64,000 nucleotides of DNA, from positions 45,730-109,729 of the forward strand of contig CAZOYW010000001.1 of NCBI GenBank assembly GCA_964584165.1, read 5' to 3'. Every line of letters begins with the position of its first letter. Position 1 is the first letter of the stretch. This DNA comes from an uncultured bacterium. Lineage in GTDB: Bacteria; Auribacterota; Erginobacteria; Erginobacterales; CAZKCI01. Both the position numbers and the translations under genes were made by a program. Of this stretch, positions 1 to 64,000 are shown one piece after another. The notes beneath the pieces are model-generated. The model saw only the letters and a list, made by a program, of their open reading frames with translations. It was not told where the DNA came from and ran no database searches.

Positions 1-1306
1 CCGGCCCCATCCGGGCCTGGTTGGCCACGGACTGGGTCGGGGCGTACTCGTCGCTGGTGTAGTGCTCGGTGGACTGCCCGATGATCACCCCGGCGAGGAG
101 CCCGGCGACCACCGACCCGAAGACCCCCCAGGTCATCAGGCCCGCCCCCGCCATCAGGGCGCAGGCGACCAGGATCAGGATCGAGCTGCCGAGCGTCCCC
201 ATCAGGAGGGCCTTGAGCAGGTTCTTCTGGGAGGCCTGCTCCCCGGTGCGGACGAAGAACATCCCGACGATGGAGAAGATGATCCCCAGGGCCGAGACCA
301 GCATCGGCGCAACCACCGCCCGGGCCGGGCTGAAGTGGCCGGCCAGGAGGGGGAGGGCGGCCCCCAGGGCGGCGGTGGAGAGGATGGAGCCGCAGTAGGA
401 CTCGTAGAGGTCGGCCCCCATCCCGGCCACGTCGCCCACGTTGTCGCCGACGTTGTCGGCGATGGTCGCCGGGTTGCGGGGATCGTCCTCGGGGATGTCG
501 GACTCGACCTTGCCCACCAGGTCCGCCCCCACGTCGGCGGCCTTGGTGAAGATCCCCCCGCCCACCCGGGCGAAGAGGGCCATGGTGGAAGCGCCCATCC
601 CGAAGGTGATCATCGTGGTGGTGATCTCCACGAGCTTGCCGTGCACGTAGGCCGGATCCAGCGCCCAGGCCGCGTTCCAACCCTGGCCGGAGAGGGCGCC
701 CGCCAGTCCGACCTTCCTGGCCAGCACCAGGCTCAGTCCGAAGAGGTTGTGGTCATAGATCCAGTTCAAAATCAGGTACCAGAAGGAGATGTCGAGAAGG
801 CCGAAGCCGACCACCACCAGCCCCATCACCGCCCCGGAGCGGAAGGCGATCTTGAGCCCCTGGTTGAGGGAGAGGCGGGAACCCTCGGCCGTCCGGGAGG
901 AGGCCTGGGTCGCCGACTTCATCCCCAGGTAGCCGCAGAGGCCGGAGAAGAAGCCGCCGGTGAGGAAGGAGACGGGCACGAACGGGTTCTGGACCCCCAG
1001 GACCGCGAGCACGCCGAGGATGACCGCGAGCACGATGAAGATCTTGCCCACCACCGCGTACTGGCGGCGGAGGTAGGCATGGGCCCCCTCGCGGACGTAG
1101 CCCGCGATCTGGACCATGGTCTCGTTCCCAGCCGGCTGGGACATCATCCACCGGTAGAAGAAGAAAGCCACCGCCAGGGCGGCGACGGCGGAAGCCGGCG
1201 CGAGCCACCAGGACGCGGGGATCGCCTCGGACGCGGCCCAGCTTGCGGCAGGCGACAGTAGCGCGGCGGCCGCGGCCGCCGCGGCCGACCAGAATGCTCT
1301 CTTCAT
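1..1306 (-). CDS. hppA: Membrane-bound Na+/H+-translocating pyrophosphatase, 5' part (runs off the window)
   Basis: My translation of the minus strand: MKRAFWSAAA...GGIFTKAADVGADLVGKVESDIPEDDPRNPATIADNVGDNVGDVAGMGADLYES, the mPPase signature; GGAGG RBS before the ATG at 1306. Absent from the ORF track because it is truncated. Confidence 0.97.
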   Translation of the reverse strand, partial: MKRAFWSAAAAAAAALLSPAASWAASEAIPASWWLAPASAVAALAVAFFFYRWMMSQPAGNETMVQIAGYVREGAHAYLRRQYAVVGKIFIVLAVILGVLAVLGVQNPFVPVSFLTGGFFSGLCGYLGMKSATQASSRTAEGSRLSLNQGLKIAFRSGAVMGLVVVGFGLLDISFWYLILNWIYDHNLFGLSLVLARKVGLAGALSGQGWNAAWALDPAYVHGKLVEITTTMITFGMGASTMALFARVGGGIFTKAADVGADLVGKVESDIPEDDPRNPATIADNVGDNVGDVAGMGADLYESYCGSILSTAALGAALPLLAGHFSPARAVVAPMLVSALGIIFSIVGMFFVRTGEQASQKNLLKALLMGTLGSSILILVACALMAGAGLMTWGVFGSVVAGLLAGVIIGQSTEHYTSDEYAPTQSVANQARMGP

Positions 1307-1417
1307 GCTTCCTCCCGTCTTTTCCGTATCGTTTCCCGGAAGGCGGCGCGCTCAGGGCGCCGCCCCCGCTGATCACCGAGAGCGAATTATATCCGCTCCC
1401 GGGGCCTTTTCAAGGCG

Positions 1418-1454
1418 AAACGGGGGGCTCGCGCTCGCGCGAGCCCCCCGAAAT
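1418..1454 (-). terminator. Probable intrinsic terminator after the OMP gene
   Basis: CGGGGGGCTCGCGC / GCGCGAGCCCCCCG stem (1421-1450), followed by TTTC on the minus strand. Confidence 0.55.
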
Positions 1455-1482
1455 GACCGCCGACCCGGCGGAACCGCCAGGA

Positions 1483-2145
1483 TCAGAAGAAGAAGTACTT
1501 CAGCCCGGCCCCGAAGACCATGGCGTTCATCTCGAGCTTCTGCTTGCTGCCCCCGTTGACCCGGTACTTGACGTCGTCGATGAACCACAGGTGCTTGACG
1601 TCGATGTTGAGGGCGAGATCCTGGAGAACGAAGTAGTCGATCCCCAGCGAGACGTGGCACCCGAAGGAGTCGTCGGAATTGAGATCGTAGGGGCCCTTGG
1701 ACTTGAAGTTGTTGAAGTAGACGCTGGGACCGAAGCCGAGGTAGAGGCCGAAGTTGGGCTCGGGCTCGCCCCGGAGCTCGAAGGTCAGGTTCAGATAGGT
1801 CGTGCGCAGGCGGCCCTCCACGGGGGCCAGGATCTCGGGGTCGGTGTAACCGACGGTGAGGGCGGTGGCGAAGACGTTGCTCACCGCGTAGGAGATGATC
1901 CCTTCGTAGGCGATCTCGCTGTCCGCGTCGTCGTTGGAGTAGGGGAAGAAGTAGCTCACCCGCGCGCCGAGGCCGGGTCGGCAGGAAACCCCGATCATGC
2001 GCTCGCCCACCTCGATCGGTTTCCAGCGGTCGACGCAGCCGGCGTCGCCGTAGCCCTTGTCCATGTAGGCCTGGCCCCAGCTGAGGCCGGCGACGATCAA
2101 GGCGAGGCATGAAACCCCCATCACGCAGATCAGCTTTGTCTTCAC
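1483..2145 (-). CDS. Outer-membrane beta-barrel protein (OmpW/OmpA-TM-like)
   Basis: GTG start after AAGGAG; signal peptide; alternating beta-strand patterns ([24 protein letters not shown]); C-terminal KYFFF. Confidence 0.8.
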
Positions 2146-2320
2146 CTGGGCTCCTTTCCTCTTTTCGCCGCCTGGAGGGCGGCGAAAAGAAAGCGGTTTA
2201 AAGGCTACTGGCATAATATATATGTCTGACTCGCGTGGCAAGGGGAAAATTCTTAAAATCGCACGCGCTGCCTGGCCTGGCCAGGAGCCGCTGGCAGCGG
2301 ATCCTGGCGAGGCCAGGCAA

Positions 2321-2402
2321 TGCCGGGAGCGGGACTCGAACCCGCACGGGTTACCCCATACGCCCCTCAAACGTATGTGTCTGCCAGTTCCACCATCCCG
2401 GC
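2321..2402 (-). tRNA. tRNA-Leu (anticodon GAG), CCA not encoded
   Basis: GCCGGGA acceptor stem; anticodon stem TACGT/GCGTA with loop TTGAGGG; long variable arm; GGTTCGAGTCC T-loop. Confidence 0.97.
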
Positions 2403-2442
2403 GAAAACCCTAATCGCCGGCGCCGCCGATCACCGGCCGGGC

Positions 2443-4221
2443 TTAGTCCCCGGCGGGAGCGCCGAAAAACGATTTTTCCTCACTATACCAGTAAAAGTCG
2501 TCAATCACAACGTTTTGTTCCGCCCGCGCGCGGACGGCGAGCCCCCAGAGGCGCCGCCAGGGCCGCAGCGACTCGATCAGCTCTTCCGCCGAGAGAAGCT
2601 CGCCTTCCGGCTTCTCGGGGGAGGCGAAAGCTTGCGCCCAGCGGACGATCCGGGCGATCTCCTCGATCAGGCGGGCGGTGTCGAGATAGAGGAAGCGGCC
2701 GCCCTCGGGGGGGACGGCGGCGGCGAGGCGGCGGAAACCCGGCTCCTCGACGAGCCTGCCCTCGGCGCCCAGGAAGGCCTTGAGGGCTTTTTCCACCGTC
2801 CCCGCGCTCGTCCCCGCGACCAGGTACCCCTCGGCCACCGTCCAAGCGCACTCCCCGAAAGGACCGGCCGGGACCGTCTTCACCTCCCATTTGCCCCGGC
2901 GGGAGACGGTGGCCGGGCCGGCCCCCAGAAGGGCCGCGACGAATTTCTCCATGCCGGAGTCCGCCGCGGCGGCGTCCTTCGCTTTGAACGCGGCCGCGAC
3001 GTCCGGCAGGGGGATGAGACCGCTCGAGGCGAGGCGGTTAAGAACGACGACCGCTTCGTCGGAGAGAGCGGGGAGGAGGTCCTGCTCGAACTCGCGGGCG
3101 ATCCGGAGGAACTTGTCCCCCTCCTCCCCGACGCCCCCGGAAAGGAGGGCCGGCTTGAGCATCCCCCAGTCGCGCCGCGCCCGCTCCCAGGCGAGGGAGA
3201 AATCCTCGGCCCCGGCCCAGACCATAAGCGCGCCGGCGGGAGCGAAACGGAGGGAGTCGAAACGGCGAGAGATCGGCCGCGGGAGCGCGGAGCCGTAAAC
3301 CCCCTTCGCCCGGTCGGGATCGATCTCCCTCCGGACGAACCCCTTCAGCCCCCGCTCCAGCCAGACCCCCCCTCCGACCGAGCGGACGATCTTGAGGCGG
3401 CGACGGATATTCTCCATCAGCGCTTCCCACTCCCTGACCCCGGGGGCCTCGATCCCGACCAGGCTGTCCCCGCCCCAGAGCGCGGCGAGGCGGTCGACGC
3501 TCAGGTGCCAGGCGAGCCGCGGGGAGCCCTTCGGCGGGAGCAGGGCCCAGGTCTCCCGGAACCCCCCGAGGGAGGCGATCGAGACGCCCTCCCCCTTCCC
3601 CCGCGCCAGCGCCAGGGCCTCTTCCATCCCCTTCCCCGCCTGGACGGGGGAGACGAGGAAGAGGAGGCAGTCGCCCGAGAAGGCGTAGGCCGAGGAGAAG
3701 GGGAAGTCCGCGGTCGGGCGGATCTCCACCCAGGGGAAATCCTTGCTCGCCGACTCCTTCAAGCTCCTGTCTCCGGCGGAACGGATCCGGTCCTGCCAGC
3801 GCGAGACGAGCTCGAGGGCCCGGGTCTTCGCCCCGACCCGGGTGGCGAGAAGGAGGGAGGCCGGGCGTTCGTTCGCCTCGGGGAGAAGAGCGACGGCGAT
3901 CTCCCTCCCCGCGAGCTCGCGAAAGTTGTCCCGGTCGAGAGGGAAGCCGGCGGCCGCTTCGAACGCGGCGGCGAACGCGGCGATCCGCTCCGGGAAGCCG
4001 GCCTTCTTTCCGAGCGCTGAGCCGGCGATCTCCCGCCAGAGATCGCCGGCGGAGAAGCTCTCCCAGAAGCCGCCCAGATCGTCCGCGATGAGGACGAGCG
4101 CGGCCCGCTCGGGGATGAAGGCGCTGAGCGGCGGCGAGGAAGGCGCCCGGAGGATGAAATACCAGGCCGCGAGCGCGGCGAGGACGGCGGCGACGATTGC
4201 CGGAACTATCCATTTTTTCAT
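2443..4221 (-). CDS. Membrane-anchored periplasmic hypothetical protein, DUF3352-like
   Basis: N-terminal TM helix, then PERAALVL...GREIAVALLP and AEGYLVAGTS...VEKAL patterns typical of DUF3352-type proteins. Confidence 0.55.
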   Translation of the reverse strand: MKKWIVPAIVAAVLAALAAWYFILRAPSSPPLSAFIPERAALVLIADDLGGFWESFSAGDLWREIAGSALGKKAGFPERIAAFAAAFEAAAGFPLDRDNFRELAGREIAVALLPEANERPASLLLATRVGAKTRALELVSRWQDRIRSAGDRSLKESASKDFPWVEIRPTADFPFSSAYAFSGDCLLFLVSPVQAGKGMEEALALARGKGEGVSIASLGGFRETWALLPPKGSPRLAWHLSVDRLAALWGGDSLVGIEAPGVREWEALMENIRRRLKIVRSVGGGVWLERGLKGFVRREIDPDRAKGVYGSALPRPISRRFDSLRFAPAGALMVWAGAEDFSLAWERARRDWGMLKPALLSGGVGEEGDKFLRIAREFEQDLLPALSDEAVVVLNRLASSGLIPLPDVAAAFKAKDAAAADSGMEKFVAALLGAGPATVSRRGKWEVKTVPAGPFGECAWTVAEGYLVAGTSAGTVEKALKAFLGAEGRLVEEPGFRRLAAAVPPEGGRFLYLDTARLIEEIARIVRWAQAFASPEKPEGELLSAEELIESLRPWRRLWGLAVRARAEQNVVIDDFYWYSEEKSFFGAPAGD

Positions 4222-4293
4222 GCGCGGTCTCCGAATGATGACGCTTCCGAGTTCACTGGGGCCGAACCGTCATATTAAATTGCACCTTACACC

Positions 4294-5286
4294 TTACACT
4301 TTATTCTTGGCACCTTTCACCTGTTTCACGCACGCCACCCAATGCCCTTCCCCGACCTCCCGGAGCTCCGGGACCTGCTCCCGGCAGCCCTCCTCCCTCT
4401 CCCCGCAGCGGGGGAAGAAGGGGCATCCCCCGCCGGTCTTCTCCTCGGCCGGGGCGGACGGCGCGGGGCGGCGGGGCGCGGCCGGATCGAGTTCGGGGAT
4501 GGAATCCAGGAGCAGTCGGGTGTAGGGGTGGCGGGGATCGGAGTAGAGGGCCTCCCGCGCGGCCGTCTCCACGATCCTCCCTCGGTACATCACCGCCACC
4601 CGATGGGAGATATGCTCGACCACCCGCAAGTCGTGGGCGATGAAGAGGTAGGCGATCCCCATCTCTTCCTGGAGGTCGGCCAGGAGGTTCAGGATCTGGG
4701 CCTGGATGGAGACGTCGAGAGAGGAGACCGGCTCGTCGCAGACGATGAAGGCGGGACGGAGCGCGATCGCCCGGGCGATGCCGATCCGCTGGCGCTGGCC
4801 GCCCGAGAACTCGTGGGGGAAGAGGCGCGCGGCGGAGGCGCCAAGACCCACCCTCTGGAGAAGGCGGCCCGTCTCCTGGTCGATCTCGCGCCCGCTCCCC
4901 CGCCGGAAGATCCGCAAGCCCTCCCCCACGATCGCGCCCACCCGCATCCGGGGGTTGAGCGAACCGAAGGGATCCTGGAAGACGATCTGCATCTCCTGCC
5001 GGAGCCGGCGCAGCCGCGCGGCGGGGGCGGCGAGGACGTTCTCACCCCGGAAGAGGACTTCTCCGCCGTCGGCGGGGAGAAGGCGGAGGATGAGGCGCCC
5101 GAGCGTGGTCTTTCCGCAGCCCGTCTCCCCCACCAGGCCGAGGGTGGTCCCGCGCGGGACCTCGAAGCTGACCCCGTCCACCGCCCGAACCGACCCCGCC
5201 GAGCGGGAGAAGAGACCCCGGTGAAGCGGGAAACTTTTTGTCAGTCCCCGGACGCTGAGGAGAACTTCTCGCGTGTGTTCGTTCAT
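4294..5286 (-). CDS. oppF: Oligopeptide/dipeptide ABC transporter ATP-binding subunit
   Basis: GETGCGKTT, FSGGQRQR, CDEPVSSLD, HPYT, C-terminal GCPFFPRC. Confidence 0.95.
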   Translation of the reverse strand: MNEHTREVLLSVRGLTKSFPLHRGLFSRSAGSVRAVDGVSFEVPRGTTLGLVGETGCGKTTLGRLILRLLPADGGEVLFRGENVLAAPAARLRRLRQEMQIVFQDPFGSLNPRMRVGAIVGEGLRIFRRGSGREIDQETGRLLQRVGLGASAARLFPHEFSGGQRQRIGIARAIALRPAFIVCDEPVSSLDVSIQAQILNLLADLQEEMGIAYLFIAHDLRVVEHISHRVAVMYRGRIVETAAREALYSDPRHPYTRLLLDSIPELDPAAPRRPAPSAPAEEKTGGGCPFFPRCGEREEGCREQVPELREVGEGHWVACVKQVKGAKNKV

Positions 5287-5311
5287 AAGCCGCGTTGCAA
5301 TAATGGTCGAT

Positions 5312-5412
5312 GGGTTAGGGCAAGGTTATTGGTCTGGTCAATGGGTGAGGTAAACGGTGGAACCCGGCCGCACCTAACCTTGGCCCAATGACCAGACCAT
5401 TAACCTAACCCT
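5312..5412. repeat. Inverted-repeat element (family J) between oppD and oppF
   Basis: GGTTATTGGTCTGGTCAATGGG pairs with CCCAATGACCAGACCATTAACC; related copy at 30241-30345. Confidence 0.8.
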
Positions 5413-5442
5413 GGCCAGTTTACCATCCGTGTTCGGACCTCT

Positions 5443-6426
5443 TCAGGTTCGATCGCGCGCTTCTCTGCGGGCGACGTGGCAGGCGGCGAAATGGCCGCTT
5501 TGGAGCTCCTCCAGCGCGGGGTCTTCCTTTCCGCAGACCGGCTCGGCCAGCGGGCAGCGCGGATGGAAGGAACAGCCGGAAGGTCGCAGGCTGGGGTCGG
5601 GGACGTTCCCCGGGATCGCGGCGAGCCTCCGCCGGGTCTGTCCCAGGCGGGGGATCGAACGCATCAGGGCCGCGGTGTAGGGATGAAGCGGGCGGGCGAA
5701 GAGAGCGGCGGTGGAAGCGGACTCCACGATCCTCCCCAGATACATCACCGCCACCCGGTCGGTCTCCCGGGCCACCACGCCCAGGTCGTGGGTCACCAGG
5801 AGCATGGACATCCCGTGGACGCGGCGCAGGCGGCCGAGCAGGGAGAGGATTTGCGCCTGCACCGTGACGTCGAGGGCGGTGGTCGGCTCGTCGGCGATCA
5901 GGAGCCGGGGGCGGCAGGCGAGCGCGATCGCGATCATCACCCGCTGGCGCATCCCCCCGGAGAGCTGGTGGGGATAGGCGTTAAGGCGCGCGGCGGGATC
6001 GGGGAGGTTGACCTCGGCGAGCAGCGCGAGCGCCCGGGACCGCGCCGCCGCCCGGCCGACTCGTTCGTGGGCGCGGATCGTCTCCTCGATCTGGGCGCCG
6101 ACCGTGAAGACCGGGTTCAGGGAGGTCATCGGTTCCTGGAAGACCATGGAGATCGCCTTCCCCCGAAGCTCGCGCATCTCGCCCTCGCCCAAACCGGACA
6201 GGTCTCTCCCTTCCAAGGCGATCTCCCCCCCCGCGATTCGGCCCGGAGGCGGGACCAGGCGCAAGAGGGAGAGGGCGGTCATCGTCTTCCCGCAGCCCGA
6301 CTCCCCGACCAGTCCGAGCGTCTCGCCGGAGGCCACGGAGAAGGAGACCCCGTCCACCGCCCGCACCGCGCCGCCCGCGGCGGGGAAGATCACGCGCAGG
6401 CCCTGCACCCGGAGGAGAACCGTCAT
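5443..6426 (-). CDS. oppD: Oligopeptide/dipeptide ABC transporter ATP-binding subunit
   Basis: [25 protein letters not shown]; ATG at 6426 overlaps the oppC stop. Confidence 0.95.
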
Positions 6427-7262
6427 CGCCGCCCTCCCTTCCGCCGCGGGTCGAGCGCGTCCTGGAGCCCCTGCCCAAGGAGGTTGTAGGAGAGAACGGT
6501 GAAGAGGATGGCGAGCCCCGGGAAGAGGGTGAGCCACCAGGCGCTGTCGATGAAATGCCGGCCGGTGGTAATGATGTTCCCCCAGGAGGAGACGGGGGGC
6601 TGGGCGCCCAGGCCGAGGAAGGAGACGCCGGTCTCGGTCAGGATCGCCGCCCCCACGGCCAGCGTGGCGTAGACGAAAACCGTCCCCAGGGCGTTGGGGA
6701 GGATGTGGCGGAAGATGATCCTCCCCCCGGACGCGCCCAGGCTGCGGGCGGCCAGGACGAATTCCCGTTCGCGCAGGGAGAGAAACTCGGCTCGGACCAG
6801 CCGGCAGAGGCCGGGCCAGCTGAAGGCCCCGATCACGACCATGACGTTCCCGATCCCCGGCCCCAGGAAGGCCAGGATCATGAGGATGAAGAAGAAGGTC
6901 GGGAACATCAGCACGATCTCCGTAAAGCGCATGATCAGGAGGTCGACCCAGCCGCCGTAGTATCCGGCCGCCGCGCCCAGGACGACGCCGATCAGGAGGG
7001 CGATCCCGACCGCCAGGAAGCCGACCGAGAGCGAGATCCTCCCCCCGTAGAGGAGGCGGCTTAGGACGTCGCGCCCGAGGTCGTCGGTCCCCAGGGGGCA
7101 GCCCGGGCCGGGCGGCCGGAGGATCTCCGCTTCCTCCGGCCGGACTTCGTCGGGGTCGCGGGGCGAAAGGACGGGGGCGAGGAGCGCCGCCAGGGCCAGC
7201 GCCAGAATCAGCAGCGATCCGATCGTTATGGAAGGATATCGAATGAGCAGCCTAGATCTCAT
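6423..7262 (-). CDS. oppC: Oligopeptide ABC transporter permease
   Basis: [22 protein letters not shown]; EAA-like loop [13 protein letters not shown]; start set at ATG 7262. Confidence 0.93.
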
Positions 7263-7297
7263 GCGCCAGCCATCGCAATAGATCCGATATTGTTTCG

Positions 7298-7317
7298 CCT
7301 GCCTGCCGGCAGGCAGG
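7298..7317. repeat. Perfect 20-bp palindrome CCTGCCTGCCGGCAGGCAGG
   Basis: Read directly; lies between oppB and oppC. Confidence 0.9.
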
Positions 7318-7336
7318 GATTTTGTGCTTCGAATTT

Positions 7337-8308
7337 CTATTCGTATCTTATTCTCGGATCCACCCACGCGTAGACCACGTCCGAGATCAGGATCCCCGCC
7401 AGGGTGAGGAAGGCCGAGAGGAGCCCCACCCCCATGACCACCGGGTAGTCGTAGTTCATGATCGCGTTGTATCCCAGGCGCCCCATCCCCGGCCAGGAAA
7501 AGATCGTTTCGAAGATGACCGATCCGCCGATCAGGGAGGGGAGGGAGAGACCGAGGATGGTGACCACCGGGAGGAGGGCGTTCTTCAAGGCGTGCTTCCA
7601 GACCACCGCCGAGGGCTTAAGCCCCTTGGCCCGGGCGGTGCGAATGTAGTCCTCGCTTAAGGACTGGAGCATGCTGGAGCGGGAGTAGCGGGAGAGCCCG
7701 GCCAGCCCCCCGAAGGCGGTGGCGGCCACCGGGAGAACGAGGTGGCGGAGGAGGTCGCGGAGCTGCCCCCCCACGGGAAGGAAAGGCGCATACCAGGGAC
7801 GCATCCCGGAGATCGGGAACCAGCGGAGATGGACGCCGAAGAACAGGATGAGCAGGAGGGCCACCCAGAAGGTGGGCGCGGAGTAGCCGATAAAGACCAG
7901 GAGGCTGCTCGCCCGGTCGAAGAAGGACCCGCGCCGGGCCGCGGCGATCACGCCGATCGGGACGGCCAGGAGGAGGATGGCGCCGAGGGCGAGCGCGTTG
8001 AGGAGAACCGTGGCCCCCAGCCGTTCCCGGATGAGGTCGCGGACCGGCCGATCGTCGACGAAGGAGCGGTCGAGGTCGAGGCGGACCACGCGCTTGAGCC
8101 AGAGAAGGTATTGGGACAGGAAGGGGCGGTCGAGGCCGTAGAGGTCGCGCAGGCGGGCCCGGGCGCTCCCCGCCACCTGAGGGTTCAAGCCGTAGCGGAG
8201 GCTGGCCGGATCGCCGGGGGCGAGGTGCATCACGCCCAGGGTGACCAGGGAGATGAGGAGGACCATGGGCGGGATGATCAGAAGCCGTTTGAGAACGTAG
8301 TGGAGCAT
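7337..8308 (-). CDS. oppB: Oligopeptide ABC transporter permease
   Basis: APGDPA...YGLDRP; EDYIRTARAKGL; ETIFSWPGMG; DPRIRY. Confidence 0.95.
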   Translation of the reverse strand: MLHYVLKRLLIIPPMVLLISLVTLGVMHLAPGDPASLRYGLNPQVAGSARARLRDLYGLDRPFLSQYLLWLKRVVRLDLDRSFVDDRPVRDLIRERLGATVLLNALALGAILLLAVPIGVIAAARRGSFFDRASSLLVFIGYSAPTFWVALLLILFFGVHLRWFPISGMRPWYAPFLPVGGQLRDLLRHLVLPVAATAFGGLAGLSRYSRSSMLQSLSEDYIRTARAKGLKPSAVVWKHALKNALLPVVTILGLSLPSLIGGSVIFETIFSWPGMGRLGYNAIMNYDYPVVMGVGLLSAFLTLAGILISDVVYAWVDPRIRYE

Positions 8309-8503
8309 CGCTAAAGATCCGCCTCTTCCCTCCGCTGGCCGGTCGGACGGATGAAAACGGCTGCACCCGATCGTCGATCCTTGGCCCGATCCGGAGGAAT
8401 TGCGCCGGGAATTTCACCCGTGATATTTATTACACATCAATTCCGATCGGAATACAAATCCTTTGCCTGGATCAAAGAAGATGGCCGATAATCCCCACCC
8501 GGC

Positions 8504-10609
8504 ATGAAAAGAAAGGCTGCCGCCGCGATCATCCCGCTTCTCCTGGGCGCCCTCGTCGCCGTCCTCTCCTTCTTCAAGCTCCGCGACCCCGATCTCTGGC
8601 TCTACGTCAAGACCGGAGAGATCATCCTCTCCACCCACCGCATCCCCCTCACCGACCCCTTCTCCTACACCCGCCCCGGGGCGGAATGGCTCAACCACTC
8701 CTGGCTCGCCGAGGGCGCCTTCGCCCTCGCCGGAAAGGGTGGGCAGGTGGCCGGCCTCTTCGTCCTCCGCTGGCTCCTCCTCCTCGGGACCTTCGCCCTC
8801 GTCTTCTTCACCGCCCGCCGCCGGGCGGGCGAAGCCGCCGCCGCGCTCCTCTCCGCCCTCGCCATCATCGCGGTCTCTCCCCGCTTCGTCGTCCGCCCCG
8901 AGCTCTTCACCTTCTTCCTTCTCGCCCTCCTCCTCGCTCTCCTGGACCGGGCGGCCCGTCGGGGCCCCCTGCTCTGCCTCCCTCCCCTCTTCCTGCTCTG
9001 GGCGAACCTCCACGGCGGCTTCGTCATCGGGCTTTTGACCATGCTCCTGGCCGGAGCGGGAGCGGCGCTCGACCGCCTGACCGGTCGTCTCCGCTCCGGC
9101 GCCCCGCCCCGCCCTCGGGCTCTCCTCCCCCTCCTGATCGCCGGCGCCGCCAGCTCCCTCGCCGCCCTGGCCAATCCCCTCGGGCTCAAGGCCTTCACGT
9201 ACTACGGGGAAATCCGGGAGGCGAGCCGCCATATCTACGCCTGGCAGCCCCTCTCCTTCCTCCATCCGGAGAGCCTCACGCTCGCCCAGTGCCTCTTCCT
9301 CGCCCTGGTCCTCCTCGCCTTGGCGGCGTTCCTCGCCCGGCGCCGGGCGCCCGAGGCGGCCGACGGGCTCCTCTTCCTCCTCTTCTCCGCCCTCGCCTTT
9401 TCGGCCGCCCGCAACCTAGCCCTCTGCTCCCTCGTCCTCCCTTTCGTCTGCGCCCGGGCGCTCTCCGCCGGCCCCCTGCGCGCGGCCCTGGACCGCGTCC
9501 CCCGGTCCGCAACGGCGGCCGTCCTGGCCGCTGTCCTCGTCGTCTCCGCCTTCTACCCCGGCTGGGAGCGCGACCCCTTCCGGGGCGACATCCACCGCGA
9601 GGCGGGCTTCGGGATCTCCCCGGTGAGCTATCCCTTCGCCGTCGCCGGATTCATCTCCCTCCAGCAGCCTCCGGGCGCGATCTTCAACACCTTCGGGATC
9701 GGTTCGACCCTCGCCTACGCCCTCTGGCCGGAGCGGAAGATATTCGTCGATGGGCGGCTCCCGGTATACGGGAACGACTTCCTCGCCGATTACAACCGCC
9801 TCCTCATCGAGAACGAATTCTTCGACCGCGAAGCTAAGCGGCGGCGGTTCGGCCTGGCGGTCGTCGGCCATCTCAACCCCTCCAACGCCTCGCTCCTCGA
9901 GCACCTCTCCACGTCGGCGGACTGGACGCTCGCCTTCTTCGACGGCTCCGCCGCCCTCTTCCTGCCGGCGGGGGATCCCCGGGCCGCCGAGCTGGCCCGG
10001 CGGTCGCTAGACGAGGCGCTTCGCCTCCCCCCCGCCTCCCCCCGGGAGGCCTTCGCGAAGGGGCGCTTCCTCCTCCTCGCCGGCCGGCCGGCGGACTCGC
10101 TCCGCTTTCTCGAGACGCTGGGCCGCGACTTCCCCTCCGCCGTCTCCGTCCAGGCCAAGCTTGCCCAGGCCCTGGCGGAAACCGGCCGCTGGGAGGAAGC
10201 GCGGAGGGCCCTGGTCCGGGCCGTCGCCGACTGGGATGTCGGCCCCGACCTCGCCCTTTCCCTGGCCGACTCCTACTTCGCCAACCGCGATTTCCAGGAG
10301 GCGGCCGCCTGGTATGGCCGCGTCGGGCCGGACCATCCCGAGTTCGCCCGGGCGCGGGTCTATCTCGCCGGCTGCCTCGCCCGCTCCGGCCAGACCGCGC
10401 GGGCGCGCGCCGCCTACGAGTCCTGCGCCGCCGGAAAGTCCAGCTACGCCCAGATCTGCTTCTACAACCTGGCTCGGCTGGCCATGGAGGAGGGGGAGAC
10501 TGCGGAGGCGCGGAGGTGGCTTAAGCGGATCACGGACGCGGGGCTCCGCGCGAAGGCCGCGCGGGATCCCGTGCTGGGGAAGGCGGCGGGGGAAGACAGT
10601 GATCAGTGA
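8504..10609 (+). CDS. Polytopic membrane protein with C-terminal TPRs (putative GT-C glycosyltransferase-like)
   Basis: DPDLWLYVKTGEII...TDPFSYT...WLNHSWL; RPELFTF; LWANLHGGF; IFVDGR; about 10 TM segments, then TPR-like helices. Confidence 0.7.
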   Translation: MKRKAAAAIIPLLLGALVAVLSFFKLRDPDLWLYVKTGEIILSTHRIPLTDPFSYTRPGAEWLNHSWLAEGAFALAGKGGQVAGLFVLRWLLLLGTFALVFFTARRRAGEAAAALLSALAIIAVSPRFVVRPELFTFFLLALLLALLDRAARRGPLLCLPPLFLLWANLHGGFVIGLLTMLLAGAGAALDRLTGRLRSGAPPRPRALLPLLIAGAASSLAALANPLGLKAFTYYGEIREASRHIYAWQPLSFLHPESLTLAQCLFLALVLLALAAFLARRRAPEAADGLLFLLFSALAFSAARNLALCSLVLPFVCARALSAGPLRAALDRVPRSATAAVLAAVLVVSAFYPGWERDPFRGDIHREAGFGISPVSYPFAVAGFISLQQPPGAIFNTFGIGSTLAYALWPERKIFVDGRLPVYGNDFLADYNRLLIENEFFDREAKRRRFGLAVVGHLNPSNASLLEHLSTSADWTLAFFDGSAALFLPAGDPRAAELARRSLDEALRLPPASPREAFAKGRFLLLAGRPADSLRFLETLGRDFPSAVSVQAKLAQALAETGRWEEARRALVRAVADWDVGPDLALSLADSYFANRDFQEAAAWYGRVGPDHPEFARARVYLAGCLARSGQTARARAAYESCAAGKSSYAQICFYNLARLAMEEGETAEARRWLKRITDAGLRAKAARDPVLGKAAGEDSDQ

Positions 10610-10652
10610 TCAGTAATCAGTAATCAGTAATCAGTGATCAGTGATCAGTGAT
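10597..10652 (+). repeat. Heptamer tandem repeat CAGTRAT x8 (family A)
   Basis: 8 units counted; lies between convergent genes. Confidence 0.95.
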
Positions 10653-10732
10653 CGGCAAGCAATAACCGGAGGGAGATCGGGGGCGGAATTCCAGACAATC
10701 TTGAGCGGGATTCTTCATCCCGCTCAAGCTTT

Positions 10733-11302
10733 TCAGACTTCCACGAACTTCGCTCCCGCCGCCCGGGCGTCGGCCAAATGGCCGGGCCGCTTCTTGAGAT
10801 CGTCCGTCTTTTCGATTCCGCGGAAGGTCAGGCGGCCGGAGATGTTGGCGTTGAGGATCGAGAAGAACTCCTTCAGGGTGACGAAGCTCCCCTCGAAGGT
10901 CCGTTCGCCTTCCGTCGCCCCCACCATGATGACGAAGGCGTGGCGCGGGACTCCGGGGATGGACTGTTTCAGGGAGTATTTCCGTATAAAATACAGCTCG
11001 ACCCGGTCCACCAGCGCCTTGAGCTGGGCGGGGAGGGCATAGAAGAATACCGGCGAGGCGAGCACGATCTTCTCGGCCTCGAGGATCTTGCGGAAAAGCT
11101 CGCCGGCGTCGTCCCGGATCGAGCACTCCCCGGTCCGCAGGCAGTGGTGGTCCTCGCGGCAGGGGGCGATGGCGAGGTCGGGGAGAACGACCTTCTCGAA
11201 GGACCCTCCCGCCTTGGTCAGACCGACCAGGAACTCGTCGAGGAGAGACTCGCTGTTTCCCCCCCGGCGGGGAGAGGCGGCCAAAGCCAGCACGCGCTTC
11301 AT
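10733..11302 (-). CDS. Flavodoxin-fold NADPH-dependent FMN reductase / iron-sulfur flavoprotein family
   Basis: ASPRRGGNS, PCREDHHC...C, ASPVFF, LKALVDR; ATG at 11302. Confidence 0.9.
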   Translation of the reverse strand: MKRVLALAASPRRGGNSESLLDEFLVGLTKAGGSFEKVVLPDLAIAPCREDHHCLRTGECSIRDDAGELFRKILEAEKIVLASPVFFYALPAQLKALVDRVELYFIRKYSLKQSIPGVPRHAFVIMVGATEGERTFEGSFVTLKEFFSILNANISGRLTFRGIEKTDDLKKRPGHLADARAAGAKFVEV

Positions 11303-11400
11303 CGGCACCTCCGCGGGCAAGGGAAGCCGCCGGCGGGATTGCCGGGGATTGCTTCCCGGGGGAAAGACTAGACAATAGCGGCGCCGATTGTCAACTTCGA

Positions 11401-12132
11401 TCATTCCTCCGCTGCGGCCCCGGGACGGGAGAGGAGGACGCGCACCGTGTTCTCGGAGTAGCGGATCATCCTGGCCAGGGGCGCGCCGCCCTCCTCCCGG
11501 CGCCGCCAGTCCGCGATCCGGTCGCGGACGGCGTCCGCGGCGCCGGCGTCGCCCACCCGCCGGAGCTCGACGATCGCCTGGAAGGCGACGGGATCGCGGC
11601 CGCTCGAGCGCAGGACCTCCACGAGCCTTTCCTGGCGGTCGGGGAAGGCGAACTCGGAGAGGATCCGGGGAACCTCCTCCTGCCGCTCTCCAGAGAGTTC
11701 GCGCCATCTCCGCCCGATCTCCTCCCCCGCCGCGGGGGCCCCCAGCTGGCGCAGGGAGGCGGCCGAGGCCACGCGCAGGGCGGAGTCTTTGCTCCGGACG
11801 CCGAAGGGGCCGGGGGCGGCGGGGTCGAGCAAGGCGAGGCAGAGCCGGCTGAGCTCCGGGATCGACTCCCGGTCTTTCAGGTCGCCCACGGCGCGGGCGG
11901 CGGCGATGCGGGCCCCGGTCGGGCAGGCCGGGCAGGAGATGATCTCCCGCAGCTCGGCGAGCGCCCCCCCTCCCTTCTTCGCGACCAGCTCCTCCACCCG
12001 CTTCTCCTCCTCTCCGGGCGCGTCCTCGCAGATCAGGCAGGGGAAGGCCCTGGAGGCGAAAAGGCAGCAACCGACGACGAAGAGCCGGGCGAACCGCCGG
12101 GGGGATACGCGTTGCGAAGTCAGCTTGTTCAT
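11401..12132 (-). CDS. Exported HEAT/PBS-lyase-like repeat protein
   Basis: Signal-like N-terminus; RIAAARAVGDLKDRESIPEL, RVASAASLRQLG, AIVELRRVGD repeats. Confidence 0.65.
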   Translation of the reverse strand: MNKLTSQRVSPRRFARLFVVGCCLFASRAFPCLICEDAPGEEEKRVEELVAKKGGGALAELREIISCPACPTGARIAAARAVGDLKDRESIPELSRLCLALLDPAAPGPFGVRSKDSALRVASAASLRQLGAPAAGEEIGRRWRELSGERQEEVPRILSEFAFPDRQERLVEVLRSSGRDPVAFQAIVELRRVGDAGAADAVRDRIADWRRREEGGAPLARMIRYSENTVRVLLSRPGAAAEE

Positions 12133-12189
12133 TCCCTCATCCTTTCCGAAGGGCGAACCCTGGGGGGCGTTCCCGCCCCGGGCGGGACC

Positions 12190-12915
12190 TCAGATCAGGC
12201 CGTTCTCCCGCAGGCTGAAGCATCCGTCCTCGCCGACGACGACGTGGTCGAGAACCTCGATCCCGACCGCGGCGCAGGCGGCCTTCAGGCGAACGGTGAT
12301 CTCGATGTCCTCCCGGCTGGGGCGGAGCGTCCCCCCGGTGTGGTTGTGGGCGAAGACCAGCCGCGAGGCGTTGTGCCGGAGGGCGGAGGCGATCACCTCG
12401 CGGGGATGGACCACCGCCTGGTCGACCGTCCCCGAGAAGAGCTCCTCGGCGGCGAGGAGGCGGTTGGCGTTGCTGAGATAGAGGACGGTGAATACCTCCC
12501 GGCGCCGGCCGGAAAGCGCGCCCCGGAGGTAGTCGAAAACTTCCCGGGGCGAGCCCACCAGGGGTTTCTCCCGCGCCTTTTCCGCCAGATAGCCGCGGGC
12601 GGCCTCCCGGACCAGCGACAGGCCGAAAACGTTCTTGGGGCCGATCCCCCGGACTTCCCGGAGAAGCTCGGTCGGGGCGTCGATCACTCCCTTCCAGGAA
12701 CCGAAGCGCTGGAGCGCCCGCCGCGCCGTCTCCCGGCAATCCCTCCGCGGCGTCCCCAGCGTGAGGAGGAGCTCGACGATCTCGTAGTCGAGGAAACCCG
12801 CGAGGCCGCCCTGGAGAAAACGCTCTCGGAGGCGATTCCGATGACCCTCTCCCCGAGGCAGAGATTCCTTAAGGGGGGATACGGGTCCGGACGCGATTGG
12901 TTCGGCGGGGAGCAT
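12190..12915 (-). CDS. radC: RadC (JAB/MPN domain) family protein
   Basis: GHRNRLRERF, HhH GIGPK, GTVDQAVVHPREV, AHNH...PSREDI, LDHVVVG. Start uncertain; the longer 12190..14664 ORF is an upstream read-through artefact. Confidence 0.93.
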   Translation of the reverse strand: MLPAEPIASGPVSPLKESLPRGEGHRNRLRERFLQGGLAGFLDYEIVELLLTLGTPRRDCRETARRALQRFGSWKGVIDAPTELLREVRGIGPKNVFGLSLVREAARGYLAEKAREKPLVGSPREVFDYLRGALSGRRREVFTVLYLSNANRLLAAEELFSGTVDQAVVHPREVIASALRHNASRLVFAHNHTGGTLRPSREDIEITVRLKAACAAVGIEVLDHVVVGEDGCFSLRENGLI

Positions 12916-12932
12916 GGAAAAACACCAATATT

Positions 12933-14591
12933 TCACCCTCTCAGCAGATCGAATTCTTTGAGGTCGATCCTTCCCTCCCGGAGGAGTTCCTCCCCCCGGA
13001 GGCGGATGGCGCTCCCGGCGAGAGCCTCCCCGGCGGCCTTCGCCTCCGGCAGCCCCCGGCTTCGCAAGGCCTCCTTGATCTCCGGGGTGAAGACAACGCA
13101 CTCGAAAAGCCATTCCACCCCCTGGAAGCCGGTCCCGCGGCAGGCCGGGCAGCCGACCGGGCGAAAGAGCTTCTCGAAGCCCCGCGCGGCGAGGAAGCGG
13201 CGGCCGCGGACGTCCGCGTCGCCGATCGGCTCCGCCCGGCGGCAGGACGGGCAGAGGAGACGAACCGGGCGGACGGCCAGGACGGCCCGGAGGGCGGAGA
13301 GGAAAAGGGAGGCCGGGAGGCCGCATTCGCCGGCGAAGGCGAGGCAATCCGCTACGGCGCCGAGTTCGCTCTTGCCCACCACGGCCGCCCCGCCGAGGGC
13401 GAGCCGGACCGCCTGGGCGAGAGTCTCCTTCCCGTCGATGAAGTCCGTGAAGACGGCGTCGGGGTTCTGGCGGGCGAGGGACTGGAGTCCGCGGGAGTAA
13501 CCCGCGTCGCTGTCCGTCTCCGCCTTGATCTCGGTGTAATCCCGCTCCTCCCCGCGGTCGTCCCGGCGCAGGGCGATGGCCTTGACCCGCGGCGAGATCT
13601 GGCGCTTGAAGGCGGCCTCGGCCGCCTGGAGCGGCAGCCCCCGGCCCGGCCCGCAGACGAGGTAGAGCCCGCCGTCCCGGCCGAAGGCGGAGGCAAACTC
13701 CCGCCAGGCCGGGGCGGCGGAGAGCGCGGCGGAGCCGTCCGCCCCCCCGTCGGCCGAGTTCTCGAAGGAGACCAAGGCTCCCGTACCGCCCAGGGCGGGG
13801 AAGAAGGAGAGGTGCAGGAAGGCCTTGGTCCCCCCCAGGGTCATGGAGAACTTGCGCCCCGCGTCCCCGTTCTCCGCTCCGGCCACTACCTTGAGGCGGG
13901 CGATGCAGATCGTCCGGAAGATCGGAGGATAGAGGGCCCGTTCCTCCATCCCCGCGGCCGAACGGTAGCGGACCCGGAGGCCCGCGGAGGCGGGCTCGAA
14001 GTGGATCTCCTTGATCCCCCTCCGCCAGCCCTCCAGGAGGTGGAAGTAGACCAGCGAGGCTCCCGTGATGTCGGAGATCAGGCGGGCGTAGGGCAGGTCG
14101 GGCGGCGGCTCGTAGCCGGAGAGGCGGTAGGCGCGGGCGATCTCGCCCCCCCCGGAGGAGAAGAAGTAGTCGAGCACGAAGAGGATCGCCTCCCGCCGCG
14201 CCACCGCCGGAAGGATCTCCCGCCGGGCGAAAAGGGCGAGCTCGGCGAGAGCCCGGGGGTCGCTGGGGTCGGCCAGGGCTACCCGCAGGGCCTCGCCTTC
14301 CCGGGCGATCGGGACCGCGAGGTGCTCGGTCAGGACCTCGGCCGGGACGGACGCCACCGCTTCGCGGCTGATCCGCTCCGGGATGAGCTCCACGTAGGGG
14401 ATCCCCATCGCCGCCGCCAGCGCCCGGTTGAGATCGTCCTCCGAGAGGTAGCCGCGCTCCCGGAGGTGGGAGGCGAGCGTCCCCCCCGTCCGCTTCTGCT
14501 CGCGGCAGGCCAGGGTGATCCGGTGGAGCGGGATGAGGCGGCTCCGGGCCAGGTGGCGGATGAACTTGGTCTGGGAGAAGGCCTTCCTCAC
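12933..14591 (-). CDS. PilB/GspE-family protein with degenerate ATPase motifs
   Basis: MshEN/T2SSE_N-like N-terminus, EIHFEP...VRYR, RLKVVAG, RLLCPSC and GCPACRGTGFQG zinc motifs; Walker A/B eroded. Confidence 0.8.
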   Translation of the reverse strand: MRKAFSQTKFIRHLARSRLIPLHRITLACREQKRTGGTLASHLRERGYLSEDDLNRALAAAMGIPYVELIPERISREAVASVPAEVLTEHLAVPIAREGEALRVALADPSDPRALAELALFARREILPAVARREAILFVLDYFFSSGGGEIARAYRLSGYEPPPDLPYARLISDITGASLVYFHLLEGWRRGIKEIHFEPASAGLRVRYRSAAGMEERALYPPIFRTICIARLKVVAGAENGDAGRKFSMTLGGTKAFLHLSFFPALGGTGALVSFENSADGGADGSAALSAAPAWREFASAFGRDGGLYLVCGPGRGLPLQAAEAAFKRQISPRVKAIALRRDDRGEERDYTEIKAETDSDAGYSRGLQSLARQNPDAVFTDFIDGKETLAQAVRLALGGAAVVGKSELGAVADCLAFAGECGLPASLFLSALRAVLAVRPVRLLCPSCRRAEPIGDADVRGRRFLAARGFEKLFRPVGCPACRGTGFQGVEWLFECVVFTPEIKEALRSRGLPEAKAAGEALAGSAIRLRGEELLREGRIDLKEFDLLRG

Positions 14592-14980
14592 GGCGCGCCC
14601 TCTCCTCCCTTCCCGGAGGAGACCAGGTTGTCCCCGACGGCGGCGACCTCCTCCGGGGAGTCATCCGCCGCGAAAACCTCGGCCGCTCCCAGCTCCCGCG
14701 CCATCTCGCGGTGGAGGCTCCCGGACTGGCCCTCCACCATGACCACGGGGACGGCGGCGGTCCGGGGGGAATCCTTGAGCCGGACCAGTACGGTCAGACC
14801 GTCCAGGCCCGGCATCACCACGTCGAGGACGATCAGGTCCGGACGATGGCGGGCGGCCGCGAGGAGACATTCGGCCCCGTCGGCGGCCTCGGTCACCCGG
14901 TAACCCCGGAGGGCGAAGGCGTCCCGGAGGGCGAAGCGGGGGGCGGACTCGTCGTTGACGATCAGGACGATCTTCTTCAT
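14588..14980 (-). CDS. Single-domain response regulator (atypical receiver)
   Basis: IVNDE...PDLIVLDVVMPGLDGL...VPVVMV; overlaps the start of the PilB-like gene. Confidence 0.85.
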   Translation of the reverse strand: MKKIVLIVNDESAPRFALRDAFALRGYRVTEAADGAECLLAAARHRPDLIVLDVVMPGLDGLTVLVRLKDSPRTAAVPVVMVEGQSGSLHREMARELGAAEVFAADDSPEEVAAVGDNLVSSGKGGEGAP

Positions 14981-15267
14981 CTTCCATTTTCCGCGGGGCG
15001 GGACGCCCCGCCCCGCGGGAAATGGAAGTATAGCAGATATTCCGCGCCTTCGAAAATGCGGGCGGCGGATTCTTCTTTTCACGGTTCACGGTCCGCGGTT
15101 TACGGTTTACAATCCCGGCATTGCTCCCCTACTATATAGACTCTTCTCGCGCCGATTTTCTTGCAACAATCGCGGCGCGCTGGCGTCCAAAGCCGGCATC
15201 CCAGACGGGAACCCAGAACAGAGAGCCCGATCGCGCGCCGCGCCGGATCGGGACACAGGAGACGGGG

Positions 15268-15600
15268 ATGAACATCAAGAACGTGAACGACGTCCGGGTG
15301 GTGGCCCTGGTCGCCCGCTTCGACGCCTACAGCGCCCGCGACGTCGAGACGGCGCTCAAGGGGCTGATCGACGGGGGGGCGAAAAAGATCGTCTGCGACT
15401 TCTCTTCCACCGAGTACATCTCGAGCGCGGGCCTGCGCGTGCTCCTCTCCACCGCCAAGGCCCTCCAGAAGAGCGGGGGCAAGATCGCCCTCTGTAGCCT
15501 CAAGCCCTACGTGCGGGAGGTCTTCGAAACCGCCGGATTCACCCAGCTCTTCCCCATCTTCGAAGACGAGGCGAAGGCAGTGGTCGGACTGAACCAGTAA
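15268..15600 (+). CDS. STAS-domain anti-sigma factor antagonist
   Basis: DFSSTEYISSAGLRVLL; VREVFETAGF; AGGAG RBS. Confidence 0.93.
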   Translation: MNIKNVNDVRVVALVARFDAYSARDVETALKGLIDGGAKKIVCDFSSTEYISSAGLRVLLSTAKALQKSGGKIALCSLKPYVREVFETAGFTQLFPIFEDEAKAVVGLNQ

Positions 15601-15614
15601 CTGAAGAAGAAGGG

Positions 15615-15716
15615 ATCAGTAATCAGTAACCAATCGCCGGTTGCTGATCACTGATCACTGATTACTGATCACTGATTACTGATCACTGATTACTGGTCAC
15701 TGATTACTGGTCACTG
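15615..15716. repeat. Family A array: 2 forward units plus 10 reverse units CTGRTYA
   Basis: Counted directly; 15604-15636 matches the reverse complement of about 34686-34716. Confidence 0.92.
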
Positions 15717-15745
15717 GTTCCTTCCCCTGCGGCACGGCGGGAAGG

Positions 15746-16933
15746 CTAACCCGCATACATCTCCGCGAAGGTCCGGATCGCCGACGCCGCCTCTTCCCCC
15801 GGGACGAGAAGCAGGTGGTTCCCCAGGGGGGCGTCCAGGTATTCCCCGATCCCCTCCCCGCAGCGGACCCGCACCTGCGTCCGGCAGAGGTCGCTCCGCC
15901 GCGGGCTGCCCAGGATCTCGCCCCGGACGATAAAGTGGCGCGAGAGGTCCCTCCCCCCGAAGCGGAAGACCGCGCAGGGCCCCGGAGGAATCTCCCCCTG
16001 GACCGAGACCCCCTTCCCCGATTCGAAATGGGTGAGGAGCCGGGGGCGGCGAAGCAGGCGGAAGGGGGCCGTGCAGTGGGCGAGGATCGTCTCGTTGCGC
16101 TTCCGGTCGACCGCCGAGGGGTTGGCCATGAAGACCGGCGAGTCGGTCAGGAGCTGGCCGACGAGCATGCTGAAGAGGGCGGGGACGTCCCCCTCGCAGG
16201 CGGCGGGCGTCCCCTCGTCGTTCAGGCGGGAGAGGGCCAGGCAGCCCGTGTTCCCGGTCCGGGAGAGGAGGTCGAAGCAGCGCAGGGTGATCCCGTCGAG
16301 GCGATGGGCCCGGATCAATGACTGCAACCCCCGGTGGAAAGAGAGGGCCTGGCTCAAGACCCCCCGGTCCCCGAACCGAGGCCACCCCGCCGCCGGTTGG
16401 GCGGGGCGGCCCGATTCCCGGAGCATCTCCCGGAGGGAGAGGGGGACGAGCGCGCACCCCCAGCGCTTCTTCACGGCCGACGGATCGACCCGGGACGCGA
16501 TCAGCCAGGGGGAGGGGGCGCCGACCACGCCCAGGCGGGCGTTCCGGATCCGGGCGCGGGCGAAGGAGGCCGCCGCCCGCCGCCCGATCTCCCGCGCCAG
16601 CTCGGCGGGGGGGCCGTGGAGGAGAACCCCCTTCCCGCCCCGCTCCCGGATAAAGGCGAGCATCTCCAGGGCCGCCGGGAGGGAGTTTTCCGCGGGGTGC
16701 GTGAGGAGGACGACCGGCCTCTCCAGGCGGGGATAGACCCTCCGGAAGATCGTCTCCGTCCCTCCGGTCTGGACGAAGACCAGGGCGGGGCGCCCCTCTC
16801 TCGCCGGACGCAGGGAAAAACCCCCTTCCTCCTCCAACCGCTTCAGGAAAGGGACGGCCTTCCGCCGGATCCGCTCCGGGTCGTGGATGGGGGACGCGAG
16901 GGGGAGGTAATCGATCGTCAGAATCCCGGCCAC
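15746..16933 (-). CDS. L-fucose/L-arabinose isomerase-like protein
   Basis: GTG after AAGGAG; DGITLRCFDLL, ACEGD, LAHCTAP, THFESG, CRTQV, LGNH. Confidence 0.75.
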   Translation of the reverse strand: MAGILTIDYLPLASPIHDPERIRRKAVPFLKRLEEEGGFSLRPAREGRPALVFVQTGGTETIFRRVYPRLERPVVLLTHPAENSLPAALEMLAFIRERGGKGVLLHGPPAELAREIGRRAAASFARARIRNARLGVVGAPSPWLIASRVDPSAVKKRWGCALVPLSLREMLRESGRPAQPAAGWPRFGDRGVLSQALSFHRGLQSLIRAHRLDGITLRCFDLLSRTGNTGCLALSRLNDEGTPAACEGDVPALFSMLVGQLLTDSPVFMANPSAVDRKRNETILAHCTAPFRLLRRPRLLTHFESGKGVSVQGEIPPGPCAVFRFGGRDLSRHFIVRGEILGSPRRSDLCRTQVRVRCGEGIGEYLDAPLGNHLLLVPGEEAASAIRTFAEMYAG

Positions 16934-18489
16934 AGGTATCTCCTTCCCAAGGGGTCCTTCTTGCGGATCCGGATCACCGAGAGCTGGCCGTCCTCGAAGA
17001 TCAGGTCGGCCTCCCGGCCCGGGAAGTCCACCCACCAATTCCGGGCGGGGTTGGGGGGATTGCGGAGAGCGCCGCGGCGGCGCAGGGTCTCGAGCGTCTC
17101 TTCCCGGGGCTGGCCGATCCGGGCCCCGCACATCTCCCCGGCGAAGGGCTCGAAGGCGCTGACGCCGATCGTGGCCCCCTGGCGGAAGATGAAATAGAGC
17201 CCTTGGTCGTTGTAGCGGGCAAAGGTGACCCCGAAGTGGTCGTCGTTGGATATGGCCTCCGCGCCCTGCAACTTGATCTTGCCCAGGCTGGAGGGCTCGC
17301 CGAAGGCGAGCCGCACCTGGCGCTCGCCGAGTTCGAAAGGCCGCTCCAGGGAGAAACGCCGGCGCGAGGCCTCGTCGCCCTGAGTCTCCGCTCTCGCCTG
17401 GCGGAGGCGGTTGGTCGCCGCCTTGATCTCCTTCTCGAGGCCGGCGGCGGAGGCGGTGTTCCACTGGGGATCCTCCAGGCGGAGCATCCCCACCTCCCCC
17501 TCGGCCTTTCCGCAGGCCTGAAGGGCTTCCTCGATCTCGCCCGCTTTCTCCCGTTCCCCGGCCTCGCCGAGGCGGCGGCGGGCCAGGTCATAGCGCCGCG
17601 AGGGCTCAAGGACGGTGTTCTCCTCGTCCGGGACGACCCCCTGCGTTTCTTTTTCCGCCCAGCGCAGCAGGGCGTTCTCCAGGGCGAGGGCGTCCGGGAA
17701 CTCCCCTCCCCACCTCTTGGGCAGAAGCTTTTCCGGGTCTTCTCTCCAGAAGAGGGCCTCCGAGCAGAAAGCGAGGAACTCCCCCGGCTGGCCGCGGAAG
17801 GAGAGAAGGAAACGGACCAGGGCCTCCGATTCCAGGTAAAGCAGCTCATTCGAAACCGCGTTTTCGGGATAGGACTTCATCCGCAGGATCTCCGCGATCG
17901 GGATCAGCCGGCAGCGTTGCTGGACGTTCAAGAGCGCGAGGAGATTCTGCTTCCAGTCCGTGGTCTCGTGGGCCTGGGCGAAGCCCTCGTGGAGCCAGAC
18001 GGGGATCGGATACTTACGGAGGGGATCGAGGACGACCTCGAGGATCAGGTGGCTGAGCTCGTGGGGGAGGCTCTCCGTGAGCAGCTCGTCCGATTCGTAG
18101 AGGTAGATCGCGGCCGCCTCGCCCGCCCTCCCCAGCCTGAAGAAAGCCTGGACGCCCTCGATGTCTCCGGAGTGGAACTGGGCGGCCCGCCGAATGTATT
18201 CCTTCCTATCCGGCCAGACGAAGACCTGGCAGCGCGCGGAGAGGGCGCGCGTGACGTTCAGGTCCTCGGTCACCCGGCGATGGGTCTCCTCCAGAGCCGT
18301 GAGGACGCGGCCGGCCGTCTCCTGGTCCCGGGCGTAAACGGTGAAGTGGAGCGAGCTCTTCCAGGCGGCGAGACCCGTCTCCTCCGGGATGCGGGAGTGG
18401 GTTTCCAGCCCCCGGGCGGGATGGAGGCCCAGGAGCGCCAGCGCGGCGGGAAGCGCCAGGCGGGCGAGCGATCGAAACGGTTGGCTCAT
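16918..18489 (-). CDS. Exported peptidase MA-like (gluzincin) protein
   Basis: Signal peptide; LPHELSH...PVWLHEGFA zinc motif; additional C-terminal domain. Confidence 0.7.
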   Translation of the reverse strand: MSQPFRSLARLALPAALALLGLHPARGLETHSRIPEETGLAAWKSSLHFTVYARDQETAGRVLTALEETHRRVTEDLNVTRALSARCQVFVWPDRKEYIRRAAQFHSGDIEGVQAFFRLGRAGEAAAIYLYESDELLTESLPHELSHLILEVVLDPLRKYPIPVWLHEGFAQAHETTDWKQNLLALLNVQQRCRLIPIAEILRMKSYPENAVSNELLYLESEALVRFLLSFRGQPGEFLAFCSEALFWREDPEKLLPKRWGGEFPDALALENALLRWAEKETQGVVPDEENTVLEPSRRYDLARRRLGEAGEREKAGEIEEALQACGKAEGEVGMLRLEDPQWNTASAAGLEKEIKAATNRLRQARAETQGDEASRRRFSLERPFELGERQVRLAFGEPSSLGKIKLQGAEAISNDDHFGVTFARYNDQGLYFIFRQGATIGVSAFEPFAGEMCGARIGQPREETLETLRRRGALRNPPNPARNWWVDFPGREADLIFEDGQLSVIRIRKKDPLGRRYLWPGF

Positions 18490-18503
18490 GGCGTATGGCG
18501 GGC

Positions 18504-20024
18504 TCACCGCTTCGGGATGGCGATCGACTCTTCCTTCAGCCCCTGGACATACTCCAGCCATTGCTTTTCGAGGACCAGCGGCTCGACCTGGAAAAAGCGC
18601 CGGAAGAGGACGATCTTCTCCCCGGCGCTCAAATCCTTCCCGTCCTTCGTCTCGTTCAGGTGGGCGATGTATCGGCCGAGGCAGGGGCGGTACCTCCCCC
18701 CTTCCCCGTGCATGAGGTAGTGGAAGAGGGCCCAGGACTCGCCGTAGGCCAGATCCACCCGGTCGAGATGGGAGAGGAAGAAACCCTCGGCGGGCACCAG
18801 CAGCTCCTTCAAGGGGATGAAGCGACCCAGGGCCAGCCCCTCCCGGAAGGACTGCAGGGCCTCGGCGTTGATGTTTCCCGCGGGCTGGTCGTGGAAATCC
18901 CAGTAGCTGGGATGCTCGAAATACTGGGCGCTCCCCTCCACCAGCCAGGTCGGATAGACGTTCCCGGTTTGGGCGAAGAAACCGGTGTTGTAGCAGAGCT
19001 GGTGGGCGGCCTCGTGGATCATCACGTCCGCCTTCATCTGCCTCATCCAGCTGGCGGCGCGCAGCGCCAGCCCCGTCCCCGAGACGCGCAGGCCGTCGGC
19101 GTCGAAGCCTCCGGTCCCGCTTTCGGCGTGCCCGGCCAGGTGCTTGTACGCCGGGTGGGTGCGGTAATCGTACACGTAAAGCGCGTTCTCGGACCAGGAG
19201 AAGAAGCCGGGGCAGGACCAGGACTCGATCCCGGTGGTGGCGGCGTAGTCCCGGTAGTCCTTGAAGATGACCGCGACCAGCTTCTCCGGCGGGGGGTGCA
19301 GGGCAAGGTTCAGGGAGGAGACCACGGCCTGGAACTTCTCGGCGAGCGTGTCGAAATAGCGGCAGGCGTCCTCGGCGTATTTCACTTCGCCGCTGTAATA
19401 AACCAGGAAATGCTTCCCCGCGAAGGAGCGCATTCTCTTCTGCAGCTCTCCCACCGCGATCCGCGCCGCGGCCGCCTTGGCCTTCTCCTCCTCCGCTTCC
19501 GCCGAGTGCAGGGACGAGGAGACGTCCTCCCCCGGTTCCCCGCCCTTAGCCGGGGCGGCGGCGTCGCCCTTCCCGCGCTGCAAGAGCTGCATCTGGTTGG
19601 CGCGGAAGTAGGCGACATAAGACACTTCGTAATGCTTGGTTTTGAACGACGAGTTCTTGGTGGTATGCACGAGCCCTTTGTCCTTGATCTCGATCACCCA
19701 GGCCCCCCGGAAGATGATGCGGTCCCCGGCCTGGGGAACGCCGCATTTCTTGACGTAGCGGTCGTAGATGGCCTTGCTGACGTAGGCCATCCGGAAATTC
19801 CCCTCCCTGGAATCGGCATCCGCCAGGGCGACGACGTTGGGGTTGTTGGGGGCGAGCGACATCCCGCCCAGGCGGATGGTAAGGGAGTCCCCGCAATACT
19901 GCCGGCGCAGGCGGGTCATCAAATCCCCGTACATTCCGGCGCGGGCGGAAGGCGGGAGAACGGCCGCCGGCGCGAAAACCAAGATCCCCCCCAGGATGAA
20001 GACAAGAAGATCTCGGAAGGTCAT
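18504..20024 (-). CDS. Exported DUF1570-like (gluzincin) protein
   Basis: Signal peptide; IHEAAHQL...PTWLVEGSAQYFE; AYGESWALFHYLM. Confidence 0.75.
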   Translation of the reverse strand: MTFRDLLVFILGGILVFAPAAVLPPSARAGMYGDLMTRLRRQYCGDSLTIRLGGMSLAPNNPNVVALADADSREGNFRMAYVSKAIYDRYVKKCGVPQAGDRIIFRGAWVIEIKDKGLVHTTKNSSFKTKHYEVSYVAYFRANQMQLLQRGKGDAAAPAKGGEPGEDVSSSLHSAEAEEEKAKAAAARIAVGELQKRMRSFAGKHFLVYYSGEVKYAEDACRYFDTLAEKFQAVVSSLNLALHPPPEKLVAVIFKDYRDYAATTGIESWSCPGFFSWSENALYVYDYRTHPAYKHLAGHAESGTGGFDADGLRVSGTGLALRAASWMRQMKADVMIHEAAHQLCYNTGFFAQTGNVYPTWLVEGSAQYFEHPSYWDFHDQPAGNINAEALQSFREGLALGRFIPLKELLVPAEGFFLSHLDRVDLAYGESWALFHYLMHGEGGRYRPCLGRYIAHLNETKDGKDLSAGEKIVLFRRFFQVEPLVLEKQWLEYVQGLKEESIAIPKR

Positions 20025-20072
20025 GGAGTCCTTCCTACCCCCGCTTTGTTAGGCCGGCCTTGCCGGCCGGCC

Positions 20073-20729
20073 TTAAAAAACGAGTTTGGCGATGTACTCG
20101 TTGTGCAAGGCCACGAAGAGGGACAGGAGGGGCGGGATCTGCTCCAGGCACTGGGCGGGGAGATCGTCCGGGACGGGAGCGTCCAGGCCGCCGAAGAAGA
20201 AGCGGTTGCGCGCCGCGGTGGCCCGGCCGTAGAACTTGACGATCGCGAGGACCTTCACCCCGTAGCTGGTCCGGAGCATCCGGACCGCGTCCTTCCACTC
20301 CACGTCGGTGATGGCGAGGAACAGCTCCCAGATCCTCCGGGTGACCGAGACGTTGTCCTTGAAGAGCTTGATCTGGACCTTCTCCGGGATCCCCGCCTTG
20401 CCCATGAACTTCTCCAGAAAGCTCTGGAGGAGAACCTCGACCAGGGTGCAGTAGAGGATGACCACCCCCCCCGCCCGGTGCTGCGGGAGGGCGGAGGGCG
20501 GATCCCCCCCCGCCCCGCCGGCGGAGAGGGAGATGATCTCCTCCATCAGACAGACCAGGCTGACCGCGGACCGGGGGAAGAAGAGCTTTTCGCCGTCGAG
20601 CGGAGCCCCGCAGCGCGGGCACTTCTCCTCCCGGGCCTTCTTGCGGTGGCCGCGGGAGACGATGTGGCAGGAAGGGCAGACGCTGTAGTCCACCAGGGCC
20701 GAGGTGGGCATGGAGGCGGAGGTCTTCAC
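20073..20729 (-). CDS. Hypothetical protein: zinc ribbon plus HEPN-like helical domain
   Basis: CPSC...CPRC; VVILYCTLVE; ARNRFFFG. Start may be 20711. Confidence 0.55.
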   Translation of the reverse strand: MKTSASMPTSALVDYSVCPSCHIVSRGHRKKAREEKCPRCGAPLDGEKLFFPRSAVSLVCLMEEIISLSAGGAGGDPPSALPQHRAGGVVILYCTLVEVLLQSFLEKFMGKAGIPEKVQIKLFKDNVSVTRRIWELFLAITDVEWKDAVRMLRTSYGVKVLAIVKFYGRATAARNRFFFGGLDAPVPDDLPAQCLEQIPPLLSLFVALHNEYIAKLVF

Positions 20730-20845
20730 GGTCGTTGCGGTGAGAAGCGCCAGCGATCGTTATCATTATATCACCCGTCCTCGCGGCGGGGAAGAGGAAT
20801 TGAATTCCATCAGGGCCGGGACGGGGACCGTTCCGATCGAAATCG

Positions 20846-20950
20846 CGGCGGCTCAACGCCGCTTTCGGAGTGCGGCGGCACGACGCCGCTCTGCTTCGCT
20901 CCGAAGTTTCCCCGCGATACTAAAGCGGCGCCCCGGCGCCGCACTCCAAA
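20846..20950. repeat. GGAGTGCGGCG...CGCCGCACTCC inverted element (REP-like)
   Basis: 11-bp perfect outer arms (20867-20877 / 20937-20947) with internal hairpins. Confidence 0.8.
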
Positions 20951-21000
20951 GCGCCCCGATAATTTTCGGGGCGCGGTCCGGCCGCCGCGCCACCGAGGCC

Positions 21001-22005
21001 TTACTGCCGGGGGAAGCGGGCCAGCTCGGCGTCGAGAAGGGAGCGGGCGAGGCGTCCGACCTGGGGGTCGTCTGGGTTGAACCCGCGGAAGCGGAGAAGC
21101 TCCCGGGCCTCGGCCAGCGCCCGGTCCTTAATGCCGGGAGTGGCGAGCGCCGTCCCGGCCGGCTTTTCCGCCCGCGCCGCCCCCTCCGCCGAGAGGACGG
21201 CGGTCCGGATGAGGTCTTTCAGGACCTCGTAGGCGAAATCTCTTCCGCGGACGTTGTCGAGGAGCTTGGTCCAGACCAGCGTGAACCAGCGCTCGTAGAC
21301 CCGGCCGAGGAGCGGGGCGCGGGAGATAAGAAAGTGGAGGAGGATGAGCAGGAGGGCGGAGGCGGCGAGGGTGGAGACGGTCAGGAAATGGGAGACCAGG
21401 TCCTTCCGGAACAGCCGGAGAAAGGCGAGCCCGACGTCGGCCGCCGAGGCGTGCTCGGCCTGGTCGAGGCGGGCGGCGAGCTCCCGGACCTTCTCCGCCT
21501 CCTCTTCCTCCCCCCGGAAGAAGAGCTCGCCCCTCCGCCCCGGCGGGAAGACCGTGAAGTCGTCCTCGCTCCAGCCGCCGCCGGACGCGCTGGAGAGGGC
21601 GATCAGGTCCCCCTTGACCGCCGCGGCGCGACGCCAGTCGAGCGGGATGGGGACGAGGGAAGAGGGGATCGCGAGTTCGTCCAGGGCGGCCGCGACGTCC
21701 CGGGCCAGGGCGAGATCTTCCTTCTCCCCCCTGAGGATGAGGAGCCCCGGAGAGCCCGCCGGGGGCGCGAAGACATAGGCGCGGACCGAGGGGAAGATCC
21801 CCCAGGTCCGGTTGACCGCGAGGAGGCTTTCGCGGATCGCCGCCGCCGGGGCGAAACGGGGGCTGTAGAAGGCGGACTCCGTCCCGAAGGCCAGGGGGGG
21901 CGCCTCCGGGGCGGGCGGGGAGGGGGCGGGGAGAAGGGCGAGGGGAAAGGCGAGGACCAGGGCGGGGAGGAGGACCAGTTTGGGGTGGATCGCGCTGCTC
22001 TTCAT
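21001..22005 (-). CDS. Hypothetical membrane protein with two secretin-N/NolW-like repeats
   Basis: Signal peptide; two (L/F)xxRGExE...xxLD repeats; one TM helix; basic C-terminal domain. Confidence 0.55.
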   Translation of the reverse strand: MKSSAIHPKLVLLPALVLAFPLALLPAPSPPAPEAPPLAFGTESAFYSPRFAPAAAIRESLLAVNRTWGIFPSVRAYVFAPPAGSPGLLILRGEKEDLALARDVAAALDELAIPSSLVPIPLDWRRAAAVKGDLIALSSASGGGWSEDDFTVFPPGRRGELFFRGEEEEAEKVRELAARLDQAEHASAADVGLAFLRLFRKDLVSHFLTVSTLAASALLLILLHFLISRAPLLGRVYERWFTLVWTKLLDNVRGRDFAYEVLKDLIRTAVLSAEGAARAEKPAGTALATPGIKDRALAEARELLRFRGFNPDDPQVGRLARSLLDAELARFPRQ

Positions 22006-22109
22006 AACCCGGCCGTTGCATCGGATTATTCGTGAAAACTGGCGCTTTTCATGAATAATCCGTACGGGCGGCCCATGATGGCACCGCAAGGGCCGGGGGT
22101 CAATTGAAA

Positions 22110-22301
22110 ATGAAGAAAATTCAACGGGGAAATATTACCGTCTGGTGCGACCTCTCCTGCCCCTGGGCGCGGCGGCCGGAGGAAACGGGGATCGACGGGG
22201 CGGGGTCCTGCCGCACCTTCGCGGCCCTCTACTGCCGGCGGCTCAAGCGCTACGTCCCGAAGAACGCCCCCTGCGCACGAAAATGTGCGCAGGGGCGTTG
22301 A
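22110..22301 (+). CDS. Small Cys-rich hypothetical protein (63 aa)
   Basis: WCDLSC...DGAGSCRTFAALYC...KNAPC; GC3-rich codons; divergent from the 22005 gene. Confidence 0.65.
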   Translation: MKKIQRGNITVWCDLSCPWARRPEETGIDGAGSCRTFAALYCRRLKRYVPKNAPCARKCAQGR

Positions 22302-22371
22302 ACCGCGGTCCAAGCGTATTCCGGCGCGGCGGGATCCTCCGCCAACACAAAATATTAAGTGTCCCTGATAT

Positions 22372-22408
22372 AAATTTCCGCGGACCGGCCGCCGGTCCGC
22401 GGAAATTT
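22372..22408. terminator. Perfect 17-bp hairpin between convergent genes (probable bidirectional terminator)
   Basis: AAATTTCCGCGGACCGG-CCG-CCGGTCCGCGGAAATTT. Confidence 0.6.
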
Positions 22409-22628
22409 AATGACACGTCGAGCAGCTATGGGACGAGCAGGAGGAGCAGGAGCGTCCGGAGGAAGCGGAGAACTTGATCCCCGCGCCCCCGAAGGCGAAG
22501 GTGGAAAACTGCTTCACGATCTTCTTCCCGCCGCACTTCGGGCAGCGCACCCGGCCCTCCTTCCCGAGACTCACCAGGGCGTCGAAGTTCCGGCGGCATT
22601 TCTGGCAGCGGTATTCGAAGATAGGCAT
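22407..22628 (-). CDS. FmdB-family zinc-ribbon protein
   Basis: MPIFEYRCQKC...F...CPKCG...KQFS; C-terminal CSSCSSHSCSTC. Confidence 0.9.
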   Translation of the reverse strand: MPIFEYRCQKCRRNFDALVSLGKEGRVRCPKCGGKKIVKQFSTFAFGGAGIKFSASSGRSCSSCSSHSCSTCH

Positions 22629-22681
22629 TAAAATATTCCTCCGGAATATTTTATTGCTCAGAGTGCAAAATCGAGCAATTG

Positions 22682-22728
22682 GTCATTGCGAGAACCCCGA
22701 GCTGAAGCGAGGGGGACGAAGCAATCTC
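22682..22728. repeat. GTCATTGCGAG...CGAAGCAATCTC palindromic element
   Basis: Second copy at 33195-33229. Confidence 0.8.
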
Positions 22729-23404
22729 AATCCGGGTTTTCGCTTTCGGGGGAGGCGACTTCCTCCTCGATCCGCTTGATCAACTGGCCAAGGGCCTGCA
22801 CGATCGCGCGGGAGAGGAACTGGTTATCCTCCAGCGTCGAGCGGATCGACTTCAGTGAGCCGAGAACCCGGCGCACGGTTTCGCCCTTGCGCTTCTCCCA
22901 GGCCGCGCCGGGGTCGACGGAGGCGGCCTGGGCCGCCTCGATCAGCGAGCGGTACTGGCGGCCGAGCTCCCGGGGCTCCACCTCGGCCCGGAAGACCGCC
23001 TCCTTCATCCGGGCGTAGTCGTCCTCTCCGATCGTCCGGCGGCCGCGGGCCTTTCTCAGGATGTCGACCGCTTCGAAGTCGGGGAGCCGCTCCCCCCTCC
23101 CCTCCTCCGCGAGCGCGGTGGAGAGAAAGTCGGGCGCCTCCCGCTTCAGAAACATGAAGGAGCGCAGCAGCTTGGCCACCGTCTGCTCCCGGATCTTCAG
23201 CTCGCGCGTGCAGTAGCTCTGAAAGGTGGCGAAGCCCCAGTCCTTGAACGTCTGCTTCCGGTCGACCGCCGCGAGATAGCGTCCGAGCTCGAGCCAGTTG
23301 CCCTTGAACTTCTTCACCGCCTCGAGCACCTGGGAGCGGAGGCTCGCCGGGTCAAGAAGGGCGAGCTTGTCCTCGATCTCCTGGATCGTCTTGGTCTTGG
23401 GCAT
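22727..23404 (-). CDS. Conserved hypothetical helical protein
   Basis: KKFKGNWLELGRYL...WGFATFQSYCTRELKIREQTVAKLLRSF; good coding bias. Confidence 0.65.
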   Translation of the reverse strand: MPKTKTIQEIEDKLALLDPASLRSQVLEAVKKFKGNWLELGRYLAAVDRKQTFKDWGFATFQSYCTRELKIREQTVAKLLRSFMFLKREAPDFLSTALAEEGRGERLPDFEAVDILRKARGRRTIGEDDYARMKEAVFRAEVEPRELGRQYRSLIEAAQAASVDPGAAWEKRKGETVRRVLGSLKSIRSTLEDNQFLSRAIVQALGQLIKRIEEEVASPESENPD

Positions 23405-23513
23405 GAAGACATCCTTGCGGTAGAATGGTTTTCCGCCGTCATGAGCGATGGCGATGGTTGGCGGCCGATCATTGATCGATGACAGATGATAAATGATAAG
23501 CTCTGGTTGACCA

Positions 23514-24959
23514 ATGAAATCATTGCCTCTCTCCCCCCGGGCCGCTCGCCTTTTCCTCCTCGCCCTCGCCCTTTTCATCCTCGCCTCCGCCCCCGGCGCG
23601 CGCTACCTCCTCGACTGGCTCCGGGGCGGCCTGGGGGCGGGGGGACTGAAGATCCTCGTCGGCGGCCTCTTCCTCCTCGCCGGGGCGGGCTTCGCCCGGC
23701 TGGTGCGCATTTGGACGCTCCCCGCCCCGAACATCCTCGCCCTCGCCGCCCTCCTCCTCGCCGGGGGCGCCGGATCGCTGGCCCTCGCCATCCCCGAGGA
23801 GCGGGTGCACCTGGCCGAGTTCGCCGCCCTAAGCTTCCTCGCCGCCGCCGCCGGGCCGCGCACCAAGGGCTGGCCGCTCGCCGCCCTCCTCTTCACCGCG
23901 CTCTTCGGCGGCCTCGACGAGCTCTTCCAGTGGCTCCTCCCCAACCGCGTCGGCGACCTCCGCGACGTCCTCTTCAACGCTCTGGGGGGGCTCTGGGGCG
24001 TCCTCCTCTACCTGGCCGCGACCGCCCGCCTGCGGGCCTCCTCGGCTTCGGCCGGAGCCGGGGCGCTCCTCCTCTCCTGCTTCCCCGCCACCGCTTCCGG
24101 GGGGGACCTGGAGCTCCTCTTCCTCGACGTCGGCTACGGTGACGCCATTCTCCTCACCAACCCGTCGGGGGCGCACATCCTCATCGACACCGGCTACCCC
24201 GAGGCCCGGGAGGCCGTCGCCGGGGAGCTCGCCCGGAGAGGGGTGAAGGCGCTCGACTGGCTGATCGTCACCCATCCCCACGCCGACCACCTCGGCAACG
24301 CGGTCTGGGCGCTTCGGGAGTTCCACCCCGCCCGTTGGGGCGACAACGGCCAGGCGATCGACCGCTTTTCCCGGAGCCTCACCGAGGAGATGGCCCGGGA
24401 ATATGAGAGGGAATTCCGGGGCGGGAAGGGCTACGCGCGCCTGAAGGCCGGCGACGCGATCGCCTGGGGGGAGGTCTCGCTCCGGGTGCTCTGGCCCGAC
24501 GCGCCGGCGGCGGAGGACTGGAACACCAACTCGCTCGCCCTCCGGGTCACCTCCGGGGGCTTCTCCGCGCTCCTCTCCGGAGACATCAACCTCCCCGCCG
24601 AGAGCGCCCTGATCGCCCGGGAGAAGGGGAACCTCGCCGGCGGCCTGCTCAAGGCCGGCCACCACGGCGCCGCCGACGCCTCGTCCGCGGACTGGCTCCG
24701 GGCGGTTTCGCCCCGCTGGGCGATCGTCTCGGTGGGGGCGAACGAGTGGGGCAATCCCGCCCCCGAGACGCTGCAAAGGCTCGCGGCGGCGGGGGGGCTG
24801 GTATTGCGGACCGACCGGGAGGGGATGATCTTGGTCCGCTACTCCCCTCCGGAAACGGTGCATATCTTCAGCCGCCGCTTCGGCCCCCTGATCACGAGCG
24901 TGCGGGATACGAACGGCGGAGCGCCGGCGGAGCGGAGCGGCCCGGCCGACGCTCGCTGA
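23514..24959 (+). CDS. VanZ-like membrane domain fused to a ComEC/Rec2-type metallo-beta-lactamase domain
   Basis: EERVHLAEF...GGLDELFQWLLPNRVGDLRDVLFN (VanZ); LDVGYGDA, THPHADHLG, LSGD, GHHG, SVG, RTD (ComEC MBL). Confidence 0.8.
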   Translation: MKSLPLSPRAARLFLLALALFILASAPGARYLLDWLRGGLGAGGLKILVGGLFLLAGAGFARLVRIWTLPAPNILALAALLLAGGAGSLALAIPEERVHLAEFAALSFLAAAAGPRTKGWPLAALLFTALFGGLDELFQWLLPNRVGDLRDVLFNALGGLWGVLLYLAATARLRASSASAGAGALLLSCFPATASGGDLELLFLDVGYGDAILLTNPSGAHILIDTGYPEAREAVAGELARRGVKALDWLIVTHPHADHLGNAVWALREFHPARWGDNGQAIDRFSRSLTEEMAREYEREFRGGKGYARLKAGDAIAWGEVSLRVLWPDAPAAEDWNTNSLALRVTSGGFSALLSGDINLPAESALIAREKGNLAGGLLKAGHHGAADASSADWLRAVSPRWAIVSVGANEWGNPAPETLQRLAAAGGLVLRTDREGMILVRYSPPETVHIFSRRFGPLITSVRDTNGGAPAERSGPADAR

Positions 24960-25040
24960 CCCCCGCCGCTCTCGCCCGTCTTGGGGGGGAGCTCGGTCCC
25001 CTAAAATCAGCGACCGGCCAGCGCCGATCGCTGCGCAGCC

Positions 25041-25090
25041 TTATGTAACTTTGCGTAACCTCGCGTAACCTTGCGTAACCTCGCGTAACC
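25041..25090 (+). repeat. Decamer tandem TYGCGTAACC-like x5 (family B)
   Basis: Counted directly; related array at 27361-27442. Confidence 0.9.
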
Positions 25091-25151
25091 CTGCCGCCGG
25101 CGGCAAATGCCTTGCACCCCGCTCGACGGCGACTTCCCTAGGCGCTGGGGC

Positions 25152-25889
25152 CTAAAACTTAAAGGCCATCCCGAAGCTTAAGACCGGGTAGACCGGCCAG
25201 TCGCGCACGTCGTCGGTAAAGTCGTCCTTCTCCTTGGCCAGGTCGACCCGGAAGGCGGGATCGGAGGCGAGGGGGCCGTCGGCGGAGACCGTGACGTCGC
25301 ACCAGGGGATGACCACGCCGAGGTCGAAGGAGAACGTCACGTCGCTGTCCTCGTCGACGGCGTCCCCCACGCCGATGCCGACATAGGGAGCGAGCGTGGG
25401 CAGGCTGACCTTCTTCGTCAGCGTCCCCACCCCGGCTCCGGGATAACGGTTGTCGCCGACCTTGATGTCTTCGGTCGACGACTCCTCGTATCTTCCGTAA
25501 CCGTTGGCCAGGCAGGCCCCCGCGCTGAGGCGAAACTGGCCGCCGCCGACGTGCCAGTCGAGCAGGAGCAGGCTGGTCAGGGTGCTCAGCTTGAAATGGT
25601 AGTCGTCCTCGTCCTCTTCCCGATGATAGGCGAAGCCCAGGTAGCTCAGGTTCCCCCGGAGGTTGAACTTCTCCGCGATCCCCACCGTGAGGTCCACGCC
25701 CGGCCCAAGCGTTCCGACCTTGAAGCCCATCGCCACGCCCGCCTGCCAGGAGGGCGAGGGCTGGGCCACCGGGGTTGCCCCGGCGTCCTTTTCCAGCCCG
25801 GCGGTGCCGGCCTCCTGGCCCCAGACGGTTTGAGTTCCGAGAAAGCAGGCGATCGCCGCGACCAACGCGCAGAATAGTTTTCCGCTCAT
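25152..25889 (-). CDS. Outer-membrane beta-barrel protein
   Basis: Signal peptide; KVGTLGPGVD, APYVGIG; C-terminal GMAFKF. Confidence 0.75.
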   Translation of the reverse strand: MSGKLFCALVAAIACFLGTQTVWGQEAGTAGLEKDAGATPVAQPSPSWQAGVAMGFKVGTLGPGVDLTVGIAEKFNLRGNLSYLGFAYHREEDEDDYHFKLSTLTSLLLLDWHVGGGQFRLSAGACLANGYGRYEESSTEDIKVGDNRYPGAGVGTLTKKVSLPTLAPYVGIGVGDAVDEDSDVTFSFDLGVVIPWCDVTVSADGPLASDPAFRVDLAKEKDDFTDDVRDWPVYPVLSFGMAFKF

Positions 25890-25947
25890 CGCGTTTCTCC
25901 TCTTGGTTGGGAGATTGACTCCACAGCCGCTGGGGCCGATGAAGGAG

Positions 25948-26053
25948 ATGGACCATATGGACGAGATGGACATTATGGACGATCTATGGCCGGCCTTACG
26001 GGCCAATACCGTCCATATCGTCCATGCCGTCCATAACGTCCATCTCGTCCATG
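25948..26053. repeat. Nonamer ATGGACnnn / GTCCATnnn tandem arrays in inverted arrangement
   Basis: 4 left units and 5 right units. Confidence 0.85.
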
Positions 26054-26082
26054 GCCCCGGAACCGGGTAATCTACCGGATCG

Positions 26083-27354
26083 TCACCCCGCCGCCAAGAA
26101 CAGAATCCCATAATAGGCGCCGGCGAGGAGGGCCAGGAGCCCCGCCGGGGGGAGGAGGAGACGGAAGCAGGAGGGAAAGCCCGCGCGGAAGTAGTCCTTG
26201 GAGAAGACGAAGCAGACGTGGATGGGCGAGAGGATCATCCCCAGATAGCCGCAGAAGAAGGCGAGCGACCCGCCGGCCAGAAGGGCGAGTTGCCCTCCCC
26301 CCTGGAGGAGGGGCACGACGATGGGGAAGGAGACGCCGACGTAGCCGAAGGCGATGCCGGTGATCAGCCCGGAGACAAAGGGCAGGAGGGCGATGACGAG
26401 AAGGGGCGGAACGCCGGCCGCCGTCAGCTCGTCCTTCACCGTGAGGGCGAGCCCCCCCTCGCGGAGAACGGCCCGGAGGGCCATGACCGCCAGGACCAGG
26501 CCGGCAAAGGAGACAAAGCGGCGGTCGCGGAGCGCGCCGAGGGCGGCGAACCCAGCCAGGCGGCGGTCGAGGATCGCGGCCAGGATGCCGAAGAGGAGGC
26601 CGCCGAGCATCGGAAGCTCCGGAGGGACCGCGCCCGCGGGGAGGAGCCTCCGGGCCAGGGAGAAGGCCGCGAGCGCGGCGACGAGGACGAGAAGCGGCCT
26701 CGCCTCGAAGAGGAGCCTTCGCCATCCCTCCTCCGCCCTCCCCTCTTCCCCGCCCCCCTCGCTAAAGTGCCTCCGGCGCAGAAGAAAGGCGGCGCCCGCG
26801 ATGACGGCGAAGACGGTCAGGGGGAACTGGACCAGGACGAAAAGACCCAGGGGGACCTCGAGGAGACCGACCGCCAGGATGAAACCGGGGTAGAGCGGCC
26901 ACCAGTATTCCCAGACGTGGCGGAACCAGTAGTTGATCACCGCCTTGCGTTCCCCCGGAAGACCGGCGCCGACCGAGGCCTGCTCCACCATCGGAGCCGA
27001 CAAGAGGGCCCCGCCCGGGAGGGGGAGGAAGCCGACCAAGGCGGGGAGAAGGGCGCTCGAGAGCCGGCGGTCGCGGACCACGCCCCGGAAAGCCTCCACC
27101 GCCCCTTGGAGCGCCCCCGCCGCCTCCAGGAGACGGCTGAGATAGAGGATGAGGAGGACGATCAGGAGGAGATAGGCGGTCTCGCGCTGGAAGGCGGCCC
27201 GAGCCATCGTCTCCGCGACCGCCCCGGGGGCCATCCCGGCCCAGACCCCGAGGAGCGCGCCGCCGGAGAGAAGGGCGACGGCCAGGGGGAGACCGAGGCG
27301 GTTGAGGAGAAGGATGGCGGCGAAGGAGAGAAGGAGCTTGAAGAGAGAAGGCAC
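26083..27354 (-). CDS. DUF401-family membrane protein (putative transporter)
   Basis: PALVGFLPLPGGALLSAPMV; NYWFRHVWEYWWPLYPG; SPIHVCF. Start placed outside the repeat. Confidence 0.85.
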   Translation of the reverse strand: MPSLFKLLLSFAAILLLNRLGLPLAVALLSGGALLGVWAGMAPGAVAETMARAAFQRETAYLLLIVLLILYLSRLLEAAGALQGAVEAFRGVVRDRRLSSALLPALVGFLPLPGGALLSAPMVEQASVGAGLPGERKAVINYWFRHVWEYWWPLYPGFILAVGLLEVPLGLFVLVQFPLTVFAVIAGAAFLLRRRHFSEGGGEEGRAEEGWRRLLFEARPLLVLVAALAAFSLARRLLPAGAVPPELPMLGGLLFGILAAILDRRLAGFAALGALRDRRFVSFAGLVLAVMALRAVLREGGLALTVKDELTAAGVPPLLVIALLPFVSGLITGIAFGYVGVSFPIVVPLLQGGGQLALLAGGSLAFFCGYLGMILSPIHVCFVFSKDYFRAGFPSCFRLLLPPAGLLALLAGAYYGILFLAAG

Positions 27355-27360
27355 GGAATA

Positions 27361-27442
27361 AAAGTTACGTAAGGTTACGAAAAGTGCGCTAGCGGTAACC
27401 TTACGTAACCTCACGTAACTTCACGCAACCTTACGTAACTTT
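27361..27442. repeat. Family B decamer array with inverted arm
   Basis: AAAGTTACGTAAGGTTAC pairs 17/18 with the right end. Confidence 0.88.
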
Positions 27443-28681
27443 TCTGTTTCCACCCGGAATCGCCAGGTTGAGCGCCACCCCGGTGATGCCCGCCAGGCCG
27501 ATCCCGGAGATACGGAAGTTCCCGATGGAGAAACACATCCCGCCGATCCCGAAGACCAGGATCAGGGAAACGATGATCAGGTTCCGGGGCGCGGTCAGGT
27601 CCTCCCGCGACCTGACCAGGGTCCCCAGCCCCACCACCGTGATCGCTCCGAAAAGGAGGAGCATAATCCCGCCCATGACCGGAGTCGGGATCGACTGGAG
27701 GAACGCCCCCAGCTTCCCCACGAAGGCGAGGAGGATGGCAAAGACGGCGGCCCAGGTCATGATCGCCGGGTTGAAGACCCGGATCAGCGTCACCGCCCCC
27801 GTGACCTCTGAGTAGGTGGTGTTGGGGGGGCCGCCGAGGAGGGCGGCGAGCGAGCTCGCCAGGCCGTCCCCGAGCAGGGTGTTCTGGATCCCGGGGTCCT
27901 TGAGATAGTCCCTCCCGGTCACCGAGCCGATCGCCAGGATGTCCCCGAAATGCTCGATCATGGGGGCGATCGCCACCGGCAGGATGAAGAAGACCGCCTC
28001 CCAGGACCAGCGGGGGAAGACGAACCGGGGGACCGCGAGCCAGGGCGCCCGGGAAACCGGGGAGAGATCCACCAGCCCGAGGAAGAGGCTGGCGGCGTAC
28101 CCCGCCGCGACCCCGCAGAGGATCGGGATGAGGCGAAGGAGGCCCCGACTCCGGATGGAGACCGCGATGGTGGCGGCCAGGGCGACCATGGCCGCGGCGA
28201 CCGGCTTCCAGCCGGCGAGGAGGACGACGCAGCCGTCCCCGCTCTTCCCCATCGCCATGTTCACCGCCACCGGCGAAAGCACCAACCCGATCACCATGAT
28301 CACCGGCCCGGTGACCACGGGGGGAAGGATCCTCTCCAGGAACCCTGACCCCTTCCAGCGCACCAGGAAGCTGACCACGACGTAGAGGATGCCGGAGACG
28401 GCCAGGCCGCAGAGGGTGGCCGGGATCCCCCAGTTCTTGACCCCGTAGATGATGGGGGCGATGAAGGCGAAGGAGGAGGCAAGGAAGATCGGGACCTTCC
28501 CCCGGGTGATGACCTGGAAAAGAAGGGTCCCCAGCCCGGCGGTGAAGAGGGCGACGTTGGGATCGAGGCCGGTGAGGAGGGGGACCAGGACCAGCGCCCC
28601 GAAGGCGACGAAGAGCATCTGGGCGCCGATCAGCGAATCCTGGAGGCGGAAACGGTAATCCGGGCTGGAATGGTCTCTCAT
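27431..28681 (-). CDS. uraA: Uracil/xanthine permease (NCS2)
   Basis: [14 protein letters not shown]; EHFGD; [13 protein letters not shown]2 signature. Confidence 0.95.
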
Positions 28682-28817
28682 CGTTGATCTCCTTTCCGAC
28701 TGAAATTATTCACAAATCCCGCGCCGACGCCTAATGAAATGATGAAAAAATGTTATGGCGGTCGGGGCGTTCCTGCCCCATAATGCGGCGCTTTGTCCTC
28801 TCCCGAAGGAGGCCCTC

Positions 28818-30227
28818 ATGCTCACCGCGAAGGAATACTACCGCGATCCCGAGGTCCAGGAGCGCATCGCCGAGTATTGCGGCGGGACCGCCCGGGAGCC
28901 GGAGCTCTGCACCGCGGAATACCTCGTCGGATACGGGGAGGCCCTGATCGGAACGCCCGCCCCCGAGCCCTACGTTTCCCGGCCCAAGTCCGGCTTCCAC
29001 TACATCCTGGGGCGGGGGCTCGACATCTTCCGCTCCCTCTGGGACCGGGTCCACACCCTGGGCGTCCTCGACATCGAGTATTTCAACAAGGACTACCCGG
29101 GCGAGATCTACTACGATCCGTCCGGTGTCTTCCGCCGCCTGGAGCCGGTTTACGAGGCGATCAAGAAGATCTACCGCGGCTACGGCATCCAGCCCCTGGT
29201 CCTGACCACCGGCCAGGGCTACCACTTCTCCTTCCAGATCCAGTCCGGGACCAAGACCGACCTGATGCTGGAGGACGCCGGCCGCCTGATCGATTCCCTG
29301 GAGGGGAAATACCGCGCCGCCTCCGCGAAGCGCCCGAGCAAGGTCTCCGTCCGCCACGGCAAATCCTTCGACGGGATGGGGCGGGTGATGGAGTTCATCG
29401 CCCACCGGATCATCCGGGAAGCCGGGGAGGCCGCCGACCTCCCCCTGGTGATCACCGACGTGGCGGTCGGCCCGGGGCGCAAGGGCCGGGAGGCGATCTC
29501 CCTCGATCTCTCCTGCTTCGGCGACCCCGTCTACATGCGGGACCTTCGCTGCGCCTTCTCCACCCACCAGAAGCACAAGGTCCAGGTCTACAAGGTCGGG
29601 GAGGCGATCGCCCGCTCCATCCCGGTCCAGGTGGCCATCCCCCGGGGCAAGCTCGCCCTCGACGAAGTCCTCCACCTCCGCCGCCACTTCCGCCACAGCG
29701 CCGACTATGCCCGCGACGTCTATTGCTTCATCCCCGACTTCACCGTCAACTTCAAGAAGGTGATCGCCGATTACCTGGAGTCGAAGCTCCACCGCTTCCA
29801 CGCGTGGTACGACAGCGTCACCCAGGACCACTGGACGGTCTGGGACAAAACCTACCGCGCCTTCGACCTCCGGGCGGTCCCCCCCTGCGTCCGCCACTCG
29901 CTCGAAGTTCCCAACGACCATCTCCTGAAACCCACCAACCTCCAGACCCTGACCCGCTGCCTGCTCGCCCTCGGCTGGCACCCCCAGCACATCGCGGGGC
30001 TGGTCCGCTCCCGCTGGGAGGGCCCCTACGACTGGGGCGACCAGTGGAAGCAGTTCGACGCCGGTTCGCGCTCCTCCTTCTACGTGCGGATGTTCGCGGG
30101 GCTGCTCGCCGACGGGACCGACGGGATGGTGGACCACAACTGCGTCTCCCACCAGCAGAAGGGGTATTGCTGGCGGCCGAACTGCGGTTACAGCCTGGGC
30201 AACTACCGGTGGGACGGAAAGTTCTGA
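28818..30227 (+). CDS. Putative AEP primase-polymerase fused to a 4-Cys PriL-CTD-like domain (paralog 1)
   Basis: GGAGG RBS; LDIEYFN, LTTGQGYHF, LDLSCFGD...RCAFSTHQK; PPC...NCVSH..KGYC...C. The CDS is certain; the function is inferred. Confidence 0.65.
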   Translation: MLTAKEYYRDPEVQERIAEYCGGTAREPELCTAEYLVGYGEALIGTPAPEPYVSRPKSGFHYILGRGLDIFRSLWDRVHTLGVLDIEYFNKDYPGEIYYDPSGVFRRLEPVYEAIKKIYRGYGIQPLVLTTGQGYHFSFQIQSGTKTDLMLEDAGRLIDSLEGKYRAASAKRPSKVSVRHGKSFDGMGRVMEFIAHRIIREAGEAADLPLVITDVAVGPGRKGREAISLDLSCFGDPVYMRDLRCAFSTHQKHKVQVYKVGEAIARSIPVQVAIPRGKLALDEVLHLRRHFRHSADYARDVYCFIPDFTVNFKKVIADYLESKLHRFHAWYDSVTQDHWTVWDKTYRAFDLRAVPPCVRHSLEVPNDHLLKPTNLQTLTRCLLALGWHPQHIAGLVRSRWEGPYDWGDQWKQFDAGSRSSFYVRMFAGLLADGTDGMVDHNCVSHQQKGYCWRPNCGYSLGNYRWDGKF

Positions 30228-30240
30228 CCGAGAGTCGATA

Positions 30241-30345
30241 GGGAAGGGTTAGGAAGTGGGTCTGGAGAATGGGTTAGGGTCAGGTGGGGCTGGCTAGACC
30301 ATCAACCTCACCCACCGACCAGACCAATATCCTCACCCTCACCCA
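30241..30345. repeat. Family J element between the two AEP-like paralogs
   Basis: Reverse complement of about 30305-30345 matches 5311-5351 with about 6 mismatches. Confidence 0.75.
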
Positions 30346-30361
30346 TCAACCATCTTTTACC

Positions 30362-31804
30362 ATGTCTATCCCCGTCGTCTCCGATTCCGAGCGGAAGGCC
30401 GTCCGCGACTACTACCGCTCGCCCGCCGTCCGCGAGCGGATACTCGATTTCTGCGGCGGCAGCGAGCCCTCCTGCGAATACTGGGTCGGCTTCGGCGAAA
30501 CCCTCGTCCGGCGGGGCTATCTCCGCCCGATCCGCGTGGTCGAGACCTGGGACGGCCTCCAGGAACTGATGGCCGACGCCCTCGACCTCAACCGGTCGGT
30601 CTGGGACCGCGGGGCGACGCTCGCCGTCTGGGACGTGGAGTATTTCAACCTCGACACCTGGGACGGCCTCTACCGGAACCAGAACGAATACTTCGGCCTG
30701 ATGGAGCCGACCTACCGGGCGATCGAGAACCTCTTCCGGAGCTACTCGCTGCCCCACCTCAACGACTCCACCGCCTCCGGCTACCACTTCGTCTCCCGGA
30801 TCCCCTTCTCCTCGCCCGTCCACGCCCGCCTGGAGAGGATCGGGACGCTGGAGCGGAGCCTTCTCGACAAGTATGCCTTCGTCCCCGGCGGGGACAACAA
30901 GCGCAAGCGGGCGGTCTCCGAGCGGGACGGGCGCGGCTACAGCGCGGTCGGCCGCTTGACCGAGTTTCTCTGCCACCGGGTGATCGAGAAGGCCCGGGAG
31001 AAGAGCGAGCTCTCGATCACCATCTCCGACACCGCCCGGGGACGGGGGCCGCGCGGGCGGGAGGGGATGAACCTGGATATCACCCAGTACGGCGACCCCC
31101 TCTTCATGCGGACCATCCGCACCTCCTTCTCCACCCACCAGAAGCACAAGGTCTACGTCGGCAAGGTCAGCCTGGAGACCGCCCGCGCCCTCCCCTTCTT
31201 CGCCGCCGTCCCCCGGGGGCGCCTCTCCTACCGGGACCTATTCGAGATCCGGCGGGACCTCCGGGAGGCCGCCCGCTACGCCCGGACGGCGCAATCCTCC
31301 GTCCCCGACGGCGCGGCCGGCTGGGGGAAGATCCTGGACGACTACCTCGCCTCCCCGCTCTACGCCTTCCACCGGGAATTCGACTCGGTCGAGATCGATT
31401 CCCCCCATCGCTGGGGGGAGACCTACTGGAAGACCGACCTGGGGGCGCTCCCGGCCTGCGTCGCCGGAGCTCTCCGCAACCCCGCCTGGGGCCTCCTCGT
31501 CCCGACCAGCATCCAGACGGTCTGCCGAGTCCTGATGTCCCGGGGCTGGCATCCCAAGCACATCGGGGGGCTGATCTATTCCCACTACACCCGGAACCAC
31601 GACTGGGGGATCGACTGGACCAAGTACCACGCCGAGACCCGCGCCAACTTCTGGGCCCGCGTTTACTGCGGGCTCATCGCCACCGGGATCGACACCCTCG
31701 ACGACTTCAACTGCGTCTCCCACACCGAAAAGGGCTTCTGCCCTTCCCCCTGGTGCGGCCACAACCTCTCCGAATGCCGCGACGCGCTGCTCAAACGCCT
31801 CTGA
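30362..31804 (+). CDS. Putative AEP primase-polymerase fused to a 4-Cys PriL-CTD-like domain (paralog 2)
   Basis: WDVEYFN, STASGYHF, LDITQYGD...RTSFSTHQK; PAC...NCVSH..KGFC...C; colinear with paralog 1. Confidence 0.65.
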   Translation: MSIPVVSDSERKAVRDYYRSPAVRERILDFCGGSEPSCEYWVGFGETLVRRGYLRPIRVVETWDGLQELMADALDLNRSVWDRGATLAVWDVEYFNLDTWDGLYRNQNEYFGLMEPTYRAIENLFRSYSLPHLNDSTASGYHFVSRIPFSSPVHARLERIGTLERSLLDKYAFVPGGDNKRKRAVSERDGRGYSAVGRLTEFLCHRVIEKAREKSELSITISDTARGRGPRGREGMNLDITQYGDPLFMRTIRTSFSTHQKHKVYVGKVSLETARALPFFAAVPRGRLSYRDLFEIRRDLREAARYARTAQSSVPDGAAGWGKILDDYLASPLYAFHREFDSVEIDSPHRWGETYWKTDLGALPACVAGALRNPAWGLLVPTSIQTVCRVLMSRGWHPKHIGGLIYSHYTRNHDWGIDWTKYHAETRANFWARVYCGLIATGIDTLDDFNCVSHTEKGFCPSPWCGHNLSECRDALLKRL

Positions 31805-31811
31805 CGGCTGT

Positions 31812-31889
31812 TTAACCGCGAATTCACGCGAATAACGCGCGAATGAGACCGGTAGATTCGCGCTTGATTCGCGCCTATTCGCGGTTCAA
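31812..31889. repeat. Family C (AACCGCGAAT..CGCGAAT) inverted element
   Basis: Left arm is 32/33 identical to 44064-44096; relatives at 33070-33262, 33893-33970, 42836-42946, 47441-47525 and 48896-48936. Confidence 0.88.
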
Positions 31890-32098
31890 TGTTGGTGCGC
31901 GGGGACGGCGAGATTCCGTAGCCGCGGACCTTGAGGTCCGCGGGCCGGGCGTAGCTTCGCGTATATGGGAGCGGCATCCTTGCCGGTGGCCCCGCGGTTT
32001 AAGCTCCTCATCGGTCCGATCCGTCGGATCCGACTGATCCGTCCGATCGGAGCGGTTGTTATTTGCGTCGGGGCGTGGCGCGTGCTATTTGTTTAGTT

Positions 32099-33052
32099 AT
32101 GTCGGAAAGGCGGCAAATCTCGTCGCTCGCTCCCTCCGGTCCCCTGGACCGCCGCCGCTTCTTGAAGCTCCTCGCCGCGGCGGGGTTGCTCTCCTCCCCC
32201 CTCGCCCGCCTCCTCGCGGCCCTTCCGGCCGCGCCGGACGCGGAGGGCGCGCCCGCCGACCTCTTCGTCGTCTCCGGCCGGGACTATCCCCGGCTGGTCC
32301 GGGAAGCGCTCGCCCGCCTCGGCTTCCCCGGCCGCTTCCTGAAGCCGGGGATGAAGGTGGTGATCAAGCCCAATGCCGCCTGGTCCCGGACGCCCGAGCA
32401 GGCCGCGACCACCCACCCCCTGATCGTCGCCGAGGTCGTCAAGGCCTGCCTCGAGGCGGGGGCGAAGGACCCCGTGGTGGCGGAAAATCCCTGCGACAAC
32501 CACCAGTCCTGCTTCCGCGTCTCCGGGATCAAGGCGGCGGCGGAGCAGGCGGGGGCGAGAATGATCGCTCTGGCCGAGGCGGACGAATTCGTCCCGGTGG
32601 TCCTGCCCGGGGCGAAGAAGCTCCGGAAGACCGCGATCGCGCGGCGGATCCTCGAGGCCGATCTCCTGATCAACCTGCCGATCGCGAAGGTCCACAGCGC
32701 GGCGAAGCTGACCCTGGCGATGAAGAACCACATGGGGGCGGTGGAGGATCGCTTCGCCTTCCACAAGCTCGACCTCCACCAGTGCATCGCCGACCTCTGC
32801 ACGCGCCTCACCCCCCAGATCAACCTCCTCGACTGCACTCGCGTCCTTCTCACCCGGGGTCCGAAGGGGCCGGGGCAGGTCAAGGTCCTCGACCGGATCG
32901 TGGCCGGGACCGACCAGGTCGCCGTCGATTCCTTCGCCGCCGGATACTTCGGGCTGAAGCCCGCCGACCTCGGCTACCTCGTCGCCGCGAGAGAGATGGG
33001 GCTGGGGAAGACGGACCTCGGCGCGATCCGGGTGAAGGAGATCGCCGTCTAA
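32099..33052 (+). CDS. DUF362-family protein with Tat signal
   Basis: DRRRFLKL; VIKPN...TTHP; INLPIAKVH...LAMKN; DQVAVD. Confidence 0.9.
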   Translation: MSERRQISSLAPSGPLDRRRFLKLLAAAGLLSSPLARLLAALPAAPDAEGAPADLFVVSGRDYPRLVREALARLGFPGRFLKPGMKVVIKPNAAWSRTPEQAATTHPLIVAEVVKACLEAGAKDPVVAENPCDNHQSCFRVSGIKAAAEQAGARMIALAEADEFVPVVLPGAKKLRKTAIARRILEADLLINLPIAKVHSAAKLTLAMKNHMGAVEDRFAFHKLDLHQCIADLCTRLTPQINLLDCTRVLLTRGPKGPGQVKVLDRIVAGTDQVAVDSFAAGYFGLKPADLGYLVAAREMGLGKTDLGAIRVKEIAV

Positions 33053-33069
33053 CCGGCTTGGCTGGGCAA

Positions 33070-33262
33070 AATTAACTACGAATTACGCGAATTTCGCGAA
33101 TTGGGCCCGGCGAAACCGGATCGCGGCCCCGAGTGGATTCTTGGGATGCGGGGCAAGCGGGGACGCTGCTCCCACGGGCAGATAGTATAGACACGTCATC
33201 GCGAGGAGCTTCAGCGACGAAGCAATCTCAATTCGCGGAATTCGAGAAATTCGTAGTTAATT
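33070..33262. mobile_element. MITE-like element with 33-bp terminal inverted repeats (family C)
   Basis: 33070-33102 versus the reverse complement of 33230-33262: 3 mismatches; no ORF inside; mobility not shown. Confidence 0.55.
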
Positions 33263-33281
33263 ATTTTTGCCCGCCGAGACC

Positions 33282-34676
33282 ATGAGCAAGCCATTCGCGG
33301 TTGTCGGAAAAATCCTCGTCATCGCCGCCTGGGCGGCCGCTTTTTCACTGATGTTTTGGGCGGCGGTCATCCCCGCCCTCCTCCAGAACCTCTCCCCCGG
33401 AGGCATCCCCTCCTCCCTTCGCCATCCCCTCTTCTGGTTCCTCGCCCTTTCGCTCCCCCTGATCGCGCTCGCCTGGTTCCGGGGCCGCTTCTTCTGCTGG
33501 CGGATCTGCCCGGTCGGCTTGCTCCAGGACCTCTTCCCTTCGCGCGGACGGGCCGGGGCGGATCCTCGCAACTTAGCCGTCTTCCTCTTCCTCCTCGGCT
33601 TCGCCATCACCGGAGCAAACCTCCTCATCGCCTTCGACCCCCTGGTGATCTTCAACCGCGCGATGAGCTCGGCCGGCATGCGCGGTCCGCGGGCTTGGAT
33701 CTTCATCTTCCCCCTCTTCACCGTCCTCGCGCTGAGCCTCTGGCGAAAGAGATTCTGGTGCTTCAAGCTCTGCCCGCTCGGCGCCTTCTTCGACTGGGTT
33801 ATCCAGCTGAGAAGGCGCCGGGGCCGGAGATGGTTTCTGTGGGAGCGGCATTCTTGCCGCGATCGATGCTCGCCTGGATCGCGACCTAAAAATAAACCGC
33901 GAATCTCGCGAATTCTCGCGAATCTCTTTGGCCGCCAGACCAACCCCATTCGTGAAGATTCGCGGTTAAAAGGGCCGGGCCAAGCCGAAGCCGATCCGGG
34001 CCATCCGGCATCGCGGCCGGAATGCCGCTCCCGCCAAGCCCCGGACCCGGGGCGGAGAAACTTCCTGCTCCTCCTGGGGGGAGGCTTGGCCGGAGGACTG
34101 GCCTGGAGGCGCCTGAACCGGCGCGGCGGCCGGATCGACCCGCGGATCATCCGCCCGCCGGGAGCCCTCCCCGAGGACGAGTTCACCGAAACCTGCGTCC
34201 GTTGCGGGGCCTGCCTCGCGGTCTGCCTGACCAAGACCCTGGCGCCCACGATCGCGGGGGCGGGCTGGGAAGGCTTCCTGACGCCGCGGCTCGTCCCGCG
34301 GATCGGCGAGTGCGACGAGTTTTGCAACCGCTGCGGCCAGTCCTGCCCGACCCAGGCGATCCGGGGGATGCCGCTCGCGGCCAAGCGGATGGCCAAGCTC
34401 GGAACCGCCCGCGTGGCCAAGGAGCGCTGCCTCGCCTGGGCCTACGACAAGCACTGCCTGGTCTGCCAGGAGTTCTGCCCCTACCTCGCGATCCGGACGC
34501 TGAAGAACGAAAACGGCACCGACTCGCCGGAGGTCATCGCCGAACGCTGCCGGGGCTGCGGCATCTGCGAGAAGAAATGCCGCTCCGACCCCAGCCCGGC
34601 GATCCTGGTCTACAACGACGGGGCGGGGACAGACGCCAGCGACCCCCCGACGGAGGGGACAGTGACCAGTGACTGA
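33282..34676 (+). CDS. Membrane 4Fe-4S polyferredoxin (NapH-like plus NapF/MauM-like fusion)
   Basis: GRFFCWRICPVG and RFWCFKLCPLG; IRPPGA; CVRCGAC, CDEFCNRC, CLVCQEFC, CRGCGICE. Confidence 0.88.
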   Translation: MSKPFAVVGKILVIAAWAAAFSLMFWAAVIPALLQNLSPGGIPSSLRHPLFWFLALSLPLIALAWFRGRFFCWRICPVGLLQDLFPSRGRAGADPRNLAVFLFLLGFAITGANLLIAFDPLVIFNRAMSSAGMRGPRAWIFIFPLFTVLALSLWRKRFWCFKLCPLGAFFDWVIQLRRRRGRRWFLWERHSCRDRCSPGSRPKNKPRISRILANLFGRQTNPIREDSRLKGPGQAEADPGHPASRPECRSRQAPDPGRRNFLLLLGGGLAGGLAWRRLNRRGGRIDPRIIRPPGALPEDEFTETCVRCGACLAVCLTKTLAPTIAGAGWEGFLTPRLVPRIGECDEFCNRCGQSCPTQAIRGMPLAAKRMAKLGTARVAKERCLAWAYDKHCLVCQEFCPYLAIRTLKNENGTDSPEVIAERCRGCGICEKKCRSDPSPAILVYNDGAGTDASDPPTEGTVTSD

Positions 34677-34786
34677 AAAAGAAACGATCGGTTACTGATG
34701 ACTGATCCCTTCTTCTGCTACTGATTTTGTGGGAGGGGCGTCTCGCCCCGATCCGTTGTTAGCCAGGCCGGCGGGGGCTCGGCATT

Positions 34787-34872
34787 TTCAACAGACGATT
34801 GAATGGGATGGAATAGGATACTGATGGCCAGCCAGGCCCATCCTATTCAATCCTATTCAATCGTCTGTTAAA
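34787..34872. repeat. About 31-bp inverted repeat downstream of truA and the polyferredoxin gene
   Basis: AACAGACGATTGAATGGGATGGAATAGGAT / ATCCTATTCAATCCTATTCAATCGTCTGTT. Confidence 0.85.
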
Positions 34873-34903
34873 TTCTTTGGCCAAGCCAGCCAGTCTTTTC
34901 GCC

Positions 34904-35638
34904 TCAGTAGATCACCTTCACCAGATAGAGCCCCCGGGCCGGGGCGGTGGGACCGGCGCGGGTCCGGTCCCGGGAGGCGAGGATGTCTCCGACCGCGGCG
35001 GGCGGGATCTTCCCCTGCCCCGCCAGGACCAGCGTCCCGACGATGTTCCTCACCATCTTGTAGAGGAAACCGTCGGCCTCGATCTCGAACTCCACCCCTT
35101 CCCCTTTCCGGCGGATCGCGATCCGCTTGATCGAGCGCGTCTTGTCCCGAACCGACCCGCCCGCGGAGGCGAAGGCGGAAAAATCGCGGCGGCCGAGGAG
35201 GGGGGCGGCGGCGAGCTTCATCGCCCGCAGGTTCAGGGGGCCCGCCAAGCGCCAGGCCCGGTCGCGCAGGAGCGCGCTCCGGGCGGGGCGGACGAGGACG
35301 AGGTAGCGGTAGACCTTTCCCCGGGAGGAGAAGCGGGCGTGGAAATCGTCCGGCGCCTCCTCCGCCGCAAGGACCGCGACATCCGGCGGAAGATGGGCGT
35401 TCGCCCCGGCGCGAATCTTTCCCGGGGGAATCGGGCGGGAGGTCAGGAAATGGGCAACCTGCGCGAGGGCGTGGGCGCCCGCGTCGGTCCGCCCCGCCCC
35501 GTGGACGCGGACCTTCCGGCCGAGGAGCTTCCGGAGCGCCGCCTCGACCGCGCCCTGGACCGTCTCCGCGTTCTCCTGCAGCTGCCAGCCGGCGTAGCGC
35601 GTCCCGTCGTATTCCAGGGTGATCCGGATCTTCCTCAT
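34904..35638 (-). CDS. truA: tRNA pseudouridine(38-40) synthase
   Basis: EYDGTRYAGWQ; GAGRTDAGAHA; FLYKMVRNIVG. Confidence 0.97.
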   Translation of the reverse strand: MRKIRITLEYDGTRYAGWQLQENAETVQGAVEAALRKLLGRKVRVHGAGRTDAGAHALAQVAHFLTSRPIPPGKIRAGANAHLPPDVAVLAAEEAPDDFHARFSSRGKVYRYLVLVRPARSALLRDRAWRLAGPLNLRAMKLAAAPLLGRRDFSAFASAGGSVRDKTRSIKRIAIRRKGEGVEFEIEADGFLYKMVRNIVGTLVLAGQGKIPPAAVGDILASRDRTRAGPTAPARGLYLVKVIY

Positions 35639-35711
35639 AACTTGTCCCGGATGATACTACGATCCGGGACAAGTTAGATCAGGGAAATGGGGAAGAGGAG
35701 TCTTTAACGCT

Positions 35712-35809
35712 TGTGGGAGCGGCGTCCCCGCCTGCCCCGATTACTATTCCCTAATGCAATAATCGGGGCCGCGATCCGAGCCGGATCGGGGCAAGATGCC
35801 CCTCCCACA
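35712..35809. repeat. REP-like doublet (YGTGGGAG-hairpin-GATC, family P)
   Basis: Forward copy at 35712 and reverse copy ending at 35809. Confidence 0.8.
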
Positions 35810-35821
35810 GCAACAACCTTC

Positions 35822-36838
35822 TCAGACTAACCCGTCCGCGATCATCCGCTCGGCGATCTGGACCACGTTGGAGGCCGCTCCCTTGCGGATGTTGTCGGCG
35901 ACGACCCAGAGGTGGAGGCCGTTCTTCGCGTAGGGGTCCGCGCGGATCCTGCCCACGAAGACTTCGTCCCTCCCGTCCGCGGAGAGCGGCATGGGGTAGA
36001 GCTTCTTCGCGGGATCGTCCATCAGGACGACGCCGGGGGCGGCGGCGAGGATCTCTCTCGCCGCCCCGACGGAGAGGGGCTGCTCGGTCTCGAGATACAC
36101 CGCCTCGGAATGGACGTTGAAGACCGGGACGCGGATGGTGGTGGCGGAGACCTCTATGGAGTCGTCGTGGAGGATCTTCTTCGTCTCCCGGTCCATCTTC
36201 CACTCCTCGGTGGTGAAGTCGAGCTTCTCGAAGGAACCGATCTGGGGGATGAGGTTGAAGGCGATCCGGTAGGGGTAGGCGGAGGGGGCGAACTCCCTCT
36301 CCCCGGCAAGATAGCGCGGGGCCTGCTCCTTGAGCTCCTTGATCGCCTCCCGCCCCGTCCCGGAGACCGCCTGGTACGTGGCGACGATGACCCGCCTGAT
36401 CCTCGCCGTCCGGTGGAGGGGGGCGAGCGCCATCACCATCTGGATGGTGGAGCAGTTGGGATTGGCGATGATCCCGGAGTGCTTCGCGATGTCCTCCGGA
36501 TTGATCTCGGGCACCACCAGGGGGACGGCGGGGTCCATCCGGAAGTCGGCGCCGTTGTCGATGGAGACCGCGCCCCGCTTCTTCGCCTCCGGGTAGAAGG
36601 TGACGGCCGCGCCCTTCTCCCCCTCGGTCCCCGCGAAGAAGGCAAACTGCGCCCCGGCGAACTCCTCGGGGGCGGCCGCCTTGACCGCGTATTTCACGCC
36701 GTCCACGGCGATCTCGCGCGCGCTGCGCGCGAGGACGGTGAGCTTGCCCACCGGGAAGCGGCGCTGGCGGAGGACCTTGAGCATCTCCTCCCCGACCGCC
36801 CCGACGCCGACGACGACGACGTTGAATTTATGAGACAT
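35822..36838 (-). CDS. asd: Aspartate-semialdehyde dehydrogenase
   Basis: VGVGAVG; IANPNCST; YQAVSGTG; ADNIRKGAA. Confidence 0.97.
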   Translation of the reverse strand: MSHKFNVVVVGVGAVGEEMLKVLRQRRFPVGKLTVLARSAREIAVDGVKYAVKAAAPEEFAGAQFAFFAGTEGEKGAAVTFYPEAKKRGAVSIDNGADFRMDPAVPLVVPEINPEDIAKHSGIIANPNCSTIQMVMALAPLHRTARIRRVIVATYQAVSGTGREAIKELKEQAPRYLAGEREFAPSAYPYRIAFNLIPQIGSFEKLDFTTEEWKMDRETKKILHDDSIEVSATTIRVPVFNVHSEAVYLETEQPLSVGAAREILAAAPGVVLMDDPAKKLYPMPLSADGRDEVFVGRIRADPYAKNGLHLWVVADNIRKGAASNVVQIAERMIADGLV

Positions 36839-36882
36839 ATCTTTCTCCTGTTCGGGGAGGACCGCTGAAAAAGTGGGATACC

Positions 36883-36988
36883 GGAGTAATGGAGTGATGG
36901 AGTATTGGAGTAATGGATAGAAGCAAGATCATCCTCTCTTCACAGCCCAATACTCCAGTACTCCGATACTCCATTACTCCCCTACTCC
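36883..36988. repeat. Octamer GGAGTRWT / nnTACTCC tandem arrays in inverted arrangement
   Basis: 4 left and 5 right units between leuB and asd. Confidence 0.88.
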
Positions 36989-38052
36989 TATTCTGTTACA
37001 AATCCCGCCACCAGGTCCCCGACCTGGGTCGTCGTGTATCCCATCTTCCCCGCCGACATGGACTTCATCTTCCCGCAGGCCTTGACGATCGCCTGCTCCA
37101 GGCGGGAGGCGGCCTCGGACTCGCCCAGGAAGTCGAGCATCATCTGGGCGGCACCGATCGCGGCCAGGGGGTTGATCTTCCCGGTCCCGGTGTACTTGGG
37201 CGCGGAGCCTCCGATCGGCTCGAACATCGAGGTCCCTTTCGGGTTGATGTTCCCCCCGGCGGCGATCCCCATCCCCCCCTGGATCATGGCCCCGAGGTCC
37301 GTGATGATGTCGCCGAACATGTTGTCGGTGACGATGACGTCGAAATACTCCGGGTTCTTCACCATCCACATGCAGGTGGCGTCGACGTGGGCGTAGTCCC
37401 GCTTGATGTCGGGGTAGTCCTTCTGGCCGATCTCGTGGAAGGCCCGCTCCCAGAGGTCGAAGGCGAAGGTGAGGACGTTGGTCTTGCCGCAGAGGGTGAG
37501 CATCTTCTTCCGATTCCGTTTCCGGCAGAGGTCGAAGGCGAAGCGGAGGCAGCGCTCCACGCCGAAGCGGGTGTTGATCGACTCCTGGACCGCCACCTCC
37601 TGGGCCGTCCCCTTCTTGAAGAAGCCGCCCGCCCCCAGGTAGAGCCCCTCGTTGTTCTCCCGGACGACGACGAAGTCGATGTCCGCGGGCCCCTTGTCCT
37701 TGAGGGGCGTGGGGACGCCGGGATAGAGCTTGACCGGGCGGAGGTTGATGTACTGCTCCAGCTCGAAGCGCAGGGCGAGGAGGAGCCCCTTCTCCAGGAT
37801 CCCCGGCTTCACGTCCGGATGGCCGACCGCGCCCAGGTAGATCGCCTTGAACTTCCTGAGCTCCGTGAGGACCGAGGCGGGGAGGATCTCGCCGGTCTTG
37901 AGGTAGCGGGCGCCGCCGAGGTCGAACTCGGTGAAGTTGAAGGCGATCTTGAACTCCGCGCCGACCGCCCGGAGCGCCTTGATCCCCTCGGCCACCACTT
38001 CCGGCCCGGTCCCGTCCCCCCCGATCACCGCGATGTCGTATCTCTTGGCCAT
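36988..38052 (-). CDS. leuB: 3-isopropylmalate dehydrogenase
   Basis: GDGTGPEV; VVRENNEG; NMFGDIITD; FEPIGGSAP. Confidence 0.93.
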   Translation of the reverse strand: MAKRYDIAVIGGDGTGPEVVAEGIKALRAVGAEFKIAFNFTEFDLGGARYLKTGEILPASVLTELRKFKAIYLGAVGHPDVKPGILEKGLLLALRFELEQYINLRPVKLYPGVPTPLKDKGPADIDFVVVRENNEGLYLGAGGFFKKGTAQEVAVQESINTRFGVERCLRFAFDLCRKRNRKKMLTLCGKTNVLTFAFDLWERAFHEIGQKDYPDIKRDYAHVDATCMWMVKNPEYFDVIVTDNMFGDIITDLGAMIQGGMGIAAGGNINPKGTSMFEPIGGSAPKYTGTGKINPLAAIGAAQMMLDFLGESEAASRLEQAIVKACGKMKSMSAGKMGYTTTQVGDLVAGFVTE

Positions 38053-38116
38053 GGTTAGTGTCCTTTCGTGCGCTTATCGGTTTTACTGCTGCGAGTTCGC
38101 AAGAGCAAGTGAAGCG

Positions 38117-38217
38117 TAAGGTGTTAGGTGTAAGGTGTCAGGGCCACGCATCCCATGTTTGTCCATAGCACCTGACATCCGACACCGTTTTACTTCTTAC
38201 TTCTCACTTCTTACTTC
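38117..38217. repeat. Heptamer arrays TWAGGTG and TYACTTC
   Basis: Between the nitroreductase gene and leuB. Confidence 0.75.
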
Positions 38218-38870
38218 TGCCTTTTAATCGGGTATCCCACCGTCTGGGCCAGGACCACCCTCTCCTCCGGGCGGAGTTTCATCGTCCGGGAGAGGGCGGC
38301 CCGGTCGAGCCAGCCCCGGACCACCGTGTTCAGCCCCTCGGAGGCGCAGAAAAGATAGACGTTCTGGCTGACGAAGCCGGCGTCGGTGGCCGCGTAGAAT
38401 TCCTGGTCCGCCTTGGGCATCCCCTCCATCCTCGCATAGTCGGCCACGAAGACGAGGTTGACCGGGGCGGCGGCGACGAAAGGCTGGCCGCCCGTGGCGG
38501 CGCGGACGTCCTGGGCCAGGATGGGCTTCAACCGGTGGGGTACCGGCTCGTAGAGATAGAGCCCTTCGGGGAGGGCGACGTAGATCTCGATCTCCCGGCA
38601 GTCGTGGGCGGTCGGGTTGGTCCGCCGCCCCGAGTCCGGGCGGTTGACGCCGCCGGCGGCCCAGAGGAGGTTGGAGAGGACCGGGAGGGGAAGCGGATCG
38701 GGAGCGAACTCCCGCTCGCTCCGCCTCTCCTTCAGGGCCTGCAGCAGCGGCTTTCCCCCGCTCTGATCGGCGGGCGGAAGCTCAATCTTTTTCGCCTCCT
38801 CGGACGCAACCGAGGAGGCAAAAAAGAAGATGGTCACCAGCACATTAACCGCCGTCACGATTCTCTTCAT
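38211..38870 (-). CDS. Nitroreductase-family (SagB/ThcOx-like) oxidoreductase
   Basis: LKERRSEREF; LLWAAGG; RRTNPTA; SQNVYLFCASEGL. Confidence 0.88.
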   Translation of the reverse strand: MKRIVTAVNVLVTIFFFASSVASEEAKKIELPPADQSGGKPLLQALKERRSEREFAPDPLPLPVLSNLLWAAGGVNRPDSGRRTNPTAHDCREIEIYVALPEGLYLYEPVPHRLKPILAQDVRAATGGQPFVAAAPVNLVFVADYARMEGMPKADQEFYAATDAGFVSQNVYLFCASEGLNTVVRGWLDRAALSRTMKLRPEERVVLAQTVGYPIKRQK

Positions 38871-38921
38871 GGGTCGAGTCCCCGTTTTCCCCTTGAGTCC
38901 GTTCCCCAGTGCGTCCCGCCG

Positions 38922-39449
38922 TTACACCTTGCCCGCCTTGCTCCTCCCCCCCTCCTTCTGCTTGGCCCTCCCGGCCACGTACTTGATCAGGCCGCCCGCT
39001 TTGATCAGGTCCTGCATGAACGGGGGCGCGGCATCGGCTTCGTAGGTCTCCCCCCGGGTCAGGTTCCGGATCTTCCCGCTCCCAACCTCTATCTCCACCT
39101 CGTCGCCCTCCTTGATCCTCTCCGCCCCCTCCGGGGAGACGAAGATCATCAGGCCCATGTTGAAGGCGTTGCGATAGAAGATGCGGGCGAAGGAGGCGGC
39201 GATCACCGCCGATACCCCCGCGCCCTTGATCGCCACCGGCGCGTGCTCGCGCGACGATCCGCAGCCGAAGTTCTTTCCGCCCACCAGGATGTCTCCGGGC
39301 TTGAGCATCTTCACGAAACCCGGGCGGATATCCTCCATCAGGTGGCTCCCGAGGAAGCCGGGATCGATGGAGACGAGATAGCGCGCCGCGACGATGGCGT
39401 CGGTGTCGATGTTATCGCCGAACTTCCAGGTCTGGCCTTTGATCTTCAT
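38922..39449 (-). CDS. leuD: 3-isopropylmalate dehydratase small subunit
   Basis: GDNIDTD; [12 protein letters not shown]; [10 protein letters not shown]. Confidence 0.95.
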
Positions 39450-39465
39450 GGATATTGAGATAGGA

Positions 39466-39564
39466 GGTTCACGGTTCACGGTTCAAGGTTCAAGGGTTCA
39501 CGGTTCGACAGATACGATGACCTCCTCCAACCTCAGAACCGCTGAACCGTTGAACCCTTGAACC
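39466..39564. repeat. Heptamer GGTTCAM / TGAACC inverted arrays
   Basis: Between leuC and leuD; related run at 15079-15110. Confidence 0.85.
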
Positions 39565-40824
39565 TTATAGCTTGTCCGGATGGACGATCTCCCCCGCCAC
39601 CGCGCTCGCCGCCGCCACCGCCGGGTTGGCGAGATAGACCTCGCTCTCGGCATGGCCCATCCGCCCGACGAAGTTGCGGTTGGTCGTGGCCACCGCCTTT
39701 TCCCCCTGGGCCAGTATCCCCATGTGGCCGCCGAGGCAGGGCCCGCAGGTCGGCGTGGAGACGACGGCGTTGGCCTCGATGAAGATCTCGATCAGCCCCT
39801 CCCGGAGGGCCTGCAGGTAGATCGCCTGGGTCGCCGGGATGACGATCGTCCGCACGGTTTCCTTGACCTTCCTCCCCTTGAGGATCTGGGCCGCCACCCT
39901 TAAGTCCTCGAGCCGCCCGTTGGTGCACGATCCGATCACCGACTGGTCGATCCTCACCCCCTTCACCTCGCTCACCGGGCGGACGTTGGAGGGGAGCGCG
40001 GGGAGCGCGACCTGGGGCTCGATCTCGGAAACGTTGATCTTGAGCTTCTCCCGGTAGCTTGCGTCCGGATCGCTCCGGTAGCAGCGGTAGGGGCGCCGGG
40101 CCCGTCCCTTGACATATTCCTCGGTGATCTCGTCCGGGGGGAAGATCCCGGCCTTGGCCCCGGCCTCGATCGCCATGTTGGCCATGGTCAGGCGGTCGGA
40201 CATGGAGAGGGCCTTGACCGTCGGGCCGGTGAGCTCCATGGCCGCGTAGTTGGCCCCTGCGACGCCGATCCTCCCGATCGTGAACAGGATCAGGTCCTTG
40301 CCCGAAACCCAGGGCTTGAGGTTCCCCTCGTACACGAAAAGCATCGTCGGGGGAACTCGGAACCAGGCTTCGGAGCTGATCATCGCCGCCGCCAGGTCCG
40401 TCGAGCCCACGCCGGTGGCGAAGGCCCCCAGCGCCCCGTAGGTGCAGGTATGGCTGTCCGCCCCGATCACCAGGTCGCCCGGCCCCACCAGTCCCAGCTC
40501 GGGGAGGAGGGCGTGCTCGATCCCCATGCACCCCACGTCGTAGAAATGGACGATCCCCTGCGCGCGGGCGAACCGCCGCAGCACCTGGCACTGCTGGGCG
40601 GAGCGGATGTCCTTGTTGGGCGCGAAATGGTCACAGACCAGGGCGATCCGCTCCCGGTCGAAGACCTTCTCGGCGCCGCTGTTTTCGAACTCCTGGATGG
40701 CCAGGGGGGCGGTGATGTCGTTTCCCAGGGCCAGGTCAACCCGGGCCATGACGACCTCGCCGGGGGAGACGGTCTCCCGCCCGGCGTGGGCGGCCAGGAT
40801 TTTTTCCGCGATGGTCATGCCCAT
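39565..40824 (-). CDS. leuC: 3-isopropylmalate dehydratase large subunit
   Basis: DSHTCTYG; IGSCTNGR; CGPCLG; TTNRNF. Confidence 0.95.
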   Translation of the reverse strand: MGMTIAEKILAAHAGRETVSPGEVVMARVDLALGNDITAPLAIQEFENSGAEKVFDRERIALVCDHFAPNKDIRSAQQCQVLRRFARAQGIVHFYDVGCMGIEHALLPELGLVGPGDLVIGADSHTCTYGALGAFATGVGSTDLAAAMISSEAWFRVPPTMLFVYEGNLKPWVSGKDLILFTIGRIGVAGANYAAMELTGPTVKALSMSDRLTMANMAIEAGAKAGIFPPDEITEEYVKGRARRPYRCYRSDPDASYREKLKINVSEIEPQVALPALPSNVRPVSEVKGVRIDQSVIGSCTNGRLEDLRVAAQILKGRKVKETVRTIVIPATQAIYLQALREGLIEIFIEANAVVSTPTCGPCLGGHMGILAQGEKAVATTNRNFVGRMGHAESEVYLANPAVAAASAVAGEIVHPDKL

Positions 40825-40936
40825 GACGCTTTCTCCCGGAGAGCCGCCGCGCTCCCCGTCCGTTGGATGGTTTAAAAAGGCGGATTATAGTAAGTCCCGG
40901 CCGGGGAGACAACGCCTTTCCCCCCTTCGTCCTGGT

Positions 40937-42853
40937 CTACCTTGTCCCCCTCGCTTCCTCGAGCCTCAGCTTGATCCGCCGATCGTCCGGTTGGAGACGG
41001 AGGGCCTCCTCCCACTCCTCGATCGCCTCCTCCATCCGCCCCCGACGGACCAGGAACTCGGCGAGCTGGACGCGGACGGCGGGGTCCCCGGGGGCGAGCT
41101 TCGTCGCCTCCCTCAACGTCTCCTCCGCCTTCCCGTCCTCGCCGATGAGCTCGTGGATGACCGCCTTCTCCTGGCGAACGGCCGGGGAGGACGGCTCCAG
41201 CGCCAGGAGCTCGTCGTAATAGGCGAGCGCGGCCCGGGGCATCCCGCGGAAACGGGCGATCTCCGCCAGGCGGAGGTAGGGCTCCGCAAACCTGGGCTCG
41301 TATTTCAGCGAGAGCCCGTAGCGGGCCTCTATCTCCGGCCATTCGACCTCCCCCCTCCCCCGGTAATAACGGAAAAGGCTCTCCGCCATGTCGTATTCCC
41401 TCAGATACGGCTCCTCCCATCCGGCGATCCCGATCCAGAGGAGGACCGCCCCGGCCGCCCCCAGAGCGCTCTTGGCCTGGAAAATGTCCCAGCGCGTCCT
41501 CTCCGTCCGGGGGATCGCCCGCCGCAGCGCCGCGGCGAGGGCGGCGAGCGCGGCCAGGAGGGGGAGCAGCGACCACCGGGAGGCGAGGCCCGCGGCGGTC
41601 CCCAGGTTGTCCGAGATGAAGCCGCGGGCGAGAAGGAAAAAGCTGAAATAGATGAGCGGGCTCGACACCTTCCACTCCGCGCGGGGCTCGGTCGCGTTGA
41701 TCGCGAGCATGAAGGCGACCGAGATGAGGACCAGAGCCTTGAGCGTTCCCCGCCAGGCCCTGGGGAGGGCGGCCAGGGGGAGGACGAGGAAAGGCAGGGC
41801 GGGGACGAGGAAGCGCGCCCCGATCGACCCCACGCCGTCCCAGTAGGCGTAGCCGGCGTTGAAATAGAGGAAACCCAGGGCGATCAGCAGGCAGAGGAGC
41901 CACTCCCGCCGTCTCCCCTTCCGGGCAAAACAGGCGAAGGCCGGGAAGGCGAGGAGGAGAAAAGGGGATTGGTAGAAGATCCCCCGGTAGGGGCTGAAGG
42001 TGATCCCGTAGAGGGCGTCGAGCTTGGGGAGGGTGATGCCCAGGAAGCCCGCGTGGTGGTCATAAACCTGGTGGTAGGAATAGGAGCTGGCGAAGGGCGC
42101 GCCGAAGCAGGAGAGGTTGTAGTAGCCGAGGAGGAGGAGGGGAAGGGCGAGCCCCAGGCACCAGGCGAAGAAGAGGCGCTTTTTCTTCAGGGCGACCAGG
42201 AGATAGCCGGTGAGGAGGACGACGGAGATGGCGGCGGGAAAATCGCAGAGGACACCCCCGGCGCAGACCAGTCCGGCGAGCCAGGCCGTCGACCAGCGCT
42301 CGGGGTAGATCCCCGCCCTCATCCGGAAAAGGAGGAAGAAGGCGACGAGCGCGCAAGCGGCGGCCAGCGAGTGGCCGTAGAAGACCGTGGCGAAGGGGCT
42401 GACCAGAGTTCCCAGGGCGTAGCCCAGCGCGAGGGTGATCCTCCCCTCCTCGTCCGCCCCCCCTGCCTCGCCGAGGAGGCGGTGGAGGGCGAGGGAGGCG
42501 AGGGCGCAGGGGACGCCCACCACGATCAGTGTGAGCAGATATTGGATCGTCTTCTCCCCCTCCACGCCGAGACGGCGCAGGGCGCGGAAGAAGGGTACGG
42601 CCAAGAAGGCGGGGCCGGGGGCCTTGTCCGAGTAGTAATGGCCTCCGAAGTAGACCTTATCGCCGGTGTTGGCGTGGAAGGAGTCGATCCGGCAGGTCCC
42701 CTCCCCGGATAGGGCGAAGACGAGGTCGAAGCGGCTGGTCGCGTTCCACTCCTCCCGGCCGATGTAGTGGATGAAGTAGGCGTAGGAGAGAAGGACGGCG
42801 AGAAAGAGGAGGACCGATACCCGGCCCGGCGATTGAATTCCACTAATTTTCAC
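40937..42853 (-). CDS. Polytopic membrane protein with C-terminal TPRs (putative GT-C-like)
   Basis: NATSRFDL...HYYSDKAPG; RGIFYQSP; GARFLVP; TPR-like C-terminus. Start lies in a repeat and is uncertain. Confidence 0.7.
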   Translation of the reverse strand: MKISGIQSPGRVSVLLFLAVLLSYAYFIHYIGREEWNATSRFDLVFALSGEGTCRIDSFHANTGDKVYFGGHYYSDKAPGPAFLAVPFFRALRRLGVEGEKTIQYLLTLIVVGVPCALASLALHRLLGEAGGADEEGRITLALGYALGTLVSPFATVFYGHSLAAACALVAFFLLFRMRAGIYPERWSTAWLAGLVCAGGVLCDFPAAISVVLLTGYLLVALKKKRLFFAWCLGLALPLLLLGYYNLSCFGAPFASSYSYHQVYDHHAGFLGITLPKLDALYGITFSPYRGIFYQSPFLLLAFPAFACFARKGRRREWLLCLLIALGFLYFNAGYAYWDGVGSIGARFLVPALPFLVLPLAALPRAWRGTLKALVLISVAFMLAINATEPRAEWKVSSPLIYFSFFLLARGFISDNLGTAAGLASRWSLLPLLAALAALAAALRRAIPRTERTRWDIFQAKSALGAAGAVLLWIGIAGWEEPYLREYDMAESLFRYYRGRGEVEWPEIEARYGLSLKYEPRFAEPYLRLAEIARFRGMPRAALAYYDELLALEPSSPAVRQEKAVIHELIGEDGKAEETLREATKLAPGDPAVRVQLAEFLVRRGRMEEAIEEWEEALRLQPDDRRIKLRLEEARGTR

Positions 42854-43141
42854 GAATGGGCTCGGTTTGGCTCGGCGATTTTAACCGCGAATCTCGCGCT
42901 TGCGCGCCGTAGCGCTACAGCGCGCAGGCGCGAATCTCCACGAATACGGCCGGGGCGCTTTGCGCTCTGCGCTCTGCGCTTTGCGCTATGCTTCATCCCC
43001 TGCCCCCTGCCCCCCGCGCCCTTCTTTGCACAGCGCGCGGTTTGACCGGGAGATGATATACTATCGCTCCTCAAGCCGCATAACCATTTAGCGCCACCTT
43101 CAGTCGAGAACATACAACCCGGCGCCTCGATCCCCCGCCCC

Positions 43142-44053
43142 ATGCCCCATCCCCCATCCCGCAAACCTCGTTTGCTGATCACCGGCGTCTCCGGCTTCCT
43201 CGGCTGGAACCTCTTCCGCTCTCTCCGGGAACGGTATGAGGTCATCGGGACCTACTCCTCCCATCCCCCTCCGGGGGGAGCCGGCCGTTTCCGCCCGCTC
43301 GACATCCGCGACGGCGGGGCGACCGCGCGCCTCGCCCGCGAGCTCTCGCCCGAGATCGTCATCCACGCCGCCGCCGTCACCTCCCCCGCCCTCTGCGCGG
43401 CCCGGCCTGAACTCGCCCGGGCGATCAACTTCCTCGGCACGGTCAACGTCCTCCGGGCGGTCCGCGCCACCGGCGCGCGCCTCCTCTACACCTCGACCGA
43501 CCGCGTCTTCGACGGCCGGCGCGGATGGTATAACGAGGATGACGCTCCCCATCCGCTGGGCCCCTACGAGGCCAACAAGCTCGCGGGAGAGCGGGAGATT
43601 GAGAAAGCGCTCCCCGAAGCCCTCCTCGCCCGCCTCCCCCTGCTCTACGGCCCGAAAAGCCCATCCCATGGCTCCTTCCTGGAGTGGATGTTCGAGGCCT
43701 TCCGCAGCCGGACGCCCCTCAAGCTCTTCGCCGACCAGTTCCGCACCCCCCTCTACGTCGAGGACGCCGCCCGGGCGATCGGCCTCCTCCTGGAAAAGCC
43801 GGATCTCGCCGGCCTCTATCACCTGGGGGGACCGGAGCGGATGAGCCGCTCCGACTTTGGCTACCGGATGGCCGAGGTCTTCGGCTTCGACCCCGAAGTG
43901 ATCGTTCCCGCCCGGATGGCGGAAGAGAAGGACATCCCCCCCACGCCGGTCGACGTCTCCCTGAACAGCGACAAGCTCTTCCAGGCGGTGGGCTTCCGGG
44001 GGCGGGGAGTCGGGGAGGGGCTGCGCGCCTGCCAAGCCGCCCTCGGCTACTGA
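43142..44053 (+). CDS. RmlD-like SDR (dTDP-4-dehydrorhamnose reductase family)
   Basis: ITGVSGFLG; STDRVFDG; YEANK; DQFRTP. Confidence 0.88.
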   Translation: MPHPPSRKPRLLITGVSGFLGWNLFRSLRERYEVIGTYSSHPPPGGAGRFRPLDIRDGGATARLARELSPEIVIHAAAVTSPALCAARPELARAINFLGTVNVLRAVRATGARLLYTSTDRVFDGRRGWYNEDDAPHPLGPYEANKLAGEREIEKALPEALLARLPLLYGPKSPSHGSFLEWMFEAFRSRTPLKLFADQFRTPLYVEDAARAIGLLLEKPDLAGLYHLGGPERMSRSDFGYRMAEVFGFDPEVIVPARMAEEKDIPPTPVDVSLNSDKLFQAVGFRGRGVGEGLRACQAALGY

Positions 44054-44101
44054 AAAATGAACATTAACCGCGAATTCACGCGAATAAAGCGCGAATAGAA
44101 T

Positions 44102-45202
44102 ATGAAAAACGTCGTCTTCTATGTCTCCGGCCACGGCTTCGGCCACTCCTCCCGCATGGCCGAGGTCATCCGAGTCCTCCTCCGCGACCATCCGGGGATC
44201 GCGGTCACGGTCAAGACCTCCGCTCCCGAGTGGTTCTACCGGGAATCCGTCCCCTCCCCTTTCCGCTTCCTCCGCCGGGAGTGCGACAGCGGCGTCGTCC
44301 AGTCCGACAGCCTAAGCCTCGACGCCCAGGCCACGCTCCGGCATTTCGCCGGGCTGGCCGGACGGAGCCCCGCCTTCGTCCGGGCGGAGCTTAGCTCCTT
44401 CCGGAGGCGGCGGCCGGACCTGATCGTCGGGGACATCCCCCCGGTCGCTTTCCTCGTCGCCGCGGCCGCGGGGATCCCCTCGCTCGCCGTCGCCAACTTC
44501 TCCTGGGACTGGATCTACGAGCCCTACGCCGAGCGGTATCCCGAGTTCCGCCGTCTCGTCCCCTTCATCCGGGAAGCCTACGGCCAATCCGACTGCCTCC
44601 TCCGCCTCCCCTTCAGCGGTCCGATGACCGCCTTCAAACGCGCCGCCGACCTCCCTTTGATCGCCCGCCGGTCGTCACTCTCCCGGCCGAGGATCCGCGG
44701 GATCCTCGGCCTGCCCCGCGCCCGGAAGGTCGTCCTCCTCTCCTTCGGCGGCTTCTGGCTCGGCCCCGAGTATTATCGCCAACTCTCCGGCCTTAAGGGC
44801 TTCGTCTGGATCGCGAGCGAGCGGGTGGGCAGCGGGCTCGAAGGGATACGTAACTTCAACCGCGCGGAGGTGCAGCGAGCCGGCCTCTCCTACCCCGACC
44901 TGGTCCGCGCTTCCGACGTAGTGGTCACCAAGCCGGGCTATGGGATCCTCTCCGAGTGCATCGCCAACCGGACGCGGATGGTCTACACCTCCCGGGGGGA
45001 CTTCCGCGAATACGAGGTGCTGGTGCGGGGGGCGAAGAGATACCTGCCCTCGGCCTTCATCCCCCAGGAGAAACTCAAGGCGGGGGACCTGGAGGAGGTC
45101 CTGGAGAAAGTGCTGGCGATGCCGGACAACTTCCCGGCCCTGCCCCTCGACGGGGCCAAGAAGGCGGCGGAGATAATCGTCAAGCGGGCCGGGCTTTTAT
45201 AG
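44102..45202 (+). CDS. GT-B glycosyltransferase resembling the L-arabinokinase N-terminal domain
   Basis: YVSGHGFGH; NFSWDWIY; LSFGG; VTKPGYGILSEC. Confidence 0.75.
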   Translation: MKNVVFYVSGHGFGHSSRMAEVIRVLLRDHPGIAVTVKTSAPEWFYRESVPSPFRFLRRECDSGVVQSDSLSLDAQATLRHFAGLAGRSPAFVRAELSSFRRRRPDLIVGDIPPVAFLVAAAAGIPSLAVANFSWDWIYEPYAERYPEFRRLVPFIREAYGQSDCLLRLPFSGPMTAFKRAADLPLIARRSSLSRPRIRGILGLPRARKVVLLSFGGFWLGPEYYRQLSGLKGFVWIASERVGSGLEGIRNFNRAEVQRAGLSYPDLVRASDVVVTKPGYGILSECIANRTRMVYTSRGDFREYEVLVRGAKRYLPSAFIPQEKLKAGDLEEVLEKVLAMPDNFPALPLDGAKKAAEIIVKRAGLL

Positions 45203-45240
45203 GACCTATAAGACCTATAGGACCTATAAGACCTATAAAA
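45198..45240 (+). repeat. Nonamer TATARGACC x4
   Basis: Between convergent stops at 45202 and 45233. Confidence 0.9.
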
Positions 45241-46189
45241 TGCGGGCCGCGAAAAGCGGCAGCGACTCCCCGCTCGTCCAGAGCCGGCGCAGGGCGTAAA
45301 CGTCTCCGCCCGGCCGGTTGACGCCCTCGACCGTGGAGCAGGCGTAGGCGAAGCCCGCCGCCCGGACCATTTGCTCGATCTCGGGGGAGAAATCCCCCTC
45401 TTCCCCATTCGGGTAGCAGAAGCCCGCCGCCCGCCGGCCCGAGATCTCCTCGATCATCCGCTTCGAATCGGCGATCTCCCTTTGGGCTTCCTCGGCGGGG
45501 ATCCGGGTCAGGATCGGGTGGTTGACCGTGTGGGCGCCGAACGATATCCCGGCCTCGGCCATCTCCCGGATCGCGCGGCGGCCGAGCACGCGCACGGGAT
45601 TGGGCGCCGCAACGGCCAGCTGTTTCCGCAGGTCCTCGAAGCGGGCGCGGCGGTCTTCCTCGCCCAGCGCCTTGAGCGCGGCCTTGACCCTTCGGAGAGC
45701 GCGCAGTCGGTTTTCTACCCCCTCCAGGCTGACGCGGCCATCAAACTCGATCTCTTTCTTTTCGGTCTTCCCGAAAAGAAAGCCGAGCTCGTCCGTCCAG
45801 GGCACGCGATCGGTGTCGACGAAACCGGTAGCGATGAAAACCGTCGCCGGGAGGCCGCGCGCCTTGAGGATGGGGAAGGCGTGGCGGTGGATGTCGTCGT
45901 ATTCGTCGTCGAAGGTGAGGGCGACGGAACGGGGCGGGATCTCCCCTCCCCGGAAGAGCGTTGCGGCCAGCTCCTCCAGGGGGAGAACGTTCATCTCCTG
46001 ACGCAGAAAATCAATCTGGCGGCCGAAGAGACCGACCGTGACGTGGGGAAGGAACGGGTCCGGGACCGGGAGGACGTGATGGTACATGAGGACGCGGAAT
46101 CCGGCCCGGTTCTCCAGCAGTGACCGGAGACGGAGAATCCCCGCGCGGTAAGCCAGCGCGGCGAGGCCGCTTTTCAAGGCATAGCGCAT
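45233..46189 (-). CDS. Polysaccharide deacetylase (NodB-like)
   Basis: VLMYH; LTFDD; FGAHTVNH; FCYPNG. Confidence 0.9.
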   Translation of the reverse strand: MRYALKSGLAALAYRAGILRLRSLLENRAGFRVLMYHHVLPVPDPFLPHVTVGLFGRQIDFLRQEMNVLPLEELAATLFRGGEIPPRSVALTFDDEYDDIHRHAFPILKARGLPATVFIATGFVDTDRVPWTDELGFLFGKTEKKEIEFDGRVSLEGVENRLRALRRVKAALKALGEEDRRARFEDLRKQLAVAAPNPVRVLGRRAIREMAEAGISFGAHTVNHPILTRIPAEEAQREIADSKRMIEEISGRRAAGFCYPNGEEGDFSPEIEQMVRAAGFAYACSTVEGVNRPGGDVYALRRLWTSGESLPLFAARIL

Positions 46190-46219
46190 AAAGCGAAAAC
46201 AGGGTTCAGGGGATGAAGC

Positions 46220-46305
46220 AGAGCGCAAAGCGCAAAGCGCAGAGCGCCTAGCCGGCCAGGGCGCTTTGCGCTCTGCGCTCTGCGCTTAGCGCTTAGCGCT
46301 TTGCG
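46220..46305. repeat. Family D heptamer (ARAGCGC / GCGCTYT) inverted arrays
   Basis: Relatives at 42955-42991, 49877-49948, 56576-56607 and 58690-58762. Confidence 0.9.
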
Positions 46306-47437
46306 GATCCATTCGCGGAATTGTTTTCTCCGAGTAGCGCCGGAAGAGCCCCCCGATCAGCTCCCGCTTGTGCTCGAGGACCAGGGCCGGCATCTGGTCG
46401 CATTGGGAGAAGCAGGCGCAGGAGCCGGAGGCCATGGCGCGCCGGGCCTTCTTCATCTCCTCGCCCAGCCAGATCTCCTCGAAGCTCTGGCGGGAGAGGT
46501 CCCCCACGGGCTTCAGGAGCGTCGGGCAGTTGTAGACCTTCCCGTCGTAGTGGAGGAGCACGGAGATGCAGGAGGAGTAGCAGCGCCCCACCGCGCAGGG
46601 CACCCGCTCGATGAAGCGCTTGCGAAGATAGTCGATCAGCTCCCGGTGGAAGATGACGTTCGCCTGGCGGTAGACCCGACGCCAGAACGTGTTGCGGCCG
46701 AGCGGGTCCGAGCGCTGGCGGGCGACGACCTCCTCGACTTGGCGGATGATCTCGGCGGCCTCGGCCGGCGCGAAATCGAATGATTTGTCCCCCACCGTCC
46801 CGGTGAAGCCGAACTCGCTCCCCGGCTTGGTGGTGAACTCCGCCCCCGTTTTCCGGGCGTACTCGTATACGCCGAGGATGTCGCGGTAGTTCTCCTTGAG
46901 GATCGTCATCTTCACCGTCGGCTTAAGGCGGGGGTGCTCCCGGGAGAGGAGGCCGAGGCCCTCGAGCGTCCGGGAGGCCTTCTCGAAAGTCCCCAGCACG
47001 CCCCGGACGCGGTCGTGGACGTCCTCCAGCCCGTCGAGCGAGACGTCCACGACCAGGTTGAAGCGGTAGCGCTCGAGCAGCTCGCGCGCCGTCGCGAGCG
47101 CCTTCTCGGTGAGCGTCCCATTGGAGGAGATCAGGACCGTCCCCAGGCGCTGGCCGCCGGCGGCGGCCACGAGCTTCGGAATCTCGGTGAGGAAGGGCTC
47201 TCCTCCGGTGATGTCCAGGATCTCGATCCCCCGGGAGAGGGGCGAGGCGGCGAGGTTACGGAGCGCCGCCTCGGGGAGATCAACCTTCTCCTCCTGCCTC
47301 CAGATGTTGCACATCCGGCAGCGGAGGTTGCAGCGGTTGGTGGTGGTGGCGTGAAGGATGACGGGGCGCAAGAGGCGGTCGTTCTGGAACCGCATCCCGA
47401 GGTCGGTGAGGATGATGTTCTTCAGGAGAGAAATCAT
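46286..47437 (-). CDS. Radical SAM/SPASM-domain protein
   Basis: CNLRCRMC; ITGGEPF; VSLDG; C-terminal Cys cluster (C..S...YDGKVYNC...CACFSQC). Confidence 0.88.
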   Translation of the reverse strand: MISLLKNIILTDLGMRFQNDRLLRPVILHATTTNRCNLRCRMCNIWRQEEKVDLPEAALRNLAASPLSRGIEILDITGGEPFLTEIPKLVAAAGGQRLGTVLISSNGTLTEKALATARELLERYRFNLVVDVSLDGLEDVHDRVRGVLGTFEKASRTLEGLGLLSREHPRLKPTVKMTILKENYRDILGVYEYARKTGAEFTTKPGSEFGFTGTVGDKSFDFAPAEAAEIIRQVEEVVARQRSDPLGRNTFWRRVYRQANVIFHRELIDYLRKRFIERVPCAVGRCYSSCISVLLHYDGKVYNCPTLLKPVGDLSRQSFEEIWLGEEMKKARRAMASGSCACFSQCDQMPALVLEHKRELIGGLFRRYSEKTIPRMDPQSAKR

Positions 47438-47668
47438 GGACTACGAATTTCGCGAATTGGAGGAATTCCGCGGATTTGCCCGGCTCGGCCCGGCGGATTT
47501 AACCGCGAATCCCGCGCTTGCCCGCCATAGCCCGACTCATCGGGGCGGAGGCGGGAATATCGCGCAAATAGGCCGCCGACTGATTGCTGGTCACTTCTTC
47601 TTGAGTTACTGATCACTCTTTTCCCGTGGGAGCGCCGTCCCCGGCGCGATCCATCCCATCTGGGCATG

Positions 47669-47745
47669 TTCACATGTAGGCATGCAGAAAAGCCTGGCCA
47701 AAGATAATCTAATATTTCTACATGTCCTGCATGACTACATGTGAA
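47669..47745. repeat. Family K element TTCACATGTAG...CTACATGTGAA, copy 1
   Basis: Copy 2 at 48953-49039 in the same orientation; half copy at 57874-57902. Confidence 0.88.
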
Positions 47746-48895
47746 TATTGGCCAGCCCGGCCTTCCGCCAGGCCGCCGCGATCGCGGACGCGGCGAGCCG
47801 GTTCGCCTCCCGGTTCCAGTGGTTATCGCTCCGAAAATATAATCTCACGCCCTTCGCGGCCGCGCCAGTGAACTCGGCCGTAAGATCGACAACGCCGATC
47901 CCCTTCGCGGCGAGATATCCCTTGAGCATCCGCACCGCCTCCTCGCGGTCGATCGCCTCGGCCTCCTTGATCCGGATCCTGGAGCCGGGGGCATAGGAGG
48001 AAACGACCTCCTGCGAAGGGACCAGCAGAACCCACAGGTCCGGCACGGATTCCTTCATCCGCAGGATGATGGCGGCGGTCAAAGCCACGTCCTCCCCGAT
48101 CGGCCGACCCGGCTCGATCAAACCCGCCCCGACCAGCAGCTTCTTGACCGGAGCGATCCTTTTCAGTCGCGAGCTTAAAAAGCCGTAGAGCTTCGATCGG
48201 GCCAGGACCATTTTTATGCCCGACAGTTTCCCTTCGTCCGCCTTCCGGTTCTCCTCGATGACCCGGCTCTCCACCCGGGGGACCGGGACGCCTTTCATGG
48301 CCAGCCGGCCGCCCTCGAAAACGAAGTGCGGCTTCTCCTTCCCGTAGTTGGCGGAGAGGGCGTTGTGAAAGATGTCGGTGTCGTGAACCAGGACGAGGGC
48401 GGCATCCGGGGCATACTTCATCCCCTCCTTCTCCAGCAGCACACATTCCTGGTCGGTGCTGTAGCCCACCACGCCCAGGTTGACCACCTGGACTGCCGGG
48501 AACTCTTTCTTGAGGAGGTCGGAGAACCTCTCCTCCGCCTGGAGGCCGAATCCCCAGGCGAACGAGTCGCCCAAGACGATGATGCGCTTCCCGCCCGGAG
48601 GCTTGGGATAGTCGATCTCCTCTTCCCTCAGCCCCCGCGAGTTGATGGCGATCCCGCTCTCGTTCTCGTCCGGGCCTTTGAGGACCCCCCGGTAGCCCGG
48701 GCGGTTGAACCAGCCGAAATCGGGATGGTATTCCTCGGGACTTTGGCCCGAAACCGCCGGGATCATCTCTGCGGGAGCGGATGCGCCCTCCGGATACGGC
48801 CGGGCCGTGAGCATCCGGAGGGCCGCTTCCAGGGCGGCGACCGCGAAGGCTACCGCGAGGAGGAGGAGAAGAAGGTTTTGGAGGGCTTTCTTCAA
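47735..48895 (-). CDS. SGNH/GDSL hydrolase-family protein
   Basis: N-terminal TM helix; INSRGLR; LGDSFAWG; NLGVVGY; DNHWN. Confidence 0.88.
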   Translation of the reverse strand: MKKALQNLLLLLLAVAFAVAALEAALRMLTARPYPEGASAPAEMIPAVSGQSPEEYHPDFGWFNRPGYRGVLKGPDENESGIAINSRGLREEEIDYPKPPGGKRIIVLGDSFAWGFGLQAEERFSDLLKKEFPAVQVVNLGVVGYSTDQECVLLEKEGMKYAPDAALVLVHDTDIFHNALSANYGKEKPHFVFEGGRLAMKGVPVPRVESRVIEENRKADEGKLSGIKMVLARSKLYGFLSSRLKRIAPVKKLLVGAGLIEPGRPIGEDVALTAAIILRMKESVPDLWVLLVPSQEVVSSYAPGSRIRIKEAEAIDREEAVRMLKGYLAAKGIGVVDLTAEFTGAAAKGVRLYFRSDNHWNREANRLAASAIAAAWRKAGLANIHM

Positions 48896-48952
48896 ACTAC
48901 GAATTTCGCGAATTAGAAACGCGAATTGCGTAAATTAGCCCGCCTTGGCAAT

Positions 48953-49039
48953 TTCACATGTAGGCATGTAGCGCATGTAGAAAAGCCTGGCCAGCGATAA
49001 GCACAATTTTCTACATGTCCTATATGCTCTACATGTGAA
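48953..49039. repeat. Family K element, copy 2
   Basis: Shares TTCACATGTAGGCATG, AGAAAAGCCTGGCCA and TTTCTACATGTCCT with copy 1. Confidence 0.88.
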
Positions 49040-49092
49040 AAATTGCCAGGTCGGCTTGACCCGGCGATTTTGACCACGAATGAGCCAGGGCT

Positions 49093-49854
49093 TTATGCGC
49101 TATGCCCCATTCCCTGAACCCCGAACCCTGAACCCTTCTTTCCCCTGTTGCCCTGCGCTTTCTGCTTCTTCTCCCCCGGCAGCGTCTTGAACCGGAGCGT
49201 GAACAGGTAGTGGAGGTTCGTGAAACCGTCGTTCCAGAGGTTGAGCTTGGACCCGCCCAGACGGTCGAAGTATAGGATGGGGACTTCCGCGGCTTTGACG
49301 GCGGGGTCGGTGAAGGCCCGGATCTTCAGCTCCTCGGAGAAGGCCATCCCATTGGAGAGCGGCTCGATCCTTCCGAAGATCGCCTTCTTGAAAACCCACA
49401 TGCCGGACTGGGAGTCCAGTATGTTCTTGAAGAAGAGGATCTTGACCGAAGCGGTCAGAATGATATTCCCGATCAGGCGGAGAAGCCCGTTGAGGTCCCG
49501 CCAGCGGTCCGGCATCCTCCGGCAGGAGATAAAGTCGAGGTTGCCGTCGATCAGGTTGTCCAGAACCCGGGGGATGGATTCCGTGGGGTAGGTGGCGTCT
49601 CCGTCCATGGTGACGATGATCTCGCCTAGGGCCGCCTTGATCCCGGCTCGGTGGGCTGCCCCATAGCCGGGAACCTTTTCCGGGACGACGCGGGCGCCGA
49701 GGCTTTTCGCCACCTCGGCCGTCCGGTCGGTGGAGTTGTTGTCCACCACCACCACTTCGTCGACGAGCTTAGGGACCATCTTGAGCAGGGCCCCGATCCC
49801 CTCCTCCTCGTTGTAGCAAGGGACGACCATGGAAATCTTCTTGTCTCGGTACAC
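49093..49854 (-). CDS. GT2 glycosyltransferase (DPM-synthase-like)
   Basis: VVPCYNEE; VDNNSTD; GYGAA; MDGDATY; GTG after AGAGGAG. Confidence 0.9.
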   Translation of the reverse strand: MYRDKKISMVVPCYNEEEGIGALLKMVPKLVDEVVVVDNNSTDRTAEVAKSLGARVVPEKVPGYGAAHRAGIKAALGEIIVTMDGDATYPTESIPRVLDNLIDGNLDFISCRRMPDRWRDLNGLLRLIGNIILTASVKILFFKNILDSQSGMWVFKKAIFGRIEPLSNGMAFSEELKIRAFTDPAVKAAEVPILYFDRLGGSKLNLWNDGFTNLHYLFTLRFKTLPGEKKQKAQGNRGKKGSGFGVQGMGHSA

Positions 49855-49952
49855 GTATGTTCTCCTCTGCGCAGGATGCATAGCGCCAAGCGCAAAGCGC
49901 CCCGTCGAACTGGCTAGGCGCTCTGCGCCATGCGCTTTGCGCTATGCGTTGG

Positions 49953-52580
49953 TTACCTCGTCGCGGGGATGTCCCCCACTATCCCGAAGTATATCGTCGT
50001 TATCTCTCGGATCCTCCAGCGCCCGGAGGAGTCCAGGAAGGTGGCCGCCTCGTCCAGGCCGTCGCCGTTGTAATCCGCCGGCAGGGTACGGAGGGACGGG
50101 CCCGAGTCCATCGTCCACCTCCCCCCTCCCCAGACCGCCCAGAGGCCGTTTCCAGGCCGCTGGACCGCCGGCCGCCAATAGCCCTCGCCATCGTAGTCCC
50201 CGGGAACCACCCGGTCTCCCGGTGCCCCGAAGTACCAGGCGCTCAAGGACCGGACCGACCAGTATCCGATGCCGGATCGATAAATGGCGGGGCTCGCCCC
50301 GCCATTTATATTATAGCGCCCGGGGACGGGTTGATCATCGGGAATTCCAAAAACCTCCCGCGTCCCCCCCCGAACCGCCCAGAGACCGCTGGTGGAACGG
50401 AAAACCGCGATCCCCGCCGTGCCTTCCCCATCATAGTCTTCGGGAACGGGGATATCGACGAAATCCCCGAAATACGCCCGGGTGAGGTCGCGGATCGCCC
50501 AGAGGGCGGTGCCGGCGCGGAAGACACCCATCTCCGCCGTCCCGTCGCCGTCGTAATCACCCGGGCAGGGCTCGTCCTTCTCGACGCCCCAGTAGGCCCG
50601 GGTGAGGTTATAAACCGCCCAGAAACCGAGGCCGGGGCGATAGACGGCGAGGTCGGCCGTCCCGTCCCCGTCATAGTCGCCGCCCGCCATCCCCTGCAGC
50701 TTGGCCGCCGGCCCGAGCGAGACGTCGTAGCGACCCGGCGCCGACCATTCCGCGTAGGACGACTCCGATTGGAAGGGCAGGTAGTCGCGATGGCGCGCCT
50801 GGACGAGCAACTGCCCATCCGGGAGGTGGGTGCAGACGGAAGCCGCGAAATCCCCGTCCCCATCGGCCAGGACGACCGACGATCTCCCGTCCGGGACCGC
50901 GATCCTGACCAGGGCGCCGGCGATCGCCTGTGCGCTCCCCTCCTCGGAGACCCGCCCCTCGACGCTGAAGCATCTCCGGATGGTTGGACTCGGGCTGGGC
51001 GAGGCAGTGGCCGTCGGGGTGGCGGTCGGCGAGGGGGAAGGCGAGGGGCTGGGCGTGAGCGAAGGCGTCGGAGACGGTGAGGGGCTGGGCGATGGAGAGG
51101 GCGAAGGGGTGGGAGAGGTAAGCGCGAGAAACTTGCTGACAAATACATCGGCCGACCCACTCCGGCCGGCCTGATACGGCGAGAGGGTGGGAAAATCGTT
51201 CGAGCTGGTTCCGCCGGCCACATAAGCGTTGCCGGCAAAATCCAGGGCTAGCGCATAAGGAGTATCGTCAGAGCTGCCGCCCAAATAGCTTGAAGCGAGA
51301 AGCTCTCCGTTTTGAGCGAATACCGTGACGAAACCGTCGTACGAATAAAGGCTTCCGGCATGGCTACTCTGATACGCGTTTTTGACCGGGAAATTAAAGG
51401 AGTAGGTCTCTCCCCCTATCCAAATCCTACCTTGAGAGTCTGCTCCTATCCCATAGGCGAAGTCTCTGTCATTCCCTCCCAGGTAACTGGAACATAGCAG
51501 AGAACCTTGAGAATCGAATTTGCTGACAAAGCCGTCGAAGTTCGTGACGTTTCCTTTCGCCGCCTGGTATGCGTTAAGGGTCGGGAAATCAAGCGACCAG
51601 GCAACTCCGGCTACATGCCAGGCTCCGGAAGAATCCGCGGCTACCGCCCAGGCATAGTCTTCCGGAGCCGCCCAGGGTGGATAACCGGTCTGGCCACCCA
51701 AATAAGTGGAAAATACCAGCGCCAAGGACTCGGGTTCGAGCACCGTGACGAAGGCGTCGGAATCGACCCCATTCGTCGTCGCTTGATAGGCTTGCCGGGT
51801 GGGAAAATCCGCCGATTTGGTGCTCCCTACCAGACAGATCCGTCCGCCGGAATCCCGGTCGGCCCCATAAGCGACATCGTCACTGTCGCCGCCCATATAG
51901 CTGGAAAACAACAAGCGAGAACCATCGGAGGAGACGCGGCTGACGAAGGCGTCGCGCGCGCCGCCGGCGAAAGAAGCCTGATAGGAGAGCATCGTAGGGA
52001 AGTCCGCGGATGCGGAACTGCCCGTTACGACAACGGTATCCGAGCCATCCAGGGTCAGAGCGTATGCCACATCGCTCCCGCTCCCTCCCAGATAGGTGGA
52101 ATACGCCAAGGTGGAACCGTCCGCGGGAAGCTTGGCGACGAAGGCGTCTGTACCTCCCCGAGATCCAGCCTGGAAAGCATCTACCGTTGGGAAGTCGAGC
52201 GAACCGGTGCTTCCGACACAGTATATTTCCCCCTCTTCATTGCTGGCGATGCTTCGGGCGAGGTCGGATCCGGCCCCCCCCAGGTAAGCGCTGAAAAGCA
52301 ACCTCGAACCGGAACTGGCTATGGCGACGATAAATGCATCCCTGCCTCCGGCCAGGGTGTTTTGGTACCCGTCCAGAGTCGGGAAATTGGACGAATCGGT
52401 ATGACCGCATAGCAGCACCACTTCGCCGGGACCAACCGCAAGGCCGTGGGGGAGATCCTCGGCTCCTCCTCCCAGATAAGTGGAGTAGGCGCACGTCACC
52501 TCTTGGGAAAATCCGGCGGCGGGGAAGAACCCCAACCATGCCACAACCAGGGTGGTGGGGATGATCCTGGTTCTCATCAT
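49953..52580 (-). CDS. Secreted surface protein: SBBP beta-propeller repeats, Ser/Pro/Thr linker, carboxypeptidase-regulatory-like domain, FG-GAP/VCBS repeats
   Basis: Repeated STYLGGSGxD..., GxTxSxDFPT, DAFVxK; TPSPSPSPSP linker; repeated GDYDGDG. Confidence 0.88.
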   Translation of the reverse strand: MMRTRIIPTTLVVAWLGFFPAAGFSQEVTCAYSTYLGGGAEDLPHGLAVGPGEVVLLCGHTDSSNFPTLDGYQNTLAGGRDAFIVAIASSGSRLLFSAYLGGAGSDLARSIASNEEGEIYCVGSTGSLDFPTVDAFQAGSRGGTDAFVAKLPADGSTLAYSTYLGGSGSDVAYALTLDGSDTVVVTGSSASADFPTMLSYQASFAGGARDAFVSRVSSDGSRLLFSSYMGGDSDDVAYGADRDSGGRICLVGSTKSADFPTRQAYQATTNGVDSDAFVTVLEPESLALVFSTYLGGQTGYPPWAAPEDYAWAVAADSSGAWHVAGVAWSLDFPTLNAYQAAKGNVTNFDGFVSKFDSQGSLLCSSYLGGNDRDFAYGIGADSQGRIWIGGETYSFNFPVKNAYQSSHAGSLYSYDGFVTVFAQNGELLASSYLGGSSDDTPYALALDFAGNAYVAGGTSSNDFPTLSPYQAGRSGSADVFVSKFLALTSPTPSPSPSPSPSPSPTPSLTPSPSPSPSPTATPTATASPSPSPTIRRCFSVEGRVSEEGSAQAIAGALVRIAVPDGRSSVVLADGDGDFAASVCTHLPDGQLLVQARHRDYLPFQSESSYAEWSAPGRYDVSLGPAAKLQGMAGGDYDGDGTADLAVYRPGLGFWAVYNLTRAYWGVEKDEPCPGDYDGDGTAEMGVFRAGTALWAIRDLTRAYFGDFVDIPVPEDYDGEGTAGIAVFRSTSGLWAVRGGTREVFGIPDDQPVPGRYNINGGASPAIYRSGIGYWSVRSLSAWYFGAPGDRVVPGDYDGEGYWRPAVQRPGNGLWAVWGGGRWTMDSGPSLRTLPADYNGDGLDEAATFLDSSGRWRIREITTIYFGIVGDIPATR

Positions 52581-52581
52581 C

Positions 52582-54000
52582 TCAAAACCGGACCAGCACG
52601 TCCCAGGCGGCCTTGGCGGAGCGGCCGAGATCACCGAAGGAGCGAATCCGCCCGAGCGAGCGGAGGAGGTAGCCGGGACGGTAATAGAAGCGGCGGTAGG
52701 CCTCCTGGATGTAGGCCTCCAGGCTCTTGGCGTCGAAGCCGTCCTGGTAGGAGGCGTGCTTGGCGTCGAGCTGGGTCCAGTCCCCTCCCAGCCTGTCCTT
52801 CATCTCCTCGAAAAGCTCGCAGCCCGGATAGGGGGTGTTGACGTTGAAGGAGGCGAAGGCGGCCGGGATCTCGAGGGCGAGTGCGATCGTCTTCTCCACG
52901 CTCTCCCTGGTCTCGCCGGGGTTGCCGAACATGAAGAAGGCGGCGGGATCGATCCCGGCTTCCCTCGACCAGCGGAAGGCGTCCCTGATCTGGGCGACAG
53001 TGGTGTTCTTCCCCAGGCGCTTCAAAACCTCTTCGTCGCCGGACTCGACGCCGAATTGGATCTGGTAACAGCCTGCCCTTTTCATGAGCGCAAGCATCTC
53101 CTGATCCACCGTGTCCACCCGGGCCAAGCAGATCCATTCGATGCCGAGGCGGCGCGCGATGATCCCCCGGCAGATCGCCTCCACCCTCTCGCGCTTGATG
53201 GTGAAGGTATCGTCCCAGAACCCGATGTCGCGCAGGCCGTAACGGGAAACCATCTCCCCGAGCTCGGCCAGGACGCTCTCCACCGAGCGTGGCCGCCAGC
53301 TTTTCCCGTAATAGCCGCGGGTGGCGCAGTAGACACACCCGAAGGGGCAGCCCCGGGCGGTCAGGATGAGCCCGAAGGGCTTGCGGCGGGCGAAGGGGGC
53401 CGAGTATTTCCCGTTGGGCAAGAGGTCCCGGGCGGGGAAAGGAAGCCGATCGATGTCTTCGATAAGCGGCCGGTCGGGATTGTGCCGTATCGATCTGCCC
53501 TCTCGATAGGAGACACCACAAATATCTTCTATTTTCTTTTCGCCCTTCAGGGCGAAAAGAAGTTCGGAAGCAGTAGCCTCCGGCTCCCCCCGGATCACGA
53601 AATCGACAGGGACGGCGCGGAGGCTCTCCTCGGGCAGGGCTGTGACGTGTCCGCCAATCGCGACCGTCTTCACCCCCGGCAGCTTCCCCTTGAGCGCCTT
53701 GAGCCAGCGGGCGGTGAAATCGATCAGGGGAGTGCCTAGGACGAAGAAGACCACGGCGGGGCCATGGGCGGCGATCCGGCGGAGCGACTCCTCCGTCCCG
53801 ATCCTCTCGGCCATGGAGTCGAGGATCGCCACCTCGGCTTTCGCCCACTCCCTTAGAGCGGAGGCGAGGTAGGCCAGCCCGATCGGGGGGAGGATGTAGT
53901 CGGCCTTGAGGACGATCCCGGCGCAACGGGCGAGAACCGCGTCGGTCTGGATGGAGAGCGCTTTCTCCTCGACCGGTAATACGACCAGCAGAACTTTCAT
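52582..54000 (-). CDS. B12-binding radical SAM protein
   Basis: PPIGLAYLAS; GGHVT; RGEPE; RGCPFGCVYC; FWDDTF; GVESG. Confidence 0.92.
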   Translation of the reverse strand: MKVLLVVLPVEEKALSIQTDAVLARCAGIVLKADYILPPIGLAYLASALREWAKAEVAILDSMAERIGTEESLRRIAAHGPAVVFFVLGTPLIDFTARWLKALKGKLPGVKTVAIGGHVTALPEESLRAVPVDFVIRGEPEATASELLFALKGEKKIEDICGVSYREGRSIRHNPDRPLIEDIDRLPFPARDLLPNGKYSAPFARRKPFGLILTARGCPFGCVYCATRGYYGKSWRPRSVESVLAELGEMVSRYGLRDIGFWDDTFTIKRERVEAICRGIIARRLGIEWICLARVDTVDQEMLALMKRAGCYQIQFGVESGDEEVLKRLGKNTTVAQIRDAFRWSREAGIDPAAFFMFGNPGETRESVEKTIALALEIPAAFASFNVNTPYPGCELFEEMKDRLGGDWTQLDAKHASYQDGFDAKSLEAYIQEAYRRFYYRPGYLLRSLGRIRSFGDLGRSAKAAWDVLVRF

Positions 54001-54776
54001 TATCGATCGCGGCCGATCTTGCGGCGGGAATACCGGAGGCGGATAAGCCAGGGCCGGACAATCGCCTCGGCAATGCTGGCTTTCGACATCTTGGATTGCC
54101 CGGCGCGACGTTCCGTGTACACGATCGGCACTTCTTCTATTCGCCAATCCTCTCTCACCATCGCGGCCAGGACCTCGACTAAAAACGCATAGCCGCGGGA
54201 ATTAAGCCTGACCGACAGCAGTCTTTCGATAACCTCGCGTTGATAGGCGCGGAAGCCGCTCGTGCAGTCGGCATAGGGGAAACGCAAAACTCGGCGCACA
54301 TAGGCGTTGGCGGCAAGGCTGAGCAACAACCTGCGGGGAGCCCAATTGATAACGCGTATCCCCCCCCGATAGCGGGAACCGATGGCGGCCTGATTATGCC
54401 CGAGAGCGGCATCCAGACGGAGGAGATCGGCGAAATCGTGGGAATGGTCGGCATCGATGGTAAAAATGCGCCGGGCTCCCAGGCCAAGGGCAGCTTCAAA
54501 GCCGGCCAAGATCGCCGAGCCGTAACCACGACGTCCGGAGCGGGAAAGCAGATGCACCCGGCGGTTTCCCCTGGATAATTCCGCGACGACGTCCCCGGTA
54601 CCATCGGGAGAATCGTCATCCACCACCAACACGTGAAACGGGGGCGAGAGGGCTACGATCGAAGAAATAAGGGAGTCTATGTTATCGCGTTCATTGAAGG
54701 TGGCGATCACCACCACCCGAAATGCGTCGCTCTTCCCAGGGGCAAGATCATTCTCCGGATCGGATCGTGAGTTCAT
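54000..54776 (-). CDS. Polyprenol-phosphate mannose synthase-like GT2
   Basis: ATFNERDNI; VDDDSPDGTG; DADHSH; DCTSGFR; ERRAGQSKM. Confidence 0.9.
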   Translation of the reverse strand: MNSRSDPENDLAPGKSDAFRVVVIATFNERDNIDSLISSIVALSPPFHVLVVDDDSPDGTGDVVAELSRGNRRVHLLSRSGRRGYGSAILAGFEAALGLGARRIFTIDADHSHDFADLLRLDAALGHNQAAIGSRYRGGIRVINWAPRRLLLSLAANAYVRRVLRFPYADCTSGFRAYQREVIERLLSVRLNSRGYAFLVEVLAAMVREDWRIEEVPIVYTERRAGQSKMSKASIAEAIVRPWLIRLRYSRRKIGRDR

Positions 54777-54836
54777 GGCGACAATTTTCCTTCGAACCGG
54801 TTGAATCCGGGGGGATTATCAACGAGCCCCCGTGAT

Positions 54837-56528
54837 TCACCCGGCGCCCAACTTGAAGATTTTCACGATGGGACCGGGTTGTTCTTTCGGTTCGAACACC
54901 TTGATCGGAGATATTTGAGAAAGAGTAGCATAGAAGTGCGCGTGAACAGGATACTTTTCCCTCCCGCCGCGGCCGGGGAACCAGGAATATATCTCGCTGG
55001 AGATGATGAGATAGTCCACCCCCTGCCGGCGGAGCTGATCGATATCGTATCCCTTCGGCACCAAAGTCAAACCATCCACCTCGCCTATCCTGATGATGCG
55101 GTATCCCCTTCCTTTCCCCGCCAGCAAACGCATCCGATGCACGACCGCCATCTGTTTAGAGGGGTGATGGATGGTCGAAGCTCGGCCTTCTTCATAGGCT
55201 TTCGCTTTTTCGGCGATTTCCTCCCGGGTTTCACGCAACTGGACAGTGGCGTTGTTGTCCCACTCCAAGGCGATTACGGAGCCGGCGGGGATATTCGACT
55301 CGATCCAACGCCTGGCCTCTTCGCGCGTGTCAGCCCGGGAAAGCATCCGGTCATTGAGAGAGATATTGCGGATTGCGCTGAGGACGAAGACAAGTCCCGT
55401 CAGGGAAAGGGCGACTCGAAGACCCCCGCGGTTTTGAAGGCGACGCCGCAGGTCGGCCAGCGCCCCCCCGGAAAGCACGGCCAGGGCGGGAAAAACGGGG
55501 ATCAAGTATCGCGCATTGGTTTTCCCCCAACTCCCGATCATCAGGAAATACACCGCCGGATAGATCAGCAGCAGCCAGCCCTTCTTCTTCCCCGCGATCA
55601 GTCCCCAGGCCGCTCCCAGCAGGTAAAACCATCCTAGCAAACTCCACTTTGCCGGAACGGCTATTAGCGGATCAAGGAAGAAGAGCCGCAAGTAATCGCC
55701 CCAGTGACGCCCGCCCCCGGTGCTGTAAACGCCTTTCTGCATGTGCTCGGAAATAAAACGAAAATCGGCCCAGAATTTCGAGAAATCCAGGAAGCAATAG
55801 GGTGAGCCGACAAAGAAAGCCACCAGCATGCATCCAGCGGCCAGCCAAAGCTTCCCGTCCCGGAGGCGGGCGATCCGACTGGTCGGGGAGGCCGGGCCCC
55901 ACCAATGGGCGAGCAAGATCGGCAGAACGAGGGTGGCGGCATTATATTTGGAGGCGGCGCCCAGTCCGCCCAGAATCCCGGCCCATAGGTAATCCCTTCT
56001 CTCCCCCCGGGACAGGATTCCCAGAATGGGCAGAAAAGCGGCGGTGATGAACAAGGTTAAAAGAACATCGGTGGCGATGTAATGGGAGCTTTCCACGTGC
56101 AGATAGGTGACCGCGAGCAGGCCGGCGGAAGCCAAGCCCGCTGAAAGTCCATAAGCCTTTTTCCCCAGGAGATAGACGAGAAGAACGGTCACCGTCCCCC
56201 AGACGGCGTTGGTCGCCCGACCGATCAGGTAAAACGCAGTCGGGTCGTTGAAGAAAAGAATCTGAAAATCCGCCACGGTTGAGAACAACCCCAAAATCCT
56301 TCCCAGAACATAGAAAGCTCCATATTCGAGAAAAAGCAGATACATCGGCAGCGAAGGGTAATTGAAGTAATGCGGATTAAGGTCCCCCATCCCAAAGGCG
56401 AGGGCGTGGTGGACGATCCGTTCCTCGTCCGGGTGGTAAACCCCGGGGAGACCGAAGCCGATACCCCACAGCCGGAGCGCGAGCGCCAGTGCCAGAATCC
56501 CAATCAGCAATATGGTCTTTGTTTTCAA
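54837..56528 (-). CDS. ArnT/PMT-like GT-C glycosyltransferase
   Basis: LRLWGI...HPDE...FNYPSL; GAASKYNA; RYLIPVFP. TTG start approximate. Confidence 0.85.
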   Translation of the reverse strand: MKTKTILLIGILALALALRLWGIGFGLPGVYHPDEERIVHHALAFGMGDLNPHYFNYPSLPMYLLFLEYGAFYVLGRILGLFSTVADFQILFFNDPTAFYLIGRATNAVWGTVTVLLVYLLGKKAYGLSAGLASAGLLAVTYLHVESSHYIATDVLLTLFITAAFLPILGILSRGERRDYLWAGILGGLGAASKYNAATLVLPILLAHWWGPASPTSRIARLRDGKLWLAAGCMLVAFFVGSPYCFLDFSKFWADFRFISEHMQKGVYSTGGGRHWGDYLRLFFLDPLIAVPAKWSLLGWFYLLGAAWGLIAGKKKGWLLLIYPAVYFLMIGSWGKTNARYLIPVFPALAVLSGGALADLRRRLQNRGGLRVALSLTGLVFVLSAIRNISLNDRMLSRADTREEARRWIESNIPAGSVIALEWDNNATVQLRETREEIAEKAKAYEEGRASTIHHPSKQMAVVHRMRLLAGKGRGYRIIRIGEVDGLTLVPKGYDIDQLRRQGVDYLIISSEIYSWFPGRGGREKYPVHAHFYATLSQISPIKVFEPKEQPGPIVKIFKLGAG

Positions 56529-56616
56529 GCAAATAGCGCGCTCCCCGTGCAACGCGACACATGTAATGTTTTTTGCCCTCTGCCCTCTGCCCTATGCTCT
56601 ATGCTATGATTTTATT

Positions 56617-57645
56617 ATGCGCTCTTTTTCCGTCATCATCCCCTGCCACAACGCCTCCGGGACGCTGGAGAAATGCCTGCGGGCCCTCCTCGCCTCCGAC
56701 TATCCCCGCGACCGCTTCGAGATCATCGTCTCCGATGACGGCAGCGCCGACTCCAGCCTCGAGATCGCCCGTTCCCTCGGCGTCCGCACGCTTGTTCACC
56801 CCCGCGCCACGGGGCCGGGCGGCGCTCGGAACCGCGGCGCACAAGCGGCGTCCGGTGAGCATCTCCTGTTTTTCGACTCCGACGTCATCGTCCGCCCCGA
56901 CACACTCCGCCTCTTCGACCGCGCCATCGAGCGGTTCCCCGACGCCGCGGCGATCCAGGCGATCTACGCCGCGGGTCCTTATCGGACGATCCTTTCGCTC
57001 TATCAGCACCTCTGGTTCTACTACTTCTACACCCTGCGCCGGAATTATCCCACATTGACCTTCTCATCCTCTTGCTTCGCCATCTCCCGCCGGGAGTTCC
57101 TGGACGCCGGGATGCTCAACCCCAACCTGCGCACCAACGAGGACACCGAGTTCGGCTATCGCCTCGCCCGCCGGGGGAAAAAAGCCCTGATCTGCACCGA
57201 GATCGAAGTCTACCACGACCGCGCCTTCTCTTTGGGAGGCTTCGTCAGGAGGAACTTCTTCGTCCACAACTTCATCCTCGTCCGCCTGACTTACGGGATG
57301 AGCGATATCCGCTCCGGCAACCCGGAGTACGACGTGCCGATCAAGAACCTGCTGCTCACCGCCGCCCTTGTCGCGGCCCTCCTTCTCTGGGCGGCCAGCG
57401 GCCTCTGGGGGTTCGGAGCCGCCGCCGCGGGCGTCTTCCTCTGGCAATCGCTCCTCAACCTGCCCTTCCTGAAATTCGCCGCGGGGCGGGCCGGAGGGGG
57501 GAAAGTCGCCCTCCTCTATGGCATCCTTCTCCTCGACAACGCCGTCAAGCTGGCCGGAATCGCTCGGGGGTTGGTCGACTTCTACCTCCTGAAGAAGCAC
57601 CACCTGATCACGGAATACGCGGAAACAGTGATCAGCAAACAGTAA
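56617..57645 (+). CDS. GT2 glycosyltransferase
   Basis: VIIPCHN; SDDGSAD; GPGGARN; FFDSD; NEDTEF; C-terminal TM helices. Confidence 0.9.
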   Translation: MRSFSVIIPCHNASGTLEKCLRALLASDYPRDRFEIIVSDDGSADSSLEIARSLGVRTLVHPRATGPGGARNRGAQAASGEHLLFFDSDVIVRPDTLRLFDRAIERFPDAAAIQAIYAAGPYRTILSLYQHLWFYYFYTLRRNYPTLTFSSSCFAISRREFLDAGMLNPNLRTNEDTEFGYRLARRGKKALICTEIEVYHDRAFSLGGFVRRNFFVHNFILVRLTYGMSDIRSGNPEYDVPIKNLLLTAALVAALLLWAASGLWGFGAAAAGVFLWQSLLNLPFLKFAAGRAGGGKVALLYGILLLDNAVKLAGIARGLVDFYLLKKHHLITEYAETVISKQ

Positions 57646-57659
57646 TCGTCTTCCGCGCC

Positions 57660-57837
57660 TGTGGGAGCGACATTCTTGTCGCGATCCGGTCGCCAGCCAA
57701 GCCCGTGGGAGCGGCGTCCTCGCCGCGATCCGGTCCATGCCGAGCCGTGGGAGCGACATTCCTGCTTGCCCCGATTGCTGTTTGTCGGGGTCGCGATCCA
57801 GTCCGTCTTGGATCGGGGCAAGAATGCCCCTCCCACA
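57660..57837. repeat. Cluster of four family P REP-like units (three forward, one reverse)
   Basis: Units at 57660, 57704, 57746 and a reverse unit at 57811-57837. Confidence 0.85.
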
Positions 57838-57915
57838 AAATCGCCGTCGACGACTCTCCCAATAAGTTTGCCCCTACATGTTCTACATGCCTACATGTGA
57901 ATACTTCCAGCCAAG

Positions 57916-58683
57916 TCAAAGCCCTTCTTCATCATTCTTGACGGGTCTAAAAAGCCCGGGAAGGGAGTCGAGCACCGCCTCGGCCGCCCGGTAGGCGCCG
58001 CGGAGGATGGGAAAGAGCGCTTTCTGGCCGACCGTCAGCTCCCCGCTCGACGGCACCGCGAAAGGGCCGAAGCGGAGGGAGAAACTTCCTGCCCGCAATC
58101 CGCCGAGAAGACCTTCCTGATCCAATCTTGCCGCCTCCGCTTCCAGGAACAGCGGCTTGATCTGCTCCTCCCGGTGAGCGTCGAGACCGGGATAGCCCGA
58201 TAGACGCGCCCCCCCCTCCCGCAGAGTTCTGACCGCGCGGCAGAGCGCCGACGCGGGGGCGTACTTCGTCCCGTACCTCGCCGACCAGACCTCGATCCCG
58301 TCCAGGAGATCCCAGCGTTCGTGGCGCCGGAGATCCGAAAACCGGGGATGGGCCCAGACCGTCATCCCGCCCGCTTCTCTGATCGCCTCTAGACACGACA
58401 CCGGGTTCTCCGCCCTGATCTGCCGGAGCGCGCCGATGCCCAGGAGATGGACGGTCCCGAAGGCGTATTCGAGACCGGGTACCAAGAGAAACCTGTCGTC
58501 GCTCGCCCTTGCGCAGTCCTCGCCCTGGCGTTGGTAGAGATCGGCGGTTAGGTCCTCGGCGTGGTCGCAGACGACCGCGAAGCCGCAGCCGAGCGCCAAG
58601 GCCTTTTCCCGGATGGCCGTCGGGGCCAGATGCCCGTCGTGGGAGTAAATCGTGTGAATATGGAATAGTCCGCGAAATTTCAT
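57916..58683 (-). CDS. PHP-domain metal-dependent phosphoesterase
   Basis: HIHTIYSHDG; CDH; GLEY; VHLL; AHP; GLDAH. Confidence 0.8.
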   Translation of the reverse strand: MKFRGLFHIHTIYSHDGHLAPTAIREKALALGCGFAVVCDHAEDLTADLYQRQGEDCARASDDRFLLVPGLEYAFGTVHLLGIGALRQIRAENPVSCLEAIREAGGMTVWAHPRFSDLRRHERWDLLDGIEVWSARYGTKYAPASALCRAVRTLREGGARLSGYPGLDAHREEQIKPLFLEAEAARLDQEGLLGGLRAGSFSLRFGPFAVPSSGELTVGQKALFPILRGAYRAAEAVLDSLPGLFRPVKNDEEGL

Positions 58684-58741
58684 AAGAATCGCAAAGCGCA
58701 TAGAGCAGAGCGCAAAGCGTCCGATGTGATTAAGTGAGGCG

Positions 58742-59920
58742 CTATGCTCTTTGCGCTATGCGTTTGTATACGAAGCGGCCAAGCTCCGCCCAGCCCGGCA
58801 GCGGGTCGTCCCAGTCGGAGTTGAAGGACTTGATGGGCTGGCTGAAGCCCCCGAGGAAATCCCGAACGGCTTCCCCTCTTCGTGGATAGGATTTGAGCCA
58901 GGGTTTAGGCGGACCCTTCCAGACCTCGAGAAGCCTCTGCAGGTCCGCGCAGAGGTAGCGGGCGCGGACGCCGACCCGGTAATCGGTTTCCGGCGGCACG
59001 GCCTCGCCCATAAGCAGCCGATAGTGAAGAAGAGGAAAATTCACGCCGGCGGCCAGGGCCAGGGGGAGAGAGCCCCAGTAGCGCCCGTTGATCTCCATCA
59101 GGACCGGCTCTTCTTCCCCCCGCCACTTGAACTCCACCATCGCCGGGCCGTTCCATTTCAGCGCCTTGAGCAAGCTTAAAGCATATTCCTTCATCGGGGA
59201 AGGCGGCCGGATCGACTCGCAAAAGCTGGAGCGGGCGCCGAGCGGGTTCTCCTCCCGCAAACGCCGATGGGCGAAGATCGCGAGCGGCTCCCCCTCCCGG
59301 GCCAGAACCGAAACCCCGTATCCCTCCCCCTTAATCATCTCCTGGACCAGGCAGCCCGCCGGGAACAGACCGGCGGCAGCGCATAGTTCTTCGTCAGACC
59401 CGCAAAAGACGGGCTCGGGAGCGGAAACCAGGAGGTCCCCGCATATGTGTTTCGAGAAGCGGGACTTGACCACGACGGGATAGCGGACGCGGGCGGCCAG
59501 GGAGGGGATACCCTCCTCCTCCGGGAAGCTGGTCGAGGGAACCGGGACCGCGTATTCGCGGGCCAGTTCCAACGTCCTGCGCTTGTCCAGCGTCTTCTCC
59601 AGTGCTTCGGCCCTGGGGAGGGCGATAACGTTCCGGCCCTCCCAGGAAGAGCGCAAGTGATGCAACGGAACGATGGTGCGATCGGTGACGGGAATGACCA
59701 GCCGGTAGGAGGGCGCCAGGGCGGTCAGGAAAGCGAGAAAACGGCCGACGCCATCGGCCGGCGACGGATAGAGGATCTTCTTCGCTGGGAATCTCGAAAA
59801 GAAGCAAAGGTTGAAAGCCTTCTCCTCTCCCGCGACATCGACGGCGAGCCCCGCCCGGCCGAGCGAGCGGACCACGGAGAGCGCCGCGGGAGCATGGGCG
59901 TCAAGAACCAGGATCTTCAT
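58742..59920 (-). CDS. ATP-grasp (carboxylate-amine ligase-like) protein
   Basis: VRSLGRAG; VIPVTD; YPVVVKS; LVQEMI; AMVEFK; LMEINGRYWGS. Confidence 0.88.
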   Translation of the reverse strand: MKILVLDAHAPAALSVVRSLGRAGLAVDVAGEEKAFNLCFFSRFPAKKILYPSPADGVGRFLAFLTALAPSYRLVIPVTDRTIVPLHHLRSSWEGRNVIALPRAEALEKTLDKRRTLELAREYAVPVPSTSFPEEEGIPSLAARVRYPVVVKSRFSKHICGDLLVSAPEPVFCGSDEELCAAAGLFPAGCLVQEMIKGEGYGVSVLAREGEPLAIFAHRRLREENPLGARSSFCESIRPPSPMKEYALSLLKALKWNGPAMVEFKWRGEEEPVLMEINGRYWGSLPLALAAGVNFPLLHYRLLMGEAVPPETDYRVGVRARYLCADLQRLLEVWKGPPKPWLKSYPRRGEAVRDFLGGFSQPIKSFNSDWDDPLPGWAELGRFVYKRIAQRA

Positions 59921-59934
59921 GGGGATGGAAACAA

Positions 59935-60037
59935 CAGGCTGAAGACTGAAGGCTGAGGGCTGAAGGAGCCCGGCCGCTTTTAGCTTCAGTCTTCAGTCTT
60001 CAGCCTGTTTCCCCTTCAGCCTTTTTCCCTTCAGCCT
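59935..60037. repeat. Family E (GCTGAAG/ACTGAAG) inverted arrays, copy 1
   Basis: Its reverse complement aligns with 60671-60741. Confidence 0.88.
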
Positions 60038-60652
60038 TGCGCTCCCCCCCACCCACACCGTTCCTCCCACAACCTCGGGATGAGCGAAGGCTTCCTTGAC
60101 CGCTCTCATCACTCCCGGGTGAAGCTCGCTATAGTCGTGGCCGGCAATCACCTGCGCGGATACGGTTTGGGCCGCCTGGATATCGGCTCGGACCGGGGCG
60201 TATTCGTGATCTCCGTCGATGAAGACCAGAGCGGGGGGAGGCCCTTGGTAGCTCCGGAAGAATTCCGCGCTGGAACCGTCGTAGAGTTCCACCTCTCCGG
60301 AGCGCAAATAATGATAAAGAACCCGCCGCGTGAAATCGCGATGCTCGCCCGGCTCCAAGCCGAAAGGGTTCCAACAATAATTGTCGATGGATATAACTTT
60401 CTGCCCGGGCACCTTATGGGTCGCGATCAGCTGGGCGGTCAGACCGAAAAGGGTGCCAATTTCGATGATCGGCCCCTGGTGGGCCGACGCTTCCGTGGAG
60501 AGCCGGGCGACGGCCGTTCGATCTTCTTCGGATATGCTCCCCCAGAGGGTCTGTTCCCCGTTCTCCCGGAAGAACAGGTAGTTGTAGATCACATGGACGA
60601 GGCGGCGGCGATGCTTGAACGCCGATATGGCCAAGCGCACTTTGGAAGTCAT
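59993..60652 (-). CDS. Class I SAM-dependent methyltransferase (Methyltransf_24-like)
   Basis: IEIGTLFG; ISID; LVFIDGDHEY; IAGHDY. Confidence 0.85.
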   Translation of the reverse strand: MTSKVRLAISAFKHRRRLVHVIYNYLFFRENGEQTLWGSISEEDRTAVARLSTEASAHQGPIIEIGTLFGLTAQLIATHKVPGQKVISIDNYCWNPFGLEPGEHRDFTRRVLYHYLRSGEVELYDGSSAEFFRSYQGPPPALVFIDGDHEYAPVRADIQAAQTVSAQVIAGHDYSELHPGVMRAVKEAFAHPEVVGGTVWVGGSARLKGKRLKGKQAED

Positions 60653-60670
60653 GGCGTTTCTCCCAGATCT

Positions 60671-60770
60671 AGGCTGAAGACTGAAGGCTGAGGGCAAAAA
60701 CGGCCGGGCTCCTTCAGCCCTCAGCCTTCAGTCTTCAGCCTTTTCCCTTTCAGCCTTCAGCCTGTTTCCC
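60671..60770. repeat. Family E element, copy 2 (inverted relative to copy 1)
   Basis: Shared core CGGCCGGGCTCCTTCAGCCCTCAGCCTTCAGTCTTCAGCCT. Confidence 0.88.
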
Positions 60771-61670
60771 CTTACGCCTTTTTATCACCTTCGGCGGAAG
60801 AAATGTGGCTACAAGATGAATCCACGTCGATCGATCTAGCGATGCATAACGCAGCACCCTCAGATAGATTCTCCGCGCCTCGGCGTACTCCCCCGCCTCG
60901 AAATGGCGGTAAGCCCAGCGGCGGTAGAGGTGGACGTAAGCCGCCCGAAGGAGGCCCGGCCGCTCCCTGAAATACTGCGGGTCCTGCCGGTTTAGCTTGG
61001 CGTAGATGCCGGCCAGAGAGGCGTAGTGCCGGGCGAAGGATTGAGAGCGGGCCTCGGGGCGGACCCGGTAGCGGGCGAGGCATTTCGGGAGATAGCCGAG
61101 GGAAAACTCCTTGGCCACCCTGAGCCACATCTCGGTGTCCTCGGCATAAAAGATCTCCTCGTCGAAACGCCCAACCTTTTCGAAACACTCTCGGCGCAGC
61201 ATGACGGTGGCCGAGGAGATAAAGTTATTGACCAACAGATCATCAAATACCATCCCCGAACGGGGTTTCTTCTCCGCGGCGATCGCTCCCTTGATGATGA
61301 TCCCGGTCGCGTCGAAGAAATCCACGTCCGACGAGCAAAAGCCGTATTCCGGGTGAGTTTCGAGCAGAGCGACCTGCTTGGCGAGTTTATCGGGATACCA
61401 GGCGTCGTCGGCATCAAGAAAGGCGATTAGTTTACCCCGGGCTCGTTCCAGCGCCTGGTTTTTCGCCCGGGAGACCCCCTTCCCGTCCTGGCGGAAGAAC
61501 TGAATCTTGTTGCGGTAGCGCCTGACCACCGTTTCGGTCCCGTCGGTCGAACCCCCATCGACCACGATGACCTCATAGTCCCGGAAGGTCTGGGCGAAGA
61601 GGCTATCGAGGGCCTCGCCGATATACTGTCCCTGGTTCAGCGAGGGAATGATTACGGTGACGGTAGGCAT
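60750..61670 (-). CDS. GT2 glycosyltransferase
   Basis: VIIPSLN; VDGGSTD; FLDADD; AEDTEMWLR. Confidence 0.92.
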   Translation of the reverse strand: MPTVTVIIPSLNQGQYIGEALDSLFAQTFRDYEVIVVDGGSTDGTETVVRRYRNKIQFFRQDGKGVSRAKNQALERARGKLIAFLDADDAWYPDKLAKQVALLETHPEYGFCSSDVDFFDATGIIIKGAIAAEKKPRSGMVFDDLLVNNFISSATVMLRRECFEKVGRFDEEIFYAEDTEMWLRVAKEFSLGYLPKCLARYRVRPEARSQSFARHYASLAGIYAKLNRQDPQYFRERPGLLRAAYVHLYRRWAYRHFEAGEYAEARRIYLRVLRYASLDRSTWIHLVATFLPPKVIKRRKGKQAEG

Positions 61671-61683
61671 GGGGGAAACAGCA

Positions 61684-61820
61684 GTTGACGGTTGACAGTT
61701 GACGGTTGACAGTTGACGGTTAAAGGTTTGTCGTTACACGTATCACGTTGCACGTTACGCACGGCTGATAGTTTCTTATCCTTCAGCCTTCAGTCTTTGG
61801 CCTTCAGTCTTCAGTCTTAT
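61684..61820 (+). repeat. Stacked heptamer arrays: GTTGACR x5, ACGTTRC-like units, and family E units
   Basis: Read directly between the GT2 gene and the GT-C-like gene. Confidence 0.8.
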
Positions 61821-63312
61821 CTTCTTCAACCAGATACGCCACATACCTCCCCCGTCGGGCGATTCCGTTGTGAACCAGGCCGGGAGACTCCATCATCCAA
61901 TGCGCTGTTAGGCGGCGTTCCATCCCCCCGACTGAATCCCGCGCCCCTTTCAGCTTCTTCCATATCCGCGCCGCCAGCGGCGTTGGGATCGGTCCGCTGG
62001 TATCCAGAAATATCCAGGGCCCCTGCTCTTTGAGCAGGTCCGGCACCCCCGCGATAGTGAGCGGGACCTCCAGGTCATAGGCCGGAGCAGCGACCCGCAA
62101 CCGCGGGAAAACGACGCGCAGAAAGGAATCCGTGTTGGGAACGCTCGCCGTGTAGATCAAGGGATCGGGGTGCTTCTCCGCCAATTCCCGAACCAGCGGG
62201 ACCAGATCGAACCCTTCTACGCCGGTTTCGTGAAGAGGGCGAAGGAATTGGTTAACCCCGACCAGGCCTACGAAAAGCGCCCCCATCACGAACCCAGCTC
62301 CGGCCGGGTTCCGACGGCCAAGCGCATCGCGGACCGCCACCAGGCCCGAAGCGGCGGCCAGGGCGAAAGCAAAGGCGGCGGGATGGTAATAGCGGAGTTC
62401 GTTGTGCTCCACGCCGATCACTATTGGCGCCAGAGCGCTGAGGAGGGCGATCCAGGCGAAACGAACAAAGCGCTCGCGCCAGCGGACCAGCGCCAACAGG
62501 GTCGGGAACCAGAAGGCGCCGCCCAGGAAAAGCAGAGAGAGGGAATTCGGCGGGTAGTCCAGGCGATCGCGAGCGATGGAGCGGGACTCGAAAGCCTGGC
62601 CTCTCTTGGCAATGAACTCAAAGCTGGATATGTCCGTGACCGCCCAGAGGACGGCGGTAAAAATCCCCCAGAGGATTAAGATGGCACCCATCCGTCTCAA
62701 CAAATCCCGCCGGCCATGACTATCCACTGCCGCCCCGGCGATCCCGAAGGAGATGAAGGCCAACAGGCTTTCCACCCGGGCATTGGTCGCGATCAGCAAA
62801 AGCGCCGCGCCCGCGCAGATCCCGGGGAGGCCGGATCGAAGAGGATGCCCCCTCCCCCGGAGAAGAAAATAAATCGACCAGATAGCAGGGAGGAGCGCCG
62901 TGGTTTCGGCGAGCGCCTTGGTCCCCAGATAAAGACCCAGGGGCGAAAATAGAAATGCCAGGAAAGACCAGTAGGCTACCTCTCCGTCCCAGCCATTGCT
63001 CCGTAGTATCCAGAATAGACTGAGACCGGCGAGGAGGAAGACAGCCGCCATCATCCCCTTGATTACGAGGACGGATAAGAGGCCGGGGCCCAGGAGACGA
63101 AACAGCAGATGAAGAAAGCCTATGTGGACCAGGCGGCCGCTGTAGAATCCCCCTAATCCGTGAAGCCAGGGAGCTCCCAGGTCAAATGGCGCATAGGCCG
63201 CTTTGAAAAGGTAGTTATTTTCGTCCCAGTGGGTCGTGCCGTCGAAAGCCAAGACGAGGTAGAGCACGATGGGGACAATCCATCTCATCGCTTGCGCTGT
63301 TCTCTTCATCAA
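61804..63312 (-). CDS. Polytopic membrane protein, GT-C/ArnT-like
   Basis: HWDE early in the first loop; many TM helices; ELRYYHP; soluble C-terminus. Start may be a few codons later. Confidence 0.6.
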   Translation of the reverse strand: MMKRTAQAMRWIVPIVLYLVLAFDGTTHWDENNYLFKAAYAPFDLGAPWLHGLGGFYSGRLVHIGFLHLLFRLLGPGLLSVLVIKGMMAAVFLLAGLSLFWILRSNGWDGEVAYWSFLAFLFSPLGLYLGTKALAETTALLPAIWSIYFLLRGRGHPLRSGLPGICAGAALLLIATNARVESLLAFISFGIAGAAVDSHGRRDLLRRMGAILILWGIFTAVLWAVTDISSFEFIAKRGQAFESRSIARDRLDYPPNSLSLLFLGGAFWFPTLLALVRWRERFVRFAWIALLSALAPIVIGVEHNELRYYHPAAFAFALAAASGLVAVRDALGRRNPAGAGFVMGALFVGLVGVNQFLRPLHETGVEGFDLVPLVRELAEKHPDPLIYTASVPNTDSFLRVVFPRLRVAAPAYDLEVPLTIAGVPDLLKEQGPWIFLDTSGPIPTPLAARIWKKLKGARDSVGGMERRLTAHWMMESPGLVHNGIARRGRYVAYLVEEDKTED

Positions 63313-63357
63313 TCCTGACCCCTGAACCCCGAACCCTGATTCCTGCTTTTTGTTGAT

Positions 63358-64000
63358 TCAGAACTTCAGATACTCGATGTTGTCCTGCCCCTCTTTCCAA
63401 AAACCCTGCGCCTCGTGAGCCCAGTTGAAGGGGCGCTCCCCCTTCTCCATCAGCTCCCGGACGGTGGAGATGAGTTTCTCCCCCACGCGGCTCCCGTAGA
63501 GGCGGGGCGCTTGCGCCATCTTCCGGTACAGACCCGGGTTCCCGTAGAGGTGGTTGACCATCGCCACCACGAAATCGGCCTCGATGGGCGGGACCAGAAG
63601 GTTGGAGCCCGCGTCCTTGACCGTCTCGGGGCGGTCGGTGTTGAAGCGGCAGGTCAGGCAGGGCTTGCCGAGAAGGTTCATCTCCTCCTGGACACCGCCC
63701 GAGTCGGTAAGGACGGAGAAGCACCGTTCCGATTCGAAGAACTCCACCACGTGCGAATACTGGGGCCATACCTCGGTGTAGAGGAAGTTGGGGCGGCCCT
63801 TCAGCTTCATCAGATCGTCCTTCAGCCCGTAGACCTCCAGGGCATGACGGGTGGCGTTCATCTCGATGAAGCAGACCTCCCTCCCCTCCTCCACCAGCTT
63901 GACCAGGGCCCCCACGATCGAGCGGAAACGGCGCGGCGTCAGGTTCTCCCGCCGGTGGATGTCCACACGGAGCCAATTCCCCTTGGCCAGACGCGGGTAT
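63358..64000 (-). CDS. wecB: UDP-N-acetylglucosamine 2-epimerase (non-hydrolysing), 3' part
   Basis: IHRRENL; TDSGGVQEE; TDRPETV; frame is open to the window edge. Confidence 0.9.
   Translation of the reverse strand, partial: YPRLAKGNWLRVDIHRRENLTPRRFRSIVGALVKLVEEGREVCFIEMNATRHALEVYGLKDDLMKLKGRPNFLYTEVWPQYSHVVEFFESERCFSVLTDSGGVQEEMNLLGKPCLTCRFNTDRPETVKDAGSNLLVPPIEADFVVAMVNHLYGNPGLYRKMAQAPRLYGSRVGEKLISTVRELMEKGERPFNWAHEAQGFWKEGQDNIEYLKF

Follow-up and report, generated by a model that had tools for sequence, protein, structure and literature searches.

A predicted AEP-like protein family with a helical Cys4 domain and an EndoIV-like TIM-barrel partner in mostly uncultured bacteria

Bacterial AEPs are known mainly from NHEJ (LigD), from the LigC/Prim-PolC excision-repair complex and from mobile elements. 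Among these, the best structural match to the proteins that we describe here is Prim-PolC (PolD1) of M. smegmatis, a LigC-associated BER AEP (5op0, 6sa0). It is chromosomal and non-replicative, has a C-terminal extension round the active site, and shares its operon with an ATP-dependent ligase, not with a TIM barrel. Prim-PolC itself has neither a Cys4 helical domain nor an ancillary priming domain. Its gap filling in BER works best with EndoIV (PMC5663958). The second-best match is the PolDom of LigD, from bacterial NHEJ (2r9l, 2iru), where the polymerase is joined to a phosphoesterase that heals 3' ends, is fused with a ligase and is partnered by Ku. Two other kinds of AEP serve as comparisons. 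Eukaryotic PrimPol, which serves damage tolerance and not bulk replication, needs a C-terminal metal-binding module for priming. The archaeal or plasmid replicative primases NEQ395 (Nanoarchaeum equitans) and PolpTN2 (Thermococcus plasmid pTN2) have C-terminal domains that are PriL-like by sequence. The AEP catalytic core consists of an alpha-beta module and an RRM-like module. The AEP motifs are defined as hhhDhD/E (I), sxH (II) and hD (III), and all primase-proficient AEPs possess an ancillary domain (PMC10345425).

We analysed a window of 64,000 nt from an uncultured bacterium of the Auribacterota, in which two adjacent genes, A and B, encode members of an unnamed AEP-like family (Table 1). 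The original prediction described two colinear paralogs with shared sequence blocks, and this is what we found. The proteins are full-length paralogs with 191/464 residues identical (41%, E 2e-121), which is far beyond chance, and each of the quoted blocks is in both: YCGG/FCGG, RSLWDR/RSVWDR, D(I/V)EYFN, GYHF, LD(LSCF/ITQY)GDP, MR..R..FSTHQKHK, GWHP.HI.GL, NCVSH..KG(Y/F)C...CG and VPPC/LPAC. The residues of these motifs are 97–100% conserved among 101 homologs. The pair had also been called duplicated, and here the family tree tells a different story: A falls in clade A and B in clade B (97% SH-aLRT support), so they belong to two deep subfamilies and are not the product of a recent duplication. 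The ATG of gene A is placed 6 nt after GAAGGAGG, a strong RBS. For gene B the reading frame is already open from a GTG at 30284, and we chose the later ATG as the start because the N-termini of homologs favor it. Neither protein matched anything in Pfam or NCBIfam (E<=1), PADLOC (E<=1) or the PDB sequences.

Table 1. Positions of the gene pair, its predicted domains and motifs, and the upstream neighbor, numbered within the window.
Feature	Position	Strand	Remarks
Xan_ur_permease gene	27431-28681	-	PF00860, E 3e-91; divergent, upstream of gene A
Gene A (P0001)	28818..30227	+	469 aa; subfamily-A member of unnamed AEP-like family
Gene A, AEP-like catalytic domain	28818..29645	+	residues 1-276; from secondary structure and Foldseek alignments
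Gene A, motif I	29070..29087	+	D85-I-E87 (L-G-V-L-D85-I-E87); in predicted strand 79-90
Gene A, motif II	29217..29228	+	G134-Y-H136; start of predicted strand 134-142
Gene A, motif III	29502..29528	+	L229-D230, then conserved GDP (D236, P237); end of predicted strand 225-230
Gene A, basic segment	29535..29579	+	MRDLRCAFSTHQKHK (R241, R244, S248, K252); putative triphosphate-binding segment
Gene A, all-helical C-terminal domain	29646..30224	+	residues 277-469; AF2 of domain alone, pLDDT 90.8
Gene A, Cys4 site	29886-29888; 30141-30143; 30168-30170; 30183-30185	+	C357; C442; C451; C456
Spacer between A and B	30228..30361	+	134 nt; one long imperfect hairpin, MFE -53.9 kcal/mol, z = -3.0
Gene B (P0002)	30362..31804	+	480 aa; subfamily-B member of the same family
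Gene B, motifs	30632-30640; 30779-30787; 31073-31078; 31106-31150	+	I DVE; II GYH; III LD; basic segment
Gene B, Cys4 site	31457-31459 and within 31709-31759	+

The AlphaFold (AF2) model of gene A has a pLDDT of 93.1 and a pTM of 0.93. When we compared it with the PDB using Foldseek, ranks 1–14 were exclusively AEPs (Prim-PolC, LigD PolDom, CAPP and PrimPol; prob 0.72–1.0, target-normalised TM 0.35–0.57), and unrelated folds start at rank 15, with a prob of about 0.1. Prim-PolC matched with an E of 2e-3 to 9e-3, a prob of 1.0 and a TM of 0.45–0.50 per target; the alignments to Prim-PolC and PolDom span 337–367 columns. The other AEP matches were LigD PolDom (2r9l/2iru), CAPP (7nqd) and human PrimPol (5l2x, prob 0.72). 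The E-values for these AEP matches to a predicted model are modest, about 1e-3. The proteins had been described as PriS-like, a label we would replace, as the nearest structures are bacterial repair AEPs (Prim-PolC/PolDom) and human PriS (4mhq) is found at rank 20 with a prob of 0.18. Yeast Pol alpha-primase (8fok) is at rank 40 with low probability.

Motifs I–III occur in the canonical order and on predicted strands. D85 and E87 in motif I and D230 in motif III are conserved in 101/101 homologs, and H136 in motif II in 97/101. Across the wider family, either D or E stands at the second position of motif I; eukaryotic PrimPol also has a DxE motif I (PMC10345425). In the basic segment, R241, R244 and K252 are conserved in 101/101 homologs and S248 in 100/101, and from its resemblance to the PYSxR segment of LigD PolDom we infer that it may bind the triphosphate. 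Both predicted active sites are intact, as originally claimed: the catalytic residues are complete in A, in B and in a third paralog encoded at another place in the genome, and the motifs are kept in distant and in Cys-less subfamilies too.

By sequence or profile, we found no match of the family to a curated AEP family (Pfam and NCBIfam at E<=1; PDB by phmmer and HMM). Prim-PolC has no detectable sequence similarity to it. LigD PolDom has a motif pattern like that of gene A, with DxD/E, TGGKGLH against TGQGYHF and a basic PYSxR against PFSxHQK; the profile-profile similarity is insignificant, and the weak hhalign alignment (prob 3.7%) brings only motif II into register, against TGGKGLH. TIGR02778, which covers the LigD PolDom/Prim-PolC clade, had no match in the window genome or 78 relatives, and a LigD PolDom was not found in any of the 79 genomes of the phylum. 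With motifs I, II and III on the expected strands and conserved at close to 100%, the AEP call holds, AEP membership resting on the predicted fold together with motif logic.

The remaining ~190 residues of gene A are predicted to form a novel helical domain, packed rigidly on the AEP domain in the model (pTM 0.93). The UL52-like zinc finger of PrimPol differs in being a small CHC2 knuckle attached through a flexible linker. The ligand set of CHC2 is not present either, since H445, at the equivalent spot, is conserved in only 70/101 homologs, with Q, A, T, M or other residues in the rest. This half had been read as PriL-CTD-like, and we had to drop that reading: modelled alone, the domain did not match PriL-CTD (with its helical Fe-S_N subdomain), PriX, PriCT or the pRN1 HBD in a Foldseek search of the PDB at E<=10, nor any other structure in the PDB or BFVD, and there was no Pfam match at E<=1 to PF04104, PF08708 or PF08707. 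By HMM and Foldseek it differs from the PriL-like C-terminal domains of PolpTN2 and NEQ395. The cysteines that had been pointed out, PPC/PAC and three more, are real; VPPC/LPAC is present and all four are conserved at 99–100% in the 101 homologs. Their spacing is C-x84-C-x8-C-x4-C, which is different from that of PriL. Across the scored sequences of the superfamily, 78 have CCCC, about 15 have CCC and a final Cys that is displaced in the alignment, about 15 have none of the four, and a partial pattern is seen in only 4. This all-or-none loss suggests that the four cysteines form one metal site, for which both [4Fe-4S] and Zn are candidates.

The family is large, with 615 clusters at 50% identity, and at 90% identity a single subfamily already makes up over 1,200 clusters. 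Neither Pfam nor NCBIfam has a model for the family, and its members are annotated everywhere as "hypothetical". They are chromosomal and come mostly from uncultured, apparently anaerobic phyla, with a patchy phyletic distribution. In the window's phylum we found the family in 22/79 genomes, all 22 of which carry at least two copies. The A and B subfamilies are always co-encoded in the window's lineage, synteny is kept across a whole order, and the A and B clades look vertical. One member carries at its N-terminus a CBS pair, a module that senses ligands.

At the window locus the neighbors are as first described, with the permease divergent and Fe-S protein genes downstream of gene B (DUF362 and a polyferredoxin), and no helicase, Cas, Ku/ligase, RT or integrase gene is near the pair. 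The original prediction concluded that none of the usual AEP contexts applied. This is correct for the window locus, but the family as a whole does have a context, and our neighborhood survey of 82 distinct loci revealed a partner gene that had been missed. A PF01261 TIM barrel adjoins the family gene in 31 of the 82 loci, in Elusimicrobiota, Planctomycetota, Thermodesulfobacteriota, Ignavibacteriota and others. Both deep clades contain such loci, which by the tree must fall into six or more separate clusters. In the distant P0142 subfamily the partner is immediately downstream in 4/5 sampled loci, the called gene overlapping the AEP-like gene in 3/5, and one such pair is present in the complete genome of the cultured Desulfurivibrio alkaliphilus AHT2. 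The partners of the different subfamilies are orthologs of one another (hhalign prob 100%, E 2e-63), and natural fusions of the AEP-like protein to the TIM barrel exist in P0155 (747 aa) and P0174 (724 aa). The barrel is the family's sole conserved partner. It is absent from the window's own operon; elsewhere the window genome encodes a canonical nfo plus one more EndoIV-like barrel. Neither ligase nor Ku is among the conserved neighbors of family loci, and no helicase is linked; the LigD phosphoesterase, by comparison, has another fold, is fused with a ligase and is partnered by Ku. The flanking genes are housekeeping genes, with hisS-aspS near the family gene in Elusimicrobiota and Auribacterota; HPF, Usp and PPDK are among the neighbors in some loci.

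The partner's invariant residues are H81, H123, E165, D196, H199, H221, D230, H232 and E261. By hhalign (prob 96%, E 2e-9), H123 through E261 align to H109, E145, D179, H182, H216, D229, H231 and E261 of E. coli Nfo. Nfo, a trinuclear phosphodiesterase, has nine metal ligands, which we take to be those in PDB 1QTW; all nine Nfo-type ligands are invariant in the partner, eight of them aligned to Nfo ligands. Like the xylose-isomerase-like barrels of the Nfo/MJ1311 type, the partner keeps the aligned Nfo ligands, and it also has an invariant His in HAPF. It forms an orthologous group of its own, separate from the canonical nfo of the same genomes. An EndoIV-like protein that is paired or fused with an AEP-like protein in many bacteria points to an undescribed DNA-repair module. 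There are further hints at DNA repair: the D. alkaliphilus pair faces an operon of nfo, sbcC and sbcD, the third paralog of the window genome is flanked by UDG/PriA on one side and by a 3'-5' exonuclease gene on the other, and Prim-PolC, the closest structural relative, works best with EndoIV in BER.

We put at roughly 55% the reading that A and B are anciently diverged AEP nucleotidyltransferases that serve as repair or tolerance polymerases, with an EndoIV-like partner in most lineages. Each would be a single chain, an N-terminal AEP domain followed by the novel helical domain with its one Cys4 metal site. The AEP domain would combine a two-metal site of D85, E87 and D230 with H136 of motif II and with the R241/R244/S248/K252 segment, which would take the incoming NTP or dNTP. 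Such an enzyme would elongate short nucleic-acid chains where chromosomal DNA is damaged, and could probably start them too, while the helical metal domain may hold the template and the initiating nucleotide, an ancillary role like that of PriL-CTD, the PrimPol zinc finger or the pRN1 helix bundle. The EndoIV-like phosphodiesterase would cut at abasic sites or unblock 3' ends, and the 3'-OH so made would be the start point for filling by the polymerase, much the same logic as in LigD. In the window's lineage, where the partner is not in cis and the A-type and B-type genes form an operon, A and B may be two specialised enzymes or one hetero-oligomer. A bolder version, in which this is a third bacterial AEP repair pathway with an EndoIV-like barrel, besides LigD/Ku NHEJ and LigC/Prim-PolC BER, the Cys4 helical domain is an Fe-S analogue of PriL-CTD with an independent origin that turns the enzyme into a true primase, and A and B are a catalytic heterodimer in Auribacterota, is tentative, and we would not be surprised to see it fail.

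The partner's substrate need not be DNA. By HMM it is nearer to the sugar epimerase IolO (E 6e-17) and to CbiR (E 3e-11) than to the Nfo models (E 3e-7), and it falls far under curated Nfo cut-offs (26–30 bits against 130–333; TIGR00587 gives 26 bits, cut-off 129.65). Its best solved relative, MJ1311 (E 6e-22), is functionally uncharacterised; it has been listed as the predicted EndoIV homolog of M. jannaschii (PMC2770678). The pair could then be a nucleotidyltransferase with its partner acting as a signal synthase and hydrolase, in RNA or tRNA end-repair, or in CbiR-like cofactor remodelling. The signal, if there is one, would be a linear oligonucleotide or nucleotide-derived, made and degraded in the manner of GGDEF (RRM-like palm) and EAL (TIM-barrel phosphodiesterase). 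Fusions of a synthase to a TIM-barrel phosphodiesterase are typical of signalling enzymes, and the CBS pair, the HPF, Usp and PPDK genes, the nearby hisS-aspS and the missing ligase/Ku linkage fit as well. Against this, the significant structural matches are all DNA-acting prim-pols, with cyclases at prob <=0.18. Sugar isomerases carry a four-ligand metal set, whereas the partner keeps the full EndoIV-type set, and hisS-aspS is not linked to the family gene in Planctomycetota, Thermodesulfobacteriota or the P0142 subfamily. We consider a role away from DNA unlikely; the version in which a synthase and a phosphodiesterase act on a new nucleotide signal, which could still be the answer, would be even more novel than a repair module.

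It is more doubtful still that these are true fused PriS-PriL-like primases for replication restart or lagging-strand priming of the chromosome, along the lines of NEQ395 and PolpTN2, which is where a literal reading of the original prediction leads. The layout of an AEP with a helical Cys4 domain does parallel fused PriS-PriL enzymes (PMC3973330, PMC10250227), an ancillary domain is general to primase-proficient AEPs, and the third paralog adjoins priA. However, another family of the order lacks that UDG/PriA neighborhood, and the C-terminal domain has no likeness in fold or sequence to PriL-CTD, PriX or PriCT. Human PriS is a poor structural match, and these bacterial, chromosomal genes exist alongside a full-length DnaG (437 bits in the window genome). 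The patchy occurrence within the phylum argues against a core replication function. A mobile-element replicase or anti-phage defence component would suit that patchiness and the usual home of bacterial AEP families, which are encoded mostly on mobile elements (PMC5862659), but it is highly improbable given no relatives in 2.9 million IMG/VR contigs, no PADLOC match at E<=1, no integrase, helicase or phage genes in neighbor clusters common to at least four loci or in annotated loci, a GC content like that of the surroundings, order-wide synteny and vertical-looking clades.

As a repair polymerase, the family would give bacterial AEPs a new setting beyond NHEJ, LigC/Prim-PolC and mobile elements. 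Its members unite an intact predicted AEP active site with a predicted metal-binding domain of a new kind, and they have a conserved EndoIV-like partner to which some are fused. Should the proposed function be right, a new repair module that couples a polymerase to end processing would be added to those known. It seems to be concentrated in anaerobic phyla of which few members are in culture, and it would also give a new answer to how an "ancillary domain" helps to start primers. An unannotated gene pair could then be named in thousands of genomes, and the prediction is directly testable because D. alkaliphilus is in culture and its genome is complete. As for the hairpin between A and B, the gap is merely 0–16 nt in 10 of 19 tandem loci, and the 134-nt spacer is a lineage-specific insertion.

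Proteins A and B had no match in the Pfam, NCBIfam or PADLOC models (E<=1) or among PDB sequences. A 42-sequence profile of the family, by which we mean the unnamed bacterial AEP-like proteins to which the two genes belong, also returned nothing from the PDB, and neither did an HMM of the catalytic domain only. We built an AlphaFold2 model of gene A on the family alignment (pLDDT 93.1, pTM 0.93) and compared it with the PDB using Foldseek. Ranks 1–14 were all AEP or Prim-Pol structures (probability 0.72–1.0, E from 2e-3, TM 0.35–0.57 per target), namely Prim-PolC of M. smegmatis, LigD PolDom of M. tuberculosis, CAPP of Marinitoga and human PrimPol, and from rank 15 onward there were unrelated folds with a probability of about 0.1. 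The AEP superfamily is characterized by the motifs hhhDhD/E, sxH and hD/E (PMC10345425), and gene A has all three in order on predicted strands. D85, E87, D230, R241, R244 and K252 (gene A numbering) are invariant in 101 homologs, with H136 kept in 97, and the octet D-E/D-H-D-R-R-S-K is kept across 116 more distant relatives. Because of the Foldseek ranks, the ordered motifs and the residue conservation, we accept the family as members of the AEP superfamily on the basis of predicted fold and motif logic.

The original prediction was of a tandem pair of PriS-like AEPs with intact active sites and a four-Cys, PriL-CTD-like domain. The AEP part agrees with the Foldseek ranks and motifs, and the catalytic residues are indeed kept in both copies, leaving two intact AEP-type active sites. 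The "PriS-like" label does not fit, as human PriS appeared only at rank 20 (probability 0.18) in the PDB search, with yeast Pol alpha-primase at rank 40. We also considered a LigD-like system and rejected it: none of the phylum's 79 genomes has the LigD PolDom (TIGR02778), and hhalign of the AEP domain against 12 LigD PolDoms from planctomycete genomes was insignificant (probability 3.7%), with motif II as the sole aligned segment (TGQGYHF on TGGKGLH).

Features in the window and paralogs elsewhere
Feature	Location	Strand	Description
319-aa ORF	25152-26111	-	upstream of permease
DUF401 membrane protein	26083-27414	-	upstream of permease
Gene A	28818-30227	+	469 aa; GAAGGAGG precedes ATG
A-B spacer	30228-30361	+	134 nt; one long imperfect hairpin, -53.9 kcal/mol, z -3.0
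Gene B	30362-31804	+	480 aa; co-directional with gene A
Short motif copies	31805-32062		downstream of gene B
Terminator-like hairpins	32044-32086		three, overlapping; downstream of gene B
Third paralog	G000 contig C10 16293-17828 = L087:8794-10329	-	511-aa ORF, clade B; window's genome
Distant paralog	L090:6628-8079	-	genome G079, Elusimicrobiota-like MAG; AEP catalytic residues kept
Motif I	LGVLD85-I-E87		predicted strand 79-90 (gene A)
Motif II	G134-Y-H136		predicted strand 134-142 (gene A)
Motif III	L-D230		predicted strand 225-230 (gene A)

Residues from about 277 to 469 are all-helical, and this conserved domain, modelled alone on a 45-sequence alignment, reached a pLDDT of 90.8. Foldseek, which is a weak tool for helical domains, reached E values no better than 2.6 (PDB) and 1.2 (BFVD), with nothing like PriL-CTD, PriX, PriCT or the pRN1 helix bundle in either database, so the PriL-CTD-like part of the prediction is not supported. 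The four cysteines were correctly picked out: C357, C442, C451 and C456 are conserved at 99–100%. Across the superfamily, 78 sequences have all four, about 15 have none and only 4 have a partial set; in about 15 more there are three, with the last Cys one residue off in the alignment (as in P0155, GFCLENCAS). The four are therefore kept or lost as a unit, which matches the prediction of one metal site, and we regard them as one putative site. C21 of the N-terminal CGG motif swaps with Leu independently of the four and so is not a ligand, while H445 is conserved at only 70%, which rules out a PrimPol-type CHC2 finger. Given one remote and three clustered Cys, and hosts that are apparently mostly anaerobes, we lean towards [4Fe-4S] rather than Zn.

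Genes A and B align end to end with 41% identity (E 2e-121), and all of the sequence blocks originally quoted for them are present at colinear positions. The neighbours are also as described, with a divergent xanthine/uracil permease (PF00860, E 3e-91) upstream and genes for Fe-S proteins (DUF362 and a polyferredoxin) downstream. The GC content of the pair region is that of its surroundings. We rejected a link to the downstream Fe-S genes, which are absent among the conserved neighbours of family loci. The 319-aa ORF upstream of the permease matches nothing in Pfam; its N-terminus is oddly repetitive (WTRWTLWTAWTIWT, SIMSISSIWSISF), and its C-terminal half is outer-membrane-like.

A word search found homologs in 242 clusters at 90% identity, all "hypothetical protein" of about 470 aa, and an exhaustive profile search gave 615 family clusters at 50% identity. 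A distant subfamily, seeded with protein P0142, adds more than 1,200 clusters at 90% identity. In a maximum-likelihood tree the family forms two deep clades (97% SH-aLRT). Clade A contains gene A and most single-copy genes; clade B contains gene B and the single-copy genes from Lindowbacteria and Thermodesulfobacteriota. A recent duplication therefore does not explain the pair. Of the phylum's 79 genomes, 22 carry the family (13 of 50 genera), each with at least two copies; these include all 14 genomes of the window's order. Tandems of A and B also occur in UBP18, with an A copy that belongs to another A subclade. The family is chromosomal and vertically inherited. In one metagenomic member, P0199 (612 aa), the AEP-like and Cys4 domains are fused to an N-terminal CBS pair (PF00571, E 3.5e-23), which suggests that some lineages use an adenosyl ligand for regulation.

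In 10 of the 19 tandem loci the two genes are 0–16 nt apart, which fits one operon. We rejected a conserved inter-gene hairpin, since the genes abut in many relatives, and the window's spacer is a lineage-specific insertion. It is G-rich and then C-rich, and its seed GGGTTAGGGTCAGGTGGGG occurs once in the window. Other relatives have unrelated structured inserts of 65–313 nt at the same place, so with genes abutting or differently interrupted, the A-B junction appears prone to insertions. A second 470-aa gene in one locus (L001) was rejected as a tandem paralog because clustering identified it as an unrelated lipoprotein; it adjoins an LpoB-like gene.

We surveyed 79 loci from one-genome-per-species contigs plus several assemblies and clustered every neighbouring ORF. 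There was no recurrent helicase, ligase, Ku, Cas, RT, integrase or phage gene in these loci. A hisS-aspS linkage is limited to Elusimicrobiota and Auribacterota and was therefore treated as synteny. Just one gene is a repeated neighbour across phyla, a xylose-isomerase-like TIM barrel (PF01261), which is directly downstream in 27 and upstream in 4 more of 82 distinct loci. The original statement that the genes sit in none of the usual AEP contexts was right about the neighbours listed but missed this conserved partner. The barrel-linked loci are from Elusimicrobiota, Planctomycetota, Thermodesulfobacteriota, Ignavibacteriota and unclassified MAGs; the association is found in both deep clades and in at least six separate clusters on well-supported branches. 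In the P0142 subfamily, 4 of 5 sampled loci have the pairing with flanks otherwise unrelated, and in three loci the called genes share 4, 44 and 59 nt (coordinates 7403 and 7461 at L116 likewise give a 59-nt overlap). The barrel of this subfamily is orthologous to that of Elusimicrobiota (hhalign probability 100%, E 2e-63). In two metagenomic proteins, P0155 (747 aa) and P0174 (724 aa), a family protein and a barrel are fused in one ORF. The window's pair has no barrel partner in cis; elsewhere, the window's genome carries a canonical nfo and one more EndoIV-like barrel.

The invariant residues of the barrel are H81, H123, E165, D196, H199, H221, D230, H232 and E261. H123 through E261 were aligned by hhalign (probability 96%, E 2e-9) with H109, E145, D179, H182, H216, D229, H231 and E261 of E. 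coli endonuclease IV, which are the ligands of its trinuclear metal site (1QTW). The nearest solved relative is MJ1311 (E 6e-22), listed as the predicted EndoIV homolog of M. jannaschii (PMC2770678). Judging by sequence scores, the barrel is not canonical Nfo: it falls far under the curated cut-off for Nfo and does somewhat better with sugar epimerase and CbiR models, and canonical nfo genes co-exist with it. A P0142-type pair is present in the complete genome of the cultured Desulfurivibrio alkaliphilus AHT2 (locus at CP001940.1, about 1,437,094-1,458,524); its two genes are on the minus strand at 1447094-1448524 and 1446258-1447097. There the AEP-like gene and the barrel overlap by 4 nt, lie 8 nt downstream of a hibernation-promoting-factor gene and converge on an operon with sbcD, sbcC and a canonical nfo-like gene.

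We think it somewhat better than even (about 55%) that the family enzyme is a repair or damage-tolerance primase-polymerase that acts with the EndoIV-like partner. The partner's task would be to cut at AP sites or clear 3' blocks, and the AEP domain would fill in from the cleaned 3'-OH using metals bound by D85, E87 and D230. The helical metal domain would provide the ancillary site for template and initiating nucleotide on which all primase-proficient AEPs depend (PMC10345425). Prim-PolC/LigC offers the nearest precedent; this stationary-phase BER system performs best together with EndoIV (PMC5663958). LigD, with its polymerase and 3'-phosphoesterase, has a similar logic. The nfo-sbcCD operon facing the D. 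alkaliphilus pair and the UDG and PriA neighbours of the third paralog hint at a repair role.

The best of the alternatives, which we consider unlikely, is that the substrate is not DNA. The two proteins might then work together in repairing RNA ends, or might be the synthase and the phosphodiesterase of a nucleotide signal, analogous to GGDEF-EAL. The barrel's affinity to the epimerase and CbiR models, the CBS-fused member and the stress-related neighbours are all compatible with this. A literal PriS-PriL primase for replication or restart is more doubtful still, because the window's genome has a normal DnaG (which also led us to reject DnaG replacement), the distribution is patchy and similarity to PriL is lacking. 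A mobile-element or defence role is highly improbable and without support; a mobile-element origin was rejected on the absence of the family from 2.9 million viral contigs (IMG/VR). A survey of bacterial AEP families deals with mobile-element PrimPol-PV1 families with PriCT domains (PMC5862659), and full-text searches turned up no study that connects an AEP with a xylose-isomerase-like or EndoIV-like partner. The family is new inside the known AEP superfamily, and its C-terminal domain and partner are also new.

The third paralog is fast-evolving (about 40% identity to A) and keeps all catalytic and Cys residues. It lies between a UDG-superfamily gene/priA and a gene for a DNA_pol_A_exo1-type 3'-5' exonuclease. 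A copy with 72% identity is present in a sister family, and tblastn found none of these neighbours in the 19.5-kb region around it, so this setting is not shared by another family of the order and is weak evidence. The distant paralog of the Elusimicrobiota-like MAG has none of the four Cys, and it lacks the C-terminal Cys triad and the CGG motif of the N-terminus as well. Its gene overlaps the end of a PHP-domain phosphoesterase gene, near uvrB, surE, clpC and a PhoH-like PIN gene; the PHP linkage was rejected after it was not found in two other loci, one only 2.8 kb. In P0235, P0240, P0242, P0245 and P0189 several catalytic residues are lost and the four Cys mostly kept, with octets such as DKQDQQTE or YRHDGGCN instead of DEHDRRSK, and such members may be inactive, perhaps regulatory, paralogs. 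Downstream of gene B lie several short motif copies of the CGCGAAT / ATTCGCG type (cgcgaattcacgcgaataacgcgcgaatga...gattcgcgcttgattcgcgcctattcgcgg) and the hairpins, and this region may be a REP-like intergenic repeat.
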